From contig JBDRJF010000005.1 in assembly GCA_043815185.1 (NCBI GenBank), forward strand, positions 3,407 to 67,406: 64,000 nucleotides of DNA, in the 5' to 3' direction. The DNA comes from Candidatus Omnitrophota bacterium. Lineage in GTDB: Bacteria > Omnitrophota > Gorgyraeia > Duberdicusellales > 4484-171. This document shows, piece by piece, positions 1 through 64,000 of this stretch. The position numbers were made by a program, and so were the translations under genes. The notes under the pieces were generated by a model. It was not told the origin of the DNA and searched no databases. It saw only the letters and a list, made by a program, of their open reading frames with translations. The first letter of the stretch is position 1. Every line of letters begins with the position of its first letter.

Positions 1-1136
1 CCTGAAGTTAAAATATTGTTATCGTTAGAGATGCCAGCGTAAAAGGAAGAATTATCATAAACCGCGGCAGGTACGCTTGTATCATGCCCTGAGCTAAAAT
101 CAGGAAAGCCGCTGGGGTCAACAAGATGAAATTGAGGAGTATCATCGGAAAAAGTAGTCCCAAACTTATAATTAGAAAAACCATCTGCGAAGCCTCTATC
201 CGCCGCTGAAATATATTCGCTATCCGTGGAAATGGGAATATATGCGGTATTCGCAATGCGCCCCAAATAATCGTCTGCCCCCAGATTAAATTGATTAGAA
301 GTGTCAGAGATGTCAGCTGTAGGATTATGGGTAAAAGCAGAAGGAATAAAAGTATAAGTATTATCAGAAACCGAGGTAGATGCACTTACATCATCCCCTG
401 AGATATAAGACGAAGTATCCGCAATATTCGCCAAATAAGAATCTGCCCCCAGATTAAATTGATCAGTAACATCAGGGATGTCAGCTGTAGGATTATAGGT
501 GAAAACAGAAGGGATAAAAGTAGAAGTATCAACATGATTAGAAGGAGTAGAATTTACAGAAACAGTGCTAGAGTTGTTGGTAGGTGCAACATAGGTTAAA
601 GCAGAAGAATCATAGCTGTAAGATGCAGAAGAACTATCGTAAACCGAAGTAGTTGCACTTGCATCATATCCTGAGATATAAGACGAGGTATCGCTAAAAT
701 CATAAACACTGGGGTCAACCAGGTGAAACTCAACCGGGGAAGGCGTATAAGTAGGCATATAATCATAGGAAGGCATAACTGCCGGCGGTTGATAAACCGG
801 GACATAACTGCCATAGCTATCCCTGCTGGTAACCGGATCAGGAACGTAATCATCAAACGAATAAGCAGCCGCTGGCGGGGTATAATCTCCGCCATTATCA
901 ACCGCATAGGCATTTCCGCAGAAGAAAGCCATTAAAGGATTAGTAGGAAGCGGAGCCGGCCGCTGAAAGATCAGATTGAGCGTAGTGGCATAATCCGGCC
1001 CGGCCTTAGAAGTTAAACCCTGATAGACAAAGCAGAAGATAATCATAAAAGCCAGGGCCCTGATCCAGAGTTTACAGCGAGGGCCGCGGATCTTTAAAAT
1101 TACTCCTGACTGTAGGCTTTGCCTTTTTTCTACCAT
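1..1136 (-). CDS. Repeat-rich Ser/Thr/Asp/Tyr-rich membrane-anchored or secreted protein, 3' end cut by window edge (not in supplied ORF track)
   Basis: Manual translation from ATG at 1136 (MVEKRQSLQSGVILKIRGPRCKLWIRALAFMIIFCFVYQGL...) stays open for 378 codons to position 3. One N-terminal hydrophobic helix. 56-aa tandem repeat FIPSxFTxNPTADIxDxxxQFNLGADxYL. ATG lies 4 nt after the stop of 1141-2361. Track ORFs 8-385, 596-913 and 723-935 are other-frame shadows. Confidence 0.7.
   Translation of the reverse strand, partial: MVEKRQSLQSGVILKIRGPRCKLWIRALAFMIIFCFVYQGLTSKAGPDYATTLNLIFQRPAPLPTNPLMAFFCGNAYAVDNGGDYTPPAAAYSFDDYVPDPVTSRDSYGSYVPVYQPPAVMPSYDYMPTYTPSPVEFHLVDPSVYDFSDTSSYISGYDASATTSVYDSSSASYSYDSSALTYVAPTNNSSTVSVNSTPSNHVDTSTFIPSVFTYNPTADIPDVTDQFNLGADSYLANIADTSSYISGDDVSASTSVSDNTYTFIPSAFTHNPTADISDTSNQFNLGADDYLGRIANTAYIPISTDSEYISAADRGFADGFSNYKFGTTFSDDTPQFHLVDPSGFPDFSSGHDTSVPAAVYDNSSFYAGISNDNNILTS
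251..533 (-). repeat. 168-bp tandem duplication (2 copies) inside the repeat-protein gene
   Basis: 251-366 aligns with 419-533. Anchors: ctgcccccagattaaattgat at 275 and 443, gatgtcagctgtaggattat at 309 and 477 (offset 168 nt = 56 codons). Shorter related blocks at about 389-419 vs 662-692 and 114-137 vs 711-734. Confidence 0.85.
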
Positions 1137-1140
1137 TAGA

Positions 1141-2361
1141 TTACTCTTGTAAATTACTCTTGTATAAATATGTTTGTGGCCTATGCTTAAAATCCTCTTT
1201 GCCTGTACCATCATACCTGAGATAATTCGGCCACACCTTTTCCATAAAAGGTTCTTTTATGGTATGGGTGTAAACACTCCCGGCTATGGGGTATAAACCG
1301 CTAAAGGATTGACGAACCATAAAAGCATCCTGTTTATCCATGTCTTTAGTAATACTGCTGACACCGGCACTGATTATGCCGGAAGGAACCGATGAGATGA
1401 GATTAACTGTTCCGTGGATAAACGCCTCCTCAAGAGTATTGGCTTTATGAAGGTGACTATTGGGAATAACCTCATCGATACCGGCAGAAACTATTCCTCC
1501 CGCCAATGAACCGGTAACACCGGCAGCACCGCTTATCCAGGGTTCTATATTCCCCTTGCGGTCAACATTATTGGCCAAAATTGCCCCTTCGGTTATACCA
1601 CTAACAGCACCCACAGCTGCGGATTTAAGGGCATTAGAAAAGGTGTAGTTAGGCACAGCTGACATCATTGTCTTGTCCCAGCCGCTAAAGTGAACACCGA
1701 CCTTTAACCCATCCAGCGTACCAAAAGGTAATCCTTGTCCAGTAATATTAAGTGCATTCCCTTCGATTTGCTCCTCCAGTTTTGCTGGAGAAACCTCCAA
1801 GGTGCCTGAAGGATTTAACAATCCCCCAACCACCCCCTGGGCTACCGAAGAAACAAACACTGTGGTAGGAACCCCCCATTTCTGGGCTTGGCCAACCATA
1901 TTTATCCCGGAACCTAACTGGTTAAAAGCAGCCATGGAATTAAAGTTTGACATCCAGGTTCCTAAACCGCCGTAATTAGCTAGTGCGCCCTTAAAACCGG
2001 CGTAGGCTGTTGTCTGAACGCTTCCCCCAATTATCTTTGTAGCACTGGTAAAACTTCCAAGAGAATCAGTAAAATTTTTAACTTCTGCTCCCCCAACTAG
2101 CTCTTTAGTAATACCTCCGTCGAGAAAGTCTGCGCCATTAAGCGAGGCATCAATCCCTGAAGAAAGGATATTGCCGGCAGTAGATGAAGCCAGGCCGATT
2201 CCTACGCTGAGTGCGAATTGGCCGGTATCGAATTTTTGTAGTTCTCCGCCGCCGGATGGACGGGCCAATGCCCGGTGGGATAAAACTTGAGCCTGAAGAG
2301 TAAAAATGGTTAATAAACTCAGCAGAATTTTTGTGGATTTCTTTCTGAAAATATTTTCCAT
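1141..2361 (-). CDS. Secreted Gly/Ser/Ala-rich protein of unknown function
   Basis: 406-aa ORF with ATG start. Signal peptide KKSTKILLSLLTIFTLQAQVLSHRALA/RP. Gly-rich, no Cys, no motif I recognise. Tightly coupled to the downstream repeat-protein gene. Confidence 0.6.
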   Translation of the reverse strand: MENIFRKKSTKILLSLLTIFTLQAQVLSHRALARPSGGGELQKFDTGQFALSVGIGLASSTAGNILSSGIDASLNGADFLDGGITKELVGGAEVKNFTDSLGSFTSATKIIGGSVQTTAYAGFKGALANYGGLGTWMSNFNSMAAFNQLGSGINMVGQAQKWGVPTTVFVSSVAQGVVGGLLNPSGTLEVSPAKLEEQIEGNALNITGQGLPFGTLDGLKVGVHFSGWDKTMMSAVPNYTFSNALKSAAVGAVSGITEGAILANNVDRKGNIEPWISGAAGVTGSLAGGIVSAGIDEVIPNSHLHKANTLEEAFIHGTVNLISSVPSGIISAGVSSITKDMDKQDAFMVRQSFSGLYPIAGSVYTHTIKEPFMEKVWPNYLRYDGTGKEDFKHRPQTYLYKSNLQE

Positions 2362-2429
2362 TTGTTTTGCCTTCCCTTTTTTCCAAACATCTTTTTGTTG
2401 TTACCATTACGATGTCTTTGAACCATTAA

Positions 2430-2459
2430 AATATAACATATATTATATATAACTGTCAA
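2430..2459 (-). promoter_or_regulatory. Candidate sigma70-type promoter for the 1141-2361 / 1-1136 gene pair
   Basis: Minus strand reads TTGACA (2459-2454), 17/18 nt, TTATAT/TATATT (2436-2430), about 70 nt upstream of the ATG at 2361. AT-rich context, so a chance match is possible. Confidence 0.35.
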
Positions 2460-2608
2460 CTCAAAGGTAAGGAAAAATAGCCTTTTTGAAAACATTTTCA
2501 GCACCTTTCAGGCTAAATTGGCCTTAGAGCCTAATTAAGAATAGCCAAACCAATAATATTTAGGATATTGTGGACATTAAGAATTGTAAATTGTTGATAT
2601 ATAGCGAG

Positions 2609-3475
2609 TTACTGACCAACGCTAAATAGACCTTTAGTAATAAAATCCATTATAATCGGGCCGGCCACAATCACCATGATCACTGGCAGAATGCAAAAGA
2701 TCAACGGAATAAGCATTTTTATCGGGGCTTTCACCGCAATTCTCTCTCCGCGGTTAAATCGCCTCATTCGGGAGTCCTCCGAGAGAATCTTAAAGGTCTC
2801 TTCTACCGGAGTGCCCATTTTATCAGCTTGAGCTAAAGTTCTGACAAAAGAAGTCACATCAGCGATATTGAGCCGCTTAGCCATATCTCTCAAAGCCTCG
2901 ACTCGGGGCTTGCCTACATTTATCTCCTTTAAAACAGTTATCAGCTCTTCGATTAAAGGATTAATCTCGACCTTGTTGATAACCCATTTTACTGCCGACA
3001 TAAAGTCTAACCCGGCCCCAACGCAAAGGGCCAGCAAATCTACTGTTTCCGGCAATACTCTGGCTATGGCATACTTTCGTTCATTCACCTTACTATTCAA
3101 AATAATCGACGGCAAAGAAAAGCCGAAAAGAGCCGTTACCCCAAGCCGTAATGCCGAGCTCTGGCCAAAGATAAAGAAAACAATCAGCAGGGAAAAAATA
3201 GCCATCAACTCCTTGACTGACAAGAATTCAGCCGGGCTAATCTTCCACCTGGCTAAAGATATCTTTTCTTTTAAGGATCTTTCCAGGCCCTTTAATAATT
3301 TCAAAATCAATCCGTTAACCGGGAAAAGAATACTTAGAAAAGGAGCAAAAAAAGAGCCCTGTTTTTTCTTCAAGTTATCGCCAAAGACAGAAATCGTATC
3401 CTTAGTTTTAGGTAACAAACCCAGGAAGAATAAAATAAATCCTGCAGCTAAAGCAGCATAGATCAGATAAATCAT
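2609..3475 (-). CDS. tadC: Tad/Flp pilus platform protein, TadC-like (T2SS-F family)
   Basis: 288 aa polytopic membrane protein with a T2SS-F-type cytoplasmic domain (LPETVDLLALCVGAGLDFMSAVKWV ... GTPVEETFKILSEDSRMRR). ATGA overlap with the upstream paralogue. Confidence 0.8.
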   Translation of the reverse strand: MIYLIYAALAAGFILFFLGLLPKTKDTISVFGDNLKKKQGSFFAPFLSILFPVNGLILKLLKGLERSLKEKISLARWKISPAEFLSVKELMAIFSLLIVFFIFGQSSALRLGVTALFGFSLPSIILNSKVNERKYAIARVLPETVDLLALCVGAGLDFMSAVKWVINKVEINPLIEELITVLKEINVGKPRVEALRDMAKRLNIADVTSFVRTLAQADKMGTPVEETFKILSEDSRMRRFNRGERIAVKAPIKMLIPLIFCILPVIMVIVAGPIIMDFITKGLFSVGQ

Positions 3476-4323
3476 ATTTTAATCTTTCCGAATACTACAA
3501 TCAAGATAATCCCTATTATCTGCAAAAAACCAGCCCCGATCAGGAGCAGTTTTCCCAGTTCATTCTGCCACATAACCTCAAAATGACGGGGATTAATCTT
3601 TAAAACAACTAAAGCAAATACCGGCCCAAGAAAAGAAATAATTATCGCCTGTAACCGGGCTTGAAGAGTTAAGGTCTGAACCATTTCTTTTAACTTCGAC
3701 CTGTCTCTTATGGTTTCAATCAGCCGGGAAAATACCTTGGTTAAGTCGCCTCCGGTCTCCCGGGCCACAAGAATGGCTGAAGTAATTAAGGTCATCTCCT
3801 CCGAAGGCATTCTTTTATTCATGCGGGTTAAAGCCTCCTCCAAGCTTACTCCTACCTTTACCTCTCTAACTAACAGCGAAACTTCCTGGCTTATCGGCGG
3901 GCTTACCTCCTCAGCCAAAGACTCAAAAGATTGGATTAAAGTTAAACCGCCTTTAAGGCAGCTGGACAAAATCATTAAGCTGTCGCCGAGTTGAGCGTTA
4001 AATTGAACCCTTCTTTTGATAGCCAGTATCTTTACTAAACAAAAAGGGAGAGCCAGGCCGACAATCATCCCAACGAAACCAATCCAGAGCATTTGGGTTA
4101 ATAAAAACCCTAATATTCCCAAAACTAAAGGCACAACGATATAGAGGGTAACTAAAATATCTTTCCTGAAAAAAATGAACATCTCCTCAAGCTGAGCACT
4201 GGCTTTTTCGGCTTTCTTCTTCTGAGCCTGATCCCAGCTTTTGAGGAAAAAACCTATTCCATAATAGGCAAGGATAGCAAAGGCAGCTATCAGCAGGATA
4301 TAACCAAGTACCAAAGAGTTCAT
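3472..4323 (-). CDS. tadB: Tad/Flp pilus platform protein, TadB-like (T2SS-F family)
   Basis: 283 aa membrane protein with a T2SS-F-type domain (LGDSLMILSSCLKGGLTLIQSFESLAEE ... GGDLTKVFSRLIETIRDR). Paired with the TadC-like gene as in tad loci. Confidence 0.8.
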   Translation of the reverse strand: MNSLVLGYILLIAAFAILAYYGIGFFLKSWDQAQKKKAEKASAQLEEMFIFFRKDILVTLYIVVPLVLGILGFLLTQMLWIGFVGMIVGLALPFCLVKILAIKRRVQFNAQLGDSLMILSSCLKGGLTLIQSFESLAEEVSPPISQEVSLLVREVKVGVSLEEALTRMNKRMPSEEMTLITSAILVARETGGDLTKVFSRLIETIRDRSKLKEMVQTLTLQARLQAIIISFLGPVFALVVLKINPRHFEVMWQNELGKLLLIGAGFLQIIGIILIVVFGKIKI

Positions 4324-4364
4324 TAATTATTAAAACACCGATTAATATTCAATGGTCCCGCGTA

Positions 4365-4393
4365 ATTATAAAATAATCACATTGATTTGCCAA
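4365..4393 (-). promoter_or_regulatory. Near-consensus sigma70 promoter upstream of tadB-tadC
   Basis: Minus strand reads TTGGCA (4393-4388), exactly 17 nt, TATAAT (4370-4365). It lies in the 92-nt gap between 4416-5342 and tadB, about 40 nt upstream of the tadB ATG. Confidence 0.5.
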
Positions 4394-4415
4394 GGTTAAG
4401 TTCTGAATTTTGAAG

Positions 4416-5342
4416 TTATTTAAGCCTCATCTCCTTTATTTCTCCAGTTTCAGAATCTATACCAACATGTCTTTCTTCTCCGCCTTGCATATTATAAAGA
4501 CTTATAGTTACATAATCTTCTTGCACTGAAATATCGTTGTAATTTATGTTTTTAAACTCTTCGGTTGAGATTCCAAATATTTCAGTTACTTTTTCGGAAT
4601 TATTGGCTAAGGCTTCAAAAGCAGTGTAAACTTTTCGTTGATGTTCTGCAACTTCAGAATTTACCCCGTAAATAAGAGCTGACACCTCATAAGTAGCCTC
4701 ATAAGCTAAATATTCATCTGTAATGACTGCAATGTCAGGGTTTTCTCTCTGATTTATTATGTGTGTTGCTTCATGGGCAATCTTAAATGCCAACCAATTT
4801 GTTTTTTCCTCCTCAGTAACTAAACTTTCAAAGGCATCATAGCCTACAACTATTACACCTGAACCCCTGGGGGCTAAAGCAAGTCCTGGATCATCTAATC
4901 CTTCCAAAAATAATACTGGCACAAATATCCCCTCTGGCAGAATACCATTCGCAATTAGAAAATCATGTGCACCTTTTACAAGATATTCATAGCTATTGGA
5001 GGGAACAAGAGAGTTTTGCAATCTCTCTGCTGACACTCCCCCTAAGATAGTATTTCTATTCAGGGCATCTAATAATTCCTCGAAAGAGAACTTCTGGCCC
5101 TGTAAGAGTATTTCTCCCGGCTCTAATACGTGACTGGGTCCCCATTCGGTTTTTGCGCTTTGAATTTCACTGGTCCCGCCAAAAGGCTGGTATTGCTCCT
5201 CCTGGCCTAAAACATCAGCAGCTTTTTTGTAGCTGCCCTGGACCCTGCGTTTGATATAGACCGACATGGCAATTAAAGCTGTGGCTACTACAGCAATTAA
5301 AAAAGCATACCCCAGAATAGCTTGAGACTTATTTTGCATCAT
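4416..5342 (-). CDS. Pilin-like N-terminus fused to an HExxH (gluzincin-like) putative metallopeptidase domain
   Basis: 308 aa. N-terminus MMQNKSQAILGYAFLIAVVATALIAMSVYIKRRVQG parallels the Flp/TadE-like N-termini at 7788-10870. HEATH at residues 190-194 (nt 4761-4775), then DEYLAYEATYE about 20 aa downstream. 14-nt overlap with the upstream gene. Confidence 0.55.
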   Translation of the reverse strand: MMQNKSQAILGYAFLIAVVATALIAMSVYIKRRVQGSYKKAADVLGQEEQYQPFGGTSEIQSAKTEWGPSHVLEPGEILLQGQKFSFEELLDALNRNTILGGVSAERLQNSLVPSNSYEYLVKGAHDFLIANGILPEGIFVPVLFLEGLDDPGLALAPRGSGVIVVGYDAFESLVTEEEKTNWLAFKIAHEATHIINQRENPDIAVITDEYLAYEATYEVSALIYGVNSEVAEHQRKVYTAFEALANNSEKVTEIFGISTEEFKNINYNDISVQEDYVTISLYNMQGGEERHVGIDSETGEIKEMRLK

Positions 5343-6177
5343 GATAAACTACTGTAATTATAATATCGCCTAAGCCTAAAGAAGTCAAGTCTGGGCCCTC
5401 AAAACCCTCCATTCGAGTAAGATGGATCAGGCAGGCTTTGCCTCCCTGTTTAAACTCTAAACTCACTCCCTCCATGGTTATCCCAGCCATAGCCGCTTTA
5501 GCCTGCTGGGGTATCTTAGGACAAGTAGGGCAATCTTCGACCTTTGATAGATCGTATTGCTCAGAGCCGATAGCTTCCTGATTACTGAGACTCCAGCCTT
5601 GCTGGGGCATCTTCTGAAGATAAAAACCTTTAACTGCTTCTATGCCTCCGCTGGCCATATACCCGGCTTGCAGGCCGGAAGGAGTTTTACGGTAATCTAT
5701 CTGTCGACTCCCGGGATATAGGGGCATAAAATCCAAAGATTTTGGCTTCTCAAACAAACCTAAAGGCTGTCCTTGCTCTGCCCCCAGGCCTTGGGCCTTA
5801 GGGAATTCGCCGACACTAATACTGTAGAAAATAAGCTCTTCGGCCTTAAGCGGAGAGAAGTTTAAAACCAGCATCTGATCCCCTTTAATAAAATTATAGA
5901 CCCGGCCCTGTAAAGGCCCTGGGGCCTGAAGCATTGGTAAATCCAGCTTTCCCCAGCCCTTTTTGCTCAAGTTTTGCTGATAAAACTGGAGAATCTCGCT
6001 TTGGCTCAGAGAAGAACTGTATTGATAAACCGTAAACTGGCTTCCGGATATTTCCTGCTCAGCCTGGCTGGATAAATTAGTCTTAGCCGGTATTGGAAAA
6101 CCAAAGATTTGTGAAAATCCTGAAAAACTGGTTAAAATAAAAAAGACTAAAACAACTGCTACTTTTTTACTATTCAT
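5329..6177 (-). CDS. Secreted protein of unknown function with an internal duplication
   Basis: 282 aa. Signal peptide MNSKKVAVVLVFFILTSFSGFSQ. Two related modules (SEILQFYQQNLSKKGWGKL vs EAVKGFYLQKMPQQGWSLS). Embedded between pseudopilin-like genes. Confidence 0.5.
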   Translation of the reverse strand: MNSKKVAVVLVFFILTSFSGFSQIFGFPIPAKTNLSSQAEQEISGSQFTVYQYSSSLSQSEILQFYQQNLSKKGWGKLDLPMLQAPGPLQGRVYNFIKGDQMLVLNFSPLKAEELIFYSISVGEFPKAQGLGAEQGQPLGLFEKPKSLDFMPLYPGSRQIDYRKTPSGLQAGYMASGGIEAVKGFYLQKMPQQGWSLSNQEAIGSEQYDLSKVEDCPTCPKIPQQAKAAMAGITMEGVSLEFKQGGKACLIHLTRMEGFEGPDLTSLGLGDIIITVVYHDAK

Positions 6178-6286
6178 CTCTGCCCCCTTTAGCTGACAAA
6201 ACTACTAAATAAACCCTATAAACTAAAACACCCTAATTAACTTCTTCCTTCATCCTTTATCCTTTCCTTCTCTTAAATCATTCAAT

Positions 6287-7774
6287 TTATTCCTCAATAT
6301 CTTTTATTGGCACGGCTAACTCCTCTAAAAGATGGTCGCTAAAGTCAGTTAAAACAATTGAGGCATCATAGTAAGGATGGGGACTATCAATTTTCCCATC
6401 GCCGGCAAAACAAGCCTGGGCTGAAGAGGTAGTCAGGGGGTATTCGGTACTCCAAACACCAAAATCTGCTCCCTGATAGCGCTGGGTTTGAATAACCTCC
6501 ACCAGCCGCTGGGGATTATCAGGAACTTCATCAATCCCGGTAATAAGATAAGGTAAGACATCGCCAGCGCTACTACTGGTAAAGGTTCCGTTAACCAATA
6601 AGCCCGCGTGGGCAGCAATGCTGGCAACCAAACCTTTTATTTCGGAGGCAAGGGCTAATCCGGCTATCCCTACTGCGGTACAAGGAAAAGGACAAGCTGC
6701 TGTGTCAGCCCAGCCTAAAAACCCCAAGGCTTCACTTCCAAAATACCAGGCTAAAGCCAGAGCAGCGATTTCTAGCGGAAAAGGCAGCATCGCAATCCGG
6801 AGAACATACCGCTCTATTGGCTCGATTGCTACCTGAACCGCCACATCATGGCTCCGACTCTGGCCGTCAAGCCAGGTATAATTCTTGATAGCGCTGTTGG
6901 CAACGTCGTCGATATTATCTTTTACCCAAAGCTGATATTCGGCCTTCTGGCTATCACAATTATCGATTAAACAATTTAGTTCTTCCCGGGAACAGGTATC
7001 TTGACAATCACCATAATCCTTCAAACAATCATTATCATATTCACCATCACTATCAATACAATCACTTCTAACCCCGCACCTTCCCTTACAATCCCTGTCA
7101 CAAGCTTTCTCACAGGCATCACAAAGGCTAATATCCTCTAGCCTGCAGCCTTTAAGTTTGGAAGCTGCGCCGCTGTTATTAAAAGCAAAACTATAGCCGG
7201 ACTCAAGAGCCCCCTGGTAATAATCAGCAACATTTTCGCGAATCATCCGGTAGAAGTAATATTGAGTCATCCAATAGCCAGTAACCGTAACCAGTAATTT
7301 TTTCATAGTGTCATTAAAAAGCTCCATTGAACCAGCAGCCACAGCTAAGGCTGCTAGGGCGTCAGCACAATATGATCCCCACAAAGCACAACACCAGGGC
7401 TTGGGACAGCATTTGGAATACTTGCAGGCAAGGGCTAAAAAGGTCATAGCCAGCGAGGTTTTAGTCATTGCCGTAGCCATAGCAACATAACCAATAGTAA
7501 AAGAAATCGTAGCCATGGCAAAAAAGTACTGGTAATTAACTATCATCTGGGAGTTGGCTACGGCCAGGTAATTAAAGGCTGAGGCCATGGTTGAAGCAGC
7601 GGCTAAGGCTCCGGCATCAGCAGCATTAGCCGAGTAGGTCTTGGTCTTGGCAACCTTTCCTATATTTACGGTAACTAAAGCAGCAATAATTACGGCGATA
7701 ATAAAAACAATAAAAAAAGGGACTAATTGTCCCTTATGATAAGCTAACTTATTTTGATTAAAATAAATAAACAT
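6287..7774 (-). CDS. tadG: TadG-like pilus-associated protein with a Cys-rich insert
   Basis: 495 aa. N-terminal TM helix plus a Tad N-terminal signature (VTVNIGKVAKTKTYSANAADAGALAAAS). 21 Cys, including KCCPKPWCC and CDACEKACDRDCKGRCGVRSDCIDSDGEYDNDCLKDYGDCQDTCSREELNCLIDNCDS. Confidence 0.6.
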   Translation of the reverse strand: MFIYFNQNKLAYHKGQLVPFFIVFIIAVIIAALVTVNIGKVAKTKTYSANAADAGALAAASTMASAFNYLAVANSQMIVNYQYFFAMATISFTIGYVAMATAMTKTSLAMTFLALACKYSKCCPKPWCCALWGSYCADALAALAVAAGSMELFNDTMKKLLVTVTGYWMTQYYFYRMIRENVADYYQGALESGYSFAFNNSGAASKLKGCRLEDISLCDACEKACDRDCKGRCGVRSDCIDSDGEYDNDCLKDYGDCQDTCSREELNCLIDNCDSQKAEYQLWVKDNIDDVANSAIKNYTWLDGQSRSHDVAVQVAIEPIERYVLRIAMLPFPLEIAALALAWYFGSEALGFLGWADTAACPFPCTAVGIAGLALASEIKGLVASIAAHAGLLVNGTFTSSSAGDVLPYLITGIDEVPDNPQRLVEVIQTQRYQGADFGVWSTEYPLTTSSAQACFAGDGKIDSPHPYYDASIVLTDFSDHLLEELAVPIKDIEE

Positions 7775-7787
7775 TATAACATCTTAT

Positions 7788-8567
7788 TTAATTTTGCACC
7801 CCAAATACATCCTGTTCAGTTAATGCATCCGGCGTATATACCGGCCAATATAAATCTTTGGGATCAGGAATAACCTCTTCTTGCTCTTCTAATTCAGCGA
7901 TCAGGGTATCTAAGCTGCCTATCTGTTCTCTTAATAAGTCTACGGCTCCCGGCAGGTTATTTGCAATGGCAGCTATGGCTGCATCAGTCTGATCAATAAC
8001 CCCTTGATAACGGTTGATCAGAGGATTAAGGACATTATTGATCCTGTTGTCTATTTCAATTATTCTCGCCTCAATCACAGTTAACCGGGCTTTAATCCAA
8101 TCTATCCGATCCACACAGGGCTCACATTGGCCATCCGGGCAACGCATCAAACAAGTCTGATAAAGTTGTGCCAGTTCAGCTTTTAAAGCGGTCCGCTCAG
8201 TCTCCCAAGCTGTCCGCTCAGTTTCCAAAGCTGCTTTCTCGGCCTTAAGCCGGCTTAAATCACTCTTAATCGGCGCTTTAGAGGCTTCCAATTCTGCTGT
8301 AGTATCATCGGTAAGCGGTTCCGTGGAATCAATTTGAGCCTGCAAAGCATCCCGCTGATCTTTAAGATTTTCCAGATAACTGTTGTCTACGGGCTGGCCG
8401 GAATTTTGGGTTACGGTTCCGGCAACAACCCGGGTCTGACTATATGCCGGCTGGCGCTGGGCAATCTGGCTATCACCCCAGATCCAGATACCGATTATAC
8501 CAAAGAATAAAAATAATCCGATAACTAAAACCAGAACTACCTCTAAAATTGCTTGTGACTTTATCAT
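7788..8567 (-). CDS. TadE/pseudopilin-like protein with a long coiled-coil body
   Basis: Likely start is ATG 8567 (MIKSQAILEVVLVLVIGLFLFFGIIGIWIWG), with a TAATG overlap on the upstream stop; the track start 8585 is GTG. Heptad-rich C-terminal part with a 21-nt tandem duplication (ETERTAW/ETERTAL, about 8190-8235) and a CLMRCPDGQCEPC motif. Confidence 0.5.
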   Translation of the reverse strand: MIKSQAILEVVLVLVIGLFLFFGIIGIWIWGDSQIAQRQPAYSQTRVVAGTVTQNSGQPVDNSYLENLKDQRDALQAQIDSTEPLTDDTTAELEASKAPIKSDLSRLKAEKAALETERTAWETERTALKAELAQLYQTCLMRCPDGQCEPCVDRIDWIKARLTVIEARIIEIDNRINNVLNPLINRYQGVIDQTDAAIAAIANNLPGAVDLLREQIGSLDTLIAELEEQEEVIPDPKDLYWPVYTPDALTEQDVFGVQN

Positions 8568-9142
8568 TATTGACTGGTGTCCCACCCTCTTTGTTTACTG
8601 GTTATTCTGTTCTGGCTAATCGTCTTTATCGGCTTCTCATCGGGATCCCTTAAGGTGTAAGTTAGATTTTCATCAATATCCACTTTATGAACAGAGCTAA
8701 TAAGACTAAGGGTTTCTGTCCGATTAAAACTTTTATCCAGCTTGGTACCGTATTCAAAAACAATATCACCGATCTGGTCATCCTCACTTAAGCTTATCTC
8801 TTCGTCATTAATGTTATAATAAAAGCTTCGGATCTGCTGATCCCCAACATAAGGAACTGACCAGTGAACATAATTTGAAGCACTGAGGTTGGTTCTTTGT
8901 CCGGCTAAAGGAGTATTGATGTCGATATGCCTGCGGTCTTCCAGGGTAGTATAATTAACTATAGCATTCTCATCATGGGCTTTCTTCAAAGCCTGGCGAA
9001 AATTACCCATTAAGGTATATTGCTCATCATTTAAACGCTGGATATAGCTGATCAGTAATGAAAATGCTATTAAAATCAGGGAACCTAAGATTCCTATCTC
9101 TAATACTGCTTGAGCTTTTCGAAAATAGATCGTCTCGGTCAT
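8567..9142 (-). CDS. tadE: TadE-like pseudopilin
   Basis: 191 aa. N-terminus MTETIYFRKAQAVLEIGILGSLILIAFSLLISY (basic leader, AQxxxE, hydrophobic helix). ATGA overlap with the upstream gene. Confidence 0.55.
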   Translation of the reverse strand: MTETIYFRKAQAVLEIGILGSLILIAFSLLISYIQRLNDEQYTLMGNFRQALKKAHDENAIVNYTTLEDRRHIDINTPLAGQRTNLSASNYVHWSVPYVGDQQIRSFYYNINDEEISLSEDDQIGDIVFEYGTKLDKSFNRTETLSLISSVHKVDIDENLTYTLRDPDEKPIKTISQNRITSKQRGWDTSQ

Positions 9143-9528
9143 TCCTGGCTTTCCTCATGGCTTATCAGGGTATCCGGCGGTTGGCTTGTGCCCGGCACAC
9201 CCTGTCCGTAATCTATCTGATCTAAACTCTCTACCTCATGGGTTGAATCCACGGTGTAGGAACTTGAGATACTAAGGCCGCTGCTTCCTCCTCGGCCTTC
9301 ACTTTTCTGGATATTACTGTTAGAAGTGATATTTTTGACAGACTTCTCAGTTACCGGATCATTTAAAGAAGCTAATTGTTTATCACTGATAACAGCATCG
9401 GTTAAGTCTTTTACCCGGGCCTGGATAGCTCTGCGCAAATAAGTATTCATTGTGGCTAAAGCTAAAACCACAAGAATAATCAAAATTACATATTCTGGTA
9501 AAGCCATTGCCCTTTTAAGCCTTGGCAT
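9139..9528 (-). CDS. Flp/TadE-like pilin with a Ser/Thr-rich tail
   Basis: Probable start is ATG 9528 preceded by GGGAGG (track start 9540 is GTG). MPRLKRAMALPEYVILIILVVLALATMNTYLRRAIQARV..., 129 aa. Confidence 0.55.
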   Translation of the reverse strand: MPRLKRAMALPEYVILIILVVLALATMNTYLRRAIQARVKDLTDAVISDKQLASLNDPVTEKSVKNITSNSNIQKSEGRGGSSGLSISSSYTVDSTHEVESLDQIDYGQGVPGTSQPPDTLISHEESQE

Positions 9529-9583
9529 AACGCCTCCCACTTTTACCTTTATCCTGCCGCTTTGCAGATTTTATGCTGGTTGC

Positions 9584-9892
9584 TTATTGGCCCCAGTATT
9601 CATTAGCCAGGACATCTACATCTTCACTAGTTTGCCTATTCTGAGTGGTGTTACTGCCAGAAGTGGTGACTCCGCCTGATAAATTCTCATTACTGGTAGT
9701 AGTACTAGTAACATTGGTTTGGCCTGTAGTGTATCCCGGTGAATATTGCTCTCCCAGTTCGTCAGACGCGGATTTAAGTTTTCCCTGTAAGCCCCTCTTC
9801 AAATAAACCTGCATGGCAATTAAGCCGCCGGCAACTACCGCGGCGATCAGAGCATACTCTAAGGTACTCTGTGCTCTCCTCTTAATCAACAT
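9584..9892 (-). CDS. flp: Flp-like pilin, extended form (102 aa)
   Basis: MLIKRRAQSTLEYALIAAVVAGGLIAMQVYLKRGLQG followed by a Thr/Ser/Gly/Asn-rich tail. GAGGAGG Shine-Dalgarno upstream of the ATG. Confidence 0.65.
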   Translation of the reverse strand: MLIKRRAQSTLEYALIAAVVAGGLIAMQVYLKRGLQGKLKSASDELGEQYSPGYTTGQTNVTSTTTSNENLSGGVTTSGSNTTQNRQTSEDVDVLANEYWGQ

Positions 9893-9926
9893 CTTTATAC
9901 CTCCTCTAACTTCAACTCTCTCCTTA

Positions 9927-10295
9927 TTATTCCTCTATAGTTGAAACATGAGTCTGTTCGGTTGCAGTTGATGTCACTGCAACATCTTGAACGCTATCTC
10001 TAGCCACTGCTCCGCCATCTAAAGTATCGCTGCCGCTGGTGCTGGTAGTGGCACGATTGATACCTGAGGTCCTCTGTTCACTATAATAAGGTTCATATTG
10101 CTTGCTTGTACCCAAAACCGCACCGCTACCGGTAATATCGCCGCTGACACTACTTAAAGCAACTCCGGCATCATGCATCTTAGCCTGTAGAGATCTTTTG
10201 ATATAAACCTGCATGGCTAAGGCTGCTCCCACAATTACCGATATCAATATGGCATATTCTGCGGTAGACTGCGCCTTTCTTAAATTAACCAACAT
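9927..10295 (-). CDS. flp: Flp-like pilin, extended form (122 aa)
   Basis: MLVNLRKAQSTAEYAILISVIVGAALAMQVYIKRSLQAKM followed by a Ser/Thr/Gly-rich tail. AGGAGGTG Shine-Dalgarno. Confidence 0.65.
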   Translation of the reverse strand: MLVNLRKAQSTAEYAILISVIVGAALAMQVYIKRSLQAKMHDAGVALSSVSGDITGSGAVLGTSKQYEPYYSEQRTSGINRATTSTSGSDTLDGGAVARDSVQDVAVTSTATEQTHVSTIEE

Positions 10296-10343
10296 CGCTT
10301 CACCTCCTGATTTTTCGCCTCTGTTTTACCGGTTACTTCCTCT

Positions 10344-10523
10344 TCACTGACCCAGATTAGAATCCATCTTTGAGGTCATTCTCGTCATGGTGTTAGTGGC
10401 ATCAGTAAAGCTCTGTTCTACTGCCGGCCTAACAAGAGTTCTGGCAGCAAATATTATCCCAGCAACGATCGCTGCTAAAATAAGGGTATACTCCAAAATA
10501 CTCTGCGCCTTTGTTAGTCTCAT
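10344..10523 (-). CDS. flp: Flp-type mini-pilin (59 aa), not in ORF track
   Basis: Manual translation: MRLTKAQSILEYTLILAAIVAGIIFAARTLVRPAVEQSFTDATNTMTRMTSKMDSNLGQ*. ATG at 10523 preceded by AGGAGGTGG; TGA at 10344-10346. Confidence 0.7.
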   Translation of the reverse strand: MRLTKAQSILEYTLILAAIVAGIIFAARTLVRPAVEQSFTDATNTMTRMTSKMDSNLGQ

Positions 10524-10542
10524 TCTACTCCACCTCCTAAAA

Positions 10543-10698
10543 TTACCTGATGCTCTCGTTTAACTCTGCCCGCACCTGGGCCAGACGAGCATTCATGGCT
10601 CTTTGAATATATATTTGCATGGCCATTAAGGCCCCGGAAATTATTGCGATTAATGCTGCGTACTCAAGGAAACTCTGGGCTTTAGTTTTTTTGAACAT
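10543..10698 (-). CDS. flp: Flp-type mini-pilin (51 aa), not in ORF track
   Basis: Manual translation: MFKKTKAQSFLEYAALIAIISGALMAMQIYIQRAMNARLAQVRAELNESIR*. ATG at 10698 preceded by GAGGA; TAA at 10543-10545. Confidence 0.7.
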   Translation of the reverse strand: MFKKTKAQSFLEYAALIAIISGALMAMQIYIQRAMNARLAQVRAELNESIR

Positions 10699-10705
10699 CT
10701 TATCC

Positions 10706-10870
10706 TCACTGTAATATTACCTTTACACAACTGTTATAGTGACTAGAAAAACTTTGCTTTAGTTTAGAAAGAAATCCGGTACTAATAATAGCGGCAATCA
10801 CTATAGCAAATATAACTACATATTCAAAAACTATCTGAGCCTGTTTAAATTGTTTATCTTGGGTTCGCAT
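10706..10870 (-). CDS. flp: Flp-type mini-pilin (54 aa), not in ORF track
   Basis: Manual translation: MRTQDKQFKQAQIVFEYVVIFAIVIAAIISTGFLSKLKQSFSSHYNSCVKVILQ*. ATG at 10870 preceded by AGGAG; TGA at 10706-10708. First gene of the pilin array. Confidence 0.65.
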   Translation of the reverse strand: MRTQDKQFKQAQIVFEYVVIFAIVIAAIISTGFLSKLKQSFSSHYNSCVKVILQ

Positions 10871-10982
10871 TCTCTACTCCTAAATAAGAAAACCCACCAT
10901 AGTTCCAATCTTTGCCAAACTTTCGGCAACCCGGCTACTACTCCTTGAAAAAATTGTCTTTATGAATTCCCGGCTTTGCGCT

Positions 10983-10995
10983 CCGCCTTAGGCGG
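10983..10995. repeat. Short hairpin motif CCGCCTTAGGCGG (copy 1 of 2)
   Basis: The 13-nt string is identical to 30173-30185. 5-bp GC stem with a TTA loop. Lies in the leader region upstream of the pilin array. Confidence 0.5.
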
Positions 10996-11106
10996 ATTGC
11001 CTTTTTTGTTGCCTCCCCTAATTACCATATAACTATAACATAAATACCCGAAATATTGCAAGAAAAGAATCGGAAAACTCTGTCCTTTTTGAAAGCGCTT
11101 TAAATT

Positions 11107-12549
11107 TCAAAAAAGAAAAACCCGGCGCTGGTCCAGGTAAAAACACCCTTTATTAAAGGCTTCTTTAGCCTGTTTGGGCATTTTGCTCAGGCTAACCCCA
11201 AGATAATCCTGGCCCCAGACTAAACTTCCGGCTTTATTTTTAGGCTCCCAGCCCCAGATTATCTCTTTAAAAACAGCCGATAAAATTTGGCCCACTCTCG
11301 AGAAATCAAGCATTTCCTTAAAATTTAGCTTCTGAGGCAGCATCTTAGTCAAATAACCCTTATTTTTAGAGGTAGTAACCAGGAATTCCTCAATAGCCCT
11401 CATATCCTCAATAAACCGCTTTTGGGCCTGGGGCCATAAATATAGGTACTTTTTTAAAAAAGAAGCTACTCTTAACTTGTTACGGCTGATGTTGCCGGTA
11501 AGCAGGCCCCAGGTAGGTAGCGAAGCTGCAGCTGGCTTTATGAGGACATTATTTATCATAAGTTGTTGCTTTCCTTCATGTTGCGCAACCTTTGTTAGAA
11601 CTGAAGCACATAAAAGTTCACCGACGCCACCCCAAAAAAAGCTTTTAAAATTTGAGGGTCTAGCTACAAAGCTTATACCCTTAGAAATAGCTTCCGGATA
11701 GTAACCAATAAAAAAGGAGACCTTAGATAAATTTATTCTCTTTTGCTCTATGACTCTGCCCCGAGGATCTAAAAATTCAATCTTTTCTATTCCTTTATCT
11801 ATAGCCTGGAGAAAATCAAAGGTCAAGGGTGAAAGGTAGCCAAAACTCTTAGTATAGCCGATAATAATGGTCTTACTCTCAATCATGCCTTGAATAAGTT
11901 TAGTGGCTGATCTTAAAGGAAGGAAGAATTCTGCTATCCGGCAAGGCCCATTCCAGAAAGTAGACATCTTAGCATCAAAGTAACTGCAATAGCCATTATT
12001 AAAGTAAAATTTTAGGCTTGAAACCAGGATTAAACTGTCTCTTAGAGGGCCCAGGTCTATCTGGGGTTTATGTTGGGAAAGCTGGTGCTGAAAGTAACTC
12101 AGTTTACTGGCCGGCAGGGTCCTTAGCCCGGCTAATCTCAAAAAACCTTCTCTTTGGGCGCTTTTTTGCGGTTGCTCATTAATCAAGGCTGAAAAACTGG
12201 TTAAAATAATTAATTGCTTTAATAAATCCTTGGTTAATTTAGGGAAATAATTTTTAAGCTCCTGGCTTAAATAATCGAATATACCGACTTGATAATCCAG
12301 GCAGCGAAGCAGGAATAATCCGCAATGCTCAAGAGTCCGGCCCTTATAAATAAGTAAGGATTTCTTACGGCCCCTTTTTTCTTTGAGGCCGGAGGAGGTA
12401 AGAATTTTATTAACTGCGCTTTTAGAGATAGTAATTTTATGTTTCTGCTGCAGCAGCCCAGATAAAAGCCTAACCCCCAGATGAGGAGCACGTCTTTTCT
12501 CTTGAAGCACTATTTTTCTTAGCGCAGGAGTTACTATTCTTTTTGGCAT
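11107..12549 (-). CDS. Hypothetical 480-aa protein with an N-terminal transposase-type helix-turn-helix
   Basis: N-terminus LRKIVLQEKRRAPHLGVRLLSGLLQQKHKITISKSAVNKILTSSGLKEKRGRKK resembles the HTH seen at the start of IS481/IS3-type transposases. I cannot recognise a DDE/rve core in the remaining ~400 aa, and no terminal inverted repeats are seen. Confidence 0.4.
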   Translation of the reverse strand: MPKRIVTPALRKIVLQEKRRAPHLGVRLLSGLLQQKHKITISKSAVNKILTSSGLKEKRGRKKSLLIYKGRTLEHCGLFLLRCLDYQVGIFDYLSQELKNYFPKLTKDLLKQLIILTSFSALINEQPQKSAQREGFLRLAGLRTLPASKLSYFQHQLSQHKPQIDLGPLRDSLILVSSLKFYFNNGYCSYFDAKMSTFWNGPCRIAEFFLPLRSATKLIQGMIESKTIIIGYTKSFGYLSPLTFDFLQAIDKGIEKIEFLDPRGRVIEQKRINLSKVSFFIGYYPEAISKGISFVARPSNFKSFFWGGVGELLCASVLTKVAQHEGKQQLMINNVLIKPAAASLPTWGLLTGNISRNKLRVASFLKKYLYLWPQAQKRFIEDMRAIEEFLVTTSKNKGYLTKMLPQKLNFKEMLDFSRVGQILSAVFKEIIWGWEPKNKAGSLVWGQDYLGVSLSKMPKQAKEAFNKGCFYLDQRRVFLF

Positions 12550-12606
12550 ATATTTTATTATATCAGAATCTCACAGGCTAAGAAAGCTCCAGTTTAATCT
12601 GTAACA

Positions 12607-12631
12607 CCGGTTGAGGCTAAGCCTCAACCGG
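12607..12631. repeat. REP palindrome copy 1 (CCGGTTGAGGCTAAGCCTCAACCGG)
   Basis: Perfect 25-nt palindrome in the yraN / 480-aa gene spacer. Confidence 0.9.
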
Positions 12632-12755
12632 CCTCTTTTAAAACCCTGTCCGTTATCTCCGTTTGAAGTCGCAAATTGTGACTTCAAGTTCCTAAATCCA
12701 CACTCATTGATGCGTAACCTGTTTAGGATTCGCCTAAACCGGCCACAAACTGCTA

Positions 12756-12780
12756 CTGGTTGAGATCAGATCTTAACCGG
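12756..12780. repeat. REP variant (CTGGTTGAGATCAGATCTTAACCGG)
   Basis: Same outer arms GGTTGAG...CT(C/T)AACC but a different centre. Overlaps the yraN stop codon (12773-12775). Two other hairpins lie between it and REP copy 1: 12663-12687 (ttgaagtc-N9-gacttcaa) and 12718-12742. Confidence 0.6.
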
Positions 12781-13195
12781 GTAGAAAGTTGATATTTTTG
12801 TAATGGTTAATGCGGCTAACTCGATAGTTATTATCTAAGACAATACAAATTGCATCTATTCTATACTCTTTCTTCCATCTTTTCTTAGCTACGTAAGCTT
12901 TGGCATTATTGATAAGCTTAATTTTTTTGTTTCGGTTGAGCGACTCTTCAGGTATGCCAAACCTCTCACCCTTCCTTGTCCTCACCTCAATAAATACTAA
13001 TATACCTTTGCATAAGGCAATTAAATCAATTTCAGCCCACCTTGTCCGGTAATTTTGTTCAATTATAACGTACCTGTTAGACTGTAAGTATTTCTTGGCT
13101 ATTTCTTCTCCTAACCGGCCGGTTTTAAGATTCTTTGCCTTAATCGAAAGGCTTTTCTGAATGATTTCTGGATTGTCTTCTTTAAAAATACTCAT
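12773..13195 (-). CDS. yraN: YraN-family (UPF0102) endonuclease-like protein
   Basis: 140 aa; GRLGEEIAKKYLQSNRYVIIEQNYRTRWAEIDLIA...ILVFIEVRTR matches the YraN pattern. ATGA overlap with comM. Confidence 0.8.
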   Translation of the reverse strand: MSIFKEDNPEIIQKSLSIKAKNLKTGRLGEEIAKKYLQSNRYVIIEQNYRTRWAEIDLIALCKGILVFIEVRTRKGERFGIPEESLNRNKKIKLINNAKAYVAKKRWKKEYRIDAICIVLDNNYRVSRINHYKNINFLPG

Positions 13196-14733
13196 AAACT
13201 TTCTGCCTGAATTTTTGGCCTGTATTGTAAAGCTTCTGCCATATGGACTACATTTATTTCTGGTAAACTCTCTAAATCGGCTATAGTCCTTGCCACTTTT
13301 ATCATTTTAAAATAAGAGCGCGCGGAAAGCCCAAAAGCAATACCAGCCCGGCGCAGTAATTGTTTTATCTCTTTTGAAAGCTTACAATGTTTTTTTATCT
13401 GTGCGTTTTTCATCTCTGCATTAGTATAAATATCCTCTTCTTGGAAACGAGCCCGTTGAATTTTTCTGGCTGAAACCACACGTTTTTGTATTTGTTCGGA
13501 GGTTTCTAAACCGGTCTTTATTTGCTGATCATCGGAAAGCTCTTTAACGTTAACTGCCGGAACATTAACATGAAGGTCAATACGGTCTATCATCGGACCG
13601 GAAACCCGTTTCCTGTATTTTTCTATTTCCCTTTGCGTGCATGCGCAAGGCTTTTTAGGATGATACAAGTAACCACAGGGGCAAGGATTAGCTGAAGCTA
13701 TCAGCATAAATTTACAAGGATACCTTACTCTTTCTCTGCTGCGGGAAATGGAAACCTGGCCATCTTCTATAGGTTGTCTTAACGCTTCTAAAACACTACG
13801 GGGAAATTCATTGAACTCATCCAAAAATAATGTTCCACGATGGGCCAAACTTATTTCTCCAGGCTGAGGCCTTGTGCCTCCGCCAATAAGGCCAACCTGG
13901 GAAATAGTATGGTGAGGTGACCTGAAAGGGCGTGTTTTAATAATTGAACCTTGTGGCGGAATACGGCCGGCAGCCGAATATATTTTTGTAACCTCCAACT
14001 GCTCTCCACCCATTAACGCCGGTAAAATGCCTTGAACTGCCCGTGCCAACATGGTTTTACCTGAACCCGGGCTACCGGACATAAAAAGATTATGCCCTCC
14101 GGCAGCTGAAATCTCCATTGCCCTTTTAGCTTGCTCTTGGCCTAAAATCTCTACCATATCAAATTCAGCCCTAACAGCACCCTCTTCCTCATCCACATCC
14201 TTAAATTCAACCGGCTGGATTTCGATTTCATCTAATAAATAAGCTAATAAATGATTTAGGTTTTCAATAGGATAAACGTCTATTCCTTTGACAACAGCTG
14301 CTTCGTTTGCGCATGATTTTGGCACAAATATATTTTTAATTCCCTTTTCTTTAGCAAACAATGCTAATAGTAATGCCCCTTTGGTATGGCGTAATGTTCC
14401 GTCAAGAGAAAGCTCGCCAAAGAAAAGGCTACCTTTGGGAATTTTGAATTGAATGATTGATGCTAAAATGCCTACCGCTATAGGCAAATCATAGAAAGAA
14501 CCTTCCTTGGGGACATCGCCCGGTGCTAAATTAACCACAATTCTTCTTGAAGGAAATTCAATATTTGAATTTATAATTGCGGTTCTAACTCTCTCTTTGC
14601 TTTCATCCACTGCTTTACTAGGCAAGCCAACGATTTCAAAAGCCGGTAAACCTCTATTGGCAACATTTACCTCTACATCTATACCAATGGCCTCAAGCCC
14701 TGAATTTGACGCTGATAAAACCTTAACTAACAT
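13192..14733 (-). CDS. comM: YifB/ComM-family Mg-chelatase-like AAA+ ATPase
   Basis: 513 aa. Lon-like N-terminal domain (GLPAFEIVGLPSKAVDESKERVRTAI), Walker A GSPGSGKTM, Cys cluster ANPCPCGY...PCAC, C-terminal ChlI-like region. Confidence 0.85.
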   Translation of the reverse strand: MLVKVLSASNSGLEAIGIDVEVNVANRGLPAFEIVGLPSKAVDESKERVRTAIINSNIEFPSRRIVVNLAPGDVPKEGSFYDLPIAVGILASIIQFKIPKGSLFFGELSLDGTLRHTKGALLLALFAKEKGIKNIFVPKSCANEAAVVKGIDVYPIENLNHLLAYLLDEIEIQPVEFKDVDEEEGAVRAEFDMVEILGQEQAKRAMEISAAGGHNLFMSGSPGSGKTMLARAVQGILPALMGGEQLEVTKIYSAAGRIPPQGSIIKTRPFRSPHHTISQVGLIGGGTRPQPGEISLAHRGTLFLDEFNEFPRSVLEALRQPIEDGQVSISRSRERVRYPCKFMLIASANPCPCGYLYHPKKPCACTQREIEKYRKRVSGPMIDRIDLHVNVPAVNVKELSDDQQIKTGLETSEQIQKRVVSARKIQRARFQEEDIYTNAEMKNAQIKKHCKLSKEIKQLLRRAGIAFGLSARSYFKMIKVARTIADLESLPEINVVHMAEALQYRPKIQAESL

Positions 14734-14751
14734 ACCTCACCCCCCACCAAA

Positions 14752-14799
14752 CCGGTTGAGGCTAAGCCTCAACCGGTCTTTAAGCCTCAACCGGTCTTT
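14752..14799. repeat. REP palindrome copy 2 with a tandem half-site duplication
   Basis: CCGGTTGAGGCTAAGCCTCAACCGG at 14752-14776. The 18-nt unit aagcctcaaccggtcttt occurs twice in tandem (14764-14781 and 14782-14799). Abuts the dprA stop. Confidence 0.9.
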
Positions 14800-15676
14800 A
14801 ATCGCATTTCCCAGTATTTATATAATACTTTCCTCCCTCTTCCAATAATAAACCCCTTAGCTGCATAAGAGAAAGTATGGTACCTATCTCAGCAACTGAT
14901 TTTTTTATAAAACGAGATAGGTCATCTACTTTCATGGGCTCACGTTGTAATTCTTCTAATACGGCTTGCTCAAAACTATTTAAACTTGACAACCGTGATG
15001 AAACTTTTGGAGATCCGAATCGAATTGTATCATAGCTTGCCAATACATCTTCCGAGCTAGTTACAATATCAGCGCCTTCCTTAATAAGTTGTAAAATACC
15101 CTGTGAATTTAAGCTGGTAAGAGGGCCAGGGACAACAAAAAGTTTTCTTTTGTAACTCCTAGCAAGGCCCGCTGTAATCAAAGAGCCGCTTTTTTTACCA
15201 GCTTCAACGACCATAGTCACCTTGGATAAACCAGCGACAATTCTGTTTCGTTTAGGATAAGTCCATACAGCCGGCGAAAAACTCCCTTCAAACTCTGATA
15301 TGACTAACCCGTTATTTTCTAATATTTCATTATATAAACTCTCTTGATGTTGAGGATGAATCATGTCAATTCCGCATGGCATAACTGCGATGGTCTTTCC
15401 TCCAGCATCTACTGCTGCTTTATGCGCTGTTGCATCAATTCCGTACATGAATCCGGAAACAATTGTTACCCCGGCACTTGATATTTCTGATACTAATTTA
15501 GTGGTGATTTGCTTACCATAAGCTGTCATCCTCCTTGAACCCACAACTGCCAAGCAGTTTTCAAGAATAGAAGCATCCCAATTTCCCTTGTAATAAATTT
15601 TTTCCGGAGGAGAAGGAATCTCCTTAAGCAACTTAGGATACTTTGAATTTTCAATCGTAACCACACCACGCTTCAT
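14798..15676 (-). CDS. dprA: DNA processing protein DprA (Smf)
   Basis: Rossmann-like DprA core (LAVVGSRRMTAYGKQ...GIDATAHKAA...). Probable start is MKRGVV at 15676; the track start 15718 is a non-ATG codon inside REP copy 3. Confidence 0.85.
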   Translation of the reverse strand: MKRGVVTIENSKYPKLLKEIPSPPEKIYYKGNWDASILENCLAVVGSRRMTAYGKQITTKLVSEISSAGVTIVSGFMYGIDATAHKAAVDAGGKTIAVMPCGIDMIHPQHQESLYNEILENNGLVISEFEGSFSPAVWTYPKRNRIVAGLSKVTMVVEAGKKSGSLITAGLARSYKRKLFVVPGPLTSLNSQGILQLIKEGADIVTSSEDVLASYDTIRFGSPKVSSRLSSLNSFEQAVLEELQREPMKVDDLSRFIKKSVAEIGTILSLMQLRGLLLEEGGKYYINTGKCD

Positions 15677-15692
15677 TTTGCTAACTTTTGAT

Positions 15693-15715
15693 CGGTTGAG
15701 GCTAAGCCTCAACCG
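15693..15715. repeat. REP palindrome copy 3
   Basis: CGGTTGAGGCTAAGCCTCAACCG, 8 nt downstream of the RAYT stop codon. Confidence 0.9.
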
Positions 15716-15723
15716 CACTCTTA

Positions 15724-16434
15724 TTAATCAATGGTCAACATACCTAATTTTTCTCTCAGATTCATAGAAAATATACAGTCTTTTGCAAACTTTTTATATT
15801 TTTTGGAGCATGGAAACATTTCTCCTAATATATCTTTACCTATAATCGGTGAATTTCTTTCTCCGGCGTAATCCGCTAAACTGAAATAGGGATATTTAGC
15901 AGCCCATTGATAGGCATCATCAAAATTTTTTATAGCCGTTTCGAAGCCCTTAGGGTAAAGTTCAAAGGGATTCTTTACCTGAATATATACGCTCAGATAT
16001 CTTAAATATTCATCGTTGTTTACTACTCTTGCTTTATAAGGGCCTTGGAGAAACCTACCAGATTCTTGATATTTAGCGTTAAAATAGGTGGCCATACCAG
16101 TGCCAAACTTTTGCATAAACAACGCAAGACCACCTTCACTAATCGCCTTAAGAAGAAGATGAAAATGGTTTTCCATCAAAGAAAAAGCAATTATCTTTAC
16201 AAGTGGCCTTTGAGGAGGCCAATCTTTTAGCCAAATTAATTTTTTACCAAATGCCAGACCTATTTTCCTCCTTAGGCTTCTAAAAGGATTTGCAATCGGT
16301 ATTGAGGTATTAAAATAATATAACATCTGTAAAAAACGCCATCTATCACAAGCCTCACGAACTATTGCCTGTTTTCTGTTTCCTCTGTTATATACATGCA
16401 CATAACTGCCTATCGTAAAAACTTCTTTTCTCAT
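15724..16434 (-). CDS. REP-associated tyrosine transposase (RAYT), IS200/Y1 HUH family
   Basis: 236 aa. HUH motif HFH at residues 90-92 (ENHFHLLLKA). N-terminal YVHVYNRGNRKQAIV. Tyr/NP motif LSVYIQVKNPFEL. Size and motif order fit Y1 transposase-like RAYTs. Confidence 0.75.
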   Translation of the reverse strand: MRKEVFTIGSYVHVYNRGNRKQAIVREACDRWRFLQMLYYFNTSIPIANPFRSLRRKIGLAFGKKLIWLKDWPPQRPLVKIIAFSLMENHFHLLLKAISEGGLALFMQKFGTGMATYFNAKYQESGRFLQGPYKARVVNNDEYLRYLSVYIQVKNPFELYPKGFETAIKNFDDAYQWAAKYPYFSLADYAGERNSPIIGKDILGEMFPCSKKYKKFAKDCIFSMNLREKLGMLTID

Positions 16435-16452
16435 TTAAGTTAGTTTAATGTG

Positions 16453-16475
16453 CGGTTGAGGCTAAGCCTCAACCG
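16453..16475. repeat. REP palindrome copy 4
   Basis: CGGTTGAGGCTAAGCCTCAACCG, 19 nt upstream of the RAYT start codon. Confidence 0.9.
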
Positions 16476-16534
16476 GGGGTGTTAAAAATATTGGGGGTGT
16501 CCTTTGTGGATAACCCCCAATAAAAATTTCGAAT

Positions 16535-16798
16535 TTAGCCGCTGTTTTCCATGTAAGTAGAAATAACTGCTTCATTGAGTGCTTCCCGGGTCTGAGCGGT
16601 GATAGGAAAAGCACTGTTGTACCACTTGCCATCCTTGCCAGACTCTTGCGGCGCACCAACAAATAAGCCATTTTTACCTTCAATTATGCGAAACCCTTTG
16701 ATTACAAATTCATCGGCTATGATAACATCACATATAGCTTTTGTTGCCTTATCACCGGCAAATTTGTGAATCCTTGTAACTTTGAAATCTAAAGCCAT
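16535..16798 (-). CDS. spoVG: SpoVG-family nucleic-acid-binding regulator
   Basis: MALDFKVTRIHKFAGDKATKAICDVIIADEFVIKGFRIIEGKNGLFVGAPQESGKDGKWYNSAFPITAQTREAL matches the SpoVG pattern. The ATG at 16798 is preceded by AAGGAGG; the track start 16837 is probably too far upstream. Confidence 0.85.
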   Translation of the reverse strand: MALDFKVTRIHKFAGDKATKAICDVIIADEFVIKGFRIIEGKNGLFVGAPQESGKDGKWYNSAFPITAQTREALNEAVISTYMENSG

Positions 16799-16880
16799 CT
16801 CAGCCACCTCCTTCTTATTAAACACCTGCCTATACACACTACCTGACCTAAATTAGGACTGTTCCAAAATGCAACAGTCC

Positions 16881-16962
16881 CTGATTACATAGATTAAATA
16901 CAGATTCCAAAGATTAAATTATTCTTAAGCACTGTAATCTCTTTTTTAATCATTGTAATCAG
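16881..16962. repeat. Long imperfect AT-rich palindrome built from GATTA(CA)/TAATC words (element A)
   Basis: ctgattacatagattaaatacagattcc ... ttaatcattgtaatcag: the arms are reverse complements with a few mismatches. Shares agattacatagattaa and taatcattgtaatc with 34661-34730. Flanked by hairpins 16856-16879 and about 16962-16988 that share tgcaacag. Confidence 0.7.
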
Positions 16963-17084
16963 GCGCTGGTGCTATTATGCAACAGCGTCCTTATGTCCTC
17001 TCTACTTAATAGACGTAATAGACGCACAAATTCTTTCAAAAATTTTTACTTTTTTTAAATATACAGGTTTGGATTAACCAAAGA

Positions 17085-17120
17085 CCCGGTTGAGGCTTAG
17101 CCTCAATAGCCTCAACCGGG
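17085..17120. repeat. REP palindrome copy 5 (opposite centre orientation, internal 9-nt duplication)
   Basis: CCCGGTTGAGGCTTAGCCTCAATAGCCTCAACCGGG: centre T instead of A, and agcctcaa is duplicated. Lies 9 nt downstream of the anti-sigma stop. Confidence 0.85.
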
Positions 17121-17128
17121 TGGAGAGA

Positions 17129-17683
17129 CTAAGGGTGGGGGGATTTGAATCGGTCTTTTAGGCGATTGGAGATTTCGTCGTTCTCATCGCGAGAGTGGCG
17201 ACGCCAGGAATCAAACACCATAATAAGAATCCGGCCGTTTTCGCTTTCCAATACCCAACGTATGCCCAAAACAAAAGCGGCTACCAGACATTGCATAAAA
17301 TACTTTGGCAGTAGAAATGAGATGATGAAAAACATAATTGCCCCGGCAAGAGATAGATTCTTTTTCATTCGACTCACCCTTCCCTTGCCAATAGTATTTT
17401 TACCATTCTTAAGCAGTGCTTTGGCTTTATTTACAAGCCCAGAGGGAACTTTCCCTCCTATATTACGAATATTTGATTTTTTAGCTTCAAAGGCTAAATT
17501 AAGCTGGCTAAGGCAGAAATTGCATCGAGAAAGATGTTCTTCAACGCCTTTACGTTCCTGGCTACCCAGCTTAGACCCAAGATAATCCAGCAAGACTTCC
17601 TGACCAAGGCATTGAGCAGTTTTTTCAATATTGCCCGACTCTTTTTTAAGGTAGTTTTTAAGATACTCTTCTATTTTTCGCAT
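17129..17683 (-). CDS. Membrane-bound zinc-binding anti-sigma factor (ZAS type)
   Basis: 184 aa. HxxxCxxC motif (HLSRCNFC), then TM helices (LSLAGAIMFFIISFLLP, LVAAFVLGIRWVL). Directly downstream of the ECF sigma gene. Confidence 0.7.
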   Translation of the reverse strand: MRKIEEYLKNYLKKESGNIEKTAQCLGQEVLLDYLGSKLGSQERKGVEEHLSRCNFCLSQLNLAFEAKKSNIRNIGGKVPSGLVNKAKALLKNGKNTIGKGRVSRMKKNLSLAGAIMFFIISFLLPKYFMQCLVAAFVLGIRWVLESENGRILIMVFDSWRRHSRDENDEISNRLKDRFKSPHP

Positions 17684-17726
17684 TTTTCTCTCCTCTTTAA
17701 TAGACGAAATAGCTCTTCTTTTTCTT

Positions 17727-18293
17727 TCAAAAATCTTTTAAGCCCATTTTCTCTAGCCCTTTCTTAACCTTTTCTTTAGTCCGGGCGATTATGGTTGATA
17801 CGCTATTTACCGGCATAGCAGTAATTTCAGCAATTTCTTTATGGGTCCTGCCTTCAATAAGATTAAGGGAAATAGCAATCTTTTCCTTAACAGGCAAAGT
17901 ATCCATAATATTACCTAATAGATTTAATAAATCCCTTTTGTATAATTCCTCTTCAAATTTATCATTTTTTAACACCGGCATCTCTATAACAAGCTTCTGG
18001 TCTTGCTTTATTTTGCGCCGCATAAAATCAACTGTTTTATTGGAAGCTGTTACCGCCAGCCAGCTGGCAATTGTTTTTATATCTTTTAATTGAAGGAGTT
18101 TATCCCCTTGTAAAATTGATAAAAACACTTCCTGAAAAATACAATTAATATCGTCCTGGTTAAAACTAAAACCGCTAGCGGTCAAACGCTTTCTTATTGC
18201 CCAATAAATCAGCCTTGAATACTTTTGGACAAATATATCCCAAGCCTTTTTGTCCTTTTTTAAACAATAACTTATAAGTTGAAGTTCATTCAT
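17727..18293 (-). CDS. ECF-type sigma-70 family sigma factor
   Basis: 188 aa. Region 2-like (YSRLIYWAIRKRL...DDINCIFQEVFLSIL) and region 4 HTH (RTHKEIAEITAMPVNSVSTIIARTKEKV). Confidence 0.8.
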   Translation of the reverse strand: MNELQLISYCLKKDKKAWDIFVQKYSRLIYWAIRKRLTASGFSFNQDDINCIFQEVFLSILQGDKLLQLKDIKTIASWLAVTASNKTVDFMRRKIKQDQKLVIEMPVLKNDKFEEELYKRDLLNLLGNIMDTLPVKEKIAISLNLIEGRTHKEIAEITAMPVNSVSTIIARTKEKVKKGLEKMGLKDF

Positions 18294-18301
18294 CGGCAGG
18301 A

Positions 18302-19363
18302 TTAGTCTGAGAAGGCCTTATCGCCAAGTAGATCTAGCTTCTGGAAGTCAGCAAAGAATTTGGGATACATCCTCATGGTAGTGGTAAATTTTCCCTTTAT
18401 CTTGCCGTCAGGGTTCTTACCTTCAGCCTTAAATACAAATAGGTTTTGAATGGTAATTTCTCCCCGCTCGAGATCTCTTACTTCACTAATATGAGTTATG
18501 CGGCGAGAACCATCAAGAAATCTTTCTTGCTGAACAATTATATCTACAGTATTGGCAATCATCTTTCTTATTTCCCCGATTGGCAATTTTATCCCTGAAG
18601 AAAGTATCATTGTCTCCAGACGGCTGACTATTTCCTGGGGAGAATTACCGTGGACTACTGCTAAGGTGCCTTTATGTCCGGTAGACATAGCCTGAATCAT
18701 ATCTATTGCTTCCGCGCCTCTTACTTCACCGACAATAATTCTATCCGGCCGCATCCGCAAAGCATTTCTGATCAAATCCCGCAAAGTAACTTCACCCTTA
18801 CCCGCCTCATCGGGAGAACGTGTCTCTAGCGAAACTAAATTCTTATGATGGAGTTTAAGTTCCGCGGTATCCTCTATGGTAACTATCCGCTCATCTTTGG
18901 GAATATGGAAGGAAAGCATCTCCAGGGTGGTAGTCTTTCCTGCACCAGTTGCTCCGGAGAAAAGTATGTTTAGGCGCCCCTTGATACAGGCAATTAAAAG
19001 CTCAGCCATCTTTTGACTTAAGGTCCCTTTGGCTGTTAAATCATCGAGGCTCTTTATCTCTTGAGAGAATTTTCTGATTGTAATTGCCGCTCCCAGGCGA
19101 GCTAAGGGGCTGATTATAACGTTGACTCGGGAACCATCTTCTAAACAAATGTCAGCGTAAGGGGAGGCAACAGATACGTTTCGCCCGCCCTTCTTAAAAA
19201 CCTCATCAATCACTTCTTTTATCTCTTGAGGATTAAAAATCACATCTATACTCTTCTTTCTGCCTGCTACTTCGATAAAAGTAGCCTGAGAGCCATTGAC
19301 CATGATCTCAGTAATAGCTGGGTCGCCCAATAACTTTTTGATTTTTGTTGCTCCGTCTGGCAT
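18302..19363 (-). CDS. cpaF: CpaF/TadA-type secretion ATPase, stand-alone paralogue
   Basis: Walker [67 protein letters not shown]. Probable start is ATG 19363 (MPDGATK), 4 nt after the upstream stop; the track start 19429 overlaps the upstream gene. Confidence 0.85.
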
Positions 19364-19367
19364 AGTA

Positions 19368-21533
19368 CTAATCCTTAGTAATAAATATTTCTCGCGGCAA
19401 ATCGATACCCCTGGCCTGTATTTCTTCATAAAAAGATGGGATATAACCTAAAGGAGTAAATTTTCCTAAAACTCCTCCCTGAGCATCCACCCCGGTTTGA
19501 GAAAACCTAAAAATATCCTTAAGGTCTATATGAACATCATCGAGCATACCGACAACTTCGGCGATTTGGACAACTTTACGCGAACCGTCGGAAAGACGGG
19601 CAACATGCACTATTAAATCTATGGCTGATGAAACCATCTCCCTGATAGAACGAATGGGAAGTTCTATCCCGCTCATTAAAATCATGCTATCTAATCTTAT
19701 TAAAACATCCTGGGTGGAATTGGCGTGGATGGTCGATAAGCTTCCGTCATGGCCGGTATTCATTGCTTGAAGCATATCCAAAGCTTCACCGCCCCGGGAC
19801 TCACCGACAATTATTCTATCCGGACGCATCCGTAAGGTATTCCGGAATAAATCTTTTATGGTGATCCCGCCCTTACCCTCTATATTCGGCGTCCGGGATT
19901 CAAGCCTGATCCAATGAGCTTGATCTAATTTCAATTCGGCCGAATCCTCAATAGTAACTATCCGTTCACCCTCGGGGATAAATGAGGAAATAATGTTAAG
20001 TAGGGTGGTTTTTCCCGAACCGGTACCGCCGGAAACCAATATGTTTTTCCGGGATTTTACTGCCGCATCTAAGAATTTGGCCATCCCCGGACTTAGACTA
20101 TCGAACTTTTGTATTAAATCTTCCACAGTAAAACGTTTCTGAGAAAACTTTCTGATAGTTAAAGTCGGCCCGGTTAAGGAAAGCGGCGGGATTAAAGCAT
20201 TTACCCGGGAACCATCAGGAAGCCGAGCGTCAACATAAGGAACAGATTCGTCAATCCTGCGGCCCAAAGGAGCAAGAATCCGCTCAATTACTACCTTGAC
20301 TTGTTCATTGGTGGTAAACCTTTTACTGGTTAATTCTAATTTACCTTTTTTTTCTATATAGACCTGATCCTTATTATTAACCATAATTTCAGTAATTGAA
20401 GGGTCGCCAATTAAATCCTCTAAGGGGCCAAAACCCAAAGCCTCATCCAGGATCTCCTTAGTTACTTGCTTTCTAATCTCCAAAGAAGAAATAAATCCTC
20501 CGGCTTCCTTGCTGATAATATTGGAAATTATCCTTTCGGCCCTCTTCCTTAACTCTTCAGCTTTAGCAGCGTGGGCCATAAAGGCATCTACCGATAAATT
20601 CTTTAAGTCTAACTCGGTGATAAGTCTCTGGTGAACCCTGCGCTTAAATCTTATTATCTGGTCCTCTTCTTCCTGCAGGGTAGTCTTCTTAGCCTCTCCA
20701 CTGGCATAACTCTTCTGCCAAAAAACCCCATTATGCCCCCCCTCTTCTTTAGCCACTCTGATATCAGCAAGACTCTTATGCTCTATGTATAGGTCTTTTT
20801 TGCCGATAAGCAGATCAGCTAATTTATTAAGTGCCAGGGCAGCTTTAGAATTGGGGCTATCAATAACTACCGGTATTCCCCGATTAACAGCTAAACCGAT
20901 AGTCCTTCCCTCAGAAGGTATCAAAGCAATAACCTCTGACGGCAGAAGCATTTTTATCTCTTGCCAACTTATCGAGCCTTTACTTTCGGCCCGATTAAGA
21001 ATTATCTTAATCATCTTGAGCGGAAAACCTAAACTCTGTAAGGTATCAAGAAGCCATTCGGTTTGATAAACCGATAGGATATCAGGGGTAAGAATTAAAA
21101 AAATAATATTGGAGGAATCAAGGGTAGCAATCAGATTATCGCTTAAATTGCTGCCGGCATCTATAAGTACGTAGTCAAATTCTCTGCTGATAACTGAAAT
21201 AAAATCCTTTATCCCCTGATCGGTTATCTGGGCACCTTGAGATATTTTAGAAATGGCTGGTAAGAAAAAAAGATTATTCTTATAGCAGCCTATGTAATTG
21301 CGAATGTTTCTTTTTTTACTTTTAAATTCGCCCAGGTGTCCGATTAAATTAAATAAGCTGTACTTACTCTTAGTTCCCAAGAGTTTAGAAGTTTCCTGGG
21401 GGGCTCCTAAGCCTAAATCCAGATGAAATACTTTCTTGTTTTTTAGGGCCAGGCTGACTGCTAGATTTAAAGAAATAAGGGTTTTACCTACCCCTCCCTT
21501 GGTGCTAAAGAAAGAAATTACTCTCGATTCCAT
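19368..21533 (-). CDS. Fusion protein: ParA/MinD-like (CpaE/TadZ-like) N-terminal domain + CpaF/TadA ATPase
   Basis: 721 aa. Residues 1-~260 carry the deviant Walker A FFSTKGGVGKTLISLNLA. The C-terminal ~400 aa carry [66 protein letters not shown]. Confidence 0.8.
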   Translation of the reverse strand: MESRVISFFSTKGGVGKTLISLNLAVSLALKNKKVFHLDLGLGAPQETSKLLGTKSKYSLFNLIGHLGEFKSKKRNIRNYIGCYKNNLFFLPAISKISQGAQITDQGIKDFISVISREFDYVLIDAGSNLSDNLIATLDSSNIIFLILTPDILSVYQTEWLLDTLQSLGFPLKMIKIILNRAESKGSISWQEIKMLLPSEVIALIPSEGRTIGLAVNRGIPVVIDSPNSKAALALNKLADLLIGKKDLYIEHKSLADIRVAKEEGGHNGVFWQKSYASGEAKKTTLQEEEDQIIRFKRRVHQRLITELDLKNLSVDAFMAHAAKAEELRKRAERIISNIISKEAGGFISSLEIRKQVTKEILDEALGFGPLEDLIGDPSITEIMVNNKDQVYIEKKGKLELTSKRFTTNEQVKVVIERILAPLGRRIDESVPYVDARLPDGSRVNALIPPLSLTGPTLTIRKFSQKRFTVEDLIQKFDSLSPGMAKFLDAAVKSRKNILVSGGTGSGKTTLLNIISSFIPEGERIVTIEDSAELKLDQAHWIRLESRTPNIEGKGGITIKDLFRNTLRMRPDRIIVGESRGGEALDMLQAMNTGHDGSLSTIHANSTQDVLIRLDSMILMSGIELPIRSIREMVSSAIDLIVHVARLSDGSRKVVQIAEVVGMLDDVHIDLKDIFRFSQTGVDAQGGVLGKFTPLGYIPSFYEEIQARGIDLPREIFITKD

Positions 21534-21537
21534 TAGT

Positions 21538-23133
21538 TTAATCTATCTCGTAAACGATGGGTATATCAATCCATATATCTTTTAGCTCAATATCAGGAGG
21601 AAAAGACGGGTAGGGGCTTAGAGATTTAACCACTTTTAATACACTATCGTCAAAAGAAAGATAATTTGAGGATTGGCTAATCTGAGCATCCATAAGCTCG
21701 CCTTTGCGGTTAAGATGCAACTTTATCTTCATTGACCCCTGCCAACCGGCATCCTGAGCCAGGCGGGGATATTCCAAAGACTGAAAGATAGTTTTTTGAA
21801 TTTCTAAAATATAATTATTTAAACCAGCTTCTTCGGCTAGATACTGAGGATTAACTTTTAACCTTGCAGATGAAAAATCTTCTCTGCCGGTTACGATCTT
21901 ATCTTCACTTTTTTCGTCCGTCTCCACCAGCCTGGGAACAATAGAAATCACTAGCTCGGTTTGGTCATTCTGATAATCTTTAGACCTAAAAAGTGCTCCT
22001 AAGATAGGAATATCACCTAAGCCGGGAACTTTACTAATGTCATCTTTAGTAACTTTATCTTTAAATAGACCGGCGATAACAACCCCCTGGCCGGATCTAA
22101 GGTTCAAGACAGTAGAAGTACTCCTGGTAGCAAAAGATTTGATGGTTGTGCCGTCAGCGCGTTCGTATTGGCCCTCGGTAGATAACTCCTTTACCTCGGT
22201 AACTAAATTTACCTTTATATCGTCTCCTCTGAGAACAACCGGTTGAATATTTAATTTTACCCCGTATTCTTTATATTCTATGTCTTCAGCCACGGTATCG
22301 CCGGAAGAAGAGGAACTGACTTTAACTATTGGAACTTCTCCTCCGACTAAAAAACTAGCCTCCTCCCCGGATAAACATAGAAGCTTTGGTTTAGCTAAAA
22401 TTTTACCCTTGCCCTCTTTAGCGGCAGCCATAATCTGAACATCCAGGGCTGATCTGGTAATATCTACAATCCTAAAAACATCTTTAAATTTTCCGGTTGA
22501 GGCCGCAGAAGTAAGCTGATTTACAGCTGTCGGTGAAGAACCCGAGGTTCCGGTCCAGTCAAGGCCAAAAACTTCCGAAAAACTCTTAGTTAATTCTAAA
22601 ATATGGCATTCTATCTCTACCATCCGGCGCTCTTCTTTTACTAATAACAAGTTATCAATACTTTCGGTGAAAGGCGCAAGTATTGTTTCTATCTGGCCCC
22701 TCTCGACGGCAGTTACCTCTCCGATGACCATTACCTTACCGGTGGCATCATTCTTTTTAAAACTCACATTTTTCATTTTTAGTCTTTTGTTAATTGCCCT
22801 AGCTAATATTTTAGCCAAAGCATCGGGATCATTAGCATAAACGGTAATATAAAACAGTTTTTCTCCCTCCCTGTCCCATACTGTCAGAATAGTGCTTCCT
22901 GACTGCTTAGCTAAAAGTATTATTTCTTCAGTCGATACCGAGTCGACATCGGCTATCTCAGGATTTCTGACTGAAACTCTTTTCGGCGAGACTACCTCTA
23001 TTGCCTTAACTTCTCCTGTTACCATAAATATATCGCCGCTCTCCTCTTCTAGATCCAGAAATTGGCCAAAGGCGCTTTGAGAAGTAATTAGGGCTGTACA
23101 AACTAGTATTTGGAAAAATAATTTTCTTAGCAT
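21538..23133 (-). CDS. cpaC: CpaC/RcpA-type secretin with a C-terminal TonB_C-like domain
   Basis: 531 aa. Signal peptide. Secretin core (VPGLGDIPILGALFRSKDYQNDQTELVISIVPRLV). The last ~90 aa (nt ~21538-21816) read YPRLAQDAGWQGSMKIKLHLNRKGELMDAQISQSSNYLSFDDSVLKVVKSLSPYPSFPP, a TonB C-terminal-type pattern. Confidence 0.75.
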   Translation of the reverse strand: MLRKLFFQILVCTALITSQSAFGQFLDLEEESGDIFMVTGEVKAIEVVSPKRVSVRNPEIADVDSVSTEEIILLAKQSGSTILTVWDREGEKLFYITVYANDPDALAKILARAINKRLKMKNVSFKKNDATGKVMVIGEVTAVERGQIETILAPFTESIDNLLLVKEERRMVEIECHILELTKSFSEVFGLDWTGTSGSSPTAVNQLTSAASTGKFKDVFRIVDITRSALDVQIMAAAKEGKGKILAKPKLLCLSGEEASFLVGGEVPIVKVSSSSSGDTVAEDIEYKEYGVKLNIQPVVLRGDDIKVNLVTEVKELSTEGQYERADGTTIKSFATRSTSTVLNLRSGQGVVIAGLFKDKVTKDDISKVPGLGDIPILGALFRSKDYQNDQTELVISIVPRLVETDEKSEDKIVTGREDFSSARLKVNPQYLAEEAGLNNYILEIQKTIFQSLEYPRLAQDAGWQGSMKIKLHLNRKGELMDAQISQSSNYLSFDDSVLKVVKSLSPYPSFPPDIELKDIWIDIPIVYEID

Positions 23134-23149
23134 TGAATACTCCTACCCC

Positions 23150-23956
23150 TTACTTAGATAGAGAAACCTCTTCTTTTTGAGTTCCTTTATAAACTTCCAG
23201 GGTCGCTTTCTTCTCTTCTACCTGAGGGGGCTGAGCCCACATACCCAACCTCCGCATAAGCGTCTCAAAAGTAACTGCTGAATAACCGACTTCTTGAGAA
23301 GAATCCAGGGGGGCTCGCAGAACCAATCGAATTTTATTACCGGATTCTAAGACAAAGGTAAGTAGTTTTATATCTTCGGGTTTAAGAGCAATTGTAACTG
23401 TCTCAGCTGAACTCTCTATCCGGTAAGGAGAAATATTCTTGCCGGTAGCCAGAATCTTTACTCCCTGGAAAAGGGTAACTACCAGGTTTTGCCCGGCTTG
23501 AATCGCAAAAGTCCCGATAATATCCACATGATCGCTGGGTTTCATTAACCCTTCGACAGAAGAAATTTTATCTACCGGTATGGTTATCGCCCGCATACCT
23601 TTAGGAATTCTTTGAGAAAGAAACTGAGCCCCGCTTACACTGCCAATCATATTGTTGTTTATATGCTGTCCTTTTAAAATATCTACCCTGGCTATTTTCC
23701 CTACCGCTGACTCTATGGCGGTCAGGTCTCCGGGCTGATAAGCAGTAGAGCGAATTCGGCTTAAGGCCACCGTATCCTGATCAATAGCGCTCTCTTTAGA
23801 AATATCCACCCTAGCGGTTACTACTTCTAATATTTCACCTTTGTTATAAAGCTGCTGGATCAGTTTCTGATCTTCCTGCATTTTGGTATGAATTAGCAGT
23901 ATAGCAACAACCGCTAAGCCAATTCCGATTATCAGATTTAAAACTCTCTTATCCAT
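23150..23956 (-). CDS. cpaB: CpaB/RcpC-like Flp pilus assembly protein
   Basis: 268 aa. N-terminal TM (LNLIIGIGLAVVAILLI), a SAF-like segment (EVVTARVDISKESAIDQDTVAL), then an RcpC-like beta-rich region. Directly upstream of the secretin. Confidence 0.7.
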   Translation of the reverse strand: MDKRVLNLIIGIGLAVVAILLIHTKMQEDQKLIQQLYNKGEILEVVTARVDISKESAIDQDTVALSRIRSTAYQPGDLTAIESAVGKIARVDILKGQHINNNMIGSVSGAQFLSQRIPKGMRAITIPVDKISSVEGLMKPSDHVDIIGTFAIQAGQNLVVTLFQGVKILATGKNISPYRIESSAETVTIALKPEDIKLLTFVLESGNKIRLVLRAPLDSSQEVGYSAVTFETLMRRLGMWAQPPQVEEKKATLEVYKGTQKEEVSLSK

Positions 23957-23964
23957 CCTGATAC

Positions 23965-24945
23965 TTAGTTAATCAAACCGCTGTTTATAACCGTATTCGG
24001 TTCGAATCTAGATCTTACTGCCCCCATCAATTGGCCGATAGAATCCATACTCTTATTCTGAAGCAAGATATACTCTAACTCGTTGTATACCTCATCCAGA
24101 GATTGAGGTACTCCTTTTTGGACATCATCAACCTTAAGAATATAATACTCCTCCTTGACCGGATCTTTAAAAACGCTGGAGGTGCCATCTTTATCTAAAC
24201 TAAAAGCCACTTCCCAGAACTTGGGAAATTTTAATCCTGGTTGTCTTACTAAATATTCCTGGTCGTTATGTTTTAGCAGCCCGCCGGCTGCTGCACTCTC
24301 AGTGAGAGAGTGCTGTGAGGCTAATTCATTAAAGTTACTTCCGCTAAGCAGCTGGATTAATAAATCCTTGGCTTTAGATTCTGAATCTACTACGATTTCC
24401 CTGATTTTTCTTCTCTCTATGCTCTCTAAAGTTCTTTTGTAGTCGTTATTATATAAATCCTCTACCTCTATGGGGGTTACATTAATATCCTTAAGGGTAT
24501 TTTTGAGCAAGGAAAAACCAAGAATCTCGACTGTGCTTTTTCTTATACCCTTTACCACTTCCGGGTCTCGATCTAATCCCCGCAGTTTAGCTTCTTGAGC
24601 TAGTAACTCCTGATTAATCATAAGTTCTAAATAAATCTTTTTGGTCTCAGGGGAGCTTAAATCAATCCTCTCCACTTGGGGAGATAGGAATGTACCGGCT
24701 AAAACTCCTAATGCCTGTACCGGAATTTTAGTGTTTCCTCCGTTGAGCTTAATCAACATATCTACCTGCTGATCAAACTCATCAATGGTTAATACCCAAT
24801 CATTTATTTTAACCAAAATAGGGCTGGTTGGTCCGATTACAGGAGTGGTTGGCGGAGAAACTTTCCTAAAACTAGGTAAGAGATCACAACCTAAGAAACT
24901 CAAGGCAAAAACAACGGCTACAATAACAAAATATATCCTTTTCAT
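23965..24945 (-). CDS. Lipoprotein peptidyl-prolyl isomerase (parvulin/SurA-PrsA-like)
   Basis: 326 aa. Lipobox SFLGC. Parvulin-like segment REIVVDSESKAKDLLIQLLSGSNFNELASQHSLTESAAAGGLL. First gene of the machinery operon. Confidence 0.6.
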   Translation of the reverse strand: MKRIYFVIVAVVFALSFLGCDLLPSFRKVSPPTTPVIGPTSPILVKINDWVLTIDEFDQQVDMLIKLNGGNTKIPVQALGVLAGTFLSPQVERIDLSSPETKKIYLELMINQELLAQEAKLRGLDRDPEVVKGIRKSTVEILGFSLLKNTLKDINVTPIEVEDLYNNDYKRTLESIERRKIREIVVDSESKAKDLLIQLLSGSNFNELASQHSLTESAAAGGLLKHNDQEYLVRQPGLKFPKFWEVAFSLDKDGTSSVFKDPVKEEYYILKVDDVQKGVPQSLDEVYNELEYILLQNKSMDSIGQLMGAVRSRFEPNTVINSGLIN

Positions 24946-25149
24946 TTAAAACCCCCCTTTTATCGGCCAAGAGCTTGCTGCTCCATACTATATTATTTAT
25001 AATAAGTTTAACAACAAAGAGTTCTAAAATCAAGCTTTTTTTAAAGAAATCCACCGTTTTTATCTCAATGATTTAGGGGCGCTCCTTGCGGTCGCCCTTT
25101 TAATAATTAATAAAGGGATGGGACAAGTGTTAATGCTCACTAATTAATG

Positions 25150-25178
25150 TTGCCTTTATCGAAATTATAGTTTAGAAT
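25150..25178 (+). promoter_or_regulatory. Sigma70-type promoter giving a (near-)leaderless transcript for the HARP gene
   Basis: TTGCCT (25150-25155), 17 nt, TAGAAT (25173-25178). The ATG at 25188 is only 9 nt after the -10 box, with no Shine-Dalgarno. Confidence 0.45.
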
Positions 25179-25187
25179 ATTAAGCAA

Positions 25188-25778
25188 ATGAAAAAATCTC
25201 TAAATATAGTCTTAGATACTAGTATTTTTGTTAATCCTGATTCCCGAGTTCATTTCGGGAATACACCCAAGGCAGCTTTCTCTAATTTCTTAGACCACTT
25301 AAAGGATAAAAAACATATTAACTGCTATATCCCTCCCTCAGTATATGAAGAGTTAGCAAAATTCATCGAAAGATTACCCCCGGCAGATAAACTAATTTTA
25401 ATCAACAAAAAACCCCCTGCTTCTTATCAAACCCCGGTCCCAAGCTTATTAGTATATGAATTCATTGAGGAAATGCGCCTAAGAGTCAACAAAGGCCTGC
25501 GAATCGCTGAAAAATATGCCCATAAAGGAATAACCGTGGCCGGGGAGACTAATAAGGAAAAGTACGAAGAATTAATAAAAAGTCTGCGCGGTGAATACCG
25601 CAGTGCTCTGCGCGAAGGAATTATTGACAGCAAAGAAGATTTTGACTTAATCCTTCTGGCCAAAGAAATAAATGCTTATCTCGCTACCTCTGATCTGGGA
25701 TTGGTAAGGTGGGCTCAAAAGTTAGGCCTAACCTGCATCAACGCTTGGGAACTTAAAGAAATAGTGATTAAGCCTTAA
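25188..25778 (+). CDS. RNA-free (protein-only) RNase P of the HARP / UPF0278 PIN-like family
   Basis: 196 aa. [63 protein letters not shown] and [17 protein letters not shown] match blocks I recall from Aquifex Aq_880 and archaeal RNA-ligase-partner homologues ([46 protein letters not shown]). Confidence 0.75.
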   Translation: [196 protein letters not shown]

Positions 25779-26784
25779 TAATAGAGGTAACGATTTCGCG
25801 GGTAATATCCTGAATAGTGATTATTCCGTAAATTTTTCTGCCCTTTAAAACCAAAGCGATACTTTCTTTCTGGGACTTTAATTTTGTAAAAATTTTGTGA
25901 AGCTTATGATTAAAACCAACTTTGACTATCGGCCTTATAAATTGCTGCCAGCTTATTCCGCCTTGGTAAAATAAATCATAAATATTTACATAACCGATAA
26001 TTTCTTTATTCTTTCCTCCAGAGGTAGATCCGTCCTTTCGGCCTGAGGCTAAGGCTGGGGCTGGGGCGGAATATACCGGATAACGGGTAAAACGATATTG
26101 CTTAACCGTGGCCAGAATAGTTTTATAGGAGTCGGCATAGTCAAAAGCAATTATTTTTTTACCCCTGACACAAACATCTTTAATCCGTTCCCTTCTGAAT
26201 TCAAAAACTTCCTCAATCGCTTCTTTCTCGCCCCGGTCAATACCTCCTTGTTTCTCTATCTCTTTAACCAAAAATTTTATCTCCTCTTTAGTTACAAAAA
26301 AAGAGCGGGGCTTAGCCTTTCTTGCAAAAATTTTTACTAAAAACTTACTAACTGCTTCGATACTTTTTACAATCGGTAAGAATAATTTTTCGAAAAAACT
26401 AATTAAGCCTACTACTTGACAGCTAAAATCCTCCTTGAGGAAGCGGCCGATATTCTTAGGGATAAGTTCAGCAAAAATCACTACAATTGGCGTAAAGATA
26501 AAGGTAATCCATAGGTTGCTTAATCTTAAGCCCCGGTTAATTAGAAAAAAGGTAAGAAAACTAGTACTTAATACCAAAGATATGTTTGTCCCAACCAGGG
26601 TGGTAACCAAAAACCTATGGGGATTTAAGATAAACTCATAGACTTTCCCAGCTTTTCTATCGCCTTTATTCTGGCGATGCCGCAACTTAAGAGCCGGGGA
26701 AGAGATAAAACTTATCTCGCTGGCAGCAAAAAATCCCTGGAGGATAACGAAAATTAGGCAACTTAATAAGTATAAGTAAATCAT
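25768..26784 (-). CDS. CNNM/CorC-family DUF21 + CBS-pair membrane protein
   Basis: 338 aa. DUF21 TM region with the ASEISFIS motif, then a CBS pair. CBS1 is interrupted by SAPAPALASGRKDGSTSGG (see repeat 26047-26080). No CorC_HlyC C-terminal domain. Confidence 0.7.
   Translation of the reverse strand: MIYLYLLSCLIFVILQGFFAASEISFISSPALKLRHRQNKGDRKAGKVYEFILNPHRFLVTTLVGTNISLVLSTSFLTFFLINRGLRLSNLWITFIFTPIVVIFAELIPKNIGRFLKEDFSCQVVGLISFFEKLFLPIVKSIEAVSKFLVKIFARKAKPRSFFVTKEEIKFLVKEIEKQGGIDRGEKEAIEEVFEFRRERIKDVCVRGKKIIAFDYADSYKTILATVKQYRFTRYPVYSAPAPALASGRKDGSTSGGKNKEIIGYVNIYDLFYQGGISWQQFIRPIVKVGFNHKLHKIFTKLKSQKESIALVLKGRKIYGIITIQDITREIVTSIIKA
26047..26080 (-). repeat. GC-rich in-frame insertion, short member of an RPE-like family
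   Basis: Minus strand CCGCCCCAGCC-ccagccttagcc-TCAGGCCGAAA. Both 11-mers recur in the same order in bioC (58842-58908). Contains cttagcctca, also present in the REP. Confidence 0.55.
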
Positions 26785-26812
26785 ATCTTTAAAAAATTAA
26801 AAGTTAAATATA

Positions 26813-26894
26813 AAAAACCAAAAACACAGATCAAATACGTAAAAACATTTTTGTATTTTTAATATGTGTATTTAATATTTAATTTTTGGTTTTT
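26813..26894. repeat. AT-rich inverted repeat between the two CNNM genes
   Basis: aaaaaccaaaaa (26813-26824) and tttttggttttt (26883-26894) are perfect 12-nt inverted repeats 58 nt apart. The interior is also partly self-complementary (aaatac / gtattt words). Confidence 0.6.
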
Positions 26895-26912
26895 AATCTT
26901 CGAATTACGTTT

Positions 26913-28127
26913 TTATTTTTTCGCTTCTATTATTACGCTGACAATTCTTCTAGCCGTAGCCCGCTCTATGGTAAATTCTACTCTTTTGAATTTTAATTTT
27001 TCCCCTGACCGGGGTATTCTTTCCATTTGCGAAAGTAAGAACCCGGCAATAGTATCTTCTTGCTCAGGCAAGTTTAGGCCTAATTCTAAATTTACGGTTT
27101 TGATATTTGTCTTTCCATAAACCCTATAGCGTTTATCTTCTATAGATTCTATCTGCTCCTGAATGCTTTCAAATTCATCATAGATTTCCCCAAATATCTC
27201 CTCAATAATATCCTCGACAGTAATTAAACCTTCAGTTCCTCCATATTCATCTAAAACAATGGCAATTCTCTCATCTTTGGCTAAAAACAACTTTAAGATA
27301 TCGTCAATTCCTTTGCTTTCGGGAATAAATATCGGTTTATGCAAAAAGCCATGATAATCCTTATCGGGCTCAAGAAAAACATCTTTAGCGTAAAGAACGC
27401 CGACAATATTATCTAACGACCCCTCATATACAGGGAATTTAGAGTGTTTCCGCTTACGCAGAAAGCTTATTATATCTTTCTGGTTTAAGCTAGTATCAAT
27501 TCCCTGGATATCAATACGGGCCGTCAATATTTCACTGGCCTTAGTATCCTTAAACTCTAAAACATGGCTAATCATTTTTTCTTCCTGAGCCGAAATTTGG
27601 CCATCCTTCTTGCTTAAAAGAAGAGCACCCCTAAATTCTTCATCGCTTAAGGTGGATTTTTTAGGTTTACGGATAATCAGGGAAGAAAAAATCCTGGCTA
27701 TTCCTTCGATAGCAATAATAAAGGGAAAGAAGAGCCGGGAAAAGATATTTAAGAATGGGGCAAGGGTTAAAGATAACTTCTCTGCCGTATATATTGCTAT
27801 TGTCTTGGGAAAAATTTCGCCTAAAAACAAAATAAGTGTACCACTGGCTAAAACTGCTATAACCAGTCCGTTTTTCCCCCAAGCCTGAACCGAAATCGCT
27901 GTGGCTAAGGAAGCCAGGCTAATATTAACTAGCATATTTCCAAAAACAATAGCGGAAAGCAGGCGAGTAGGGCGCTGGAGTAGGCTTTTGATTATTTTTC
28001 CTTGAGGATATTTCGCAGTAATCCGGCGTAATTTTAAGTCACTGAGAGAAAAAATTGCTGTCTCAGAGCCGGAGAAGAAAGCTGAAAGTATAATAAAAAT
28101 TAAAAAGAGAGAAATATTAACTAACAT
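26913..28127 (-). CDS. CNNM/CorC-family protein (DUF21 + CBS pair + CorC_HlyC)
   Basis: 404 aa. GSETAIFSL motif, a CBS pair, and a C-terminal transporter-associated domain (RYRVYGKTNIKTVNLELGLNLPEQEDTIAGFLL...FTIERATARRI). Confidence 0.8.
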   Translation of the reverse strand: MLVNISLFLIFIILSAFFSGSETAIFSLSDLKLRRITAKYPQGKIIKSLLQRPTRLLSAIVFGNMLVNISLASLATAISVQAWGKNGLVIAVLASGTLILFLGEIFPKTIAIYTAEKLSLTLAPFLNIFSRLFFPFIIAIEGIARIFSSLIIRKPKKSTLSDEEFRGALLLSKKDGQISAQEEKMISHVLEFKDTKASEILTARIDIQGIDTSLNQKDIISFLRKRKHSKFPVYEGSLDNIVGVLYAKDVFLEPDKDYHGFLHKPIFIPESKGIDDILKLFLAKDERIAIVLDEYGGTEGLITVEDIIEEIFGEIYDEFESIQEQIESIEDKRYRVYGKTNIKTVNLELGLNLPEQEDTIAGFLLSQMERIPRSGEKLKFKRVEFTIERATARRIVSVIIEAKK

Positions 28128-29001
28128 CTCTAATATTGCCGAGGTAAACGAAACTTAAACCGGCTTCTCTACCTAGGGTTTCTGCTTTTTTTAAAGTTTC
28201 GATCGGGGTTAGTTTATGATTAATGAACTGATAATCGGGATGAAAACGGCTTATGTGCCAAGGTATATCTTCTCCAACATTAGCAATAAATTGGGCTATA
28301 TCAGCCAACTCGGAAGAAGAATCGTTTTCCCCGGGAATAATTAAAGTAGATATCTCTATCCAAATACCTAAACTTTTAGCCAGCTTAATTGAATCCAAGA
28401 CTGGTTTTAGGTGTCCTTGACAATGCTTTAGATAGAACTTCTCTTGAAAACTTTTAAGGTCTATGTTGGCCGCATCCAAATAAGGATTGATAGCCACAAG
28501 CGCTTCTTTGCTCATATAGCCATTGGTTACAAAAACATTCTTCAATCCCGCCTGTTTAGCTAACTTGGCAGTATCATAAGCATACTCAAAGAAAATCGTA
28601 GGTTCGCTATAAGTATAAGAGATACTCTGGCAATGATTTTCCTCTGCTTTCTCGACTACTGCCGCCGGCATCAACTCACTGCCTTCCTGAAAATCATAGC
28701 TTCTTGGTTTTTGAGAAATCTGCCAATTCTGACAAAAACCACAGCGGAAATTACAGCCTGGGGTGGCTATCGAGAAAGATCTACTCCCGGGAAGAAAATG
28801 ATAGAGAGGTTTTTTCTCAATCGGGTCAACATTGGCAGCTATAGCCTTAGCGTAAACTAAGCTATTGAGATTACCTCCGATATTTTGCCTTACCCCGCAG
28901 AAACCTAATTTATCGGGAGCAATCTTACAGTGGTGGGCACAAAGATAACAACGCACTATATCTTTCTTGAACTTCTCATAGAACATTGCTTCTTTGATCA
29001 T
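28117..29001 (-). CDS. amrS: AmmeMemoRadiSam-system radical SAM enzyme
   Basis: CYLCAHHCKI...GFCGVRQN...DPIEKKPLYHFLPGS...GCNFRCGFCQNWQISQ. Probable start is ATG 29001 (MIKEAMFYEK); the track start 29037 is TTG and overlaps the upstream gene. Confidence 0.8.
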   Translation of the reverse strand: MIKEAMFYEKFKKDIVRCYLCAHHCKIAPDKLGFCGVRQNIGGNLNSLVYAKAIAANVDPIEKKPLYHFLPGSRSFSIATPGCNFRCGFCQNWQISQKPRSYDFQEGSELMPAAVVEKAEENHCQSISYTYSEPTIFFEYAYDTAKLAKQAGLKNVFVTNGYMSKEALVAINPYLDAANIDLKSFQEKFYLKHCQGHLKPVLDSIKLAKSLGIWIEISTLIIPGENDSSSELADIAQFIANVGEDIPWHISRFHPDYQFINHKLTPIETLKKAETLGREAGLSFVYLGNIRDVS

Positions 29002-29014
29002 TCTATTTTCACGG

Positions 29015-29542
29015 TTAACCTTTAAGGCACTGTTCAAATTTTCTGGCTAATAAATAAAAAAGGTCGGAGAGCCTATTTAAATAAGTTAAAATATACTTAT
29101 TCCTGAGGAGTTTTTTCCGGCTTAAGGTTATAACCCTTCTTTCGGCTCTTCTGGTTACAGCCCGGCATATATCCAAGCTGCTGGCGAGTGTGTTTTCCCC
29201 GGGGAGCTGAAAACAGCCTATTTTTAAATTTTTTTCGTCTTCCAAACCCTTTATAATTTTATCAATACAGCCAATGAAACTGTTATCTATCCTTTGTTTA
29301 AGTTTATTTAATGATTTAGTCTCAGTTACTATCTCGGTACCCAATATAAATAAATTCTTCTGTATGTCCTCGATAATCTTTTTGGCCTGCCGATCTTTAA
29401 TCATACTTTTTGATAAACCTAAACAAGAAGACAGCTCGTCAAGGGTCCCGCAAGCTTCTATTCTTATATGATCTTTACTTACCCTTGGCCCTTGCCAGAG
29501 ACCAGTCTTACCCTTATCGCCCTTTTTGGTTACTATACTCAA
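29015..29542 (-). CDS. pduO: PduO-type ATP:cob(I)alamin adenosyltransferase
   Basis: 175 aa. TKKGDKGKTGL...RIEACGTLDELSSCLG...CRAVTRRAERR pattern; TTG start. Confidence 0.8.
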   Translation of the reverse strand: MSIVTKKGDKGKTGLWQGPRVSKDHIRIEACGTLDELSSCLGLSKSMIKDRQAKKIIEDIQKNLFILGTEIVTETKSLNKLKQRIDNSFIGCIDKIIKGLEDEKNLKIGCFQLPGENTLASSLDICRAVTRRAERRVITLSRKKLLRNKYILTYLNRLSDLFYLLARKFEQCLKG

Positions 29543-29600
29543 AATCTCCTTTGGGTTTAGAACTTAATTATAATGTGCCTGTTGGATTTCTTCAAACTAA

Positions 29601-30155
29601 TTAAGCCTGGATAAGGCTTAAGGCTTCCTGCCGGCTTTTAGCATTACTTCTAAATACCCCTCTTACTACCGAAGTGGTAGTAACTGCTCCCGGTTTCTTA
29701 ATCCCGCGCATGGACATACAAAGATGCTCAGCTTCAATTACTACCATTACTCCTTTGGGTTTTAACTTCTTCATAATTACGTCAGCAATCTCTGTAGTAA
29801 GCCGCTCCTGAACCTGCAGACGTTTGGCTAAAGTATCTACAACCCTGGCTATCTTGCTTAAACCAGTAATTCTTTTATCGGGAATATAAGCTATATGAGC
29901 TTTGCCGATAAAAGGAAGAAGATGGTGTTCGCAGAGAGAATATAAAGAAATGTCTTTTAGAAGAATAATCTCATCGTGCTTCTGCTCTAGTATTACCTCA
30001 AGCTCATCGCTAGCATCCTTAAATTGCCCGGCCAAGATTTCTTCATACATCTGGGCAACCCTCTTAGGCGTGGTCGCGATATCTTTTAATTCCAAATTCG
30101 CGCCCACCGCTTCTAAAACTAACCGGATTCCCTTCTCAATTTTTTTCTTATCCAT
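29601..30155 (-). CDS. folE: GTP cyclohydrolase I
   Basis: 184 aa. [45 protein letters not shown] motifs. Confidence 0.9.
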
Positions 30156-30172
30156 ATCTCCTCCTCAATGAC

Positions 30173-30185
30173 CCGCCTTAGGCGG
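30173..30185. repeat. Short hairpin motif CCGCCTTAGGCGG (copy 2 of 2)
   Basis: Identical to 10983-10995. Sits in the 38-nt mnmE-folE spacer. Confidence 0.5.
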
Positions 30186-30193
30186 AGAATTGA

Positions 30194-31600
30194 TCATTTC
30201 CCAATACAAAAATTACTAAAAATACTCTCTAAAATCTCCTCAGAAATTACTTCTCCGCTAAGCCGGCCTAAATTATCTAAACACAACTTTAATTCTAGAT
30301 TCATAAAATCTATAGGCTGCCCTTCACCCAGGAAGGTCTTTACCTGTTTAAGGCTGACTCTTACCTTATCTAAAATCTGCTTCTGATAATGGCTAAGAAA
30401 AATAATGTTTTCCCGTCCTACCCCTTTTTTATAAACTACTCTGTAAATAGCCTTCTCTAAGCCAGCTAAACCTTTACCTTTTAAAGCGCTCATCTTCACT
30501 ATAACTGCTCCCGGCATCTCTCTTAAATCCAGGCGTTGGGATAAGTCGCTCTTATTTATTACGAAAATTACATTTTTGGCTTTTACTTTATCAAGGAGAA
30601 AAGAATCCTCGTTCCCTAAGCGGCGTGAGCCATCAAGAACTAAAATAACTAAATCGCTCTTCCGGAAAATATCTAAAGACTGCTTTAAAGCTTTCTTGGC
30701 TATTAAATCTTTGGGCTCTAAGATACCGGCCGTATCATAAATTCGAAGCGGCACACCTCTTATATTTATCGTCTCCTCAATTACATCACGGGTAGTGCCG
30801 GGTAATCGGCTCACAATAACCCTTTCTTTTTTGAGTAAACAATTAAACAGGGTGGATTTCCCGGCATTGGTCTTACCGCAGATAACACACTTAAGCCCCT
30901 CCCGCATAATTTCAGCTTCCTGGTAACCTTCAAGAAGATTAACTACCTCTTTCTCTATTTTAGCGATTTTTACTCCTAAGTCTAGCGGAACATCTTCAGC
31001 TACATCTTCGGGAAAATTCAGCCTACTCTCAGTCTCGATGAATAATTCTTTTATATTTTCCTTTAATCTCCTTATTTTTAAGGATGCCTGGCCTCTTAAT
31101 TGCCCGGCAGCCAAAACCAGAGTATCTTCACTCTTGGCCTCAATAATTCCTCGAATGCTCTCAGCTTGGAGCAGATCAATTCTCCCCCTCACTAAAGCTC
31201 GATAGGTAAACTCACCCGGCAGAGCCAGCCGAGCTCCGGATTTCAAAGATATCTCTAAAATCTTATTTACTACCGCAGCTCCTCCATGGGAAGATATCTC
31301 AACCACATCTTCCCGGGTATAAGTTGAGGGTTTACGCATGATGCTCAATAAAACTTCATCTATTATTTCCTCCCTCTTTTTTCTCCCCTTAGCTTTCTCT
31401 ATAATCCACCCATAGTGAAGAGTGTAGGTCCTGGCCTCTTTTATATTCTTTTTTCTGGCTGGCTTAAATATTTTAGCGGCGATTGTTAAAGCTTTGTTGC
31501 CGGACAGCTTAATTACTCCCAGAGCTGATTTACCGGGGAAAGTGGCAATAGCCGCAATAGTGTCCCCTACTTTGTAGTCCTTTAATCTAAATTCTCTCAT
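30194..31600 (-). CDS. mnmE: tRNA modification GTPase MnmE
   Basis: 468 aa. N-terminal DTIAAIAT, G-domain GKTNAGKSTLFN / DTAG, C-terminal FCIGK. Confidence 0.9.
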   Translation of the reverse strand: MREFRLKDYKVGDTIAAIATFPGKSALGVIKLSGNKALTIAAKIFKPARKKNIKEARTYTLHYGWIIEKAKGRKKREEIIDEVLLSIMRKPSTYTREDVVEISSHGGAAVVNKILEISLKSGARLALPGEFTYRALVRGRIDLLQAESIRGIIEAKSEDTLVLAAGQLRGQASLKIRRLKENIKELFIETESRLNFPEDVAEDVPLDLGVKIAKIEKEVVNLLEGYQEAEIMREGLKCVICGKTNAGKSTLFNCLLKKERVIVSRLPGTTRDVIEETINIRGVPLRIYDTAGILEPKDLIAKKALKQSLDIFRKSDLVILVLDGSRRLGNEDSFLLDKVKAKNVIFVINKSDLSQRLDLREMPGAVIVKMSALKGKGLAGLEKAIYRVVYKKGVGRENIIFLSHYQKQILDKVRVSLKQVKTFLGEGQPIDFMNLELKLCLDNLGRLSGEVISEEILESIFSNFCIGK

Positions 31601-31634
31601 CTTAAAAGCATTTTAATCTGACTTTCCCTTAAAC

Positions 31635-33002
31635 TCAACCAGCATATTTTACGTTATTGTCTTGAGATTGCAAGACCCGCTTAGCTTCAGCTACTAAAAA
31701 CAAAGAACCGCTAATGACAATTGCCCAACCTCTTCTGTAGCTTTCCCTTGCCTGCTTAAGAGCTTCACTTACCGTAGCAGTTAAATAAACTCCTTCCCCC
31801 TTAACTATTCTTTTTAATTCTAAAGGGCTTTGAGCCCGGGGGTTGTTAAAACTAGTTAGCAAGAGATAAGAATAATCTATGCTTTTTAACATCTTTTTAG
31901 CATCTTTATCTTTAGAGCAAGCGAATATTAGAATAATCTTCTTACCCGGAAAGTATCGCTTCAAATTATTATCTAAGGCTGAAAATGAAGAAGGATTATG
32001 GGCGATATCGACAATAGTTAAGGGTGCCTTATTGACCACTTCAAACCTTCCCGGAAGGAAACAGCGACTAAGACCGTCTCGGTAATCTATCTCCTTAGCA
32101 ATTACTCCTTTTTCTTTTAATAAAGTGACAGCAGCCAAAGCTAAAGAAGCATTTTCTACCTGATGTGCTCCTTTAAGATAAATCGCTAGATCGTTTAAGC
32201 TAAGCTTACCGAATCTAAAGTCAAAGAAGGTAACCTTTCTCTTTAGCCTTAAGTTCTTGGTTTTAAAATCCCGGCCAAGAAGCATCAATAAAGCATTTTT
32301 AGCTCTACACTTATCCTTAATTACCTTTAAAGAAGCCGGCCTCTGGCAGGAACAAATTAAAGGCGTATTCTTTTTGATGATCCCGGCTTTCTCATTAGCA
32401 ATCTCAGCTAATCTTTTACCCAGTTTATCAGTGTGATCATAACCAATATGGGTAATTATTGAAACCAGGGGGGTAACTATATTGGTGGCATCCAGCCTTC
32501 CGCCTAAGCCGGTCTCTAAAATAATAAAATCTAATCTCTGCTGAAGAAAATAGCTGAAAGCAAGGGCCAGAGAAACCTCAAAAAAAGTTACCTGGCCTAA
32601 TCCCTTAGGAAGCTTTAAGCCAGCTAGTTTTTTTCTCAACTCTTTGGTGATTTCTGTAAAATTATCTTTAGGAATTAGGCTCTCCTTAATATCTCCACCA
32701 TTTAAGTTCTTTTTAACTACCTTGATCCTTTCCCTAAAATCAAAGAGATGCGGCGAGGTAAAAAGCCCTACTTTAAACCCGGAAGCAGCAAGCAAATAAG
32801 CGCAAAAATGAGCAGTGGAGCCTTTACCCTTGGTGCCGGCGATATGGATTACCTTTAAATCTTGATCAGGAATTTTCAGATGTTTAAGCAAAGCAGAGGT
32901 TCGCTCTAACTTCAAACACCGCTGGTAAAAGTAGAAAGGCTTCTTCTCGTAGTTTATAAAAGACCCGAGATAGTTTTTTTCTTGCCTATATTTATCAATC
33001 AT
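31635..33002 (-). CDS. folC: Folylpolyglutamate synthase / dihydrofolate synthase
   Basis: 455 aa Mur-ligase fold. HIAGTKGKGST P-loop, ETGLGGRLDATN, AHNP. Confidence 0.85.
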   Translation of the reverse strand: MIDKYRQEKNYLGSFINYEKKPFYFYQRCLKLERTSALLKHLKIPDQDLKVIHIAGTKGKGSTAHFCAYLLAASGFKVGLFTSPHLFDFRERIKVVKKNLNGGDIKESLIPKDNFTEITKELRKKLAGLKLPKGLGQVTFFEVSLALAFSYFLQQRLDFIILETGLGGRLDATNIVTPLVSIITHIGYDHTDKLGKRLAEIANEKAGIIKKNTPLICSCQRPASLKVIKDKCRAKNALLMLLGRDFKTKNLRLKRKVTFFDFRFGKLSLNDLAIYLKGAHQVENASLALAAVTLLKEKGVIAKEIDYRDGLSRCFLPGRFEVVNKAPLTIVDIAHNPSSFSALDNNLKRYFPGKKIILIFACSKDKDAKKMLKSIDYSYLLLTSFNNPRAQSPLELKRIVKGEGVYLTATVSEALKQARESYRRGWAIVISGSLFLVAEAKRVLQSQDNNVKYAG

Positions 33003-33022
33003 TTTTAAGTGGCTGGGTGGAT

Positions 33023-33131
33023 GAGTAAATGAGTATATGAGTTAATGCACAAACGGTTAAATGAATACATGCGCAAATACAATAATTGTTTTTCTCCCCA
33101 TATACCCATCAACTCTTGTACTCATTTACAC
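33023..33131. repeat. 25-nt inverted repeats spanning the purH-folC spacer
   Basis: gagtaaatgagtatatgagttaatg (33023-33047) vs catcaactcttgtactcatttacac (33107-33131): reverse complements with 4 mismatches, including a perfect 11-mer gtaaatgagta/tactcatttac. The right arm ends 1 nt before the purH stop. Confidence 0.65.
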
Positions 33132-33132
33132 T

Positions 33133-34647
33133 TTAGTGGCGGAAATGACGGATGTTTGCAAAAACCATGCTCATATCTAACTTATCGCAGGCTTTTATAA
33201 CATCTTGGTCCTTGATCGAACCTCCGGGTTGGATTATGGCCCTGATTCCCTTTTTGTAAGCAACCTTTATTGAATCCTCCTTAGGGAAGAAGCCGTCGGA
33301 AGCTAAAACTGCCATAGGCGGAAATGCTTTAGCTCTGCTTAAGGCTATCTTTACTGCTCCCACTCTTGAAGGTTGTCCTCCTCCGATACCTAAGACAGAA
33401 CGATTTTTAGCTATAACAATTGCATTGGACTTTACCCATTTAACTACCTTCCAGGCAAATATTAAGTCTTTCAGCTCACGACTAGTGGGTTTCCTCTGGG
33501 TCACTACTCTTAAGCTACTTTTATCCAGAGTTAAACTGTTTCTATCCTGGATCAGGTAGCCAAAAATTGTAGTTTTTATATCTTTAGAGCCGGCCTTTTT
33601 ACTAAAATCAGCCTCTAAGACACGTAATTTCTTCTTGGAAGAAAATATTTTTAAGGCTTCTTTGGAGAAAGACTGGGCGATAACGCACTCTTTAAACTCA
33701 CTGTTTAAGATTTGGTGGGCACTTTCTTTATCTACTTTTCGGTTTAAAGCAATAATTCCACCGAAACTAGAAAGTTTATCACAAAGGTAGGCTTTTTTGT
33801 AAGCTAAAGCTAATTTTTTGTCCACCCCTATTCCACAGATAGAGGCATGTTTAACAATAACTGCTGTCGGCTCATTAAACTCTTTTGCCTGCTGCACAGC
33901 AGTATCAAGATCAAGAAAATTATTATAAGATAACTCTTTTCCCTGCAGTTGTTTAAATCTGATATTATTAAAATCAACTACTTTATATAAAGCCCCTTGC
34001 TGATGAGGGTTCTCACCATAACGCAGAGAGTGTGTTTCTTCAAAATTCCAGCTTAATATGTCTTTGCCTTTAAAGTAATTGTAAATAGCATTATCATATT
34101 CTTTAGTAGTATAAAAAGCATCTTCAGCTAAAGTTCTTAAAGTCTCCTCGGATATGAATCCTTTATTCTTCTGAAGTTCGCCACTAATTAATTTGTATTG
34201 CCGGAAATTACTAAGACAAGCAACGTTTTTAAAATTCTTGGCTGCAGCTCTTAAGAGCGCGGATCCGCCGATATCTATATATTCAACCATCTCATCCCAG
34301 CTTAATTTCTGTTTTACCATTTCTACAAAAGGATAAAGGTTGACTATCACCATATCAATCGGCTGAATGCCTAAACCTCTTATCTCCTCCATATGCAAAG
34401 GGTGCTTCTTGTTAGACAGGATGCCTCCGAACACCTTAGGATGCAGGGTCTTTACTCTGCCGGAAAGAATCTCCGGGAAAGAGGTTAAGGCTGCTACATC
34501 CTTGACCGAGATTCCGGCTCTGCGCAGAAGAGTTGCAGTCTTGCCGGTAGAAATTATCTCAACATTAAATTCAGCTAATTTCTTAGTAAATTCAGCTATC
34601 CCCTTCTTATCCCAAACACTTATTAATGCTCTTCTAATCTTTAACAT
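33133..34647 (-). CDS. purH: Bifunctional AICAR transformylase / IMP cyclohydrolase
   Basis: MGS-like N-terminal domain (RALISVWDKKGI...STGKTA...GRVKTLHPKV) and AICARFT domain. Probable start is ATG 34647 (MLKIRR); the track start 34659 is TTG. Confidence 0.9.
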   Translation of the reverse strand: MLKIRRALISVWDKKGIAEFTKKLAEFNVEIISTGKTATLLRRAGISVKDVAALTSFPEILSGRVKTLHPKVFGGILSNKKHPLHMEEIRGLGIQPIDMVIVNLYPFVEMVKQKLSWDEMVEYIDIGGSALLRAAAKNFKNVACLSNFRQYKLISGELQKNKGFISEETLRTLAEDAFYTTKEYDNAIYNYFKGKDILSWNFEETHSLRYGENPHQQGALYKVVDFNNIRFKQLQGKELSYNNFLDLDTAVQQAKEFNEPTAVIVKHASICGIGVDKKLALAYKKAYLCDKLSSFGGIIALNRKVDKESAHQILNSEFKECVIAQSFSKEALKIFSSKKKLRVLEADFSKKAGSKDIKTTIFGYLIQDRNSLTLDKSSLRVVTQRKPTSRELKDLIFAWKVVKWVKSNAIVIAKNRSVLGIGGGQPSRVGAVKIALSRAKAFPPMAVLASDGFFPKEDSIKVAYKKGIRAIIQPGGSIKDQDVIKACDKLDMSMVFANIRHFRH

Positions 34648-34660
34648 TTTGCTTCGCAAA

Positions 34661-34730
34661 TGATTACGCAGATTAGAAAAAGATTACATAGATTAATTAA
34701 TCATTGTAATCTCTGTTTAATCTTTTAATC
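34661..34730. repeat. Long imperfect AT-rich palindrome built from GATTA(CA)/TAATC words (element B)
   Basis: tgattacgcagattagaaaaagattacatagattaa|ttaatcattgtaatctctgtttaatcttttaatca. Five GATTA words then four or five TAATC words. Shares 15-16-mers with element A (16881-16962). Directly upstream of purH. Confidence 0.7.
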
Positions 34731-34731
34731 A

Positions 34732-34770
34732 AGAGATTTCTGTCTTCTTAAGGTTTTTCCGGAAATCTCT
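34732..34770 (-). terminator. Stem-loop overlapping the stop codon of the YchF-like gene
   Basis: agagatttc (34732-34740) pairs with gaaatctct (34762-34770): 9-bp stem, 21-nt loop. On the minus-strand RNA it is followed by UUGAUUAAAAGAUUA, which is A/U-rich but not a clean U-tract. Confidence 0.3.
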
Positions 34771-35458
34771 AAACATTAAACCTTATTTCGATTATATCGC
34801 CGGCCTGGACGATGTAATCCCTACCGACTGTTTTCACAAACCCCCGCGACTTTGCCTCAGCCATATTAAAAAAATTATCTAAATCGCAGGCCTTAGTGAT
34901 GTCGGCTTTTATGAAACCCCTCTTTAAGTCACTGTGGATTTTCCCGGCGGCTTCAAGAATGTTTTCTCCTTTCTTTATGCCCCAGGCCCGGACTTCCTTT
35001 TTTCCGGCGGTAAAAAATAGAACTATGCCGGCCTTACCAATTACTTTCCCTATCACCCCATCAACTTGATCGGCCTTGTCCATCCCTAAACAAGGTTTAT
35101 AAGTAATTAGCTGCAGCAGCTTAAGGGTTTCAGCCTCTTGCGGTGAAAATTCAATATCAGAAAGCAAGGTCTCCCCTTCTAAAACCCCGGTAGCTTTAGC
35201 CAGAAGTTGCTTTTCTTTTTCATCTTCCGACCGGGTAATTCTTTTTTCTATTTTCTCTAAATCAATCAGTATAAGATCTAGTTTTTTACTAAGATCAAAA
35301 ACAATTGCATCGGAGCTTTCAGGTTCAGCAGTTATGAATTCAACCGGGTAAGGGGTTACTTTCTGAGGTGAAAACTTCTCAACTAACTTATCCCAATGCT
35401 CCGGTTGATATTTATGTTTTCCCGGTTCAATATCCAGACCAAAATTAAATATTTTCAT
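34769..35458 (-). CDS. YchF-like protein lacking a recognisable P-loop (C-terminal DUF933/TGS-like part conserved)
   Basis: 229 aa. The C-terminal block FFTAGKKEVRAWGIKKGENILEAAGKIHSDLKRGFIKADI...GRDYIVQAGDIIEIRFNV matches the YchF C-terminus. The N-terminus MKIFNFGLDIEPGKHKYQ has no GxxxxGKS/T. Confidence 0.6.
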   Translation of the reverse strand: MKIFNFGLDIEPGKHKYQPEHWDKLVEKFSPQKVTPYPVEFITAEPESSDAIVFDLSKKLDLILIDLEKIEKRITRSEDEKEKQLLAKATGVLEGETLLSDIEFSPQEAETLKLLQLITYKPCLGMDKADQVDGVIGKVIGKAGIVLFFTAGKKEVRAWGIKKGENILEAAGKIHSDLKRGFIKADITKACDLDNFFNMAEAKSRGFVKTVGRDYIVQAGDIIEIRFNV

Positions 35459-35479
35459 TATTTTAAGGGCAGAAAGTTG

Positions 35480-37492
35480 CTATTTACTTTGAATATGCTC
35501 CTGCTTCGCTTGTTTTGCCTTATCGGCAATCCCTTGAGCAATTCGGGCCGGAACGATGTTGTAATTAGAAAAACTCATGGTGTAACTACCCCTGCCTCCG
35601 GTGACCGAACGCAAATCTGATGTATATTTAAACATCTCGGCTAAAGGGATTTGAGCCTTAACAACTTCATTCTTGCCCTTAGCTTCCATTCCCATTACCC
35701 GGCCTCTTCTACTGTTTATATCTCCGGTAATCTGCCCCATAAATTCATCGGGAGCAACGATTTCTACATTCATAATTGGCTCCAACAACACACCCCCGGC
35801 CTGCTCAAAAGCTTTCTTTAAAGCACAAGATGCGGCAATCTGGAAAGCCATATCTGATGAGTCTACCGGGTGGTAGGAACCATCGAAAAGAGTTACCCGG
35901 ATATCAGCTATTGGATAACCGGCTACCACACCTTCCGCCATTGCTTTATTCAAACCCTTTTCTACCGAAGGGATAAAATTACGTGGGATTGTTCCACCAA
36001 CAATTTTATTAACAAATTCAAATTTCTTGCCTCTCTCTAAAGGTTCTAATTCAATAGAGACATCACCATATTGCCCCCGGCCTCCAGTCTGTTTCTTATG
36101 CTTATAAGAAACCTGAACTGTTTTAGTAAGAGTCTCGAGGTAAGGCACCTTAGGCGTACCTAACTCTATATTAGCATTATACTTTCGCTTCATTCTATCA
36201 ATAATCACATTGATATGTAATTCACCCATGCCGGATATAATAAGCTCTTTGGTCTGAGGATCAAGAGAAATACTGCAAGTAGGATCCTCACTGGTCAGGC
36301 GCTGAAGAGTTGAAGATATCTTGTCTTCATCCTGGCGAGTCTTAGGTTTAACTGAAGCTGAATAAGCCGGAGAAGGAAAACTTAGCTTAGGGAACTCAAA
36401 GGTCCGGGAAGATTCAGAAAGCGTATCTTGAGTTTGAGTATTTCTTAATTTTGCTACTGCTGCGATATCTCCGGCACAAACAGCTTCTTGAGCTATCTGC
36501 TGCTTCCCCTGGAGGTAATATAGTTGGCCAAATTTTTCCCGAGAAGCTTTATTAACATTGAAGAATTCACTATTAGAAATCAATTTCCCCGAGAAAACCC
36601 TAAAGATAGTAAGCTGGCCTACGAAGGGATCAATCACAGTTTTAAAAACCTGGGCTGAGAAAGGAGCATCAACTTTCGGCGCAATACTCACTTCTTGCTG
36701 CGATTTATCTTTGGCCTGCCGGGGTAAAGCATCACCGACCGAAGGCATAATCTCAACGATTAAATCAAGAAGACAATCAACGCCGGCTTGCTGAGTGGCT
36801 ATCCCGCCGATAACCGGGAAAACTTGCGAATTAGCAATTGCTTTCTTTAGAGCCGAATTAAATTCTCCCTCGGCCAATTCTCCGGTCTCAAGATACTTCT
36901 CAAGAAGCTGATCGTCGCTCTCAGCAGCCATCTCCACAATCTTGCTGTAAGTTGAAGAATTTTTATCCTTATCTTTTAAAATATTAATTACATTTCCACC
37001 TTCAACCATCGCTACACTTACAGCACACTTAGTTAAGCTGGCCCGGATATCATTTAAAGTTTTATTATAATCCGTACTCTCCTTATCGAGCTTGTTTATG
37101 AAAAAAAAGCAAGGAATATTCTTTTCCTTTAAGATTTCCCAAACTTTCTCGGTTCCTACTCCTACCCCTTCTACAGCATCAACCACAACAATAGCAAAGT
37201 CTACGGCAGAAGAACTGGTAATCATTTCACCAATAAAATCGAGATAACCCGGAATATCAATGAATTGTAAAGAATTTCCTTTATAATCAGCGCCTAAGAC
37301 CGCCAAATTAATAGAACTCTTTCTCCTCTTCTCATCATCTTCGTAGTCGCTGGTGGAAGTATCATTATCTACACTACCTAAACGAGTAGTTGCTCCAGAT
37401 TTAAAAAGCATTGCTTCGGTAAGGGAAGTTTTACCTGATTGGGCATGGCCGCAAATAAGAAAGGTTTTCTTCTTCATTACATCGCTTTGCAT
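35480..37492 (-). CDS. fusA: Elongation factor G-like translational GTPase (paralogue type)
   Basis: 670 aa. G1 GHAQSGKTS, DIPGYLDF, NKLD, and EF-G domains II-V (GELHINVIIDRMKRKY, GGRGQYGDV). Strong RBS AAAGGAGGG. Confidence 0.8.
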   Translation of the reverse strand: MQSDVMKKKTFLICGHAQSGKTSLTEAMLFKSGATTRLGSVDNDTSTSDYEDDEKRRKSSINLAVLGADYKGNSLQFIDIPGYLDFIGEMITSSSAVDFAIVVVDAVEGVGVGTEKVWEILKEKNIPCFFFINKLDKESTDYNKTLNDIRASLTKCAVSVAMVEGGNVINILKDKDKNSSTYSKIVEMAAESDDQLLEKYLETGELAEGEFNSALKKAIANSQVFPVIGGIATQQAGVDCLLDLIVEIMPSVGDALPRQAKDKSQQEVSIAPKVDAPFSAQVFKTVIDPFVGQLTIFRVFSGKLISNSEFFNVNKASREKFGQLYYLQGKQQIAQEAVCAGDIAAVAKLRNTQTQDTLSESSRTFEFPKLSFPSPAYSASVKPKTRQDEDKISSTLQRLTSEDPTCSISLDPQTKELIISGMGELHINVIIDRMKRKYNANIELGTPKVPYLETLTKTVQVSYKHKKQTGGRGQYGDVSIELEPLERGKKFEFVNKIVGGTIPRNFIPSVEKGLNKAMAEGVVAGYPIADIRVTLFDGSYHPVDSSDMAFQIAASCALKKAFEQAGGVLLEPIMNVEIVAPDEFMGQITGDINSRRGRVMGMEAKGKNEVVKAQIPLAEMFKYTSDLRSVTGGRGSYTMSFSNYNIVPARIAQGIADKAKQAKQEHIQSK

Positions 37493-37606
37493 AATAACCC
37501 TCCTTTATTTAAATTTTTATTATAATTGAAACAGAGCCTGCCGTCAAGGAAACAGCCGTTTTTTTTACAATCTTTAAACTATTGTAGTGCAACAACTTAT
37601 ATAAAT

Positions 37607-38647
37607 TTAGAGGATTAGCATCGCATCGCCGAAGCTGTAAAAGCGGAATTTTTCCCGCTTAGCGTAAGTATAGCTCTGCCTTATTAGAGAAGGTTTAGCA
37701 AAAGCCGAGGCCAGAATAAGGTTAGTGGAAGAAGGGGTATGAAAATTGGTAATAAGAGCGTCGACTACTTTAAATTTATAGCCAGGAGTAATATAGAGAT
37801 TAGTTGGGCCACAAAAAGCCTTAACTAAAGAACCTTTACCTAAAGAAGCCGCTGTCTCTAAAGACCTAACTGCGGTTGTCCCGACAGCAATTATTCTCTG
37901 TTGATTTTTCTTGGCTTTATTTATACTTTTAGCAACTAAAAAGCCAACCTCTACCCTTTCTGACTCGATCCGATGATTACGGATATCTTCACATTTTACT
38001 GGACGAAAAGTAGCTAAACTGCAGTGAAGAGTTATGTAAAGTATCTTTACACCTTTTTCTTCTATCTTCTTTATTAGCCGGGGGGTAAAGTGTAAGCCGG
38101 CCGTAGGTGCGGCTACTGCTCCTTTACGCTTGGCATAAACAGTTTGATAGTCATCAGGGTCTTGAATTTCTTTTTTTATATAGGGTGGAAGAGGCATTGC
38201 TCCTGTTCTGGTAAGAAAATCATCTACATCTAAAGGCCTGAAATCCAGAATCCTTGAACCACTGGGAGTTTTGCTAATAATTTCAGCTCTATAATCTCCT
38301 GGTTCAAAGTTAATAGTCTCACCTACTCTAGCCCGCTTTCCCGGTTTTACCAAAGCCTCCCAAACTCCCTTTTCCTTCTCGCCAAGCAACAATATCTCTA
38401 ACTTAGCTCCACTGCTTCTTCTGGCTAAAAGCTTGGCTCTAATTACCTTAGTATTATTTAGAATGAGAAGATCCCCTTTTTTAAGGTAATCAACTATATC
38501 CCTGAAAACCCTTATCTTTAGGGAAGAACTCTTGCGGTCTAAGACCAGAAGCCGGCAGCTATCCCTGGGTCTGGCCGGCTCTTGGGCTATTAAGTCCTGG
38601 GGGGCTTGAAAATTATAGTGTTTTCGGTTAAAGATATCATCGCGCAT
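37607..38647 (-). CDS. queA: S-adenosylmethionine:tRNA ribosyltransferase-isomerase
   Basis: 346 aa. PPYIK, VYAKRKGAVAAPTAGLHFT, AVGTTAVRSLE, SFGDAMLI motifs. Confidence 0.9.
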   Translation of the reverse strand: MRDDIFNRKHYNFQAPQDLIAQEPARPRDSCRLLVLDRKSSSLKIRVFRDIVDYLKKGDLLILNNTKVIRAKLLARRSSGAKLEILLLGEKEKGVWEALVKPGKRARVGETINFEPGDYRAEIISKTPSGSRILDFRPLDVDDFLTRTGAMPLPPYIKKEIQDPDDYQTVYAKRKGAVAAPTAGLHFTPRLIKKIEEKGVKILYITLHCSLATFRPVKCEDIRNHRIESERVEVGFLVAKSINKAKKNQQRIIAVGTTAVRSLETAASLGKGSLVKAFCGPTNLYITPGYKFKVVDALITNFHTPSSTNLILASAFAKPSLIRQSYTYAKREKFRFYSFGDAMLIL

Positions 38648-38721
38648 CGGGAGAATATTTTATCAGAAAAAGCAAAATTCACCATATTTTTATTGATCAT
38701 TATTCAGTTTAGATCCAAAGA

Positions 38722-38750
38722 TTGACTTTTGCTAATAAATGTGCTATGTA
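38722..38750 (+). promoter_or_regulatory. Sigma70-type promoter giving a leaderless transcript for the GGDEF gene
   Basis: TTGACT (38722-38727), 17 nt ending in TGTGC, TATGTA (38745-38750). The ATG at 38758 is 7 nt after the -10 box, with no Shine-Dalgarno. Confidence 0.45.
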
Positions 38751-38757
38751 ATAGCTT

Positions 38758-39906
38758 ATGAAGGAAGAGATTAAGAATCTTAAAGCGGAATTGGAAAAGG
38801 CCCGCTCCCAACTATATGTCTTCTATGAGCTTACCAAGGCTATGCGGAGGACGCTTAGGATTGATGAGATAACCTACATTATTTTAACCGGCTTAACTGC
38901 CCATGAAGGCTTAAGATTTAATCGAGCCGCTATATTTTTTACTGATCAGGAAACTAGAAAAATCAATGGCTTTATGGGTATCGGACCTATAGATAATCAA
39001 GAAGCAACTCGAATATGGCACAGCATCGAAAAGGAAAAAAAGAATCTCTATGACTTAATCGATAATTACCATCACATAAAGGAAGATAAGGTAAAGCCGC
39101 CTTTTATGAAACTGATTCAATCCCTTTCTTTTCCTCTTGATAAGAAAGGTGGATTACTTTTTAATGCACTCTACAAAAAGGATGTAATTCATATTAGAGG
39201 GGGGGAGAATAAGTTTAAGAACGATCCCCTAATCAAGAGTTTAAATCTAGAAGAATTCCTTATTGTTCCGCTATGGATAAAAGGTAAGCCTAACGGGGTA
39301 ATGGTGGTGGATAACTATATTACCAAAAACCCGATAAGTGACGATGAGATAAAAATATTTACTATGTTCATGGAGCAAGCTCAAGGGGCCTTGGAGAACT
39401 CTCAGAGTTTTGAAAGTACCTTAACCCAGGCTCACACCGATCCCCTAACCTCCCTCTGGAACTACGGTTATTTTCAATATCGGCTCGATGAGGAGATAGC
39501 TAAAACCAACTCCAGCCTTCTGCCTTTATCGGTAATGATGGTCGATATTGATAATTTTAAAAAATTCAATGATAGCTACGGACACATCCAGGGTGATGAA
39601 GCCTTAAGAAGAATAAGCCAAATCTTTAAGGAAAATTGCCGTAAAATTGATATCTTATGCCGTTACGGCGGGGAAGAATTCTCGTTGATTTTACCAGCTA
39701 ACAATAAAAAAGAAGCAGCATTGCTGGCTGAGCGAATAAGAAAATCTGTTGAGGGCAAGACAATCTTAAACAACAATTTCACCATAAGTATCGGCATCGC
39801 CTCTTATCCTAAAGATTCAACTAATAAAATAACCCTAATCCAGAAGGCTGATCAAGCTCTCTACGCGGCTAAAAGAGCAGGGAAAAATAGGGTAGTTCTG
39901 GCCTAG
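38758..39906 (+). CDS. GAF-domain diguanylate cyclase (GGDEF)
   Basis: 382 aa. N-terminal coiled coil plus a GAF-like region, and a C-terminal GGDEF domain with active-site GGEEF and DIDNFKKFNDSYGH. Confidence 0.85.
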   Translation: MKEEIKNLKAELEKARSQLYVFYELTKAMRRTLRIDEITYIILTGLTAHEGLRFNRAAIFFTDQETRKINGFMGIGPIDNQEATRIWHSIEKEKKNLYDLIDNYHHIKEDKVKPPFMKLIQSLSFPLDKKGGLLFNALYKKDVIHIRGGENKFKNDPLIKSLNLEEFLIVPLWIKGKPNGVMVVDNYITKNPISDDEIKIFTMFMEQAQGALENSQSFESTLTQAHTDPLTSLWNYGYFQYRLDEEIAKTNSSLLPLSVMMVDIDNFKKFNDSYGHIQGDEALRRISQIFKENCRKIDILCRYGGEEFSLILPANNKKEAALLAERIRKSVEGKTILNNNFTISIGIASYPKDSTNKITLIQKADQALYAAKRAGKNRVVLA

Positions 39907-42900
39907 GAGGGGACTGCTTCTTGGGCAAACTTTACTGATACCAGTTTAGAAATACCTTTCTCTTGCATCGTAACACCATATAAAACATCGGCATTACTCA
40001 TAGTTTTTTTGTTATGAGTAATCAGGATAAATTGAGAAAGAGCAGCGAATTTTTTCAGGAGATGATTAAACCTATCAACATTAGCTTCGTCTAAAGGAGC
40101 ATCTATCTCATCGAGAATGCATAAAGGCGAAGGCCTGACGCTAAAAATAGCAAAAACTAAAGCTATGGCAGTTAGAGCTTTCTCGCCTCCCGAAAGAAGA
40201 GAAACGTTTTGTAATTTTTTTCCCGGAGGCTGAACTTCAATTTCCACACCTGACTCTAAAACATCATCCTTATCAAGAAGAATAAGGTTAGCTCTTCCTC
40301 CGTTGAATAAAAATCTAAAGTTCTTTTTAAACTCCTGCTCAATCTTATTGAAAGTATCTAAGAAGAGTTCTCGCGAGGTACGATTAATCTTGGCAATTGC
40401 TTTCTTTAGCTTATCTTTAGAGATAATTAAATCTTGTTTCTGGCTATCTAAGAAATCTTCACGTTTCTTAAGTTCTTCGAACTCTTCAATAGCCACTAAA
40501 TTAACCTCCCCAAGCGATTTCATCCGCTTGCTTAATTTTTCCTTCTCCGCTGAGAGTATATCTCTGTTCTCCTCAATCAGTTCCCCGGACACAGGGCTAA
40601 ACTCGACTTTATAAACCTGAAACAAATAATCTTTAACCTTCTCCTGCTCATACTCCAAGCTCTGAATTTCCAGCTTTTTATTATAAGTGGAATCACGTAA
40701 GTCCTGGGCTTCCTTCTCAAAAACTTGCAGGCTTTCTTTAACTTTATCAATCTCCTTGTTTAAAGACATTTCTTGCTCTCGGAAATTCTGCTTCTCTTCT
40801 GTACCTTGATCAATTTTAAGTTTATCGGCTTCTATCTTTGCTCGTAAACTCTCGATTTGGCCGTTAAAAGACATGGTTCGTAGCCTGTTTTCCTCTTCTT
40901 CTTGGTTAATTTGCTCTAAACTATGCTGAATATTACTCATCTCATCCTTAAAAAGAGTGATCTTAGACTCTAAGGTTTCTCTTTCTTTATGCAAAGATTG
41001 TTTCTGGGCAAGGTTACGAGTTATCTCAAAATCTATATTGGTTATTCTCTCTGAACCATTAGTTATAACTTGATTAGCTGAAGCTAAACTTTGATTAGCC
41101 TGATCTAAATCGTTCTGGTAAATAGCAAGTTCGGCTTCGATTTCTTCTTGCTTCTTCTGACAATCTCCGATATCATCAAGGGTGGCCTTCTCTTCCTGAT
41201 TAAGCAACTCTGATTCTTCTTCCAGACGCTCGGCCTCTTTGGCTAAACCACCCTTCTCTTGCTGCTCCTGCTGCAACCGGCTTCTTACCTCTTCAATTTG
41301 GGTAGTTTCGGCTGATAAATCCTGGCTGAGCTTACCCTTTTCGGTCTCTAGCTTTGCCTTCGCCTCTGTTAATCCCCCAATTTCATTCTCAATAAAGGCT
41401 ATTTTCTCCTCCAGCTGCTTCTCCTCAAAAGAAACTACCTTGGCCTCTATCTCGGCCTTATAAAATCCTCCTTCCTGTTTAAACTCTACATTCTGTAAGG
41501 AAGCAACTAACTTGTTAATGCCTTTGGGTTCTTCATCAAAAATAACGGTAATTCTCTTCTGGACCGAAAAGATCTCATATTTCATCCGTAAATCTTTTAG
41601 GAAATCATAACAGGTTTTAAGTTCCAGCAGTTCTTTTTCTTGAGTTACCAATTTTGACCTTAAATCTTCGGTCTGGGCGCTTAAGTTCTTTTCTTTTTGG
41701 GCTAAATTACTTCGCTGCTCTTGCAAAGCTGCTAAATCATTTTCTATCTTTATCAATTCTTCCTGAGCCGTCCCTAGATTATCCTTATTTTCAGTTAATA
41801 GAGTATCTAATTTTGCCTTATCCAGAAGTAAGCGCTTTTTCCGATTAACTAAAGAAGTACTTTTAGTTTGAGTTTCAATAAGAATGTTATGGGATTGTAC
41901 TTTCCTGCTCTCTAAATCCAGCACTTTTGTCTTTTCTCGGTCAACTGTCTTCTTAGCAGTTTCTACTTCCTGCTTAAAAACTTCTTTTTCTTCCTCTATT
42001 GTTTTGGCCCTTTGATCTAGCTCCTTTAAGTTTGCATCGATTGCTTCCAGCCGTACTATCTCTTCCTGGCTCCTATTCTCCTGCAGCTGCAACCGCTGAT
42101 TAAGATTGGTACGGGAAAGCTCAACATTTATGCAGCGCTGTTGAATCTCTTTTATCCTCTGATCATCAACCGCAATATGGCTAGCCGAACTCTCTATTTG
42201 AGCGTTTAGAGAAACAATAGCTGTTGTAGCTGCCTCTAACTTATCCCTTAGAACCTTAAGCTGAGCATTTAAATTCTCCCAAAGATTGTTAACTTCCTGC
42301 AGCTGTTCTTCTTTATCCTTCCCTTTATCTTTGAAAAGATTCAATTCTCCGGTGAGTTTACTAATTTTTTCTTCTAATTCTACAAATTGTAAAGAAGCAA
42401 TTTTTTTTTCTACCTCAATAAGTTTTTCTTGAGTTTGTTTATACTGTTTTGCTTTCTCTACCTGCCGCTCAAGATAACGTATCTGCCTCCTTACTTCAAA
42501 GAGTATATCTTCCAAGCGCAGTAGATTCTCCTCGGTTTCAGCTATCCGGCGTAAAGACTCTCTCTTTCGTTCCTTATACTTTATGATTCCACTGGCCTCA
42601 TCAAATATCAAACGTTTATCCTCGGGTTTATAGCTTAAAAAGATCTCTATCTTTCCCTGTTCAACAAAAGAATAGGTAGCTTCTCCAACGCCGGTACCCA
42701 TAAACAGTTCCTGGACGTCTTTTAACCTAACAACATTTTTGTTGATAAAATACTGGCTCTCACCGCTTCGGTAGAGACGCCGGGCAACTGATACCTCTTT
42801 ATAATCTATGGATAAATATTTATCTTCGTTAGAAAAGGTCAAGGCGACTTCGGCATAATTTAAGGGCGGGTGGTTTTCGGTGCCGTTGAAAATAACATCC

Positions 42901-44753
42901 TCCATCTTGGTTCCCCGCAAAGACTTAGGGCTCTGTTCTCCTAGAGCCCATTTAACAGCATCAAATACATTGCTGTTATGTACAATAAAATTGTCTGCTA
43001 CAAAGTTATGGTTACCATCTATACATAAATCATAAACCCACTCTGTGTCTGAAGGTAACTTCTCTATCTTTATGATTTCATCCCAATAAATATCAGAAGT
43101 AGCGAAAGTAAGAAGTCTTGAACCTAGCTCTCTGTTGTGAGTTGAGGATATTTGTTTAATTTCTTCCATGACTTCTAGAATTCCTCCGCGTGAAGGAAAA
43201 CAAGCGTCTTCATAGTAAGCTGACAGCTTAGGGCATTGTTTTTTTACTTTTTTTACACTAATACTTGAAGATTTTATGTATTCTTTGATTAAAGAATTAA
43301 TATTGGGAATAATATCAAAATTAGGATTAGCCTTTACGGTTATCTTGTTGATTGCCTTCAAAACCTCTTTCTTCTTTCCCACAAGATTAAGATAAGGCGC
43401 TATCTTCTTAATATTACTAATTCCGTATATATAAAGGGAGTAATATGTCCTCTTTATTCTCTTGGAAGTATTAGTAGCACATTTTACCTTTTCTCTTATC
43501 AAAGCTTGTACACCTAACCTCAATAAAAGAGTGGAAAGGCCGTAAGCTAATTTACGGCTAGCCGTAGAATATTCTATATAAAAATTCTTTCTTCCTTTTT
43601 CCTGTTTATTCTTGAAGTAAGCATCTCCTTCAAAAAGGGCAGAAATAAATTCTGAAATTACTTTGGGAGAAGACGAAAATAGCTGAGAAGGAATAACTTT
43701 TTCGCCTGACTTCCCCCCGTGTTTAATACCAAAAACTTTATCTAAAAACTTGCAAAGAACAGAAGAGAATATAATTACATCTTTTGCGCACTTTTTATAA
43801 GAAAATACTTTTGGTTTTAGACCAAAGGACTGCTCACTACATATACAAAAATCTTTTACAATAGCTTCATCTTCGTTTACAAACCAAACCTGATTAGAAA
43901 AGGTAGTCCTGCCTTCAGAAATAATATACCCCAGAAAACGCGCTAAATTTCTGTCTAAAGAATCCGGAATCTTTACATGTCCATTAGAGCGAGATTTAAA
44001 TTCTAAAGGGTTATAGCTATAATCCGTCTTTCTATCTAGCAACGAAGATACATGGGCCGCATTTAAGGCCTGTTGGCTTCTGACACCGCACAAAACTGAA
44101 GAAGAAACTCCCAATTCTCCAGCCAAAGCTTTCCACCCCCCACAATTTGCTTTTTCTAAATAAACCAATTCTTTCAATTCCTCAGAATAGGGAACGTAGA
44201 CTAAATCTTGAGGAGAAAAACAATTAATAACCTCTCTAGTCCCCAGTCTATCTTGAGGAAAATCTATATTAAGCTTCCTTGGGATGGCTATCCTTACACC
44301 CTCTTTCAATTCTTGAGCCTTTAATGCCTTTAAACGTCCATCCTCGATCGTAAAAAAGGGATGGTAGTGAGTTGTAATTACTTCCTCGCCTTTTTTTGTC
44401 CTAATCTTAAGTAAAAAAGAAGGCGACTTTCTTCTTATAAATGAGTCTATTCTTTTTTTCTCGAACTTTAATGTGCTGGGATTAAGGGAAAAAACGGAAA
44501 GATTATCTTTATTCTCTAAACTACCTACCCCATCATCAAAAGAAATTAGTTTTTTTGATGAAGAAAGGCTCTCTTCTACTAATTCTCCAATTTTAACTGC
44601 TCTACCGCTGGCAAGGAAAACTAAAGAATCCGGATGCAGGCATTTCCCACAACCATTTGGACCAACAACTACGGTTATCCCTGATTCAAACTTAAGGGAA
44701 GTTTTTTCGGGGAAGGACTTGAACCCAAAAATTTCTAATTCTTTTAAATACAT
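39903..44753 (-). CDS. smc: Chromosome segregation protein SMC, interrupted by an intein in the Walker A loop
   Basis: 1616 aa. N-extein ...VVVGPNGCGK, C-extein SNVFDAVKWALGEQS..., long coiled coils, a hinge region, signature LSGGEKALTAIALVFA and Walker B LCILDEIDAPLD. 1060 aa after intein removal. Confidence 0.9.
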   Translation of the reverse strand: MYLKELEIFGFKSFPEKTSLKFESGITVVVGPNGCGKCLHPDSLVFLASGRAVKIGELVEESLSSSKKLISFDDGVGSLENKDNLSVFSLNPSTLKFEKKRIDSFIRRKSPSFLLKIRTKKGEEVITTHYHPFFTIEDGRLKALKAQELKEGVRIAIPRKLNIDFPQDRLGTREVINCFSPQDLVYVPYSEELKELVYLEKANCGGWKALAGELGVSSSVLCGVRSQQALNAAHVSSLLDRKTDYSYNPLEFKSRSNGHVKIPDSLDRNLARFLGYIISEGRTTFSNQVWFVNEDEAIVKDFCICSEQSFGLKPKVFSYKKCAKDVIIFSSVLCKFLDKVFGIKHGGKSGEKVIPSQLFSSSPKVISEFISALFEGDAYFKNKQEKGRKNFYIEYSTASRKLAYGLSTLLLRLGVQALIREKVKCATNTSKRIKRTYYSLYIYGISNIKKIAPYLNLVGKKKEVLKAINKITVKANPNFDIIPNINSLIKEYIKSSSISVKKVKKQCPKLSAYYEDACFPSRGGILEVMEEIKQISSTHNRELGSRLLTFATSDIYWDEIIKIEKLPSDTEWVYDLCIDGNHNFVADNFIVHNSNVFDAVKWALGEQSPKSLRGTKMEDVIFNGTENHPPLNYAEVALTFSNEDKYLSIDYKEVSVARRLYRSGESQYFINKNVVRLKDVQELFMGTGVGEATYSFVEQGKIEIFLSYKPEDKRLIFDEASGIIKYKERKRESLRRIAETEENLLRLEDILFEVRRQIRYLERQVEKAKQYKQTQEKLIEVEKKIASLQFVELEEKISKLTGELNLFKDKGKDKEEQLQEVNNLWENLNAQLKVLRDKLEAATTAIVSLNAQIESSASHIAVDDQRIKEIQQRCINVELSRTNLNQRLQLQENRSQEEIVRLEAIDANLKELDQRAKTIEEEKEVFKQEVETAKKTVDREKTKVLDLESRKVQSHNILIETQTKSTSLVNRKKRLLLDKAKLDTLLTENKDNLGTAQEELIKIENDLAALQEQRSNLAQKEKNLSAQTEDLRSKLVTQEKELLELKTCYDFLKDLRMKYEIFSVQKRITVIFDEEPKGINKLVASLQNVEFKQEGGFYKAEIEAKVVSFEEKQLEEKIAFIENEIGGLTEAKAKLETEKGKLSQDLSAETTQIEEVRSRLQQEQQEKGGLAKEAERLEEESELLNQEEKATLDDIGDCQKKQEEIEAELAIYQNDLDQANQSLASANQVITNGSERITNIDFEITRNLAQKQSLHKERETLESKITLFKDEMSNIQHSLEQINQEEEENRLRTMSFNGQIESLRAKIEADKLKIDQGTEEKQNFREQEMSLNKEIDKVKESLQVFEKEAQDLRDSTYNKKLEIQSLEYEQEKVKDYLFQVYKVEFSPVSGELIEENRDILSAEKEKLSKRMKSLGEVNLVAIEEFEELKKREDFLDSQKQDLIISKDKLKKAIAKINRTSRELFLDTFNKIEQEFKKNFRFLFNGGRANLILLDKDDVLESGVEIEVQPPGKKLQNVSLLSGGEKALTAIALVFAIFSVRPSPLCILDEIDAPLDEANVDRFNHLLKKFAALSQFILITHNKKTMSNADVLYGVTMQEKGISKLVSVKFAQEAVPS
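42975..44642 (-). mobile_element. 556-aa intein with a LAGLIDADG homing-endonuclease domain, inserted between GK and S of the SMC P-loop
   Basis: Starts CLHPDSLVFL (Cys1, residue 38). Block B ITTHYHPF. LAGLIDADG-type motifs LARFLGYIISEGR and FISALFEGDAYF. Ends VYDLCIDGNHNFVADNFIVHN followed by +1 Ser. Removal restores GPNGCGKSNVFDA. Confidence 0.85.
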
Positions 44754-44783
44754 AAAGCTGTTTTCAAAAAATCAGAACTTTAT

Positions 44784-45974
44784 TTATTTCTCTTCCAGCT
44801 TCTTAACCAATAGAGGAATTATTTTAAATATATCACCGACAATACCGTAGTTGCTAACTTTAAATATCGGGGCGTCAGGATCTTTGTTGATAGCGATAAT
44901 GGTCTTTGATGACTGCATGCCTACCAGGTGTTGAATCTGTCCGGATATACCGCAAGCAATATAGATTTTGGGACAGACAGTCCGTCCGGTCTGCCCGACT
45001 TGATGCGAATAGGAAATCCAGCCGGCATCCACACAAGCCCGGGAAGAGCCTACAGCCGCACCGAGAGCTTCAGCCAACCCTTCAACTAATTCAAAATTCT
45101 TAGCTTCGCCTAGGCCCCGGCCACCAGAAACAATAATATCGGCTTCGGCTAAATTCACGGTGGAGATAGCTTCTTTTATGAAATCTAAGAATTTTATCCG
45201 TCTATCCTCAAGAGCCGGGTCAAAACTCTCCTTGATTATTTCACCCTTCCGGGAAGTATCAATACCAGCCTCAGGCATTACTTTATGCCGAACCGTAGCC
45301 ATCTGAGGTCTATAGTTGGGAGATATAATCTGAGCCATAATGTTGCCGCCGAAAGCCGGGCGGGTTTGAATCAATATCTTCCTCTCCTTATCAATATCCA
45401 AACCAGTACAATCAGCGGTCAAACCAGCATAAATATTTACAGCAATTCTTGCAACCAGACTTCTTCCGGTAGTAGTTGCTCCGGCTAAGATAATCTCCGG
45501 CTTATATTTGCCAATCAGTCCTGATATTGCCTTGGTGTAGTTCTCGGCAATATAGTGTTGTAAGCTTGTTGAATCAACTACAAAGACCTTATCGGCGCCG
45601 CGATAGACTAATTCTTTTGCTTTCCCAGTTATCCCCGAACCAAGTAAGATTGCGCCGACATAAGTATTGAGATCTTTAGCTAACTCTTTTGCTTTGGCTA
45701 GAAGCTCAAAGACTACCGAGGCAATAACTCCCTCCCGCTGCTCAGCAAAAACCCATACACCTTTGTAGTGGGAAATATCATCTTTTATGATGGTCCTGCG
45801 CTCAATTTTTATAGCATCAAAAGTGCAGCTGTCTATGCAGGCTGCGCAGAAATTACACTTATCTAAATCAATTATTGCTTTCTTATCGATCAGCTTTATA
45901 GCTGCCAGCGGGCAGGCGCTAAGACATAAGCCGCAGCCAACACATTTATTTAAAATTATCTTTATCCCGTTCAT
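44784..45974 (-). CDS. etfA: Electron transfer flavoprotein alpha subunit with an N-terminal 2x[4Fe-4S] ferredoxin domain
   Basis: 396 aa. CVGCGLCLSACP and CNFCAACIDSC clusters, then an EtfA fold (ADIIVSGGRGLG, GQTGRTVCPKIYIACGISGQIQH). Confidence 0.85.
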   Translation of the reverse strand: MNGIKIILNKCVGCGLCLSACPLAAIKLIDKKAIIDLDKCNFCAACIDSCTFDAIKIERRTIIKDDISHYKGVWVFAEQREGVIASVVFELLAKAKELAKDLNTYVGAILLGSGITGKAKELVYRGADKVFVVDSTSLQHYIAENYTKAISGLIGKYKPEIILAGATTTGRSLVARIAVNIYAGLTADCTGLDIDKERKILIQTRPAFGGNIMAQIISPNYRPQMATVRHKVMPEAGIDTSRKGEIIKESFDPALEDRRIKFLDFIKEAISTVNLAEADIIVSGGRGLGEAKNFELVEGLAEALGAAVGSSRACVDAGWISYSHQVGQTGRTVCPKIYIACGISGQIQHLVGMQSSKTIIAINKDPDAPIFKVSNYGIVGDIFKIIPLLVKKLEEK

Positions 45975-46765
45975 ATTAAGTCTTTGATCTCCTCAAATAA
46001 CTCTTCCACTATTTCCTCTGGTTCGCCCTGGAGGATTTTTCCGCCTTCCTTAGGAGGCGGTGTAAATATTTTAACTACTTGAGTAGGCGAACCATTGAGC
46101 CCAATCTGATCTTCAGCTATCCCTAAATCCTTATTACCCCAAACCGTAATTTCAGCCTTCTTAGCTTTCATCTTTCCCCGGAGAGAAGGCAACCGAGGTT
46201 CGTTTATTTCTTTCACCACGGTAATAAGTGTTGGCAGTTTAAGCTCTAGCATCTCATAACCTTCCTCAAGCAACCTTTCCACTATCATAACTTTTGGGGT
46301 AGTGTCAAGATGCACTGAATCTATACGTCGAACATAAGTAGCTTGGGGTAAATTAAGATGGGTGGCTATGCCCGGGCCAACCTGAGCGGTATCTCCGTCG
46401 GAAGCTTGTTTGCCGCAAATTACTAAATCGCAGCCGCCGATTTTGGCAATTGCCTTAGCTAAAATCAAACTAGTAGCCCAAGTATCGGAACCGGCAAAAG
46501 CTCTATCTGAAAGATGAATTGCTGAATCTATCCCTAAAGCAAGAGCTTCTCTTAAAGCACTCTGGGCCTGAGGCGGCCCCATGGTAATAACTATCGATTG
46601 GCCGCCAAAACGTTCTTTTAGGCGTACTGCCTCCTCAATAGCATACATATCAAAAGGATTAATTATAGAATCAACCCCTTCTCTAATTAAAGTATTGGTT
46701 TCGGGATTAATTTTTACATCGGTAGTATCGGGAACTTGTTTTATGCAGACTACTATCTTCATCAT
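45971..46765 (-). CDS. etfB: Electron transfer flavoprotein beta subunit
   Basis: 264 aa. MKIVVCIKQVPDT..., DLVICGKQASDGDTAQVGP. ATGA overlap with etfA. Confidence 0.9.
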   Translation of the reverse strand: MMKIVVCIKQVPDTTDVKINPETNTLIREGVDSIINPFDMYAIEEAVRLKERFGGQSIVITMGPPQAQSALREALALGIDSAIHLSDRAFAGSDTWATSLILAKAIAKIGGCDLVICGKQASDGDTAQVGPGIATHLNLPQATYVRRIDSVHLDTTPKVMIVERLLEEGYEMLELKLPTLITVVKEINEPRLPSLRGKMKAKKAEITVWGNKDLGIAEDQIGLNGSPTQVVKIFTPPPKEGGKILQGEPEEIVEELFEEIKDLI

Positions 46766-46839
46766 TATTCAAAATACTATATATTTACTAATTGTCAATA
46801 CTATTCGCCGGCAGGAGGAGGTAATTGAGCGCCTGACTT

Positions 46840-47718
46840 TTAGAAATTAACGCCGGTAAGTAACTTTAAAACCTGCTGGTACTTCTCTTGAGTTTTACCT
46901 ACCACCTCAAGCGGCAAGGCAGGAACCGGAGGGGTTTTATCCCAACCAGATGCTTCTAGATAATCACGGACAAATTGCTTATCAAAGCTGGCCTGAGGCC
47001 TTCCGGCCTGATACTGGTTCTGGGGCCAGAAACGAGAAGAATCAGGAGTCAAGACCTCATCGACTAGGATCAGCTTACCATCGCAAATACCAAATTCAAA
47101 TTTAGTATCGGCAATAATTACCCCTCTCTCTTGGGCGTGCTGAACAGCTTTATTGTAAACACTAATGCTAATTTCCCTTATTTTTTCAGCTAATTCCACT
47201 CCAATCGCCTTTTTCATATAATCAAAACCTATATTCTCATCGTGGCCGGTTTCAGCTTTAGTAGCCGGAGTGAATATGGGCTCTGGCAACTTAGCTGACT
47301 GCTTTAAATTAGAAGGCAAGTTTATACCGCAAATACTTTGCTTAGCCTTATATTCTTTCCAGCCCGAGCCAGAAAGATAACCCCTAACCACACACTCAAA
47401 TGGTACTACTTCGCACTTTCTGGCAATCATAAACCGATCGGCTATTCTTTCTTTATAGCTCTTGAGCTGATCCGGTAAATCCTCTAAACTTGTAGAAATA
47501 AGATGGTTCTCTACCATATCTTTTAGAAACGAGAACCAGAATGATGAAATCTTGGTCAAAACCTTTCCCTTATCAGGGATAGGAGTAGGTAAAATAAAAT
47601 CAAAACAAGAAATTCTGTCGGTAGCGACAAGCAGCAGCTTATCGCCTAAATCGTAAACATCTCTTACTTTCCCTTTTTTAAATAGCTTCAACTCTTTAAT
47701 TTCTAAATCATCGACCAT
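46840..47718 (-). CDS. purC: SAICAR synthetase (long form)
   Basis: 292 aa. GKVRDVY, LLLVATDRISCFD, IIADTKFEFG motifs. Confidence 0.9.
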   Translation of the reverse strand: MVDDLEIKELKLFKKGKVRDVYDLGDKLLLVATDRISCFDFILPTPIPDKGKVLTKISSFWFSFLKDMVENHLISTSLEDLPDQLKSYKERIADRFMIARKCEVVPFECVVRGYLSGSGWKEYKAKQSICGINLPSNLKQSAKLPEPIFTPATKAETGHDENIGFDYMKKAIGVELAEKIREISISVYNKAVQHAQERGVIIADTKFEFGICDGKLILVDEVLTPDSSRFWPQNQYQAGRPQASFDKQFVRDYLEASGWDKTPPVPALPLEVVGKTQEKYQQVLKLLTGVNF

Positions 47719-47720
47719 AG

Positions 47721-49601
47721 TTACGCCTGATAAGAAAAGTTTTTAGGACTAACATAATTCCCGTATTTCTCCTGACACTCTCTGAGCCGTTTAGCTTGAG
47801 CGTCTAACTCCTCAAACAAACAAGCAGGAATATCTTCTAGCTTCTCATAGATTGCTCTAATTCTTGCGATTTTAACTAAATTCTCAACCACCTTTAAGTT
47901 AAATTGTTCAAGATACTCAACTTCCTGATAATCTCTGCCTAAGACCTCTTTGAATAGCTGTTTTAAACAATCATATTCGGGTATTAAACCGGTTGGGGTC
48001 AGAAGCGCCTTTACCTTTTTCTCAGCCCTTAGGCAGATCCATTTAAGCCAGATGCGTTTATCTTGTATCTGGTTTAAAAATTGACCATTTTTATTCCTCA
48101 AGAAGTAATTAACCGAAAATACTAAAGGGGGATTAGTTAACTTTTGCGCAAATTCTAAATTTGCCGCTATATATTTGCCTAAGGGAATAGAAAGAAAATC
48201 CATGTTGGACATTGGGTTAAAAACTCTTACCCCTTCCTGGCCCAAAGTAGCTGCGGTTGTCTCTGATTCCAGGCTTGCAGCCTTAGTAATAATTCCCTGC
48301 TGCCAGGAAAAAGCTTGTTCTACCGGAACTAATGTGTCCGAATCCCGGCCGCCGTAAATTAAGCCTTTAACCTCTACCCCTTGAGGATTATCCAAATTTT
48401 CATCGATATTATCCAAAGCATTTAGTCTTATGGTGTAGCGGGCATTCTTATGAGAAGACGGAATAGTTACTCCTTCCTTGTCAGTCTTTCCGGGAAACCA
48501 GGGTCCTGAGTAGTTTATCCCTTTAGAAGGAACTTTATCGCTCTTGCCGGTCCAGAAAGTATTATTTTCTTTATTGACTAAAATATTAGAGAAGATAATT
48601 TCACCTTCCTTAGTTAAGGATTTAAATAATACCGGATCATCTTTAGGGTTTACATCTTTAACGATACCAAAGATACCCCTTTCTACGTTTACCGCTAGGG
48701 CTTTACCATCTTTTGCTCTTAAATAAGCTATGTCGTCGCCGACAATAGATTCTCCGCTGAGCATGGCAGTTGAAGTTTTACCGCACATGCTGGGATAGGC
48801 TCCGCAAAAATAGGTCTTTCTCCCTTCCTGGTCTAAGACCCCCATTAAAAACATATGTTCCGCCAGCCAGCCCTCTTGGTAAGCTTTTTTTATAGCCAGA
48901 CGTAAGGCCAGTTTCTTCAAGCCTACGCTATTGCCGGCATACTGGGTGTTGACGCTATAAACTAAGTTATCTTCTAAATCAATATATATTCTTCGCTTGT
49001 CTACATCCTTACTTACTTTGTTGGCTAAAGCTCCAGCACTATGCACAAAGGAGAAAAAATCTCCTTCTCCTTTACGTTTCCGAAACTGCTCATAGCCCGG
49101 ACGGTAAAGAATGTCTTCGGAATGTATTACGTAAGAGGAATCGGTAATCTGAGCGGCTAAGATAGAAAAGGGAGAATCAATCGGGCCCAAACAGAAGAAA
49201 CAAATAAACATCTCCTTACCTTTCATGATATCGCGCAATATATCCCTTACCTCAGCTCTACCCTCCTGACGGTCAATGCTATTTAAATAACCTCCGCTTA
49301 GTCCCCCGGAGATAAGATACTTGGTATTCTTTTTATCCCGGGCCTGGTCAAAGAAACCGTCAAAGTGAATGGTGTGGCCTTTGAGGCTTAAATTCCTCTC
49401 TTCGCCGGTAGCCAGGGCTTTTTCTCTTATGTAAGTTGAATCAGAAGAAGAATCAGTACGGACAAAGACTGATTTAGGGTTACAAAGCTCTAGATACTCA
49501 CCAACAAAGCCAATAACTTTGGGGTTTTCAAGCACAGTAAGCTTCTCTAGGCTCTCTTGATCCAGCCTCGCTTTTAAAAAGTTTAAATAATCTTTAGGCA
49601 T
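47721..49601 (-). CDS. pckG: GTP-dependent phosphoenolpyruvate carboxykinase
   Basis: 626 aa. Kinase-1a-like AYPSMCGKTS, VGDDIAYL, overall PEPCK-GTP length and pattern. Confidence 0.85.
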   Translation of the reverse strand: MPKDYLNFLKARLDQESLEKLTVLENPKVIGFVGEYLELCNPKSVFVRTDSSSDSTYIREKALATGEERNLSLKGHTIHFDGFFDQARDKKNTKYLISGGLSGGYLNSIDRQEGRAEVRDILRDIMKGKEMFICFFCLGPIDSPFSILAAQITDSSYVIHSEDILYRPGYEQFRKRKGEGDFFSFVHSAGALANKVSKDVDKRRIYIDLEDNLVYSVNTQYAGNSVGLKKLALRLAIKKAYQEGWLAEHMFLMGVLDQEGRKTYFCGAYPSMCGKTSTAMLSGESIVGDDIAYLRAKDGKALAVNVERGIFGIVKDVNPKDDPVLFKSLTKEGEIIFSNILVNKENNTFWTGKSDKVPSKGINYSGPWFPGKTDKEGVTIPSSHKNARYTIRLNALDNIDENLDNPQGVEVKGLIYGGRDSDTLVPVEQAFSWQQGIITKAASLESETTAATLGQEGVRVFNPMSNMDFLSIPLGKYIAANLEFAQKLTNPPLVFSVNYFLRNKNGQFLNQIQDKRIWLKWICLRAEKKVKALLTPTGLIPEYDCLKQLFKEVLGRDYQEVEYLEQFNLKVVENLVKIARIRAIYEKLEDIPACLFEELDAQAKRLRECQEKYGNYVSPKNFSYQA

Positions 49602-49728
49602 TTAATCTCCTTCAACAAAGAAATTTATCACAAGATCCCTTGCTTAGCAAGCTTTTTTGAAAAATATAAGGGGAAAATCAGTAAGCTTAGCTCCTAAAGT
49701 CTTGGCATTAAGGATGTTATGTAATAAT

Positions 49729-50514
49729 TTAGGTTTTAGACTTTAATATCTTAGCCAGCAGTTTATTCACTTCTTGAGGGTTTTTTAAGAAGTATCTGGC
49801 CCGGGAACCTTGTTTTCGGCCTACTCTTATCCCAAAATCAGAGCAGCCCAAGTTTTTGAAGACATCCTCATCAGTTAAATCATCGCCGATAAAAATAGTT
49901 AATTCGTCTTTTTGTTTCTTCAGCCGTTTCTGGAGGAAATTGACGGCATCGAACTTATTGATGGCAATATTAGGTCTTATTTCCAAGACTTTCTTACCAG
50001 CACTTAGCTTCAGCTTCCTGTTGCCTAAATAAGCAGCGGTAACCCGCCGAAAAATTAATTTTACTCTGGCTAAACCCTTGGTTACCTTGCGGTAATGGAC
50101 AGCAAAAATAACCCCTTTATCTTCAAAGACTACTCCTTTAATGCCTTTTAAGGCTTTCCTTAACTCCTTCTTGGCTAAAATTAAAGTTAATCGACACTGC
50201 TTAATTAGTGCTTCTTTAACTAAAATCTTTTTTCCTTTAAACAAAATTTCCAAACCATGGTTTCCGGCATAAAATATATTATTTACCCCCACCCTTTTCT
50301 TAACATCGGATAAACTTCTTCCGCTAATAATACCTAAAACTACTTTTTCCTGCCGGGTAAGTTCTCTAAGCAGTCTTCTGGTATATCGAGTAAGCTTGGC
50401 CTTCCCCGGATCTCTCACTATCGCTGCCAGCGTACCGTCATAATCCAAGAAGAGAAAAAGCCTCTTCTTGTTTTTCAGTACCTTAGTTATTTCTTGATTA
50501 AAAATATATCTCAC
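49729..50514 (-). CDS. otsB: Trehalose-6-phosphate phosphatase
   Basis: 261 aa HAD family. LFLDYDGTL, SGRS, GDDLTDED. GTG start overlapping the otsA stop (GTGA). Confidence 0.8.
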   Translation of the reverse strand: MRYIFNQEITKVLKNKKRLFLFLDYDGTLAAIVRDPGKAKLTRYTRRLLRELTRQEKVVLGIISGRSLSDVKKRVGVNNIFYAGNHGLEILFKGKKILVKEALIKQCRLTLILAKKELRKALKGIKGVVFEDKGVIFAVHYRKVTKGLARVKLIFRRVTAAYLGNRKLKLSAGKKVLEIRPNIAINKFDAVNFLQKRLKKQKDELTIFIGDDLTDEDVFKNLGCSDFGIRVGRKQGSRARYFLKNPQEVNKLLAKILKSKT

Positions 50515-51983
50515 TCTTCCTGGGGGATATCAGAAATTACCTTGCCAATCCAGCTCCAAATATCATTACGCTGGACATTCTGCCGTAGTTTCCTCATTAT
50601 TTTTTTCTTTTGGTCCTCATTCATGGTAAGGGTTTTATAAATAGCCGCACTTACTTCCTCAGGATGGTAGGGGTTAATCGATATAGCATCGGTCAACTCT
50701 CTGCTGGCTCCGGTGAAACGGCTTAAGATTAGTGCTCCTTTTTCTCTTGTATTAGCTGAGATAAATTCTTTAGCCACAAGGTTCATCCCATCATGTAAAG
50801 AACTAACCACGCAAATATCAGCTATTTTGTAAAAAGCCAAGACTTCTTTAAAAGTAAGATGTCTCCTTAAGAAAATTATTGGTTTCCAAAGTTTCTGAGA
50901 ATGTTTAAAATTTACCTCCTCTACCCGGGCATTGACCCTCTCATTAAGTTGCTTATATTGGAGAATATGGATGCGGGAAATTTCACCCATCTGAATAAAA
51001 ATTATCTTTTCTTTTAGCTCCGGATGGGTATCTAAGAGCTTATCGATTGCATTTATTCTTTCTACAATACCTTTGGTATAATCTATCCGGTCTAAGCCAA
51101 TTATTACTTTATAGCCTTCTAGGTCAAATTCCTCTCTAAGTAATTGGGCTAAGTTTTCCACCTCAGTATCATCGGAAGTCTTACTTATACCTTTAAAATC
51201 AACACTTATCGGGTAGTCCCTTACTAAAGAGGTGTGTTTTTGATGTACGATTAATTGTTTTTCATTGTCGATCTTAGCCTCAACTTCATTAGCTACGGCA
51301 TCGAAGAAATTATTGCAGAAGTATCTTATCTGAAATCCTAAAAGATCGTAAGAGAGTATCCCTTCTAACAACTCCTGACGCTGAGGCAGAATTCGAAAAA
51401 CATCATAGGTAGGCCAAGGAATGTGCCAGAAAAGAAGGGTAACTACCTGAGGATTCATCTCTTTTAAATAATTACTGACTAAAGCCAGGTGGTAATCCTG
51501 TACAAAAACAATTGCTTTCTTATCCTTTATCTCTTTACTGATATTTTGAGCAAACTTCTTATTTACCTGTTTATAAATTTTCCAATCTTCATTCTTAAAC
51601 TCCGGCTTCATGAAAACTAAGTGCGAAAGCGGCCAAAGCCCCTGATTAGAGTATCCAAAGTAATAACCTAAATTTTCGGCCTTACTTAACCAGACATATT
51701 TTAGCTCATAAGACGGATTATCCGGCGGAACCTTTATTTTCGAGTTCTTTACCACCAACCGATCAGCATCACCGCTGCCACAGCAAACCCACAGCCCGCC
51801 CAGCTCCTGCATAATCGGGTCTAAGGCCGTAACTACCCCGCCGGGACCGCGAGTGCACTCAATTTTTCCCCGGGACAACTTATGGATATAGGGCTGGCGG
51901 TTGGAGGCTACTACAAAGGCATAGTCAGAAAGCTTACCCTTTACTAGTTCTAAAACTGATTTCTTATCCCAAACTTTTAGCAT
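50511..51983 (-). CDS. otsA: Alpha,alpha-trehalose-phosphate synthase
   Basis: 490 aa GT20. VASNRQPY, NQGLWPLSH, VQDYHL, SLHDGMNLVAKEF, LILSRFTGA. Confidence 0.9.
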   Translation of the reverse strand: MLKVWDKKSVLELVKGKLSDYAFVVASNRQPYIHKLSRGKIECTRGPGGVVTALDPIMQELGGLWVCCGSGDADRLVVKNSKIKVPPDNPSYELKYVWLSKAENLGYYFGYSNQGLWPLSHLVFMKPEFKNEDWKIYKQVNKKFAQNISKEIKDKKAIVFVQDYHLALVSNYLKEMNPQVVTLLFWHIPWPTYDVFRILPQRQELLEGILSYDLLGFQIRYFCNNFFDAVANEVEAKIDNEKQLIVHQKHTSLVRDYPISVDFKGISKTSDDTEVENLAQLLREEFDLEGYKVIIGLDRIDYTKGIVERINAIDKLLDTHPELKEKIIFIQMGEISRIHILQYKQLNERVNARVEEVNFKHSQKLWKPIIFLRRHLTFKEVLAFYKIADICVVSSLHDGMNLVAKEFISANTREKGALILSRFTGASRELTDAISINPYHPEEVSAAIYKTLTMNEDQKKKIMRKLRQNVQRNDIWSWIGKVISDIPQEE

Positions 51984-52023
51984 TTAACGGTTTTTGGTTT
52001 AAGGACTCTTTTGTCGAGTTTTA

Positions 52024-52034
52024 ATTATAGCACA
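52024..52034 (-). promoter_or_regulatory. Extended -10 promoter element TGTGCTATAAT upstream of otsA
   Basis: Minus strand reads TTTTGTGCTATAATTAAA, 41 nt upstream of the otsA ATG. The same motif recurs at 52497-52507. Confidence 0.5.
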
Positions 52035-52081
52035 AAAGAATTCCAGCCCCAAGCCAAAATTAGCGGCATTAATCAATGACT

Positions 52082-52441
52082 TTAGAGGAATTTTAAGATA
52101 CTTAGGCCGATAACAATATAAATTGCACCACCTAAACGATACAGCCCCAAGGACATTCGAGAAGATAAGCCGATCAGTTTCTTAGCTCCTTGGTTGCTTA
52201 AGAAGATAAATCCCTTAAACATTCCTAAAATCCCTACAACCATCAGTAGTTTTGACAATAGGCCCTGGGCCTTAAAAGCGGTTACAATCAAGGTACCGGA
52301 TAGAATAATCGTCAGTAAAAATAAGCTTCGTTTTAACTTTTTGATGCTCTTGGTTTGCAGTTTCTTTTTCAAGATCTGCGGCTTAACCAAGACCAGAATA
52401 CCGAAGATAACCCAGATAAACCCGATGATTTTAGCTAACAT
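52082..52441 (-). CDS. Small membrane protein of unknown function (4 predicted TM helices)
   Basis: 119 aa, hydrophobic, Lys-rich loops, ATG start. Bracketed by two copies of the TGTGCTATAAT promoter motif. Confidence 0.5.
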   Translation of the reverse strand: MLAKIIGFIWVIFGILVLVKPQILKKKLQTKSIKKLKRSLFLLTIILSGTLIVTAFKAQGLLSKLLMVVGILGMFKGFIFLSNQGAKKLIGLSSRMSLGLYRLGGAIYIVIGLSILKFL

Positions 52442-52496
52442 ACCCCACCTCCTGGAATTTCCCCGCTTCCGGCGGGGCCAAACTTAACTATTTAAT

Positions 52497-52507
52497 TATT
52501 ATAGCAC
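52497..52507 (-). promoter_or_regulatory. Extended -10 promoter element TGTGCTATAAT upstream of the small membrane-protein gene
   Basis: Minus strand reads TTTTGTGCTATAATAATTAAA, 56 nt upstream of the ATG at 52441. A hairpin ccccgc-ttccg-gcgggg (52460-52476) lies in the leader. Confidence 0.5.
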
Positions 52508-52570
52508 AAAAATTCAATTTTGGGGAAAGCAAACAAGAAGCCAATTAAGGAGGCCGGACCTATAATTTTC

Positions 52571-53218
52571 TTAGGTTTCCTCTTTTAATAAGAGGACGTG
52601 GATATTTGAAGCCAGGTCCTGATCCACAGCAAAAGAGGAATTGTCCATCTCAAAGACAAAGGAAGGAAAACGATGAAGCAACTTTATCTTATTTCCGGGA
52701 AGAATACCCATCGAGATTAGTTTCTTTAAGATTTCACTATCGTGAGTATTTATATAGCTTATCTTCCCGCTATCGCCAGCAGCCATATTGTGCAAGGTAA
52801 CAATTAATCTTTTGGGAGTCTTCTCAAAACTCCGGCAGCAAGAACCACTAGGTATATTTTTGCCATGAGGACAAATTTTAGGGTGTCCGAGGAGAGTGCA
52901 GACATTATCTTCTAAGCCATAGTGAAGTCCGTGCTCAAGCTTACAGCTTGCCTCATGCATTAAAGGATCCCTTACATCCAATACATCAGCAACAAGCCTT
53001 TCAGCTAAACGATGCCGGCGCACACAGCCTCTAGCTTCTTTTAACCCTTCTTTAGTAAAGAAATCCTTCTTATTTATGTCAATTAACCCCATCTCTACTA
53101 ATTCCTTAAAGGCCGGCTCATCCTTTAAGACCCTGGTACTAGGTCTTTCCTTTTTCTCTTCAATCTCAATCCATAGCGATTCTAAGATCTCTTCTTGAGC
53201 ATCTGATAATTTATACAT
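52571..53218 (-). CDS. DtxR/MntR-family metal-dependent regulator with a FeoA/SH3-like C-terminal domain
   Basis: 215 aa. Winged HTH, RHRLAERLVADVL, a metal-site His/Cys/Glu cluster (HEASCKLEHGLH, CPHG...CC), and C-terminal GDSGKISYI...GILPGNKIKLL. Confidence 0.75.
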   Translation of the reverse strand: MYKLSDAQEEILESLWIEIEEKKERPSTRVLKDEPAFKELVEMGLIDINKKDFFTKEGLKEARGCVRRHRLAERLVADVLDVRDPLMHEASCKLEHGLHYGLEDNVCTLLGHPKICPHGKNIPSGSCCRSFEKTPKRLIVTLHNMAAGDSGKISYINTHDSEILKKLISMGILPGNKIKLLHRFPSFVFEMDNSSFAVDQDLASNIHVLLLKEET

Positions 53219-53358
53219 TTTAATTCACCTCCATGAGACTTGCGCTTTTGCAAGTTATTCACGAAGCAAAAGTGCATAGTCGAATTGATCCCGAAGTCGC
53301 GCTGGGTAAATATCGAAGAGATTTACCCAGCATCCATTGCGACGAGGGACATTCATTA
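53219..53358 (-). other. Highly structured 140-nt feoB-dtxR spacer (possible regulatory RNA or processing element)
   Basis: Hairpin 1 (53290-53348): core gctgggtaaat/atttacccagc 11 bp, extended by gtcgc/gcgac and ccc..ggg. Hairpin 2 (53242-53275): gcgcttttgc/gcaaaagtgc. Hairpin 2 competes with the alternative acttgc/gcaagt (53238-53255) next to the GGAGGTG RBS. Confidence 0.45.
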
Positions 53359-55320
53359 TTACATCCCAAAAGTTATCAACATTTTATTTAAAATAAATCC
53401 TATTGAAAAGGAAAAAAATAAGATAAATACTGCTATACCTAAAGCAAATTTAATGCCCCTTTCTTTTATATTCATTAAGAACTGGGCAATGCAAGGCAGA
53501 AAAAGAGTCAGAACTATGGCGGCAACGATTATTTCCCGGCCTGAAAGCAGCCCTTGCTTTTCCAAATCATAAAGGCCGGCAGCACCATAGTCCCTTCTGA
53601 AAAAACCGAATAAGAAAATTTTAGCCATCTCCAGGGGTAAGCCGATAAGTTTTACCGGATAAGCTAATATTGCAATTATGCTGTCAAAAACTTTAGTAAT
53701 TTTACCAAGCCAAATTAATACACTAGCCCAGATAAATATCGGCAATACTTCTTGAAAATACCATTTTAACCTGGTGTAGGTCTTGATGAAAATATTGCTT
53801 ATCCGGGGCATACGCAAAGGAGGAAGCTCAATGTGAAACGAGGGGCGTTTTCCTTTTAAAACCTTATTAAGAAAGAAGCCGGTAGTTGCAAACACTGCTG
53901 AAATAACTAAAAACCAGAGAGCTAAGGCCCAGGGCCGTTTTGAAAGTACAGCCATTATAACCCCTAACTGGGCCGAACAAGGAACACTCAATGAGAGTAG
54001 GAAAGTGGCAATGATTCTTTCTCTTTTAGTCGGCAGAATTCTCGTAACCATGGTAGCCATAGTATCGCAGCCTAGGCCCAAGACAACCGGGATAACAGCT
54101 CTTCCGCTTAAGCCAATCTTTTTAAATACTCGATCCAGCATAGCTCCTATCCGCGGCAGGTAACCGGTATCTTCAGCAAAACTAAATACAAAAAAGAATA
54201 TTCCCACAATCGGAAGAACAATGGCAATAGCATAACGAAGGCCTAGGGTAATTATCCCGTATTCTCCGACAAAAAGCGATTTAATCCACTCAAAACGGAT
54301 GAATTTATCGAAAACAGAGGTAAAAAAAGGGTTGATATGGGCTCCAAATACCTTGGTCTCTAAAAAATCTACACAGACTCCGGCGCCAAACTCTCCAACT
54401 AATTTATAGATGCCAAAATAAAGAAAACAACCCAGCAAAGGTATCCCCACAACAGGCCTTAGGGTTAGATCTCCTAAAATAGGTGAGATATTCCTGGTTT
54501 TTCTCTCCTTCTCTTTTACCACGCTCCCGATAATTGTCTCAGCCTTTCTTCTTAAGGCTAAGTTAATTGAATACTCTATTGGCTGAGATAATTTTTCTTT
54601 AACCCCACTCCTTATCTTCTCTATCGCTTCTAAATTTTCCCGGCCTTCTTTTTCCTTCACTAGTTCATAAATTTCTCTATCCCCTTCTAACAATAGCAAA
54701 CTTAAAATATTCTTATCTAGAGGATAATCTTCTTTTAACTCTTTATTTACTCTTTTACTAGCTTCTTCGATAAGCGGAATATATTTAACTAGCGGCTCTT
54801 GCTTGGCAGGTAATGCCGATTCTTTTGAGCTTAAAGCTTCTGCTATCCTTTTCTTCAGTTCTCTTATTCCCTCACCCCTTACTGAAACTGTAGCAACAAC
54901 CGGAATCCCTAAAGTCTTCTCTAACTTCTCAATGTCAATAGATATACCAGCCTTGCTGGCCTCATCAATAATATTTAATACTAAGATAACCGGAAGATTA
55001 GCCTCAATAAGTTGTAAGGTCAAAGGCAGGGTTCTCTCTAGGTCTTTTGCAGCCCCAACATGGATAACCAGATCAGGGTTATCTTTAACCAAGATAAGCC
55101 GGGCAATTCTCTCCTCTTCAGTTAAGGGTAGAAAAGAATACATCCCGGGAGTATCTATTAACTGAGACTCCCTACCGCCGATATTTATCTTGGCTTGGAA
55201 AAGCTCAACCGTGGTCCCGGGGTAATTTGAAACCGTAGCATAACGGCCACTCAAATTATTGAAAATTGAAGATTTACCTACATTGGGTGAACCAACAATG
55301 GCAATTTTTGCTGGATTCAT
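53359..55320 (-). CDS. feoB: Ferrous iron transporter FeoB
   Basis: 653 aa. N-terminal G-domain IAIVGSPNVGKSSIFN, DTPG, NIID, and polytopic gate-motif membrane domains. Confidence 0.9.
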   Translation of the reverse strand: MNPAKIAIVGSPNVGKSSIFNNLSGRYATVSNYPGTTVELFQAKINIGGRESQLIDTPGMYSFLPLTEEERIARLILVKDNPDLVIHVGAAKDLERTLPLTLQLIEANLPVILVLNIIDEASKAGISIDIEKLEKTLGIPVVATVSVRGEGIRELKKRIAEALSSKESALPAKQEPLVKYIPLIEEASKRVNKELKEDYPLDKNILSLLLLEGDREIYELVKEKEGRENLEAIEKIRSGVKEKLSQPIEYSINLALRRKAETIIGSVVKEKERKTRNISPILGDLTLRPVVGIPLLGCFLYFGIYKLVGEFGAGVCVDFLETKVFGAHINPFFTSVFDKFIRFEWIKSLFVGEYGIITLGLRYAIAIVLPIVGIFFFVFSFAEDTGYLPRIGAMLDRVFKKIGLSGRAVIPVVLGLGCDTMATMVTRILPTKRERIIATFLLSLSVPCSAQLGVIMAVLSKRPWALALWFLVISAVFATTGFFLNKVLKGKRPSFHIELPPLRMPRISNIFIKTYTRLKWYFQEVLPIFIWASVLIWLGKITKVFDSIIAILAYPVKLIGLPLEMAKIFLFGFFRRDYGAAGLYDLEKQGLLSGREIIVAAIVLTLFLPCIAQFLMNIKERGIKFALGIAVFILFFSFSIGFILNKMLITFGM

Positions 55321-55327
55321 AAAATTA

Positions 55328-55774
55328 TTAAGTATGTTTGGCTTTAGCTAATTTTGTTTTGCACTCTTTGCATATTCCAAACAGCTGAAGCTTGTGGCTG
55401 GTGAGGGTAAAATTAAATTTCTTGCATAGAGCATCTTGTAACCTCTCTATTTCAGAGTCTACAGTTTCTATTAGCTTCAAACAGCTTTGGCAAATTAAAT
55501 GATCATGATGTTTATAGTCATATTCAAACCTGGCCCTTCTATCTCCTAAATTTATTTCTCTGGCTATGCCGGCCCCGGAAAGAAGCTTTAAGGTGCGAAA
55601 AACTGTTGCCTGGCCAATAGCCGGATTTTTCTTTTTCACAATTCCGTAGAGGTCCTCAACGCTAAGATGCTCTTTTGTCTCAAGGAATATTTTAAGAATT
55701 TGGCCTCTCTGCCCAGTAAATTTTAAGCCCTTTGCCTTCAGGAAATCATTGAATATTTGCTGCTCTTTTTGCAT
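55328..55774 (-). CDS. fur: Fur-family metalloregulator
   Basis: 148 aa. Winged HTH (ATVFRTLKLL), HHDHLIC, CxxC pairs (CQSC, CKEC). Confidence 0.85.
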   Translation of the reverse strand: MQKEQQIFNDFLKAKGLKFTGQRGQILKIFLETKEHLSVEDLYGIVKKKNPAIGQATVFRTLKLLSGAGIAREINLGDRRARFEYDYKHHDHLICQSCLKLIETVDSEIERLQDALCKKFNFTLTSHKLQLFGICKECKTKLAKAKHT

Positions 55775-55783
55775 ACACCACCT

Positions 55784-55810
55784 AATTGATATTGAAATTC
55801 AAAATCAATT
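55784..55810. promoter_or_regulatory. 27-bp AT-rich palindrome, candidate Fur-type operator of the fur-feoB operon
   Basis: AATTGATATTGAA-A-TTCAAAATCAATT: 13-nt arms with one mismatch. It ends 10 nt upstream of the fur ATG, next to the RBS AGGTGGTG. Confidence 0.5.
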
Positions 55811-55836
55811 ATAGTTAGAATCACGGTTCTGTCAAC

Positions 55837-57177
55837 CTATTTTCTTAAACTTTTAATAATCCGGTAGGTCTTATCTAAGGCCTCGATGATCTGGCTCTTT
55901 TTTATACATAGCGGTAGGAAAAAATAGACAATGCTGCCTAAGGGGCGCAAAATAAGCCCTTGTTGCAATCCCCTTTGGTAAACCTCTAGCCCTATCCTCT
56001 TCTTTAGGCCAAAAGGCTTTTTTGTCTGCTTATTCTTTACCAACTCTATTGCCCCAATCATACCTATATATCTTACATCACCGACTAAAGCGAGATCTCT
56101 AAAAGCTTCTAATTTTTTATGAAATACCGGAATAAGTTTATTGATTTTTTTTAGAGTATTCTCCTGCCTGTATAGCTTTAAACTGGCTAAAGCTGCGGCA
56201 CAGGAAATAGGATTAGCTGTATAGGTATGGCCGTGATAAAAAGTTTTTCGCTTCTGATAATCAGCGTAAAAAGCTTTATAGACTTTATTGGTAGTCAAGG
56301 TTACTCCCAGGGGAAGATATCCGGAAGTTATTCCCTTGGAAAGGCAGATAAAATCCGGCTTAACTCTCGCATATTCGCAGGCAAACATTTTTCCGGTCCG
56401 GCCAAAACCACTGGCTACTTCATCTAAGATTAAATGAATATTATATTTCTTAGCTAGCTGGGCAGCTTTCTTAAGATAAAGAGAGGGGTAAATAATCATC
56501 CCTCCGGCAGCCATAACCATTGGCTCTAAAATCAAAGCAGCAATCTCCTTACTTTTTTTCTTTAATCTAGCTTCTAAAGAGTTTACACACTCTATGTTAC
56601 AGGTAGATTTATCTTTTCCTGCCGGACACCGATAGCAATAAGGTGAAGGAGCTTTAAAGCTTTTAAAGAAAAGGGGTGAGAAGACTTTATTGAACAAGCC
56701 CACTCCGCTGACACTCATCGCTCCCAAAGTATCGCCATGATAAGCAGAATCCAGGGATAGGAATTTTGTCTTCTCCCTTTTTCCCCTATTCTGCCAATAT
56801 TGAAATGACATCTTCAATGCTACTTCAACTGCGGTTGAACCATTGTCAGAGAAGAAAACTTTAGTTAAATTATCAGGAGTAATTGCCACCAGCTGTTCTG
56901 CTAATTTAATCGCCGGCTTATGGGTAAAACCGGCAAATAAGACATGCTCAAAGGAATTTAGCTGCCTCTTAATAGCCTTATTTATCTCCGGGTGGTTATG
57001 GCCGTGGATATTGCACCACCAGCTGGATATAGGATCATAATAACAATTCCCCTGATCATCATAGAGCTTTATTCCCTTGGCTCTCTCGATTAGAATCGGA
57101 GGAAACTGCTCACAATCCTTCATCTGAGTATAAGGATGCCAAATATATTTCAGGTCTTTTTTAATCCAACTATCCAT
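55837..57177 (-). CDS. bioA: Adenosylmethionine-8-amino-7-oxononanoate aminotransferase
   Basis: 446 aa class-III aminotransferase. YHGDT, LILDEVASGFGRTG, LSKGITSGYLPL. Confidence 0.9.
   Translation of the reverse strand: MDSWIKKDLKYIWHPYTQMKDCEQFPPILIERAKGIKLYDDQGNCYYDPISSWWCNIHGHNHPEINKAIKRQLNSFEHVLFAGFTHKPAIKLAEQLVAITPDNLTKVFFSDNGSTAVEVALKMSFQYWQNRGKREKTKFLSLDSAYHGDTLGAMSVSGVGLFNKVFSPLFFKSFKAPSPYCYRCPAGKDKSTCNIECVNSLEARLKKKSKEIAALILEPMVMAAGGMIIYPSLYLKKAAQLAKKYNIHLILDEVASGFGRTGKMFACEYARVKPDFICLSKGITSGYLPLGVTLTTNKVYKAFYADYQKRKTFYHGHTYTANPISCAAALASLKLYRQENTLKKINKLIPVFHKKLEAFRDLALVGDVRYIGMIGAIELVKNKQTKKPFGLKKRIGLEVYQRGLQQGLILRPLGSIVYFFLPLCIKKSQIIEALDKTYRIIKSLRK
57145..57177. repeat. Direct repeat copy 1 (true bioA 5' end)
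   Basis: atatttcaggtcttttttaatccaactatccat matches 58007-58039 at 30 of 33 positions. Confidence 0.85.
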
Positions 57178-57269
57178 TTGCTGCTATTATAGACAAAAAA
57201 CCCCGCATTATCAAGACACCAAAACATCCTCCAAAAAGCTACCGAATTGAATATTAATAATAGCAAGAT

Positions 57270-57280
57270 TGTGTTATAAT
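57270..57280 (+). promoter_or_regulatory. Extended -10 element TGTGTTATAAT for the cassette genes (leaderless)
   Basis: TGTGTTATAAT at 57270-57280. The ATG of the small ORF at 57289 is 8 nt after the -10 box. No convincing -35. Confidence 0.4.
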
Positions 57281-57288
57281 TATTTAAT

Positions 57289-57465
57289 ATGAAAAGTGAC
57301 CAATTGCGAAAACACCATATAGCATCATTTACTAAATTGAGCATATATGATCGTCTATTCTGGGCTTTCTCCCAAAATAGATTTCTCTCCCAATTCATGA
57401 ATACCGAAGCAAAAGATATCAACAGAAATATCCGCAAACATGGCAAAAAATACTTCGGATCCTAA
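57289..57465 (+). CDS. Small 58-aa ORF upstream of and overlapping the nucleotidyltransferase gene (candidate antitoxin-like partner), not in ORF track
   Basis: Manual translation: MKSDQLRKHHIASFTKLSIYDRLFWAFSQNRFLSQFMNTEAKDINRNIRKHGKKYFGS*. 26-nt out-of-frame overlap with 57440-57934. No family recognised. Confidence 0.35.
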   Translation: MKSDQLRKHHIASFTKLSIYDRLFWAFSQNRFLSQFMNTEAKDINRNIRKHGKKYFGS

Positions 57466-57934
57466 AATTTGGTATAAAATAATCAATAAATTTAATGAAA
57501 CAAAATTAAATTATGTCTTAGTTGGCGGTGCCGCTTTAATCATCCATGGACTGCCACGGAGCACTTTAGATATTGATATTTATATTCCTGCCAAAGAAGA
57601 AGTCTTAAATAAACTTTTTAAAATTGCGGATTCTTTAGGGTTACAAACTGAACAAAAATCCATACTCGCAATTAGCCATTCACCAGAGTTATTTGTTAAC
57701 CAATGGATTTGCTTTTCCTATAAGGGGCAAGATATTTTAGATGTCTTCCTGTCCAGCGAAAAAGAATTCAATAAACTCTACACTAATTCGGAACAGAAAA
57801 AAGACAAAACCACTTCAGTCAGAGTAGCTTCTCTTAAAGACATTGAAATGATGAAAAAAAAGAGCGGCCGTCCTATAGATTTAGTCGACCTTAAATTTAT
57901 CAAAGAAACAAAGAAATACAAAAAACCTGATTAA
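57440..57934 (+). CDS. Nucleotidyltransferase-fold protein (minimal NTase, toxin-antitoxin-like family)
   Basis: 164 aa. NTase motif VLVGGAALIIHGLPRSTLDIDIYI (G[GS]...DxD). C-terminal VASLKDIEMMKKKSGRPIDLVDLKFI is typical of small NTase-fold proteins. Confidence 0.55.
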   Translation: MAKNTSDPKIWYKIINKFNETKLNYVLVGGAALIIHGLPRSTLDIDIYIPAKEEVLNKLFKIADSLGLQTEQKSILAISHSPELFVNQWICFSYKGQDILDVFLSSEKEFNKLYTNSEQKKDKTTSVRVASLKDIEMMKKKSGRPIDLVDLKFIKETKKYKKPD

Positions 57935-57988
57935 ATTCTAACAACTCATTTCACCTAACCCAAAAGCTGCGCTTTTGTGCCGGTGAAT

Positions 57989-58039
57989 TCAAATGTTAGA
58001 AATACGATATTTTAGGTCTTTTTTAATCCACTTATCCAT
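57989..58039 (-). pseudogene. bioA: Remnant of the bioA 5' end (16 codons then stop)
   Basis: Minus strand atggataagtggattaaaaaagacctaaaatat... = MDKWIKKDLKYRISNI*, compared with the true BioA N-terminus MDSWIKKDLKYIW. Lies 10 nt downstream of the bioD stop. Confidence 0.7.
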
Positions 58040-58049
58040 TCTTCAATTA

Positions 58050-58745
58050 TTACTTTAAATTAGATAATATCTTTTTACCTATTTTTCTAAAACTTTTATG
58101 TAATCTATCTGTGTCTTTAGTCCCAGGCAAACTTCCTGAAGACTTCTGGCCGCTGATTGCCTCGATTATCTTAGGGTTATCTTTGAGAATTATATTGCTT
58201 GTTTTACCCTTTAAATTATTAAATACAATTCCGGCTATTTTCAGCTTTCTGGCCTTAAGGGCTTCTATGGTCAAAAGGGTATGGTTAATCGCTCCTAATT
58301 TATTACCAACTACAACTAATACTGAAAGGTTTAGCTCCTTAGCTACATCGATTACTAATTTCCGCTTATTCAAAGGAACTAAGGCTCCGCCTACTCCCTC
58401 AACTACTACAAAGTCAAAAGCTTTTTCCAAAAACTTAAAGTTCTTCTTTATCCTTTCTATACTTATCTTTCTCTTCTCTAGGCTTGAAGCCAGATGCGGA
58501 GAAGAGGGAAATTTAAAGCGATAAGGAGAAATATTGGCCAGATAATTCTTTAACTCTTGTTTTTTCTTATTGAGTAACTTTAGATGCAGGCTGACATCTT
58601 TGGAAAACCCTACAGAACCGGCCTCAACCCACTTCTGAGTTATAACTTTATAGCCCTGATCAGCTAAGAACTTGGCTAATAACCCGGTTACGATGGTCTT
58701 CCCTACTCCGGTATCGGTCCCAATAACAAAAATCCCACTCATCAT
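58050..58745 (-). CDS. bioD: Dethiobiotin synthetase
   Basis: 231 aa. FVIGTDTGVGKT P-loop; VVEGVGG. Confidence 0.85.
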   Translation of the reverse strand: MMSGIFVIGTDTGVGKTIVTGLLAKFLADQGYKVITQKWVEAGSVGFSKDVSLHLKLLNKKKQELKNYLANISPYRFKFPSSPHLASSLEKRKISIERIKKNFKFLEKAFDFVVVEGVGGALVPLNKRKLVIDVAKELNLSVLVVVGNKLGAINHTLLTIEALKARKLKIAGIVFNNLKGKTSNIILKDNPKIIEAISGQKSSGSLPGTKDTDRLHKSFRKIGKKILSNLK

Positions 58746-58760
58746 TTACCTACAATAGTG

Positions 58761-58783
58761 CGGTTGAGGCTTAGCCTCAACCG
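58761..58783. repeat. REP palindrome copy 6 (centre T orientation)
   Basis: CGGTTGAGGCTTAGCCTCAACCG in the bioC-bioD spacer, 41 kb from the other copies. Confidence 0.9.
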
Positions 58784-58792
58784 GCTTCAGAC

Positions 58793-59626
58793 CTATTTAG
58801 TACCTCGGCAAAAGAAAATTTGATAGGTAGCCACTATATTTTTTCGGCCTGAGTCTTCAGTCAAAGGCTGACCAGCCTCTGGTTGGGACCAGCCTTTGGC
58901 TGGGGCGGGAAACTTCTTCTTATAAATCTCTTCTATTGAAGCTACCTTCTGGGGAGTCCAGAAAATTTCCCCTTTTAAGCCATCACCTCTTGTCCCGGTA
59001 CATCTTAGGTTCTCTAATAGCTCTAGCAATGAGTTATAATTCTGATTATAAACCTCTTCTTTTACTTCAACCTCACTAAAAATAGCTTTTAATATCCCCT
59101 CTAATTTTTCCTTGCCCAAAAAATTACTGGCAGTTATCGCAAGAGGCTTACCGAGAAACTCTTCCAGGCAACTATGCAACTGGGAAAAAGTCTCAGGCCC
59201 AAAGGTAGAGAATAAAATAAAACCTCCTCTTTTAAGGGCTTGCTTGTATCTTATTAAGTCTGATTTCAAATCCTGAAACCACTGGAAACTAGCATTAGAA
59301 CTTATAAGATCAAACTCTTCTTCCAGGTTAAGGCTTTCAGCATCAGCAACAATGAATTCTATCCTCTCATCCCCGAGCTTTTCCTTGGCAACTTCAATCA
59401 TCTTGGCTGATATATCTACAGCTTTTATCTTCGCTTTTGGAAATTTATCTCTGAGAAGCTTGGTATAATTTCCGGTTCCGCAGCCAATATCTAAAATATT
59501 ATTATATCGATTACTATCAATTTCATTAATAAGCCGAGAAGCACAAAGGTTCTGAACCCTTGAATGCTGATCATAATCCCGGGCATGTTTTGAGAAGTTT
59601 TCTTCGATTATTCTTTTATCGATCAT
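58793..59626 (-). CDS. bioC: Malonyl-ACP O-methyltransferase
   Basis: 277 aa. SAM motif ILDIGCGTGNYT; position in the bio operon. The C-terminal region carries an extra ~20 aa, PAPAKGWSQPEAGQPLTEDSGR (see repeat 58842-58908). Confidence 0.8.
   Translation of the reverse strand: MIDKRIIEENFSKHARDYDQHSRVQNLCASRLINEIDSNRYNNILDIGCGTGNYTKLLRDKFPKAKIKAVDISAKMIEVAKEKLGDERIEFIVADAESLNLEEEFDLISSNASFQWFQDLKSDLIRYKQALKRGGFILFSTFGPETFSQLHSCLEEFLGKPLAITASNFLGKEKLEGILKAIFSEVEVKEEVYNQNYNSLLELLENLRCTGTRGDGLKGEIFWTPQKVASIEEIYKKKFPAPAKGWSQPEAGQPLTEDSGRKNIVATYQIFFCRGTK
58842..58908 (-). repeat. GC-rich palindromic in-frame insertion, long member of an RPE-like family
   Basis: Minus strand CCGCCCCAGCC-aaaggctggtcccaaccagaggctggtcagcctttgactgaagac-TCAGGCCGAAA. 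Internal 9-bp stem caaaggctg/cagcctttg with a nested accag/ctggt. Same end 11-mers as 26047-26080. Confidence 0.6.
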
Positions 59627-60303
59627 AGATACCTGCCTAAATCAGCTTCTAAAAAAGGAATGTGGCCGGAATCTTTAATAGTTATTAACTCAGCATTCGG
59701 GATAGCTTGTTGAACTTCTCTAGCCTCATCAATAGGTGCTATTCGGTCTTTCTCTCCGTGGATAATCTTTATTCTTTCTATCCCGGATAACTCTTGAGTA
59801 TTTATCTGAGCCTTTTCTAAAAAATCTAAAGTCTTGAGTAAATATTCTAAATCGAACTTCTCACAGTAAGTTTTAAGTAAGTTTTTCTTAAACCAACTTA
59901 AGCTCTCTTGCCTAGAGAAACACTGCCCATAGAATTTATAAAGATAACCTCGCCGGCTCTTTTTAAGAAGTTCTTTAATTTCAGCTATCTCCTCTTGTTG
60001 GTATTTTATTCTGATACTTACTAAGATTAGCTCTTCAATTAAATCAGGATACTTGGTGGCAAATTCAACGGCCAGGAATCCACCCAAAGACCAGCCCAAT
60101 AAAGAAATCTTCTCTATCCCTCGCTCTTGCAAAGTATTAAGAATGCTATTCTCAAAGGTAAAAGGAGAAAAATCAAGAGGCAACAGATAATTAAATTTCA
60201 GATTTAATGAGTCGAAAATCCTGTAGTCAGTAGCCCAGCCCGGGATAAGCACCATAGTTTTCTGCTGGCCTCGGTCTAAATATTTAAAAATTGGCTTTGA
60301 CAT
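59623..60303 (-). CDS. bioH: Pimeloyl-ACP methyl ester esterase (BioH-like alpha/beta hydrolase)
   Basis: 226 aa. Nucleophile elbow LLGWSLGG, C-terminal GHIPF; between bioF and bioC. Confidence 0.7.
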   Translation of the reverse strand: MSKPIFKYLDRGQQKTMVLIPGWATDYRIFDSLNLKFNYLLPLDFSPFTFENSILNTLQERGIEKISLLGWSLGGFLAVEFATKYPDLIEELILVSIRIKYQQEEIAEIKELLKKSRRGYLYKFYGQCFSRQESLSWFKKNLLKTYCEKFDLEYLLKTLDFLEKAQINTQELSGIERIKIIHGEKDRIAPIDEAREVQQAIPNAELITIKDSGHIPFLEADLGRYL

Positions 60304-61436
60304 AAGTCTTTAATCAGTCTTTCTAATACTTCTTTTGAGTGATGATAGGTTAATGAAAACCTTAACCGGGATTCTCCTGTTGGCACAGTAGGCGGCCGTA
60401 TCGGAAAAACCCAGTAACCTTTTTTCTGCAACTCTTGGCTGATCTTAATTACTTTCTGGTTATCGGAAACAATCAACGGCACTATCTGAGATGAACCTCT
60501 TATTTTGAATCCTGCTTCTTTTAAATTCTTGCGAAAATAATCCGCATTACTGATCAGGTCTCTTCTGCGCTGCGGCTCCTCTTCTACTAATTCTAAGCTA
60601 GCGAGATTAGCAGCGATTACTGCCGGCGGAAGAGCTGTAGAATAGATAAAACTTCTGGCGGTATTTATTAAGTAATCAACTAAACTTTTCGAACCAGAAA
60701 CATAACCGCCAAAACTTCCTAAAGCTTTGCTAAAAGTGCCCATTATTAAGTCTATTTTCTTAACCACCCCTGCTTCTTCAACTACACCAGCCCCACTCTT
60801 ACCGAATATACCGGTAGCATGGGCCTCATCGACCATTAATTTACAATTGTATTTTTCTTTCAAGCTAACTAATTCTCCTAATGCCGGCTTATCGCCATCC
60901 ATACTAAATACACTCTCAGTTATTATTAAGGCTTCTTGGAACTTATGTCTCTGCTCTTTTAATAATTGCTCTAAGTGATTCGAATCGTTATGTGAGAAAC
61001 GGAAAAACTTTGCCCCTGATAAAATTATCCCGTCAATTATGCTGGCATGACTTAGCTTATCGGAGAAGATAACATCGCCTCTCTGACAGAGAGCACTAAT
61101 TATGCCAAGATTAGCCTGATAACCAGAGTTAAAGATTAAGGCTCTTTCTTTACCTTTAAAATCAGCTGTTTCCTCTTCTAAGCGATGGTAAATATCTAGA
61201 TCTCCGCTCAGGAGCCGGGAAGCTGATGAACCTACACCTAATTTATCTACTACCTCTTTTGCGGCTTGTTTTAGCTTAGGATGAGTTGAAAAACCTAAGT
61301 AATCATTAGAAGATAAATCAATGTATTCTCTACCTTTGAAAAGCCTTAGGCCCTGGCCCCGGGAAGTTGCCGGCTTCAGGACTCTTAGCAGATTATCTTG
61401 TTGTCTTTTCTTTAAGAATTCTTCTATCCGTCCCAT
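60276..61436 (-). CDS. bioF: 8-amino-7-oxononanoate synthase
   Basis: 386 aa. SSNDYLG, MVDEAHATG, GTFSKALG (PLP lysine). Confidence 0.9.
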   Translation of the reverse strand: MGRIEEFLKKRQQDNLLRVLKPATSRGQGLRLFKGREYIDLSSNDYLGFSTHPKLKQAAKEVVDKLGVGSSASRLLSGDLDIYHRLEEETADFKGKERALIFNSGYQANLGIISALCQRGDVIFSDKLSHASIIDGIILSGAKFFRFSHNDSNHLEQLLKEQRHKFQEALIITESVFSMDGDKPALGELVSLKEKYNCKLMVDEAHATGIFGKSGAGVVEEAGVVKKIDLIMGTFSKALGSFGGYVSGSKSLVDYLINTARSFIYSTALPPAVIAANLASLELVEEEPQRRRDLISNADYFRKNLKEAGFKIRGSSQIVPLIVSDNQKVIKISQELQKKGYWVFPIRPPTVPTGESRLRFSLTYHHSKEVLERLIKDLCQSQFLNI

Positions 61437-62341
61437 ATTTTTTTTACTTCTTCTATAAGCCTATAGTCAGCCTCAAGTTCTCTTCCCTTAATAGTTAAGT
61501 AACCACCAATAAGCATTCCATTAGCTCCAGCCATAAAACCTAGGCCCTGGAAATCCCCTAAAGCGCTCTCTCTTCCGGCTGCTATCTTTATCGGTTTATC
61601 TTTTAAAATTACTCTAAAAATAGCTAAAGTTCTGATAACATCATTACAGGAAATTGGCTTCAAATTCTCCAGGGAAGTTCCTTTTATCGGAACCAGAATA
61701 TTTATCGGCACTGAATCCACATCTAACTCTTTTAAAGTATAAGCCATATCAATTCTATCCTGCCAGGTCTCACCCATCCCGATTATTCCGCCGCTACAGA
61801 CCTCCAGGCCAACGGCTTTGGCAGCTTTTATTGTATCAACTCTCTGGCCAAAATCATGGGTTGAGACAATTTGTTGGTAAAACCGCCGAGAAGTTTCAAT
61901 ATTATGATGATAACGAGTCAGGCCGGCTGCTTTTAATCTCTTAAGCTCCTTCTCGCTTAAGGCTCCTAAAGAAGCACAGACAACAATACCGACTTCTTTT
62001 CTTATTGAAAAGATTGCTAAAATTATTTCCTCTAACTCTTTAGCCGCTAAACAGTTTCCGCTGGTTACAATACCAAACTTCTCAGCTCCAGTATCCTTTG
62101 CCTTCTTAGCAGCTTTTAGAATTTCTTGTTTTTTCTTCAATGGATAGGTTGATATATCAGCGGAGTGATGGGTTGACTGGGCGCAGAACTTACAATCTTG
62201 GCCGCAATAACCGGATTTAGCATTTATAATGCTGCATAATTCAAACTTGGAACCTAAATAATCTTTTCGAGTCTTATTGGCTAAAGCGAGTAACTCCGGC
62301 AAAGGTAGGCTTAGTAAAAAATTTATGTTTTGGCTGTTCAT
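61424..62341 (-). CDS. bioB: Biotin synthase (radical SAM)
   Basis: CGQDCKFCAQS cluster motif. Probable start is ATG 62341 (MNSQNINFLLSLPLPELLALA) with GAGGT 11 nt upstream; the track start 62410 adds 23 unlikely residues. Confidence 0.9.
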   Translation of the reverse strand: MNSQNINFLLSLPLPELLALANKTRKDYLGSKFELCSIINAKSGYCGQDCKFCAQSTHHSADISTYPLKKKQEILKAAKKAKDTGAEKFGIVTSGNCLAAKELEEIILAIFSIRKEVGIVVCASLGALSEKELKRLKAAGLTRYHHNIETSRRFYQQIVSTHDFGQRVDTIKAAKAVGLEVCSGGIIGMGETWQDRIDMAYTLKELDVDSVPINILVPIKGTSLENLKPISCNDVIRTLAIFRVILKDKPIKIAAGRESALGDFQGLGFMAGANGMLIGGYLTIKGRELEADYRLIEEVKKIWDG

Positions 62342-62442
62342 ATTGACATTTACCTCTATTGTCATCCATTTTAGCACTAAAGGTTTACAATTACAACCCC
62401 GCTTGCACACCCGGTGTGTAGGTATTGGTTGGGACTTAATTT

Positions 62443-63435
62443 TTAACGGGAAGATTGGTTTAGATTTAACTTTGTGACGTCGCCGGCCGATATTTTTTCG
62501 ATCAGCCCCGAGTCCTGGCGCAGGAGTAAGTACCCTTTCTCATCTATTCCAACAGCTTCACCTTCTATCCGTTGGTTAAAGACCTTTACTTTTACCCGCT
62601 GGCCCCAGAGAAAACAAAATTGACCCCACTCTTTAAGCAAGTTAGAAAAGCCTTCGCGTTGGGCCTGGCGGTAACAAGCTTCTATCTCTTCAAGTATTCT
62701 TTTGGCAATCTCTACTCGTGACACTTTTTTCTTTAAATTCAAGAATAAAGAAGTGGCCTGAGAAGGTAAATCTTTAGAGTTAACATTAATACCTATCCCG
62801 GCTACTACAAAGTGAATTCTATCCATCTCAGCATTCATCTCAGAGAGTATTCCGCCTAATTTTTTCCCTTTAAGATAAATATCATTAGGCCATTTTACTG
62901 AACATTCTACACCAGTTGCTTTTTTTATACCGCGCAGACAACCCAAAACAATAAGCAGAGTGATTTGAGGAACCTCTTGAATAAGAAGAAATTGAGGCTT
63001 GAGGAGTAAAGAAAAATAAATACCTCCTCGTGGAGAAATCCATTGCCTCTGGATACGGCCTCTTCCTTTTTTCTGGGTTTCAGCAAATACTACTGTACCC
63101 TCAGGCGCTCCTTCCAACCCTAATTGCCAGGCCAGGTCCTGGGTGGAATCTATTACCTCCTGATATTGAATCTCTTTGCCGATAAAACCGGTATTTAAAT
63201 TATGTTGAACTTCCCAAGGATAAAATTTATCAGGGCAAGATTCAAGCTTATAGCCTAGATGAGGAACAGCTACAATCTCATATCCTTTATCACTAAGTTT
63301 GCCGATATGTTTCCATAAGGCCTGGCGGCTAATCTTTAGCTTACTGGCTAGCTCTTCTCCGGAAGTATAGCCCTGATTATCCTTTAACTCCTCAAGAATT
63401 ATATAATCTAAATCCTTGTCCAGCTTTGTCATCAT
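62443..63435 (-). CDS. birA: Bifunctional biotin-[acetyl-CoA-carboxylase] ligase / biotin operon repressor
   Basis: 330 aa. N-terminal winged HTH (TSGEELASKLKISRQALWKHIGKL), GRGRIQRQW biotin-binding loop, KWPNDI. Confidence 0.9.
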   Translation of the reverse strand: MMTKLDKDLDYIILEELKDNQGYTSGEELASKLKISRQALWKHIGKLSDKGYEIVAVPHLGYKLESCPDKFYPWEVQHNLNTGFIGKEIQYQEVIDSTQDLAWQLGLEGAPEGTVVFAETQKKGRGRIQRQWISPRGGIYFSLLLKPQFLLIQEVPQITLLIVLGCLRGIKKATGVECSVKWPNDIYLKGKKLGGILSEMNAEMDRIHFVVAGIGINVNSKDLPSQATSLFLNLKKKVSRVEIAKRILEEIEACYRQAQREGFSNLLKEWGQFCFLWGQRVKVKVFNQRIEGEAVGIDEKGYLLLRQDSGLIEKISAGDVTKLNLNQSSR

Positions 63436-63465
63436 AATTAGTACCTATAGTATTTTAAGAATTAT

Positions 63466-64000
63466 TTAAGCTTTCTTAGTTGCTTGGGTTTTTAACTTTC
63501 TTTCTTTAGCCCAGCAATAGAGAACCGGGACCAAGATAAGATTAGACAGAGTGGCTGTAATCAGGCCGCCTACTGTAGGTGCTGCCATTGGCTTCATAAA
63601 CTCAGAGCCGGTTCCTTTTGAAAGCATCACTGGCAGGAGAGCAAGGATTGTAGTCGCAGTAGTCATAATCGCCGGCCGTACTCTTAACAGCCCAGCCTCT
63701 ATAGCTGTTTCCCTTATTGCTTCAATAGTCTTAGGCACTTTTCTTCTAAATAAATCATCTAAAGCCGAGAGTAAAACCACACCGTTATCAGTAGCCACTC
63801 CAAACAAAGCAATAAACCCTACCCATACTGCAGTAGAAAAGTTAAAACCTAAGAAAAATAATAATATGACACCTCCCATAAGTGCTACTGGTAACCCGGT
63901 TAAAAGAATTAATAAAGAAGTCATATTTTTAAATGCTATATAGAGAATAATAACAATAAGAGCTAAACAAATTATCAAAGAGGGAATTAGTCTCCGGCGC
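63466..64000 (-). CDS. C-terminal part of an RND-family efflux permease (5' end outside window)
   Basis: The frame stays open from 63978 to the window edge (the track start is an internal TTG). TM-rich VWVGFIALFGVATDNGVVL...RPAIMTTATTILALLPV is typical of AcrB/CzcA C-terminal TM helices. Confidence 0.75.
   Translation of the reverse strand, partial: RRRLIPSLIICLALIVIILYIAFKNMTSLLILLTGLPVALMGGVILLFFLGFNFSTAVWVGFIALFGVATDNGVVLLSALDDLFRRKVPKTIEAIRETAIEAGLLRVRPAIMTTATTILALLPVMLSKGTGSEFMKPMAAPTVGGLITATLSNLILVPVLYCWAKERKLKTQATKKA

Follow-up and report, generated by a model that had tools for sequence, protein, structure and literature searches.

A CNNM/CorC-family gene in the window, by which we mean the whole 64,000-nt stretch of Candidatus Omnitrophota DNA analysed here (G+C ∼40%), carries extra residues inside the first domain of its CBS pair, and the question raised by this locus is what that extra DNA is and how it came to lie in frame within the gene of a transporter. 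The preliminary description of the stretch had placed a 34-nt element at 26047-26080 and had given it two termini shared with an insertion in bioC, a 12-nt core and a possible origin from a REP palindrome. The host gene is as follows.

25768-26784, minus strand: host gene, encoding a short CNNM/CorC-family protein of 338 aa (evidence from the ORF, Pfam and homologs).

In the protein a DUF21 transmembrane domain precedes a CBS pair, the layout of the CNNM/CorC family, and its alignment with the solved archaeal CorB structure 7m1t spans residues 10 to 332. An NCBI protein from a Ca. Omnitrophota MAG matches it at 100% identity; the homolog search returned 249 homologs, the insert-free orthologs being mostly 319 aa long. 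Pfam detected the CNNM domain with an E value of 3e-36, CBS2 below the cut-off and CBS1 not at all; because the insert masks it, CBS1 goes undetected both in the host protein and in the identical NCBI record.

The extent of the extra DNA could be read against the closest available genome, GCA_964455085.1 (locus L001), in which gene order is conserved and the CorC ortholog is 94% identical over aligned residues. The site there is empty and clean (...CCG GTA TAT^AAG AAT AAA..., where the caret marks the insertion point), and the comparison delimits the following feature.

26014-26070, minus strand: whole in-frame insertion of 57 nt, encoding SAPAPALASGRKDGSTSGG (DNA TCCGCCCCAGCCCCAGCCTTAGCCTCAGGCCGAAAGGACGGATCTACCTCTGGAGGA), measured against the empty site in L001.

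The insertion lies exactly between TAT (Tyr) and AAG (Lys) and adds 19 amino acids. The peptide and DNA quoted earlier are indeed present on the minus strand, and the empty site bears out an in-frame insertion within the CBS1 loop, but the quoted CCGCCCCAGCC-ccagccttagcc-TCAGGCCGAAA actually occupies 26036-26069, a shift of ∼11 nt. Ten of the bases in the interval 26047-26080 are flank, and of the insert it covers the 5′ part alone; the length of 34 nt has to be replaced by 57 nt.

Among the ∼90 scorable CorC orthologs with a readable site, 60 have no insert; in a set of 87 orthologs, the insert is absent or shorter than 4 residues in 66 and at least 4 residues long in 21. The alignment with CorB 7m1t has a 17-residue gap where the CorC insert sits, and in an AlphaFold model (35 homologs) residues 242-259 have a pLDDT below 50 and form the turn of the CBS1 β-hairpin, with strand 234-238 (RYPVY) before them and strand 262-267 (EIIGYV) after. 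Comparison with the orthologs shows the CorC segment to be an insertion relative to an empty ancestral site and not an ancestral loop. The insert most likely forms a neutral and disordered loop in the CBS module of this Mg2+ transporter; we infer that the present copy is without function, and its consequence for this CorC gene itself is modest.

The composition of the 57 nt can be read from related loci. At the CorC site of locus L008 the insert consists of two tandem 15-nt hairpins, TCCGCC-AAA-GGCGGA/TCCGCC-TCT-GGCGGA (the slash separates the hairpins), read as SAKGGSASGG, and the bioC site of L010 carries almost the same 30 nt. The same sequence is the consensus of what we call the outer, or A-type, module. 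It is built of two hairpins, each with two complementary GC-rich arms of 6 nt around a 3-nt loop (6-3-6/6-3-6), and its 30 bp as a whole form a near-perfect palindrome with GGATCC at the centre. An inner, or B-type, module, CCAGCC-AAA-GGCTGG/TCAGCC-TCA-GGCCGA, has the same architecture and different arms. In bioC of L009 the B-type module sits inside loop 1 of an A-type module, TCCGCC[CCAGCC-AAA-GGCTGG/TCAGCC-TCA-GGCCGA]AAA-GGCGGA/TCCGCC-TCA-GGCGGA, and the window CorC insert follows the L009 plan, TCCGCC[CCAGCC CCAGCC TTAGCC TCA GGCCGA]AAG-GACGGA/TCTACC-TCT-GGAGGA, with three parts.

26065-26070, minus strand: outer A-type 5′ arm, TCCGCC, as compared with the intact modules in L008, L010 and L009 and with 134 copies elsewhere (among the matches listed).
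26038-26064, minus strand: inner B-type remnant of 27 nt, CCAGCC CCAGCC TTAGCC TCA GGCCGA, in outer loop 1, with intact nested homologs in L009 bioC, the L150 RtcB-like gene and the L008 paralog.
26014-26037, minus strand: outer loop 1 and 3′ part, AAG-GACGGA/TCTACC-TCT-GGAGGA, with 4 mismatches to GGCGGA/TCCGCC-TCT-GGCGGA.

Aligned with these homologs, the window CorC insert is a composite, an A-type module holding a B-type module in its first loop. The B-type remnant contains a 6-nt slippage duplication (CCAGCC ×2.5; TRF, 26053-26067), and the insert as a whole is not a simple tandem repeat, the TRF array covering only 15 of the 57 nt. When folding as single-stranded DNA was compared with that of shuffled sequences, intact modules and composites gave z values of -4.5, -3.9 and -4.3, the window bioC copy gave an intermediate -2.5, and the window CorC copy gave +1.7; since it folds no better than shuffled sequence, the CorC copy is a decayed relic.

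The second copy in the window lies in bioC.

58844-58909, minus strand: sister bioC copy, a 66-nt in-frame insertion PAPAKGWSQPEAGQPLTEDSGR (gene 58793-59626), defined from the empty site in L168, TRF and BioC orthologs.

This is the same composite, and the kinship with the bioC insertion that had been proposed for the CorC element holds. An outer 5′ arm, CCCGCC, is followed by a B-type module with a 17-nt tandem duplication (unit ×2.1), and the outer 3′ half is lost; a simple tandem repeat does not describe this insert as a whole either, the TRF array spanning only 35 of the 66 nt. The empty site reads AGA TTT^AAA AAT in L168, which belongs to the same MAG as L001. Empty BioC orthologs are 255 aa long (KRF^KNIVATY), while at this one site other BioC orthologs carry SASGG, SAKGGSTSGG, PAEGGSASGG, SAPAKGWSASGRKGGSASGG and further variants.

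The termini named in the preliminary description recur at CorC and bioC beyond chance and do so in the same order, strand and reading frame (PAPA...SGRK). Within the 64 kb, CCGCCCCAGCC is found exactly only at 26059-26069 and 58898-58908, and with at most one mismatch three times against 0.41 expected; TCAGGCCGAAA is found exactly only at 26036-26046 and 58842-58852. None of 100 shuffles reached three matches to CCGCCCCAGCC, and none reached the observed counts for either terminus. They are not, however, the ends of an element: because the insert is a nested composite, CCGCC-CCAGCC and TCAGGCCGA-AA are the junctions between outer and inner modules. There is likewise no 12-nt core. The 10-mer CTTAGCCTCA is shared with the REP palindrome as stated, but the REP-derived origin read from it found no support and was rejected: related copies read TCAGCC-TCA-GGCCGA at this stretch, the 10-mer is loop plus 3′ arm in the REP and 5′ arm plus loop in the insert, and it also occurs by chance in ordinary coding sequence of an unrelated gene, at 51273.

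The preliminary description had expected many more copies across the genome, and further copies were found in other genes and other genomes. The nearest relevant site is in the window itself, in a second CNNM/CorC gene whose equivalent CBS loop has no insertion, as had been noted.

26985-26990, minus strand: empty hotspot ttc^aaa (F/K of KLKF/KRVEF) in the CNNM-CorC_HlyC paralog (26913-28127), junction 26988/26987, read from the window sequence.

The KLKF/KRVEF site is filled in relatives, by 15 nt in L004 (5535-5549), by 30 nt in L006 (2114-2143) and by a nested 90 nt in L008 (212-301). A metagenome scan with the termini described above and a gap of 15 to 45 nt gave 32 matches, of which 3 were real copies and the rest mostly chance occurrences in GC-rich contigs. 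It showed a perfect A[B] composite inside an RtcB-like gene (L150, ...VEEIF^SAPARGWSASGRKGGSASGG^DEEE) and another copy in a ValRS-like gene. The B-type module also occurs alone, in L117 and L088 (one Komeilibacteria contig and one Omnitrophota contig). Comparison of the copies shows that the 30-nt module or A[B] composite found in frame in CorC, the CorC paralog, BioC and the RtcB-like and ValRS-like genes is one family. The loop is absent from most CorC orthologs and the termini are found again at other places, the two points on which the preliminary description had staked its reading as an insertion family.

A 21-nt sub-pattern of the A-type module, for which ∼4 chance matches were estimated, was then searched for in 596 Gb of genomes, each species being represented by one. 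The sub-pattern was present in at least 120 genome stretches, all of them MAGs among the matches listed, and the hosts among the matches listed, named from the submitters' MAG titles, include many Patescibacteria classes, Omnitrophota, Kiritimatiellae, Lentisphaerae, Verrucomicrobiota, Planctomycetota, Elusimicrobia and Ignavibacteria/Bacteroidota, together with uncultured Gammaproteobacteria, Chloroflexota, Melainabacteria, Margulisiibacteriota and a Desulfotomaculaceae. By these matches, the family is not confined to this genome and spans many bacterial phyla. Locus G+C among the matches listed runs from 33% to 69%, and the host genes among them include those for AHCY, AspRS, a ValRS-like enzyme, PurC, Mfd, RarA and triosephosphate isomerase. 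Although it lies outside the search pattern, the 5′ arm is exactly TCCGCC in 110 of the 134 usable copies among the matches listed; across these 134 copies the arms are conserved and the loops vary, loop 1 being AAA in 38, GAA in 27, AGA in 13, GGA in 12 and other triplets in the remainder. Extra copies in the 8-kb flanks amount to ∼2.7 hairpins per 100 kb, a density that suggests tens of module copies per genome, and several copies among the matches listed lie at contig ends, as repeats would. In 2.9 million viral contigs the 30-mer had one match and the termini from the preliminary description had none, and the module was absent from INPHARED phages and PLSDB plasmids; carriage by phage was rejected on these counts.

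Two alternatives can be weighed at this point. The first is that the inserts are of local origin, replication slippage or template switching having built palindromes at an AT-rich site, with the likeness between loci convergent. Slippage within copies (6-nt unit ×2.5 and 17-nt unit ×2.1) and the variation in unit number at one site (15, 30, 60 and 90 nt) are what such a process would leave, but it is very unlikely to be the source of an identical 30-mer in unrelated genes and phyla over a G+C range of 33% to 69% (among the matches listed), of arms that are invariant while loops vary, or of a 70%-GC sequence that has no template in the AT-rich flanks. The second, an assembly or sequencing artefact of MAGs, we find scarcely credible, even though every genome match among those listed is a MAG and palindromes can confuse assemblers: the same filled alleles come from independent samples and assemblers (L006/L007 and L004/L005), the reading frame is kept with a strong phase-0 bias, decayed and nested variants exist, and copies lie inside long contigs.

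In the flanks of the module, among the matches listed, T is found at position -2 in 91 and A at position +2 in 113 of 134 copies, so that the target is roughly TTN^AAA, and the pairs of empty and filled sites for CorC, bioC and PurC show no target-site duplication. A hidden 3-bp duplication, in which loop 1 would equal the right flank and which is hinted at by AAG/AAG in the window and L010, was rejected, the two being identical in 19 of 194 cases against 15.9 expected. When copies were classed as coding if their longest spanning open (stop-free) frame had at least 120 codons, 103 of 136 copies among the matches listed were coding (∼75%, leaving about a quarter outside genes), and 83 of these 103 (∼80%, again among the matches listed) were in phase 0 on one or the other strand. 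Phase-0 copies among the matches listed are preceded by Phe in 30 of 71 and followed by Lys in 35 of 71, the typical reading being Phe-SAKGGSASGG-Lys. The phase-0 excess shows that copies have been filtered for those that encode the Ser/Ala/Gly-rich peptide. Translation as a disordered loop would be tolerated because the module is 30 nt long, most of its common variants are free of stops and phase 0 in either orientation gives a Ser/Ala/Gly-rich peptide.

A further alternative takes the insert as a functional, selected loop, kept in some lineages and lost in others: it would act in the protein as a flexible linker tuning how the CBS pair senses nucleotides, or in the mRNA as a hairpin that sets the pace of translation. 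The many reuses of the CorC site, the stronger conservation of arms than of loops across copies and the location of the insertion within a regulatory domain could be taken in this way. We consider it very improbable all the same, given that the module is found in unrelated enzymes as well and that about a quarter of the copies among the matches listed are outside genes, that the window copy has lost its hairpin potential and is predicted to be disordered, that the insert is absent from the closest relatives, and that remnants of every length (SG, ASGG, SASGG) are present.

The CorC site is a hotspot of turnover. On a neighbour-joining tree of the 87 CorC orthologs, aligned after removal of the insert and with the 21 inserts of at least 4 residues scored against the 66 sequences without, parsimony requires at least 16 state changes (gains or losses). 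Remnants of all sizes occur at the CorC site (SG, ASGG, SASGG and SAKGAVGG), and in L164 the module lies in reverse orientation at the identical CorC nucleotide position (...^TCCGCC-TTT-GGCGGA, read as SSGGRSAFGG), which implies an independent insertion. PurC provides an independent test in a CPR lineage: 115 of 120 orthologs of a Doudnabacteria protein read EKTDF^KNLGE, and in the other 5 of the 120 the module sits at F^K; L167 has a clean empty site where L166 is filled. Sequence comparison shows hotspot turnover, nesting and both orientations at one site, and shows the module to be mobile.

We regard it as likely that the 57 nt are a fossil, left by a mobile DNA that is very small and non-autonomous, the 30-bp module with its two hairpins. 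An A-type module would have inserted into the CBS1 β-hairpin where a Tyr/Phe codon meets a Lys codon (T-T/A-Y^A-A-R), and a second module, CCAGCC-AAA-GGCTGG/TCAGCC-TCA-GGCCGA, would then have entered the AAA loop of the first. The CorC copy may later have decayed through point mutation and slippage, the transporter presumably tolerating the insert as a translated, disordered surface loop. A putative enzyme acting in trans would recognise the hairpin or palindrome and move the module, most plausibly when the DNA is single-stranded or extruded, in the way of REP/IS200-type elements. Several points count against this reading. We know of no element with an established transposition mechanism that is as short as 30 nt; the GTAG/CGTC tags of REPs are missing from the module, and its ends show no cleavage or guide spacers of the IS200/IS605 kind. 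Ordinary transposition together with vertical descent does not readily explain why the module is nearly identical in many phyla.

Because old copies in the window stand beside clean sites in a sister genome, either precise excision or allele replacement by recombination is needed. Recombination might account for the spread as a whole. The module would then be what a site-specific recombinase leaves when a larger element has excised, its core site or scar with two 12-bp arms around a GGATCC spacer; or else a cut at TTT^AAA would let the filled allele convert empty ones, in the manner of homing. The 30-bp palindrome has the matching arm-spacer-arm layout and no target duplication, clean empty sites lie beside old filled alleles, four of the five filled PurC alleles share an extra 6-nt duplication just downstream, and in one Kiritimatiellae genome the module is the end of a ∼190-nt repeat. 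We nonetheless think this unlikely. The module is present in many unrelated genes with unrelated flanks and must thus be able to reach new loci, the two filled PurC subclades have diverged in their flanking DNA and so share no conversion tract, and a module nested in the loop of another is unlike a recombinase scar. A larger element bounded by two modules was not seen; around the clustered copies of the Kiritimatiellae MAG, a search for a larger autonomous element gave only the ∼190-nt repeat ending in the module, with no gene.

Returning to the mobile double-hairpin module, we lean, by a little, toward seeing in it an apparently undescribed superfamily that crosses phyla. It would comprise 30-bp double-hairpin modules in two arm variants (6-3-6/6-3-6, with AAA and TCN loops). 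Their insertion, at TTN^AAA and with no target duplication, would take place in both orientations as well as into one another's loops, and among Patescibacteria, Omnitrophota, PVC phyla and others they would be found in housekeeping enzymes as in-frame loops of the SAKGGSASGG type. Full-text searches of the literature by organism, concept and exact DNA and peptide strings found no description of the module, the exact strings GGCGGATCCGCC, GGSASGG and ADPPLA matching only primers and synthetic linkers. If the superfamily is real, either a mobilising activity is widely shared or a conserved template regenerates the same sequence.

Small palindromic repeats that survive in genes are already known, but they are lineage specific, as in the RPEs of Rickettsia, a few REPs and the SDRs of cyanobacteria. 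The last of these, the small dispersed repeats of heterocyst-forming cyanobacteria, are reportedly mobile, under 30 nt, partly palindromic and nested (Elhai et al., 2008, Genome Res). They are also reported to lie inside coding and RNA genes without destroying them, membership being decided by the SDR1-8 sequences. Our comparison is one of behaviour: nesting and tolerated intragenic copies are common to both, whereas the cyanobacterial repeats have other sequences, restricted hosts and no reported Phe-Lys junction preference or fixed peptide. MITEs, with terminal inverted repeats, target duplication and a size of ∼50 to 500 bp, share the inverted symmetry, but the module makes no duplication and is only 30 bp long.

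The Rickettsia palindromic elements (RPE; Ogata et al. 2000) are ∼100 to 150 bp long, occur in Rickettsia only and carry a CGTC tag (PMC3733652). Like them, the module is palindromic, sits in frame in genes that are still functional, adds a surface peptide and is polymorphic between relatives; it differs in its length of 30 bp, its sequence and its many host phyla (Omnitrophota, Patescibacteria and others), and so falls outside the RPEs in size and host range. REPs and REPINs, mobilised by RAYTs (IS200/IS605-like Y1 HUH), lie for the most part outside genes, carry a GTAG or CGTC tag and are restricted to one species or genus (PMC3733652, PMC3116915, PMC2817692). The module resembles them in being a short GC-rich hairpin, often paired and without target duplication, in that REPs are occasionally intragenic, and in presumably moving as a single-stranded hairpin. 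By contrast, its ends are TCCGCC/GGCGGA with T-rich and A-rich flanks and no GTAG/CGTC (134 copies among the matches listed), stop-free spans of 120 or more codons hold 103 of 136 copies among the matches listed, both copies in the window are inside genes, and the module recurs across phyla. The GC clusters of yeast mitochondria (GC42) have conserved stems, variable loops and an AG target duplication (PMC4478555), and double-hairpin elements are known from Allomyces (Paquin et al. 2000, cited in PMC4478555). These share with the module GC-rich hairpins of 30 to 80 bp in AT-rich genomes, polymorphic sites and the pattern of stem versus loop conservation, but they are organellar with an AG duplication whereas the module is bacterial, makes no duplication and inserts at TTN^AAA.

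The interest of these observations lies in the family rather than in the window CorC relic: a 30-bp module is nearly invariant across phyla that share little beyond habitat and their uncultured state, and it recurs at the same codon junctions. If confirmed, this would mean that the mobilising mechanism is extremely widespread or is shared horizontally among groundwater and sediment bacteria. The inserts would then amount to a naturally made inventory of the loop sites at which essential enzymes tolerate extra residues, would explain odd Ser/Ala/Gly insertions of 10 to 20 residues that break domain detection in MAG proteins, and could serve as strain-level markers for these organisms.

With Rfam covariance models, no family matched region 25900-26200 at an E value of 1 or less, and the sole match in the whole window was a c-di-GMP-I riboswitch at 10922-11011. 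A hairpin at 10982, TCCGCC-TTA-GGCGGA, which was considered as a further copy of the module and rejected, is a stem of this riboswitch.

The window contains six copies of a REP-like palindrome, CCGGTTGAGGCT(A/T)AGCCTCAACCGG:

12607-12631, copy 1
14752-14776, copy 2, adjoined by a partial repeat at 14781-14798
15692-15716, copy 3
16452-16476, copy 4
17085-17107, copy 5
58760-58784, copy 6

Downstream (3') of bioC in relatives, there are two copies of this palindrome in the MAG of the closest genome, GCA_964455085.1 (L168), one at the bioC locus L010 and none at L009. Since matching sites in relatives either carry the palindrome or lack it, it forms a second polymorphic hairpin family of this Omnitrophota lineage, separate from the 30-nt module.

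Two further features of the window contain TCCGCC hairpins:

10922-11011, minus strand, c-di-GMP-I riboswitch match, barely over threshold (35.5 bits versus a gathering score of 35)
30166-30195, minus strand, 30-nt hairpin insertion GATCAATTC-TCCGCC-TAA-GGCGGG-TCATTG in the short spacer between mnmE and folE

A stem of the riboswitch match accounts for the TCCGCC-TTA-GGCGGA hairpin at 10982-10996. The spacer insertion is missing both in the closest genome (L001) and in L004, a relative with a 15-nt copy in a CorC paralog; it provides the mnmE stop codon, and the folE ribosome-binding site follows directly 3' of it. Its TCCGCC/GGCGG arms are common to the A-type module, and its membership in that family is uncertain.

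Elsewhere, a non-coding sub-family of the module has a long AT-rich loop in the first hairpin, TCCGCC-AC...(9-31 nt)...GGCGGATCCGCC-TCN-GGCGGA, and some of these loops contain TATAAT-like motifs. Four of its six members (L019, L033, L054, L059, L122 and L129) have Omnitrophota hosts, and L129 lies on a Kerfeldbacteria (Patescibacteria) contig. In the Kiritimatiellae MAG STD1_155 (loci L015, with two copies, L062 and L013), the module forms the end of an ∼190-nt repeat, of which there are three or more copies sharing 97% identity. This larger repeat either took up the module or has the module as its foundation.

PurC alleles of Doudnabacteria-like CPR bacteria were compared at three loci:

L085, 2170-3171, module-filled
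L166, 1501-2484, module-filled
L167, 1501-2433, empty

In four of the five module-carrying alleles, a 6-nt tandem duplication located 3 bases downstream of the module converts KNL to KNLNL. Two subclades with diverged flanking DNA show this duplication, and it may be an insertion by-product or else a compensatory change.

GC skew is negative over the whole window (cumulative, -3.95). Near the window start, at 47-692, direct repeats of 64-144 nt with 60-84% identity (families D1 and D3) probably represent a repeat-containing gene. All genes examined (24-29.5 kb and 58-60.3 kb), bar a few small ORFs, are on the minus strand, and the CorC and bioC module copies share one strand. The whole window probably lies inside one replichore.

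Follow-up and report, generated by a model that had tools for sequence, protein, structure and literature searches.

A LAGLIDADG-bearing intein within the Walker A loop of a Candidatus Omnitrophota SMC protein

How could a cell obtain a working SMC ATPase from a gene whose ATP-binding loop is cut in two, and what is the element that cuts it? These questions are raised by one locus in a 64,000-nucleotide stretch of Candidatus Omnitrophota DNA (hereafter the window; all coordinates refer to it, and all features described lie on its minus strand). There, a single open reading frame of 1616 codons plus stop (39903..44753) encodes an SMC precursor composed of an N-extein, an intein, and a C-extein. 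The N-extein (residues 1-37; 44643..44753) ends in GPNGCGK, which is Walker A through Lys37. The 1023-aa C-extein (39906..42974) starts with the +1 Ser (42972..42974), a residue that at the same time completes Walker A as its Ser, and reads SNVFDAVKWALGEQS directly after the terminal HN of the insert. The insert itself, CLHPDS...FIVHN, corresponds to precursor residues 38-593 (556 aa; 42975..44642), and every residue and coordinate given for it in the original prediction was verified. The insertion point thus lies between Walker A Lys37 and Ser38 (GPNGCGK|S), and the Pfam SMC_N match to the precursor is broken at profile position 38.

In-silico excision of the insert, which is in frame, restores the conserved host exactly, yielding a 1060-aa SMC with the junction GPNGCGK-SNVFDAVK. 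The reconstituted intein-free site of the window smc reads GGTTGTGGGAAA|AGCAATGTA, also written GGTTGTGGGAAA|AGCAATGTATTT. The spliced product aligns with Bacillus subtilis SMC (3zgx) residue for residue and without gaps over positions 1-215 (E 2.9e-73), and scores 884 bits on the bacterial SMC profile TIGR02168, against a cutoff of 567. Besides Walker A, the product has the signature motif LSGGEKA (40176..40196) and Walker B, ILDEIDAPLD (40089..40118), both in the C-extein, as well as long coiled coils, which appear as long helices in the model. The earlier proposal that removing residues 38-593 restores the Walker A loop is borne out by the gapless alignment to the B. subtilis head, and alignment to intein-less SMC orthologues places the P-loop on both sides of the insert, as proposed. 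The precursor reading frame is therefore confirmed to be an SMC interrupted exactly within its ATP-binding loop by an intein.

A separate observation concerns the host protein and not the intein. The window SMC has no canonical hinge domain, and a segment of ~51 aa (41424..41576) occupies the hinge position. Pfam SMC_hinge (PF06470) gives no match at E<=1 in the window SMC or in its relative L012, in the same search that detects the domain in L006 (9e-26) and L036 (3e-24), and the reported TIGR02168 match to the spliced product ends at profile position 534. Using jackhmmer, no hinge was found in 20 Omnitrophota-type SMCs (the window's included) or in 6 of the Patescibacteria type. The single-sequence AF2 model of the hinge region consists of two long helices with a low-confidence cap, and only the flanking helices are confident. 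A large protein search with this hinge-replacing segment, or mini-hinge, returned no matches.

Anatomy and conservation of the intein

Pfam Intein_splicing (PF14890) matches the insert with an E-value of 2.4e-26, split over residues 9-556, and NCBIfam adds matches to intein_Nterm (2.4e-16) and intein_Cterm. Together, the motifs and profiles argue for an intein at a level far beyond chance. Its Hint N-terminal part (intein residues 1-125; 44268..44642) is 43% identical to the PhoCDC21-1 intein (6rpq), and carries the block A Cys1 (44640..44642) and the block B T-H-Y-H (ITTHYHPF, with T91 and H94; 44361..44372). Between this part and the endonuclease core lies a first accessory helical region, delimited by AF2 secondary structure (residues 126-225; 43968..44267), where conservation within the intein is lowest. 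The LAGLIDADG homing-endonuclease core follows (residues 226-420; 43383..43967), matched by Pfam LAGLIDADG_3 (PF14528) with an E-value of 2.3e-15. A second accessory helical region, also from the AF2 model (residues 421-515; 43098..43382), is retained in P0026, a 288-aa mini-intein derivative. Inteins that carry an endonuclease usually have such domains (PMC8966425). The Hint C-terminal part (residues 516-556; 42975..43097), with block F (WVYDL...HNF) and block G (FIVHN), is similar to the C-terminal parts of the DnaB and CDC21 inteins. The AlphaFold (AF2) model of the intein has a pLDDT of 92 and a pTM of 0.91. Its top PDB match in Foldseek is the TliVMA intein-endonuclease (7qss; E 1e-30, TM 0.80), with further matches to PI-TkoII (2cw7) and PI-PfuI (1dq3). 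The Hint fold is recognized in matches to the CDC21-1, TFIIB, RadA, and DnaB mini-inteins, over ~125 aligned columns with rmsd values of 1.4-2.5.

A scan of species-representative genomes recovered at least 104 relatives of the intein at the SMC site. Of these, 80 loci were fetched, 79 of which include the upstream junction, and residue conservation was scored in 77 copies. All 79 junctions have the intein in SMC at the identical site, GPNGxGK|C (GANGSGK in L081), and internal stops are absent from all 80 loci. The intein-bearing groups comprise Omnitrophota, Rokubacteria, Acidobacteriota, Chloroflexota, Armatimonadota, Patescibacteria-labelled bins, and DPANN archaea, and the family also includes mini-intein derivatives (P0026 and P0028). 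Residues C1, T91, Y93, and H94 are invariant across the 77 copies, as are V536-Y-D538-L, H545-N-F, and H555-N556. Every full-length copy has Ser at +1, and the two mini-inteins have Thr there. With Cys1 in block A, TxxH in block B, Asp in block F, His-Asn in block G, and a +1 Ser, the insert has the residues of a class-1 intein; the Cys1, ITTHYHPF, terminal HN, and +1 Ser quoted in the original prediction are all present. Assignment to class 3 was considered and rejected, since Cys1 is present and invariant. When HMMs made from the Hint-N, Hint-C, and endonuclease regions of the family were run over the six-frame ORFs of the window, they matched the SMC ORF alone.

The endonuclease core has the two LAGLIDADG motifs anticipated from the sequence, at the residues expected (FLGYIISEG at 236-244 and ALFEGDAYF at 335-343) and with Pfam support. 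Motif 1, RFLGYIISEG (43911..43940), and motif 2, FISALFEGDA (43620..43649), form helices that each end in an acidic residue, the predicted metal ligands E243 and D340, respectively. These two residues align onto the catalytic Asp residues of the TliVMA endonuclease, and E243-G244 and G339-D340 are invariant across the 77 copies. In the window copy motif 2 terminates in D-A, not D-G, and Ala is found here in 34 of the 77. The pseudo-dimeric alpha-beta-beta-alpha-beta-beta-alpha core is recovered in Foldseek matches to TliVMA, PI-PfuI, I-Tsp061I, and enzymes of the I-OnuI family.

Proposed splicing and homing

The best explanation, to which we give a probability of roughly 0.8, is that the Walker A loop of smc harbours a class-1 intein of canonical type, with a LAGLIDADG homing endonuclease nested in it, and that this intein would splice and home. 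Translation would give a 1616-aa precursor whose ATP site could not form, Lys37 and Ser38 being held 556 residues apart. Cys1, aided by Thr91 and His94 of block B and by Asp538 of block F, would attack the Lys37 carbonyl to produce a thioester. The hydroxyl of the +1 Ser would then accept the N-extein, forming a branched ester, and Asn556 cyclization, aided by His555, would release the intein. A final O-to-N shift would restore the Lys37-Ser38 peptide bond and with it the 1060-aa SMC. Once released, the intein is predicted to cleave DNA site-specifically, using E243 and D340 to bind metal. Its target would be the Walker A coding sequence of intein-free smc alleles, and the element would be propagated when the break is repaired off an intein-bearing copy. 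There is precedent for P-loop inteins whose +1 Ser or Thr is a Walker A residue (PMC6195587; PMC4760082). The original proposal that chromosome condensation would depend on protein splicing is a sound inference, and would apply in full if this SMC were the only condensin of the genome: a P-loop intein abolishes the ATPase activity of RadA and the +1 P-loop Ser of the DnaB intein is also the splicing nucleophile (PMC6195587).

Intein-free SMC orthologues are found in the same synteny (L001 and L002), and P0153, which represents the 90% cluster, is an SMC of 1060 aa without an intein. The congener L083 is intein-free and collinear with the window at ~92% DNA identity, with the genes flanking smc in the same arrangement over 15 kb. 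Its smc and the spliced smc of the window are both 3183 nt long and differ by no indels, and its target site reads GGTTGCGGCAAA|TCAAATGTATTC. The densest cluster of differences between the two genes, 27 per 144 nt against a gene median of 11, spans the insertion site, and 21 of these 27 differences fall in codons for the same amino acid. The tract was picked post hoc; nonetheless, the sliding-window maximum falls on a site of prior interest. Because this cluster straddles the insertion site, it points to recombination in the window lineage, but it could equally reflect intein loss or a target-site change in the intein-free lineage. GC3 in the window gene is 0.288 for the intein and 0.377 for the exteins. 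No donor of the flanking tract can be named, since in its junction-flanking DNA the window resembles L003, L004, and L005 no more closely than it does L083.

Signs of current mobility and of between-domain transfer come from comparisons among relatives, and not from the window's own copy. Between L041 and L044, intein DNA is 81-97% identical (mostly 88-97%), against 49-80% for the smc sequence on either side, with a step at each junction. Between L009 and L010, similarity decays with distance from the junction. One archaeal intein shares 48% identity with an Omnitrophota one, although the exteins of the two share 31%. Since certain inteins resemble each other much more closely than do the genes that carry them, and endonuclease dN/dS is low, the family appears to be still mobile. 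No relative was found when viral contigs were scanned with the family alignment for a phage vector.

It is also conceivable, if unlikely, that splicing is intact and that the endonuclease is inactive or without a target, the intein being a vertically inherited passenger late in its homing cycle. Identity of intein and extein across the family is indeed correlated (r = 0.71), which suggests much vertical descent within clades, and L003, the nearest sampled relative of the window intein, is just 70% identical to it. Degenerate endonucleases in splicing-competent inteins are documented as well, PhoVMA being an example (PMC8966425). However, both catalytic acidic residues and their flanking glycines have stayed invariant in the 77 copies, and endonuclease dN/dS in the family is 0.06-0.16, as low as that of the Hint domain (0.02-0.10). 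By these ratios, the endonuclease is under purifying selection. The decay seen in the mini-inteins P0026 and P0028 is nowhere present in the window copy, and the existence of an intein-free congener means that targets remain in nature.

Possible redox control and other readings of the insert

A CxxC motif (C-G-K-C) spans the N-terminal junction, pairing Cys-3 of Walker A with the catalytic Cys1 (GPNG-C-G-K|C), which is the sequence arrangement of a redox trap. The intein could thus have been kept as a conditional switch, with an oxidized Cys-3/Cys1 disulfide blocking the first splicing step and SMC active only in a reduced cell. Such a bond governs the splicing of one engineered intein, Ssp DnaE, and of one native intein, P. 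abyssi MoaA (PMC3922620 and PMC10663303), and the P-loop inteins of DnaB and RadA are documented stress sensors (PMC6195587). Yet Cys-3 is a host feature. It occurs in 115 of 120 intein-free alleles and in 52 of 77 intein-bearing ones, the other 25 mostly having Ser instead. Being common without the intein and often absent with it, Cys-3 gives no sign of co-adaptation, which was rejected on these allele frequencies. A switch, which would in any case be compatible with a selfish element, is a doubtful reading. Equally speculative is the broader view that the intein is more than a parasite, that maturation of SMC, and with it compaction and segregation, may need a reduced cytoplasm, and that the element may move between habitat-sharing Omnitrophota or Patescibacteria and DPANN archaea. 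The lineages concerned are described as mostly anaerobic and very small-celled.

It is highly improbable that the insert does not splice, leaving smc as a pseudogene or the precursor functional as such: the 4.85-kb reading frame is intact, the splicing residues do not vary and internal stops do not occur in the copies surveyed, the signature and Walker B sequences persist in the C-extein, and extein dN/dS is 0.02-0.12 in the five pairs of relatives with unsaturated dS. An assembly or binning chimera joining a foreign intein to smc can be practically dismissed, for although in one relative (L070/P0015), close to the end of a contig, the SMC intein does give way to GyrB-like sequence, the same in-frame architecture recurs in 79 independently assembled junction-containing genomes, both window junctions are in frame with the host restored exactly, and the flanking genes keep their 15-kb collinearity with the intein-free relative.

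Relation to known inteins

Inteins in P-loops are familiar, and SMC inteins of archaea received mention in 2016, but no description of a bacterial SMC intein was found in the searchable open-access literature on inteins with SMC, Omnitrophica, or DPANN. In the main text of Novikova et al. (2016; PMC4760082), SMC inteins occupy one sentence, for archaea only, without an insertion site, and SMC does not figure among the 15 bacterial hosts that the article tabulates as the most frequent. Nor is SMC among the hosts in an Anaeramoeba intein survey. NCBI carries the exact 1616-aa protein under MFH1519393.1 with no name beyond "LAGLIDADG family homing endonuclease", and records of its relatives are named "AAA family ATPase, partial" or "hypothetical protein". 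Because of this naming, SMC can seem to be missing from Omnitrophota, Patescibacteria, and DPANN genomes. The general understanding of inteins is left unchanged by the SMC intein. The intein-bearing genome and its ~92%-identical intein-free congener make a defined natural target-site pair for the study of homing and target-site resistance.

By structure, the closest known systems are TliVMA, an active endonuclease (PMC8966425), with PI-TkoII and PI-PfuI, which have in common with the SMC intein a Hint domain, a LAGLIDADG core with two motifs, and accessory domains. Sequence identity to this T. litoralis VMA group is just 20-22%, however. The SMC intein is ~120 aa longer than TliVMA, its host and target site differ, and its motif 1 has Glu where the TliVMA type has Asp. 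The archaeal SMC inteins of Novikova et al. belong to the same host family, and the DPANN copies in the present scan occupy the identical SMC site. Redox-trap inteins (engineered Ssp DnaE and P. abyssi MoaA) share with the SMC intein the Cys-3 plus Cys1 motif alone (PMC3922620), and the SMC Cys-3 is present whether or not the intein is.

By insertion site, the SMC intein resembles those at DnaB site b (M. smegmatis DnaBi1), at MCM site a, in RFC-S, and in P. horikoshii RadA, all inside Walker A. In these P-loop inteins as in the SMC intein, the +1 Ser or Thr, later a Mg2+ ligand, is the predicted or known splicing nucleophile, and the precursor is expected to be without ATPase activity (PMC6195587; PMC4760082). 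M. smegmatis DnaBi1 is a class-3 mini-intein without endonuclease, whereas the SMC intein is of class 1 and has a full endonuclease. SMC thus joins the ATPases with a Walker A intein, in at least seven bacterial groups, as counted from record titles, and in DPANN archaea; unlike the other P-loop intein hosts, it is an ABC-type ATPase with a long coiled coil.

The smc gene and its insert

The SMC precursor is encoded on the minus strand by a 1616-aa ORF (39903..44753). Its N-terminal part ends in ...VVVGPNGCGK directly before a 556-aa insert, CLHPDS...FIVHN (residues 38-593, window 42975..44642), and SMC then continues with SNVFDAVKWALGEQS. The original prediction had placed a LAGLIDADG intein within the SMC Walker A loop. 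Re-reading of the ORF bears this out exactly, with the same residues and coordinates, and all of the intein motifs that had been quoted are found in the translation. The Pfam SMC_N match is interrupted at profile position 38. The identity of the insert as a LAGLIDADG intein is confirmed by an Intein_splicing domain lying in two pieces across it (E 2.4e-26) and by a LAGLIDADG_3 match (E 2.3e-15), and both its N- and C-terminal splicing regions are matched by NCBIfam models.

The product spliced in silico is 1060 aa long and scores 884 bits against TIGR02168, “chromosome segregation protein SMC” (cutoff 567). That removal of the insert restores the P-loop, as had also been proposed, holds true: residues 1-215 of the spliced protein and the B. 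subtilis SMC head (3zgx) give a gapless alignment (E 2.9e-73), and the Walker A stretches of the two read VVGPNGCGKSNVFDAVKW and VVGPNGSGKSNITDAIRW, respectively. The insert thus sits between the Walker A lysine and the next serine. In B. subtilis SMC, K37 is the residue changed in the classical ATP-binding mutant K37I. Comparison with intein-less SMC orthologues agrees, since L001 and L002 carry an uninterrupted GPNGCGKSN in the same EtfB-EtfA-SMC synteny as the window. The 3' end of smc overlaps by 4 nt (39903..39906) that of a convergent GGDEF diguanylate cyclase gene (38758..39906, plus strand), and the convergent layout is also found in the intein-free loci L002 and L083.

The identical protein is deposited at NCBI as MFH1519393.1, [quoted passage not shown], and its relatives go under “AAA family ATPase, partial” or “hypothetical protein”. 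The SMC annotation is masked by the intein, and public genomes contain SMC intein sequences in abundance, with names that say little about them. ATPase P-loops are textbook intein sites. Archaeal SMC is mentioned as an intein host in a single sentence of PMC4760082, no description of a bacterial SMC intein was found in the open-access literature searched, and no NCBIfam “intein-containing SMC” model matches the intein.

Distribution, conservation and transfer

A protein search with the intein returned 28 relatives, nearly all of them N-terminal SMC fragments from Candidatus Omnitrophica/Omnitrophota bins. Scanning one genome per GTDB species raised 104 relatives, from which 80 loci were fetched. 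The insertion site is the same, GPNGxGK/C, in all 79 loci covering the upstream junction (the variant in L081 is GANGSGK), the downstream junction reads ...HN/SN in all 77 extending that far, and none of the 80 has internal stops. Locus L011 starts just four codons upstream of the intein. According to the labels in record titles, the loci belong to Omnitrophota (27), “Planctomycetia/Planctomycetales” (10, with exteins that cluster with Omnitrophota), Acidobacteriota (10), Chloroflexota (9), unclassified bacteria (6), the DPANN archaea Micrarchaeota, Aenigmatarchaeota, Woesearchaeota and Iainarchaeum (6), Rokubacteria/Methylomirabilota (5), Patescibacteria/Saccharibacteria (3), Armatimonadota (2), Rubrivirga (1), and “Candidatus Undivivens” (1).

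Two mini-intein derivatives at the same SMC site, P0026 (288 aa) and P0028 (185 aa), are devoid of the endonuclease core. Their +1 residue is Thr instead of Ser, so that the spliced Walker A is predicted to be GKT. P0028 has an archaeal-type extein, and P0026 retains the second accessory helical region. The nearest non-SMC relatives are found in a terminase large subunit (P0030, 28% identity) and in a MoxR-type AAA ATPase (P0029, 25%). The P0030 intein occupies the GK/S position of the terminase Walker A (ARGHGK/C...HN/S), a placement that fits related inteins moving between the P-loop sites of different ATPases. In L070 (6001..7650, P0015, from a Rokubacteria bin), GyrB-like sequence, GEGGMALKNTDGSHIRTLLLTFFFRQ, takes over the SMC intein frame after block F (HNFVA), some 140 nt short of the contig end. 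Two related inteins were probably joined here during assembly, and if so a related GyrB intein is implied in the same genome.

Residues C1, T91, Y93, H94, E243, G244, G339, D340, V536-Y-D-L539, H545-N, H555, and N556 (intein numbering) are invariant in the 77-copy alignment. In closely related pairs, Nei-Gojobori dN/dS ranges over 0.02-0.10 in the Hint domain (the splicing fold), 0.06-0.16 in the endonuclease core, and 0.04-0.22 in the accessory regions; by these ratios, the endonuclease is maintained rather than decaying. Two pairs of loci carry signatures of lateral transfer. Between L041 and L044, intein DNA identity is 81-97% (mostly 88-97%) and that of the flanking smc 49-80%, with a step at each intein junction. 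Between L009 and L010, the inteins are 77-100% identical (mostly 88-100%), and extein identity declines from ~93% by the junctions to 76-84% farther away, as would be expected of homing with co-conversion. Archaeal L064 and an Omnitrophota locus share 48% identity in their inteins and just 31% in their exteins, which we read as signs of intein transfer between domains. Taken overall, intein identity tracks extein identity (r = 0.71), which makes vertical inheritance within clades common as well. The inteins of Acidobacteriota L055 and L059 are 59-61% identical to those of Chloroflexota L061 and L076, and the aligned extein heads 30-32%; either there was inter-phylum transfer, or an extra acidobacterial C-extein insertion upsets the alignment. 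The hinge of L055 and L059 lies ~120 residues farther along than usual.

The intein-free congener and the host SMC

The 90% cluster representative of the window protein is a 1060-aa intein-free SMC present on eight contigs. One of these, L083 (GCA_964455085.1, smc at 6001..9183), is collinear with the window through PEPCK, PurC, EtfB, EtfA, SMC, the convergent GGDEF, QueA, EF-G, and YchF-C, and its nine complete genes equal their window counterparts in length. DNA identity per 150-nt bin is mostly 83-98% (~91% overall), dropping to 74-77% around QueA. The spliced window smc and that of L083 are each 3183 nt long, with zero indels and 92.2% identity. Their differences peak for the whole gene at nt 19-162, a tract spanning the insertion point at nt 111, with 27 in 144 nt (median 11 and 95th percentile 17 per 144 nt across the gene; Fisher p 1.6e-5 for a tract picked after inspection). 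Of these differences, 21 fall in codons whose amino acid is unchanged, in the region where the protein is best conserved. Around the insertion site, 6 of 24 nt differ. For the +1 Ser, the window has the codon AGC (42972..42974), L001-L005 have AGT, and L083-L086 have TCA, the last being a change of serine codon family, and the L083-L086 site may represent a resistant variant of the endonuclease target. The tract points to recombination that left a footprint at the intein site after the window and L083 lineages had split. It may stem from co-conversion at intein gain, from intein loss, or from selection for an altered target in the intein-free lineage; no donor of the tract was found among the sampled alleles. 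GC3 is lower in the intein (0.288) than in the exteins (0.377).

The window SMC itself is without a canonical hinge domain. Pfam SMC_hinge gives no match in the central region of this protein or of L012, and matches the hosts L006 and L036 at 9e-26 and 3e-24. Using jackhmmer on the window and the fetched loci, no hinge was found in 20 SMCs of the Omnitrophota type (1060-1133 aa, with that of the window counted in) or in 6 of the Patescibacteria type (736-838 aa); a hinge is present in all remaining hosts of this SMC intein, including other Omnitrophota SMCs. Between the two long helices (coiled-coil arms) of the C-extein there is a ~51-aa segment, EIFSVQKRITVIFDEEPKGINKLVASLQNVEFKQEGGFYKAEIEAKVVSFE (41424..41576, minus strand), whose single-sequence model has confident helices and a poor cap. 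This hinge replacement may be a more unusual feature of the gene than the intein.

Fold, splicing and known inteins

The AlphaFold model of the intein (input: 30 family sequences) has a pLDDT of 92 and a pTM of 0.91. Its top PDB matches are endonuclease-bearing inteins: TliVMA (7qss, E 1e-30, TM 0.80 relative to target), PI-TkoII (2cw7), PI-PfuI (1dq3), and PI-SceI. E243 and D340 align with the TliVMA catalytic aspartates of blocks C and E. The large size of the intein is due to two helical accessory regions (intein residues 126-225 and 421-515), of a kind usual in endonuclease-bearing inteins (PMC8966425). The protein would go through the class-1 splicing steps, and LAGLIDADG homing would then follow.

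Across the N-terminal junction, the residues are C(-3)-G-K-C(1). Splicing is under the control of a disulfide between Cys-3 and Cys1 in two other inteins, one an engineered DnaE intein and the other the native MoaA intein of P. abyssi (PMC3922620, PMC10663303), but a regulatory role here is improbable, as Cys-3 belongs to the host irrespective of the intein. It occurs in relatives that have no intein (115 of 120) and is missing in 25 of 77 intein-bearing alleles, which makes it a host feature and no evidence of adaptation.

The predicted functional consequence of an intein in the SMC P-loop is supported by what is established for DnaB and RadA. In M. smegmatis DnaBi1, the DnaB P-loop Ser has a part in splicing as well as in Mg2+ coordination, and RadA ATPase activity is abolished by a P-loop intein (PMC6195587). 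Repeated P-loop insertions are described for DnaB, MCM, and RFC (PMC4760082). Among known inteins, the P. horikoshii CDC21-1 intein is the nearest by sequence for the Hint part of the window intein, and TliVMA for its endonuclease part.

Follow-up and report, generated by a model that had tools for sequence, protein, structure and literature searches.

The biotin operon of this Omnitrophota genome is interrupted by an insertion between bioD and bioA. The insert spans 829 bp (57178-58006), from the ATG of the live bioA gene to a relic of the bioA start that has remained beside bioD. Our preferred reading, to which we assign a probability of roughly 0.55, is that the insert is a fragment of an integrase-less, integron-type cassette array, that the short repeat around it is not a target-site duplication, and that it arrived by a homology-anchored route. 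The insert is well documented, and it belongs to a known class of mobile DNA rather than representing a new mechanism; known mechanisms are extended to a new lineage, and current understanding stands. The features are listed here in coordinates of the window, the whole 64-kb stretch of DNA that was analyzed.

55837-57177, minus strand: live bioA, encoding adenosylmethionine-8-amino-7-oxononanoate transaminase (446 aa; Pfam Aminotran_3, E = 2e-105)
57145-57178: live copy of the bioA start (34 nt), with the derived changes AAG to AGT (K3S) and CTA to CTG
57178-57253: left flank of the cassette core (76 nt), not in other cassette copies, carrying the new bioA promoter
57186-57214, minus strand: predicted sigma-70-like promoter toward bioA, TTGATA-17-TATAAT (11/12 match to consensus)
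57254-57950, plus strand: cassette core (697 bp) with promoter, both genes, and the first attC-like arm, the unit common to copies at other loci
57270-57280, plus strand: extended -10 promoter TGTGTTATAAT, 8 nt before the orf58 ATG
57289-57465, plus strand: orf58 (58 aa, modeled as two helices), a candidate antitoxin or partner that overlaps the next gene by 26 nt
57440-57934, plus strand: DUF6036 nucleotidyltransferase (164 aa; Pfam PF19502, E = 5e-8), a candidate MenT1-like toxin
57936-58001, plus strand: attC-like recombination site (66 nt), a three-stem palindrome starting 2 nt past the DUF6036 stop
57961-57977, plus strand: terminal hairpin caaaagc-tgc-gcttttg, the tip of the attC-like site
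57989-58039, minus strand: dead ORF (MDKWIKKDLKYRISNI and a stop), with its ATG exactly 10 nt past the bioD stop (spacer 58040-58049)
58002-58006: linker ATACG (5 nt), where L128 has TCAGAAATAAA
58007-58040: relic copy, the original resident 5' end of bioA, with a single nt of difference from the L004 and L005 bioA starts
58050-58745, minus strand: bioD (dethiobiotin synthetase; Pfam AAA_26, E = 5e-42), last gene upstream of the split in the bio operon

The genes birA-bioB-bioF-bioH-bioC-bioD follow one another on the minus strand, and the live bioA protein is 100% identical to an Omnitrophota MAG protein in NCBI. When the bioD-bioA junction was compared, seven relatives (loci L001-L005, L057, and L140) had an empty site in which the bioD stop is followed by 10 nt and then by the bioA ATG. 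The relic junction in the window reproduces this layout exactly, which bears out the original prediction that the module had been acquired. All of the elements on which that prediction was built were found in place, among them the 58-aa ORF, its TGTGTTATAAT promoter, the caaaagc-tgc-gcttttg hairpin, and a nucleotidyltransferase-fold gene, now assigned to DUF6036. As had been proposed, orf58 and the DUF6036 gene are the only convincing plus-strand genes from ~45 kb to 64 kb. Annotation pipelines could be misled by the dead 16-codon ORF and by the split operon.

The start of bioA is present twice. Positions 57145-57177 and 58007-58039 are identical at 30 of 33 nt, with the copies spaced 862 nt apart, and the match can be drawn one base longer (31/34; 57145-57178 versus 58007-58040). 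In 40 Markov-1 simulations of the 3.5-kb region, the best 33-nt match anywhere ranged from 22 to 27, so that the duplication claimed at the outset holds. An ancestral arrangement with coincidental similarity, in favor of which only the AT-rich composition of the region can be cited, is ruled out by this result (30/33 versus at most 27/33), by the position of the relic, and by the 94% identity of a cassette core found elsewhere. All three differences between the copies sit in the live one, a polarity that the original prediction had missed. Codon 3 in relatives is AAG or another codon and codon 9 is CTA or TTA, like the relic, which represents the ancestral sequence. Because the relic is ancestral and other copies of the cassette lack a duplication, we infer that the incoming DNA brought the second bioA start with it. 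It follows that the event cannot be dated from the three substitutions, contrary to what was first suggested. The conclusion that it is not recent stands on other grounds: L128 and L129 share the right junction of the window despite diverged flanks, with identities of 76% in the attC-like site, 86% in the relic, and 81% in bioD, compared to 98.4% for DUF6036. For an old event the relic is unexpectedly pristine (0-1 changes, versus ~5 in L128), an asymmetry that is not statistically significant.

It had also been supposed that the module was acquired by a mechanism that duplicated the target. Such a local duplication could have arisen in two ways. The insert may have split an earlier short tandem duplication of the bioA start, or breaks staggered by 33-34 nt may have been filled in around the inserted DNA, which would amount to a very long target-site duplication by an unknown enzyme. 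A direct repeat does bound the insert, and a comparable case exists at L007, where a second element with a Y1 transposase gene lies in the start of the same gene between perfect 25-nt repeats (promoter, ATG, and 10 nt). However, the insert in the window contains no transposase or integrase gene and lacks terminal inverted repeats at its ends, and no flanking duplication was found around the other cassette copies (L081, L085, and others). It thus differs from transposons that generate target-site duplications, which would have left duplications of fixed length at those copies. The repeat lengths at bioA (33-34 versus 25 nt, or as much as 55 nt if a 21-nt gap in one copy is allowed) reveal no fixed stagger, and to our knowledge IS200-type transposases make no target duplications. 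Furthermore, a live copy generated on site should keep its ancestral context; instead, it carries all three differences and is fused to a foreign promoter common to L139 and L007. We consider local duplication of the target to be decidedly unlikely, and this part of the original prediction was not supported.

The foreign promoter lies in the 76-nt left flank. Homology of the left side to L081 and L128 begins only at 57250-57254; the stretch shared with L081 is 57254-57950, and that shared with L128 starts at 57250. The flank may also hold the decayed end of an earlier attC (GCTACCGAATTGAATA), with a similarity to the right-hand attC that is not significant. The promoter on the minus strand (57214-57186), directly before live bioA, had previously been overlooked. 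Its -10 box stops 8 nt short of the ATG, and a Shine-Dalgarno sequence is absent; this spacing suggests that the bioA mRNA is probably leaderless. The junction of promoter and bioA has homologous counterparts in L139 (TCTATAATAGCACCAA|ATG) and L007 (TTTATAATATCATCAA|ATG). It is confined to these two loci and the window, which are interspersed with empty-site lineages in the bioA tree.

In the homology-anchored route that we favor, the copy beside bioD would be the resident bioA start, and the live copy would have arrived already fused to its promoter. The donor would have been a related lineage with cassette and promoter already upstream of bioA, although no locus with cassette and promoter upstream of a relic-free bioA was seen. 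Homologous recombination within bioA would have anchored the incoming DNA at one end, and its other end would have been joined illegitimately after nt 33 of the recipient bioA, by homology-facilitated illegitimate recombination or its single-crossover variant. The need for intact bioD and bioA would restrict this junction to the 10-nt spacer or to the very beginning of bioA. At some later time, the coding core may have been replaced by a nearly identical allele circulating between lineages. At 58006|58007 the join is illegitimate, lying off the G|TT core, and no clear microhomology was detected there. For a mosaic-identity test along bioA, no relative is closer than ~86% at the nucleotide level, which is too distant to be informative.

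This route has parallels among known processes. As in homology-facilitated illegitimate recombination, the incoming DNA has one end within a conserved gene and an illegitimate joint at the other. One-sided homologous integration is known, including duplication of the homologous segment (PMC3240628). Single-crossover integration of a circularized fragment is likewise known from documented cases to duplicate part of the homologous locus, although the duplications documented in E. coli measure 109-950 bp, compared to 33-34 bp here. There is also a likeness to islands in the 3' ends of tRNA genes, which are bounded by a direct repeat of the gene terminus and supply the displaced end, such that the gene stays intact. 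In contrast to those islands, the repeat at bioA involves the 5' end of a protein gene together with a new promoter, an integrase is absent, and the repeat coincides with no recognizable recombinase core. A repeat of the island type, 29 nt of tRNA-Met, occurs at L086.

An essential biosynthetic operon can apparently tolerate such an insertion when the incoming DNA provides a promoter and a fresh gene start. The predicted outward promoter would now drive bioA separately from birA-bioB-bioF-bioH-bioC-bioD, uncoupling it from the remaining operon. The insertion is also reversible, in that the leftover direct repeat permits precise loss of the insert.

The assignment of the insert to integron-type DNA begins with its right-hand end. 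The hairpin at 57961-57977, which was all that the original prediction recognized, is the tip of the palindrome at 57936-58001. This palindrome consists, in order, of R'' TTCTAAC(A), a 6-nt unpaired spacer, L'' TTCACC, the hairpin, L' GGTGAA, a 6-nt spacer, and R' (T)GTTAGAA. The R'' (TTCTAAC, 57936-57942) and R' (GTTAGAA, 57995-58001) boxes are perfectly complementary. Each matches the RYYYAAC/GTTRRRY consensus at 6/7 positions; the deviating bases, the first of R'' and the last of R', pair with one another. The putative crossover is at G57995|T57996. The predicted single-strand fold begins with an 8-bp stem, which a 6x6 internal loop separates from a 6-bp stem; another internal loop leads on to a 7-bp hairpin. 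Single-stranded DNA folds of 57936-58001 gave z = -5.1 and -5.9. The site is unique within the 64 kb, and its boxes and fold match the published definition of attC (PMC5027507). Compared with the site in L128, the stems are kept, with one compensatory pair, and substitutions fall in unpaired parts. In L128 and L085 the site likewise lies directly 3' of ORFs in the same orientation. In attC sites, extrahelical bases near the L box mark which strand recombines. The L stem in the window has no clear bulged (extrahelical) base, only an asymmetric 5x4 loop; the site of a restriction-modification cassette in L126 has one unpaired A in the L arm (ACTACAGCGG versus CCGCTGAGT, by hand alignment). No Rfam match was obtained across 56900-58300, and the putative attC assignment is based on architecture, comparison, and a related array.

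The related array comes from loci L124-L127, which represent one metagenomic population and hold the gene pair within a series of cassettes whose attC-like architecture is that of the window. L126 and L127 contain a 1.68-kb cassette, encoding a methylase and a BglII-like endonuclease, that is absent from L124 and L125. This cassette is bounded by AACT|TTAGAC cores and terminates in GCCTAAC...TTTAGAC. The next but one cassette in the array is orf58-DUF6036, which follows ...GGTGGT TCAAAC G|TTAGAT. The gain or loss of the restriction-modification cassette at the cores is direct population evidence that attC-bounded, integron-type cassettes circulate in the Omnitrophota, an uncultured phylum for which we found scarcely any literature on integrons or attC. 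In the window, by comparison, the outer junctions (57177|57178 and 58006|58007) are off core. Since neither end of the 829 bp is at a G|TT core, an integron integrase did not place the insert in one canonical step.

Chromosomal integron arrays commonly carry toxin-antitoxin cargo with its own promoter. The insert shares this trait, with toxin-antitoxin-like genes behind their own promoter, and resembles integron cassettes further in its co-oriented ORFs followed by a palindrome with RYYYAAC- and GTTRRRY-like boxes, spacer, second stem, and variable hairpin, in the gain or loss of a cassette exactly at cores in the related array, and in having no integrase nearby. What sets it apart is the uncultured Omnitrophota host, the off-core junctions, the extra 76 nt with an outward promoter, and the 33-nt repeat of a neighboring gene start, which canonical attC x attI or attC x attG recombination does not make. 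No tyrosine-recombinase motifs were found in ORFs of at least 150 aa across the 64 kb with a crude regex screen, and L124-L127 have no integrase call within 4 kb. With no intI found in the window by this screen, the element, which comprises one complete cassette, is SALIN- or CALIN-like at most. Imprecise excision has been described, as have solitary cassettes, known as SALINs (bioRxiv 10.1101/2022.09.11.507474).

The palindrome could have another identity, namely a bidirectional terminator hairpin behind a toxin-antitoxin islet that was moved by general recombination, with only convergent likeness to integrons. The genes on either side of the site converge, an arrangement in which a terminator would be expected, and no integrase was seen. 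In addition, the full palindrome occurs downstream of the gene pair in only 3-4 of ~20 lineages that have the pair, L081, L086, and L091 retain only the first arm, and the site in L085 folds no better than shuffled sequence. Against this, there is no T-run after the hairpin on either strand, and a terminator scan made no call. A terminator also leaves unexplained the R boxes with their AAC/GTT triplets, the unpaired spacer, and the second stem, all of which are attC-like, and the array with the same gene pair in which the restriction-modification cassette was gained or lost exactly at such sites. We find the terminator explanation improbable.

If the palindrome is an attC, an integron integrase might have carried out the entire process. 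Imprecise excision of a cassette beside bioA in another genome, between its attC and an attG-like site in the bioA 5' end, would have generated a circle with promoter and bioA start, which was then reinserted site-specifically into a naive bioA, making the repeat a pair of attachment sites. Experiments show that cassettes can be inserted at genomic attG and excised at nearby genomic sites. The bioA start contains a core-like TTTTAGGTC (58010-58018, plus strand) that resembles the functional T|TTAGAC cores of L124 and L126 and is changed to TTTCAGGTC in the live copy, and the identical junction occurs in two lineages. Yet neither end of the insert coincides with a correctly registered G|TT or G|WT crossover. 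The attC crossover G and the TTAGG motif are 16 nt apart (TTAGAAATACGATATT), and the duplication runs 5-6 nt past that motif. Integrase insertion yields no duplication unless the circle already has the segment, and common descent accounts better for the shared junction in L128, given identities of 76% in the attC and 98% in the coding core. We therefore regard an integrase-only origin as unlikely.

A related idea is that the 5' end of bioA is a specific, recurrent attachment site to which elements bring a portable promoter and bioA start; we think this doubtful. If it were true, the module would rebuild bioA as a leaderless transcript, and the repeat would make the insertion precisely reversible. 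Several observations fit: the identical junction in two lineages whose flanks have diverged by ~20%, the independent 25-nt repeat in L007, and the presence of TTTTAGGTC in the repeat and its mutation in the live copy. These would point to a site-specific recombinase, such as an integron integrase acting at an attG-like site, rather than rare illegitimate recombination.

Returning to the cassette-array reading, the module is mobile on a wider scale. The cassette core was found in more than 20 unrelated contexts. It is 94% identical to L081, at the era locus, and 95-98% identical to L128, the flanks of which are at ~80%. Contexts of the orf58-DUF6036 pair include era (L081 and 10 further contigs), larC/cupin beside tRNA-Met (L086), M23/PfkB (L121), L123, and nifU (L124-L127). 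The TGTGTTATAAT promoter is kept in L081 and L128 and appears in L124 as TATGATATAAT. At bioA itself, the equivalent position in L007 is occupied by another cassette, PNPOx_N, with the same orientation; the sequence after it, CTCCTAAC AACTT..., has homology to the R'' box and spacer of the window. At the other end of the insert in the window, positions 57996-58006, which include the linker, read TTAGAAATACG and resemble the first bases of a next cassette.

The cargo of the cassette most likely functions like the toxin-antitoxin system MenA1/MenT1, as suggested by modeled fold and gene architecture. In that system, a nucleotidyltransferase modifies tRNA ends and so blocks translation, and a small protein neutralizes it. 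The model of the DUF6036 protein (pLDDT 89.5) had its best PDB matches in MenT1/MenAT1, TM1012, LnuA, and ANT(2'')-Ia, with TM scores of 0.6-0.68, the top match being MenT1/MenAT1 (E = 2e-6, TM 0.67). The likeness to MenAT1 (Rv0078B/Rv0078A) and AbiEii/MenT proteins extends to a GG...DxD motif in a minimal nucleotidyltransferase (160-190 aa) and to the gene immediately before it, which encodes a tiny helical protein (58 aa for orf58, 68 aa for MenA1). MenA1 is a two-helix antitoxin of 68 aa, usually encoded upstream of menT (PMC10435456). The model of orf58 also has two helices (pLDDT 78), although no match to MenA1 was found in sequence or fold, and orf58 had no match in Pfam, NCBIfam, PADLOC, or PDB.

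The nucleotidyltransferase differs from AbiEii/MenT in its ~16% identity in the structural alignment and in belonging to DUF6036 rather than DUF1814. PADLOC AbiEii gave E ~1e-3, and the Pfam AbiEii score (E = 0.03; 14.7 bits) is under the cut-off of 22.5, which places the protein outside AbiEii/DUF1814 by sequence. Since the fold is equally close to TM1012, LnuA, and ANT(2'')-Ia, another substrate is possible. The pair is a widespread, mobile, uncharacterized candidate toxin-antitoxin family with a predicted MenT1-like fold. Among 30 homologs of the DUF6036 protein, the G29-G30...D44-x-D46 motif is conserved: D44 and D46 are invariant, G29 is nearly so, and G30 is conserved in the consensus. 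A third acidic residue, D101, is also invariant. An intact orf58 homolog (49-90% identity) was present in 24 loci, always in the same overlapping position.

Rereading of the region from its sequence and open reading frames bore out the layout originally described for it. An 829-bp insert (57178-58006) separates bioD from bioA and is bounded by two copies of the bioA start. The features are as follows.

58050, minus strand: end of bioD
58039, minus strand: ATG of a dead 16-codon ORF (MDKWIKKDLKYRISNI*), read from the sequence, 10 nt past the bioD stop
57936-58001: imperfect palindrome of 66 nt
57440-57934, plus strand: DUF6036 nucleotidyltransferase gene, 164 aa (Pfam E = 5e-8)
57289-57465, plus strand: orf58, 58 aa, overlapping the next ORF
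57177, minus strand: start of live bioA, 446 aa, 862 nt beyond the dead start

The live copy of the bioA start (57145-57177) and the relic adjoining bioD (58007-58039) were identical at 30 of 33 nt, or 31 of 34 when the base ahead of the ATG was counted. This repeat is real and not due to chance, because in 40 Markov-1 simulations of this 3.5-kb region no pair of 33-nt segments agreed at more than 27 positions (best scores, 22 to 27). When compared with the bioA starts of relatives, all three differences were found in the live copy (AAG->AGT, giving K3S, and CTA->CTG), and its exact states were seen in none of the relatives examined. The relic was 1 nt away from the bioA starts of two relatives (L004 and L005). 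At the protein level, window bioA was 100% identical to an NCBI entry from an Omnitrophota MAG (P0121), with the next best protein at 89%. The P0121 match emerged from a homology search; looking up the bioA and DUF6036 proteins as exact sequences gave no hit.

By scanning GTDB species genomes with bioA, we obtained about 60 Omnitrophota-like loci. Comparison of the bioD-bioA junction, as the original prediction had proposed, revealed empty sites consisting of the bioD stop, 10 nt, and the bioA ATG in six closer relatives (L001 to L005 and L057), as well as in L140, which was found later. Two more loci (L008 and L011) were also empty, with 13 nt from the end of the bioD match to the ATG. The relic junction in the window (GGTAAAAAGATATTATCTAATTTAAAGTAATAATTGAAGA|ATGGATAAGTGG...) reads base for base as in the empty sites. 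On these alignments, the insertion between bioD and bioA is real. Elsewhere, the spacer consisted of about four tandem copies of CCACTCCGGGAGTAG ("Candidatus Makaraimicrobium thalassicum" QNCM01000006; L051:5910-6003) or was expanded and structured over 160 to 1130 nt (L014, L016, L050, and L052), so that this junction varies within the phylum.

The caaaagc-tgc-gcttttg hairpin reported earlier is present, but it is only the tip of the 66-nt palindrome, whose elements run TTCTAAC(A) / ACTCAT / TTCACC / ... caaaagc-tgc-gcttttg ... / GGTGAA / TTCAAA / (T)GTTAGAA. As single-stranded DNA, the palindrome folded into a stem, a 6x6 unpaired spacer, a second stem, and a hairpin (z = -5.1 and -5.9). It thereby reproduces the published anatomy of integron attC sites, which comprises RYYYAAC/GTTRRRY boxes, an unpaired central spacer, L boxes, and a variable terminal structure (PMC5027507). 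No other such site was found in a scan of the 64-kb window. A strict attC-pattern scan of related loci yielded nothing further, and a site in L085 folded no better than shuffled sequence. There was no Rfam match in the insert region, and a terminator scan of the region did not call the palindrome. Whether 57178-57253 might be a degraded version of the right-hand attC was also considered, but the similarity was not significant.

Evidence that the likeness to attC may be more than a resemblance came from an array on four contigs of one metagenomic population (L124 to L127), where the gene pair of orf58 and DUF6036 forms one unit, preceded by ...GGTGGT TCAAAC G|TTAGAT. A 1.68-kb cassette encoding an N6/N4 methylase and a BglII-like endonuclease was present in L126/L127 and absent from L124/L125. 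It starts directly after ...CTCAACT|TTAGAC and ends with GCCTAAC AACGC ...CCGCTGAGT TTGAAC T|TTAGAC, i.e., it is gained or lost at core sites. The polymorphism (L124:3570-3585 versus L126:1885-3585; JGI Ga0366834_1006562 and Ga0366833_1018989) is bounded by a 10-nt core repeat, AACTTTAGAC, and the array also holds a Y1_Tnp fragment. In L081, an L'-R' half-site lies left of the cassette and had suggested circular permutation. We dropped this idea because neighboring attC sites in the L124 array are alike; the half-site, whose similarity was marginal (p about 0.04), probably represents the tail of an attC that precedes the cassette. No integrase gene was found within 4 kb in L124 to L127, and a crude motif screen of the window detected no tyrosine recombinase. 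Solitary attC cassettes without an integrase are known as SALIN/CALIN (bioRxiv 10.1101/2022.09.11.507474), a term that applies provisionally to the insert: no integrase was seen in either place, and the window site shows no clear extrahelical bases. In a separate observation, G+C-rich hairpin repeats (GCAGACGTCCTACTTTCCCC... and GGGACAGCCCTTGCGGCTGTCC) lie beside the cassettes and at a contig end (L128:1-60 and L124:3100-3150) and may be REP-like elements tied to Y1 transposase genes.

Copies of the cassette occur at other loci. The gene pair had 138 homologues at E ≤ 0.001, the best 120 of which were at least 58% identical. It occurs between era and a gene of 423 to 530 aa (L081 and ten further contigs), adjoining tRNA-Met (L086), alongside thiamine genes (L121), in a further context (L123), and alongside nifU (L124 to L127). 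These contexts are unrelated to one another. The DNA unit common to the window and the era-locus copy, which we refer to as the core, spans 57254-57950 at 94% identity. An intact orf58 homologue, overlapping the nucleotidyltransferase start, was present in 24 loci at 49 to 90% identity, and a word-indexed protein search returned just 2. Close relatives of DUF6036 were not found in plasmid and phage collections. In L086 (JGI Ga0452209_000303; 4614-4835), the last 21 nt of the tRNA-Met gene (4614-4690) plus 8 nt downstream recur as a perfect 29-nt repeat at 4807-4835, ending 14 nt ahead of the orf58 ATG, a pattern suggestive of an attL/attR scar left by an integrative element next to the gene pair.

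Among 30 DUF6036 homologues, the motif G29-G30...D44-x-D46 was kept, with D44, D46, and D101 invariant, G29 nearly invariant, and G30 conserved in the consensus. The AbiEii Pfam match was below threshold. The AlphaFold model (pLDDT 89.5) best matched MenT1 and the MenAT1 complex, followed by TM1012, LnuA, and ANT(2'')-Ia (TM 0.6 to 0.68); LnuA and ANT(2'') are equally close in fold. Family, defense-system, and structure searches with orf58 gave no match, and its predicted structure consists of two helices. MenA1, the antitoxin of MenT1, is likewise a two-helix protein, of 68 aa versus 58 aa for orf58, and is usually encoded upstream of menT (PMC10435456). By sequence, the pair falls outside the MenAT1 family. 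Given the fold, the two-helix partner, and the parallel with MenA1, the most likely function of orf58-DUF6036 is that of a toxin-antitoxin module of the MenAT1 type.

The original prediction held that the event was not recent, and this view was upheld by two loci from another lineage (L128/L129; SRR28106056/SRR28106059). Their right-hand structure is alike (cassette, attC, linker, relic, 10 nt, bioD), with the junction at the identical base (...GTCAGAAATAAA|ATATTTTAGG). Identity to the window was 76% for attC, 86% for relic and spacer, and 81% for bioD, and the junction is therefore old. The attC substitutions fall in unpaired parts, and the stems are kept, with one compensatory pair. Identity was far higher for DUF6036 (98.4%), orf58 (94.7%), and the cassette promoter (97.4%); an allele in circulation among lineages thus appears to have recently taken the place of the coding core. 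Viewed by coordinates, the coding core (57250-57934 versus L128:176-860) is 95 to 98% identical against 76 to 86% for the adjacent attC, relic, and bioD. This contrast implies that only the toxin-antitoxin-like genes recently underwent allele replacement or transfer.

[quoted passage not shown] Its -10 box ends 8 nt ahead of the ATG and there is no Shine-Dalgarno sequence, so bioA probably has a separate transcript, a leaderless mRNA. The cassette promoter (TGTGTTATAAT) also lies 8 nt from its ATG. No sequence resembling a BirA operator was recognized in the new promoter of bioA. Among 140 fetched loci, the 20-nt pattern from -10 to ATG was shared only by L139 (from ERZ24794656), the closest bioA relative (CCCTTGTAATATCGGCTTGTTTATCTATAATAGCACCAA|ATG), and L007 (TTCTTGTAATATCGACCTCTTTATTTATAATATCATCAA|ATG). 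Over the approximately 40 nt from -35 to ATG, homology between window and L007 was convincing and was confirmed with L139; across the whole divergent promoter region, it was marginal (7/1000 and 156/1000 shuffles). In the bioA tree, the three lineages with this promoter type (window, L139, and L007) are scattered among those with an empty site. L007, too, contains foreign DNA at the bioD-bioA junction, including an IS200-like Y1 transposase element and a PNPOx-family gene that points the same way as the window cassette. After this gene comes CTCCTAAC AACTT..., a stretch homologous to the R''/spacer part of the window palindrome. This locus ("Candidatus Susulua stagnicola" JAVCBZ010000063) carries a second, independent duplication at the bioA start (4991-5024 and 5956-6010). 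Its 961-nt element has a Y1 transposase gene at 5243-5911 and 39-nt inverted repeats (5057-5095 and 5903-5941). On both sides of the element stands a 25-nt repeat without mismatch, made up of the bioA -10 box, the ATG, and 10 nt; allowing one copy a 21-nt gap lengthens the repeat to about 55 nt.

The original prediction attributed the 33-nt repeat to a mechanism that duplicated the target. Five lines of evidence make a target-site duplication unlikely: the insert lacks a transposase and terminal inverted repeats; other cassette copies lack a flanking repeat; the outer junctions are off the attC cores, and no duplication arises in canonical integrase reactions; the live copy sits in a foreign promoter context common to other lineages; and all differences fall on the constrained live copy. 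We infer instead homology-facilitated illegitimate recombination. The relic would be the resident bioA start, and the live start would have been imported with DNA arranged as bioA'-promoter-cassette-attC-(11 nt). Homologous recombination within bioA would have anchored this DNA, and its other end would have been attached by an illegitimate joint behind nt 33 of the resident gene. In the related case of a single crossover by a circularized fragment, duplication of part of the homologous locus is documented (PMC3240628). Because the spacer is only 10 nt, a junction sparing both genes has to lie within it or in the first bases of bioA, which also explains the independent L007 repeat (25 nt perfect, up to 55 with a 21-nt gap in one copy). 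We found no donor state among the loci, and in a donor-tract mosaic test along bioA no relative was closer than about 86% at the nucleotide level. An integrase could alternatively have excised the cassette imprecisely with a flanking bioA start and reinserted it at an attG-like site; the junction registers do not fit this route, which we consider improbable.

The consequences are a split bio operon in which bioA has its own predicted promoter and a probable addiction module convergent to bioD. Recombination across the direct repeat can remove the insert precisely, which may explain its patchy distribution across lineages. The finding is real and well characterized. It belongs to known categories (solitary integron-type cassette, nucleotidyltransferase toxin-antitoxin-like cargo, and homology-anchored acquisition), and what is new is the phylum and the uncharacterized DUF6036/orf58 pair.

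The consensus of the BirA operator is TTGTAAACC...GGTTTACAA. A similar sequence, TTGTAAACC-N14-GGATGACAA, lies on the minus strand between birA and bioB (approximately 62364-62395). Because it falls within the GTG-start bioB ORF of the mechanical listing, translation of bioB probably begins at the ATG farther downstream (MTIEVNV...). The whole window (1-64000) has extreme strand bias: nearly all ORFs of at least 150 aa are on the minus strand, and the only plausible real plus-strand genes outside the cassette are at 25176-25775 and 38755-39903.
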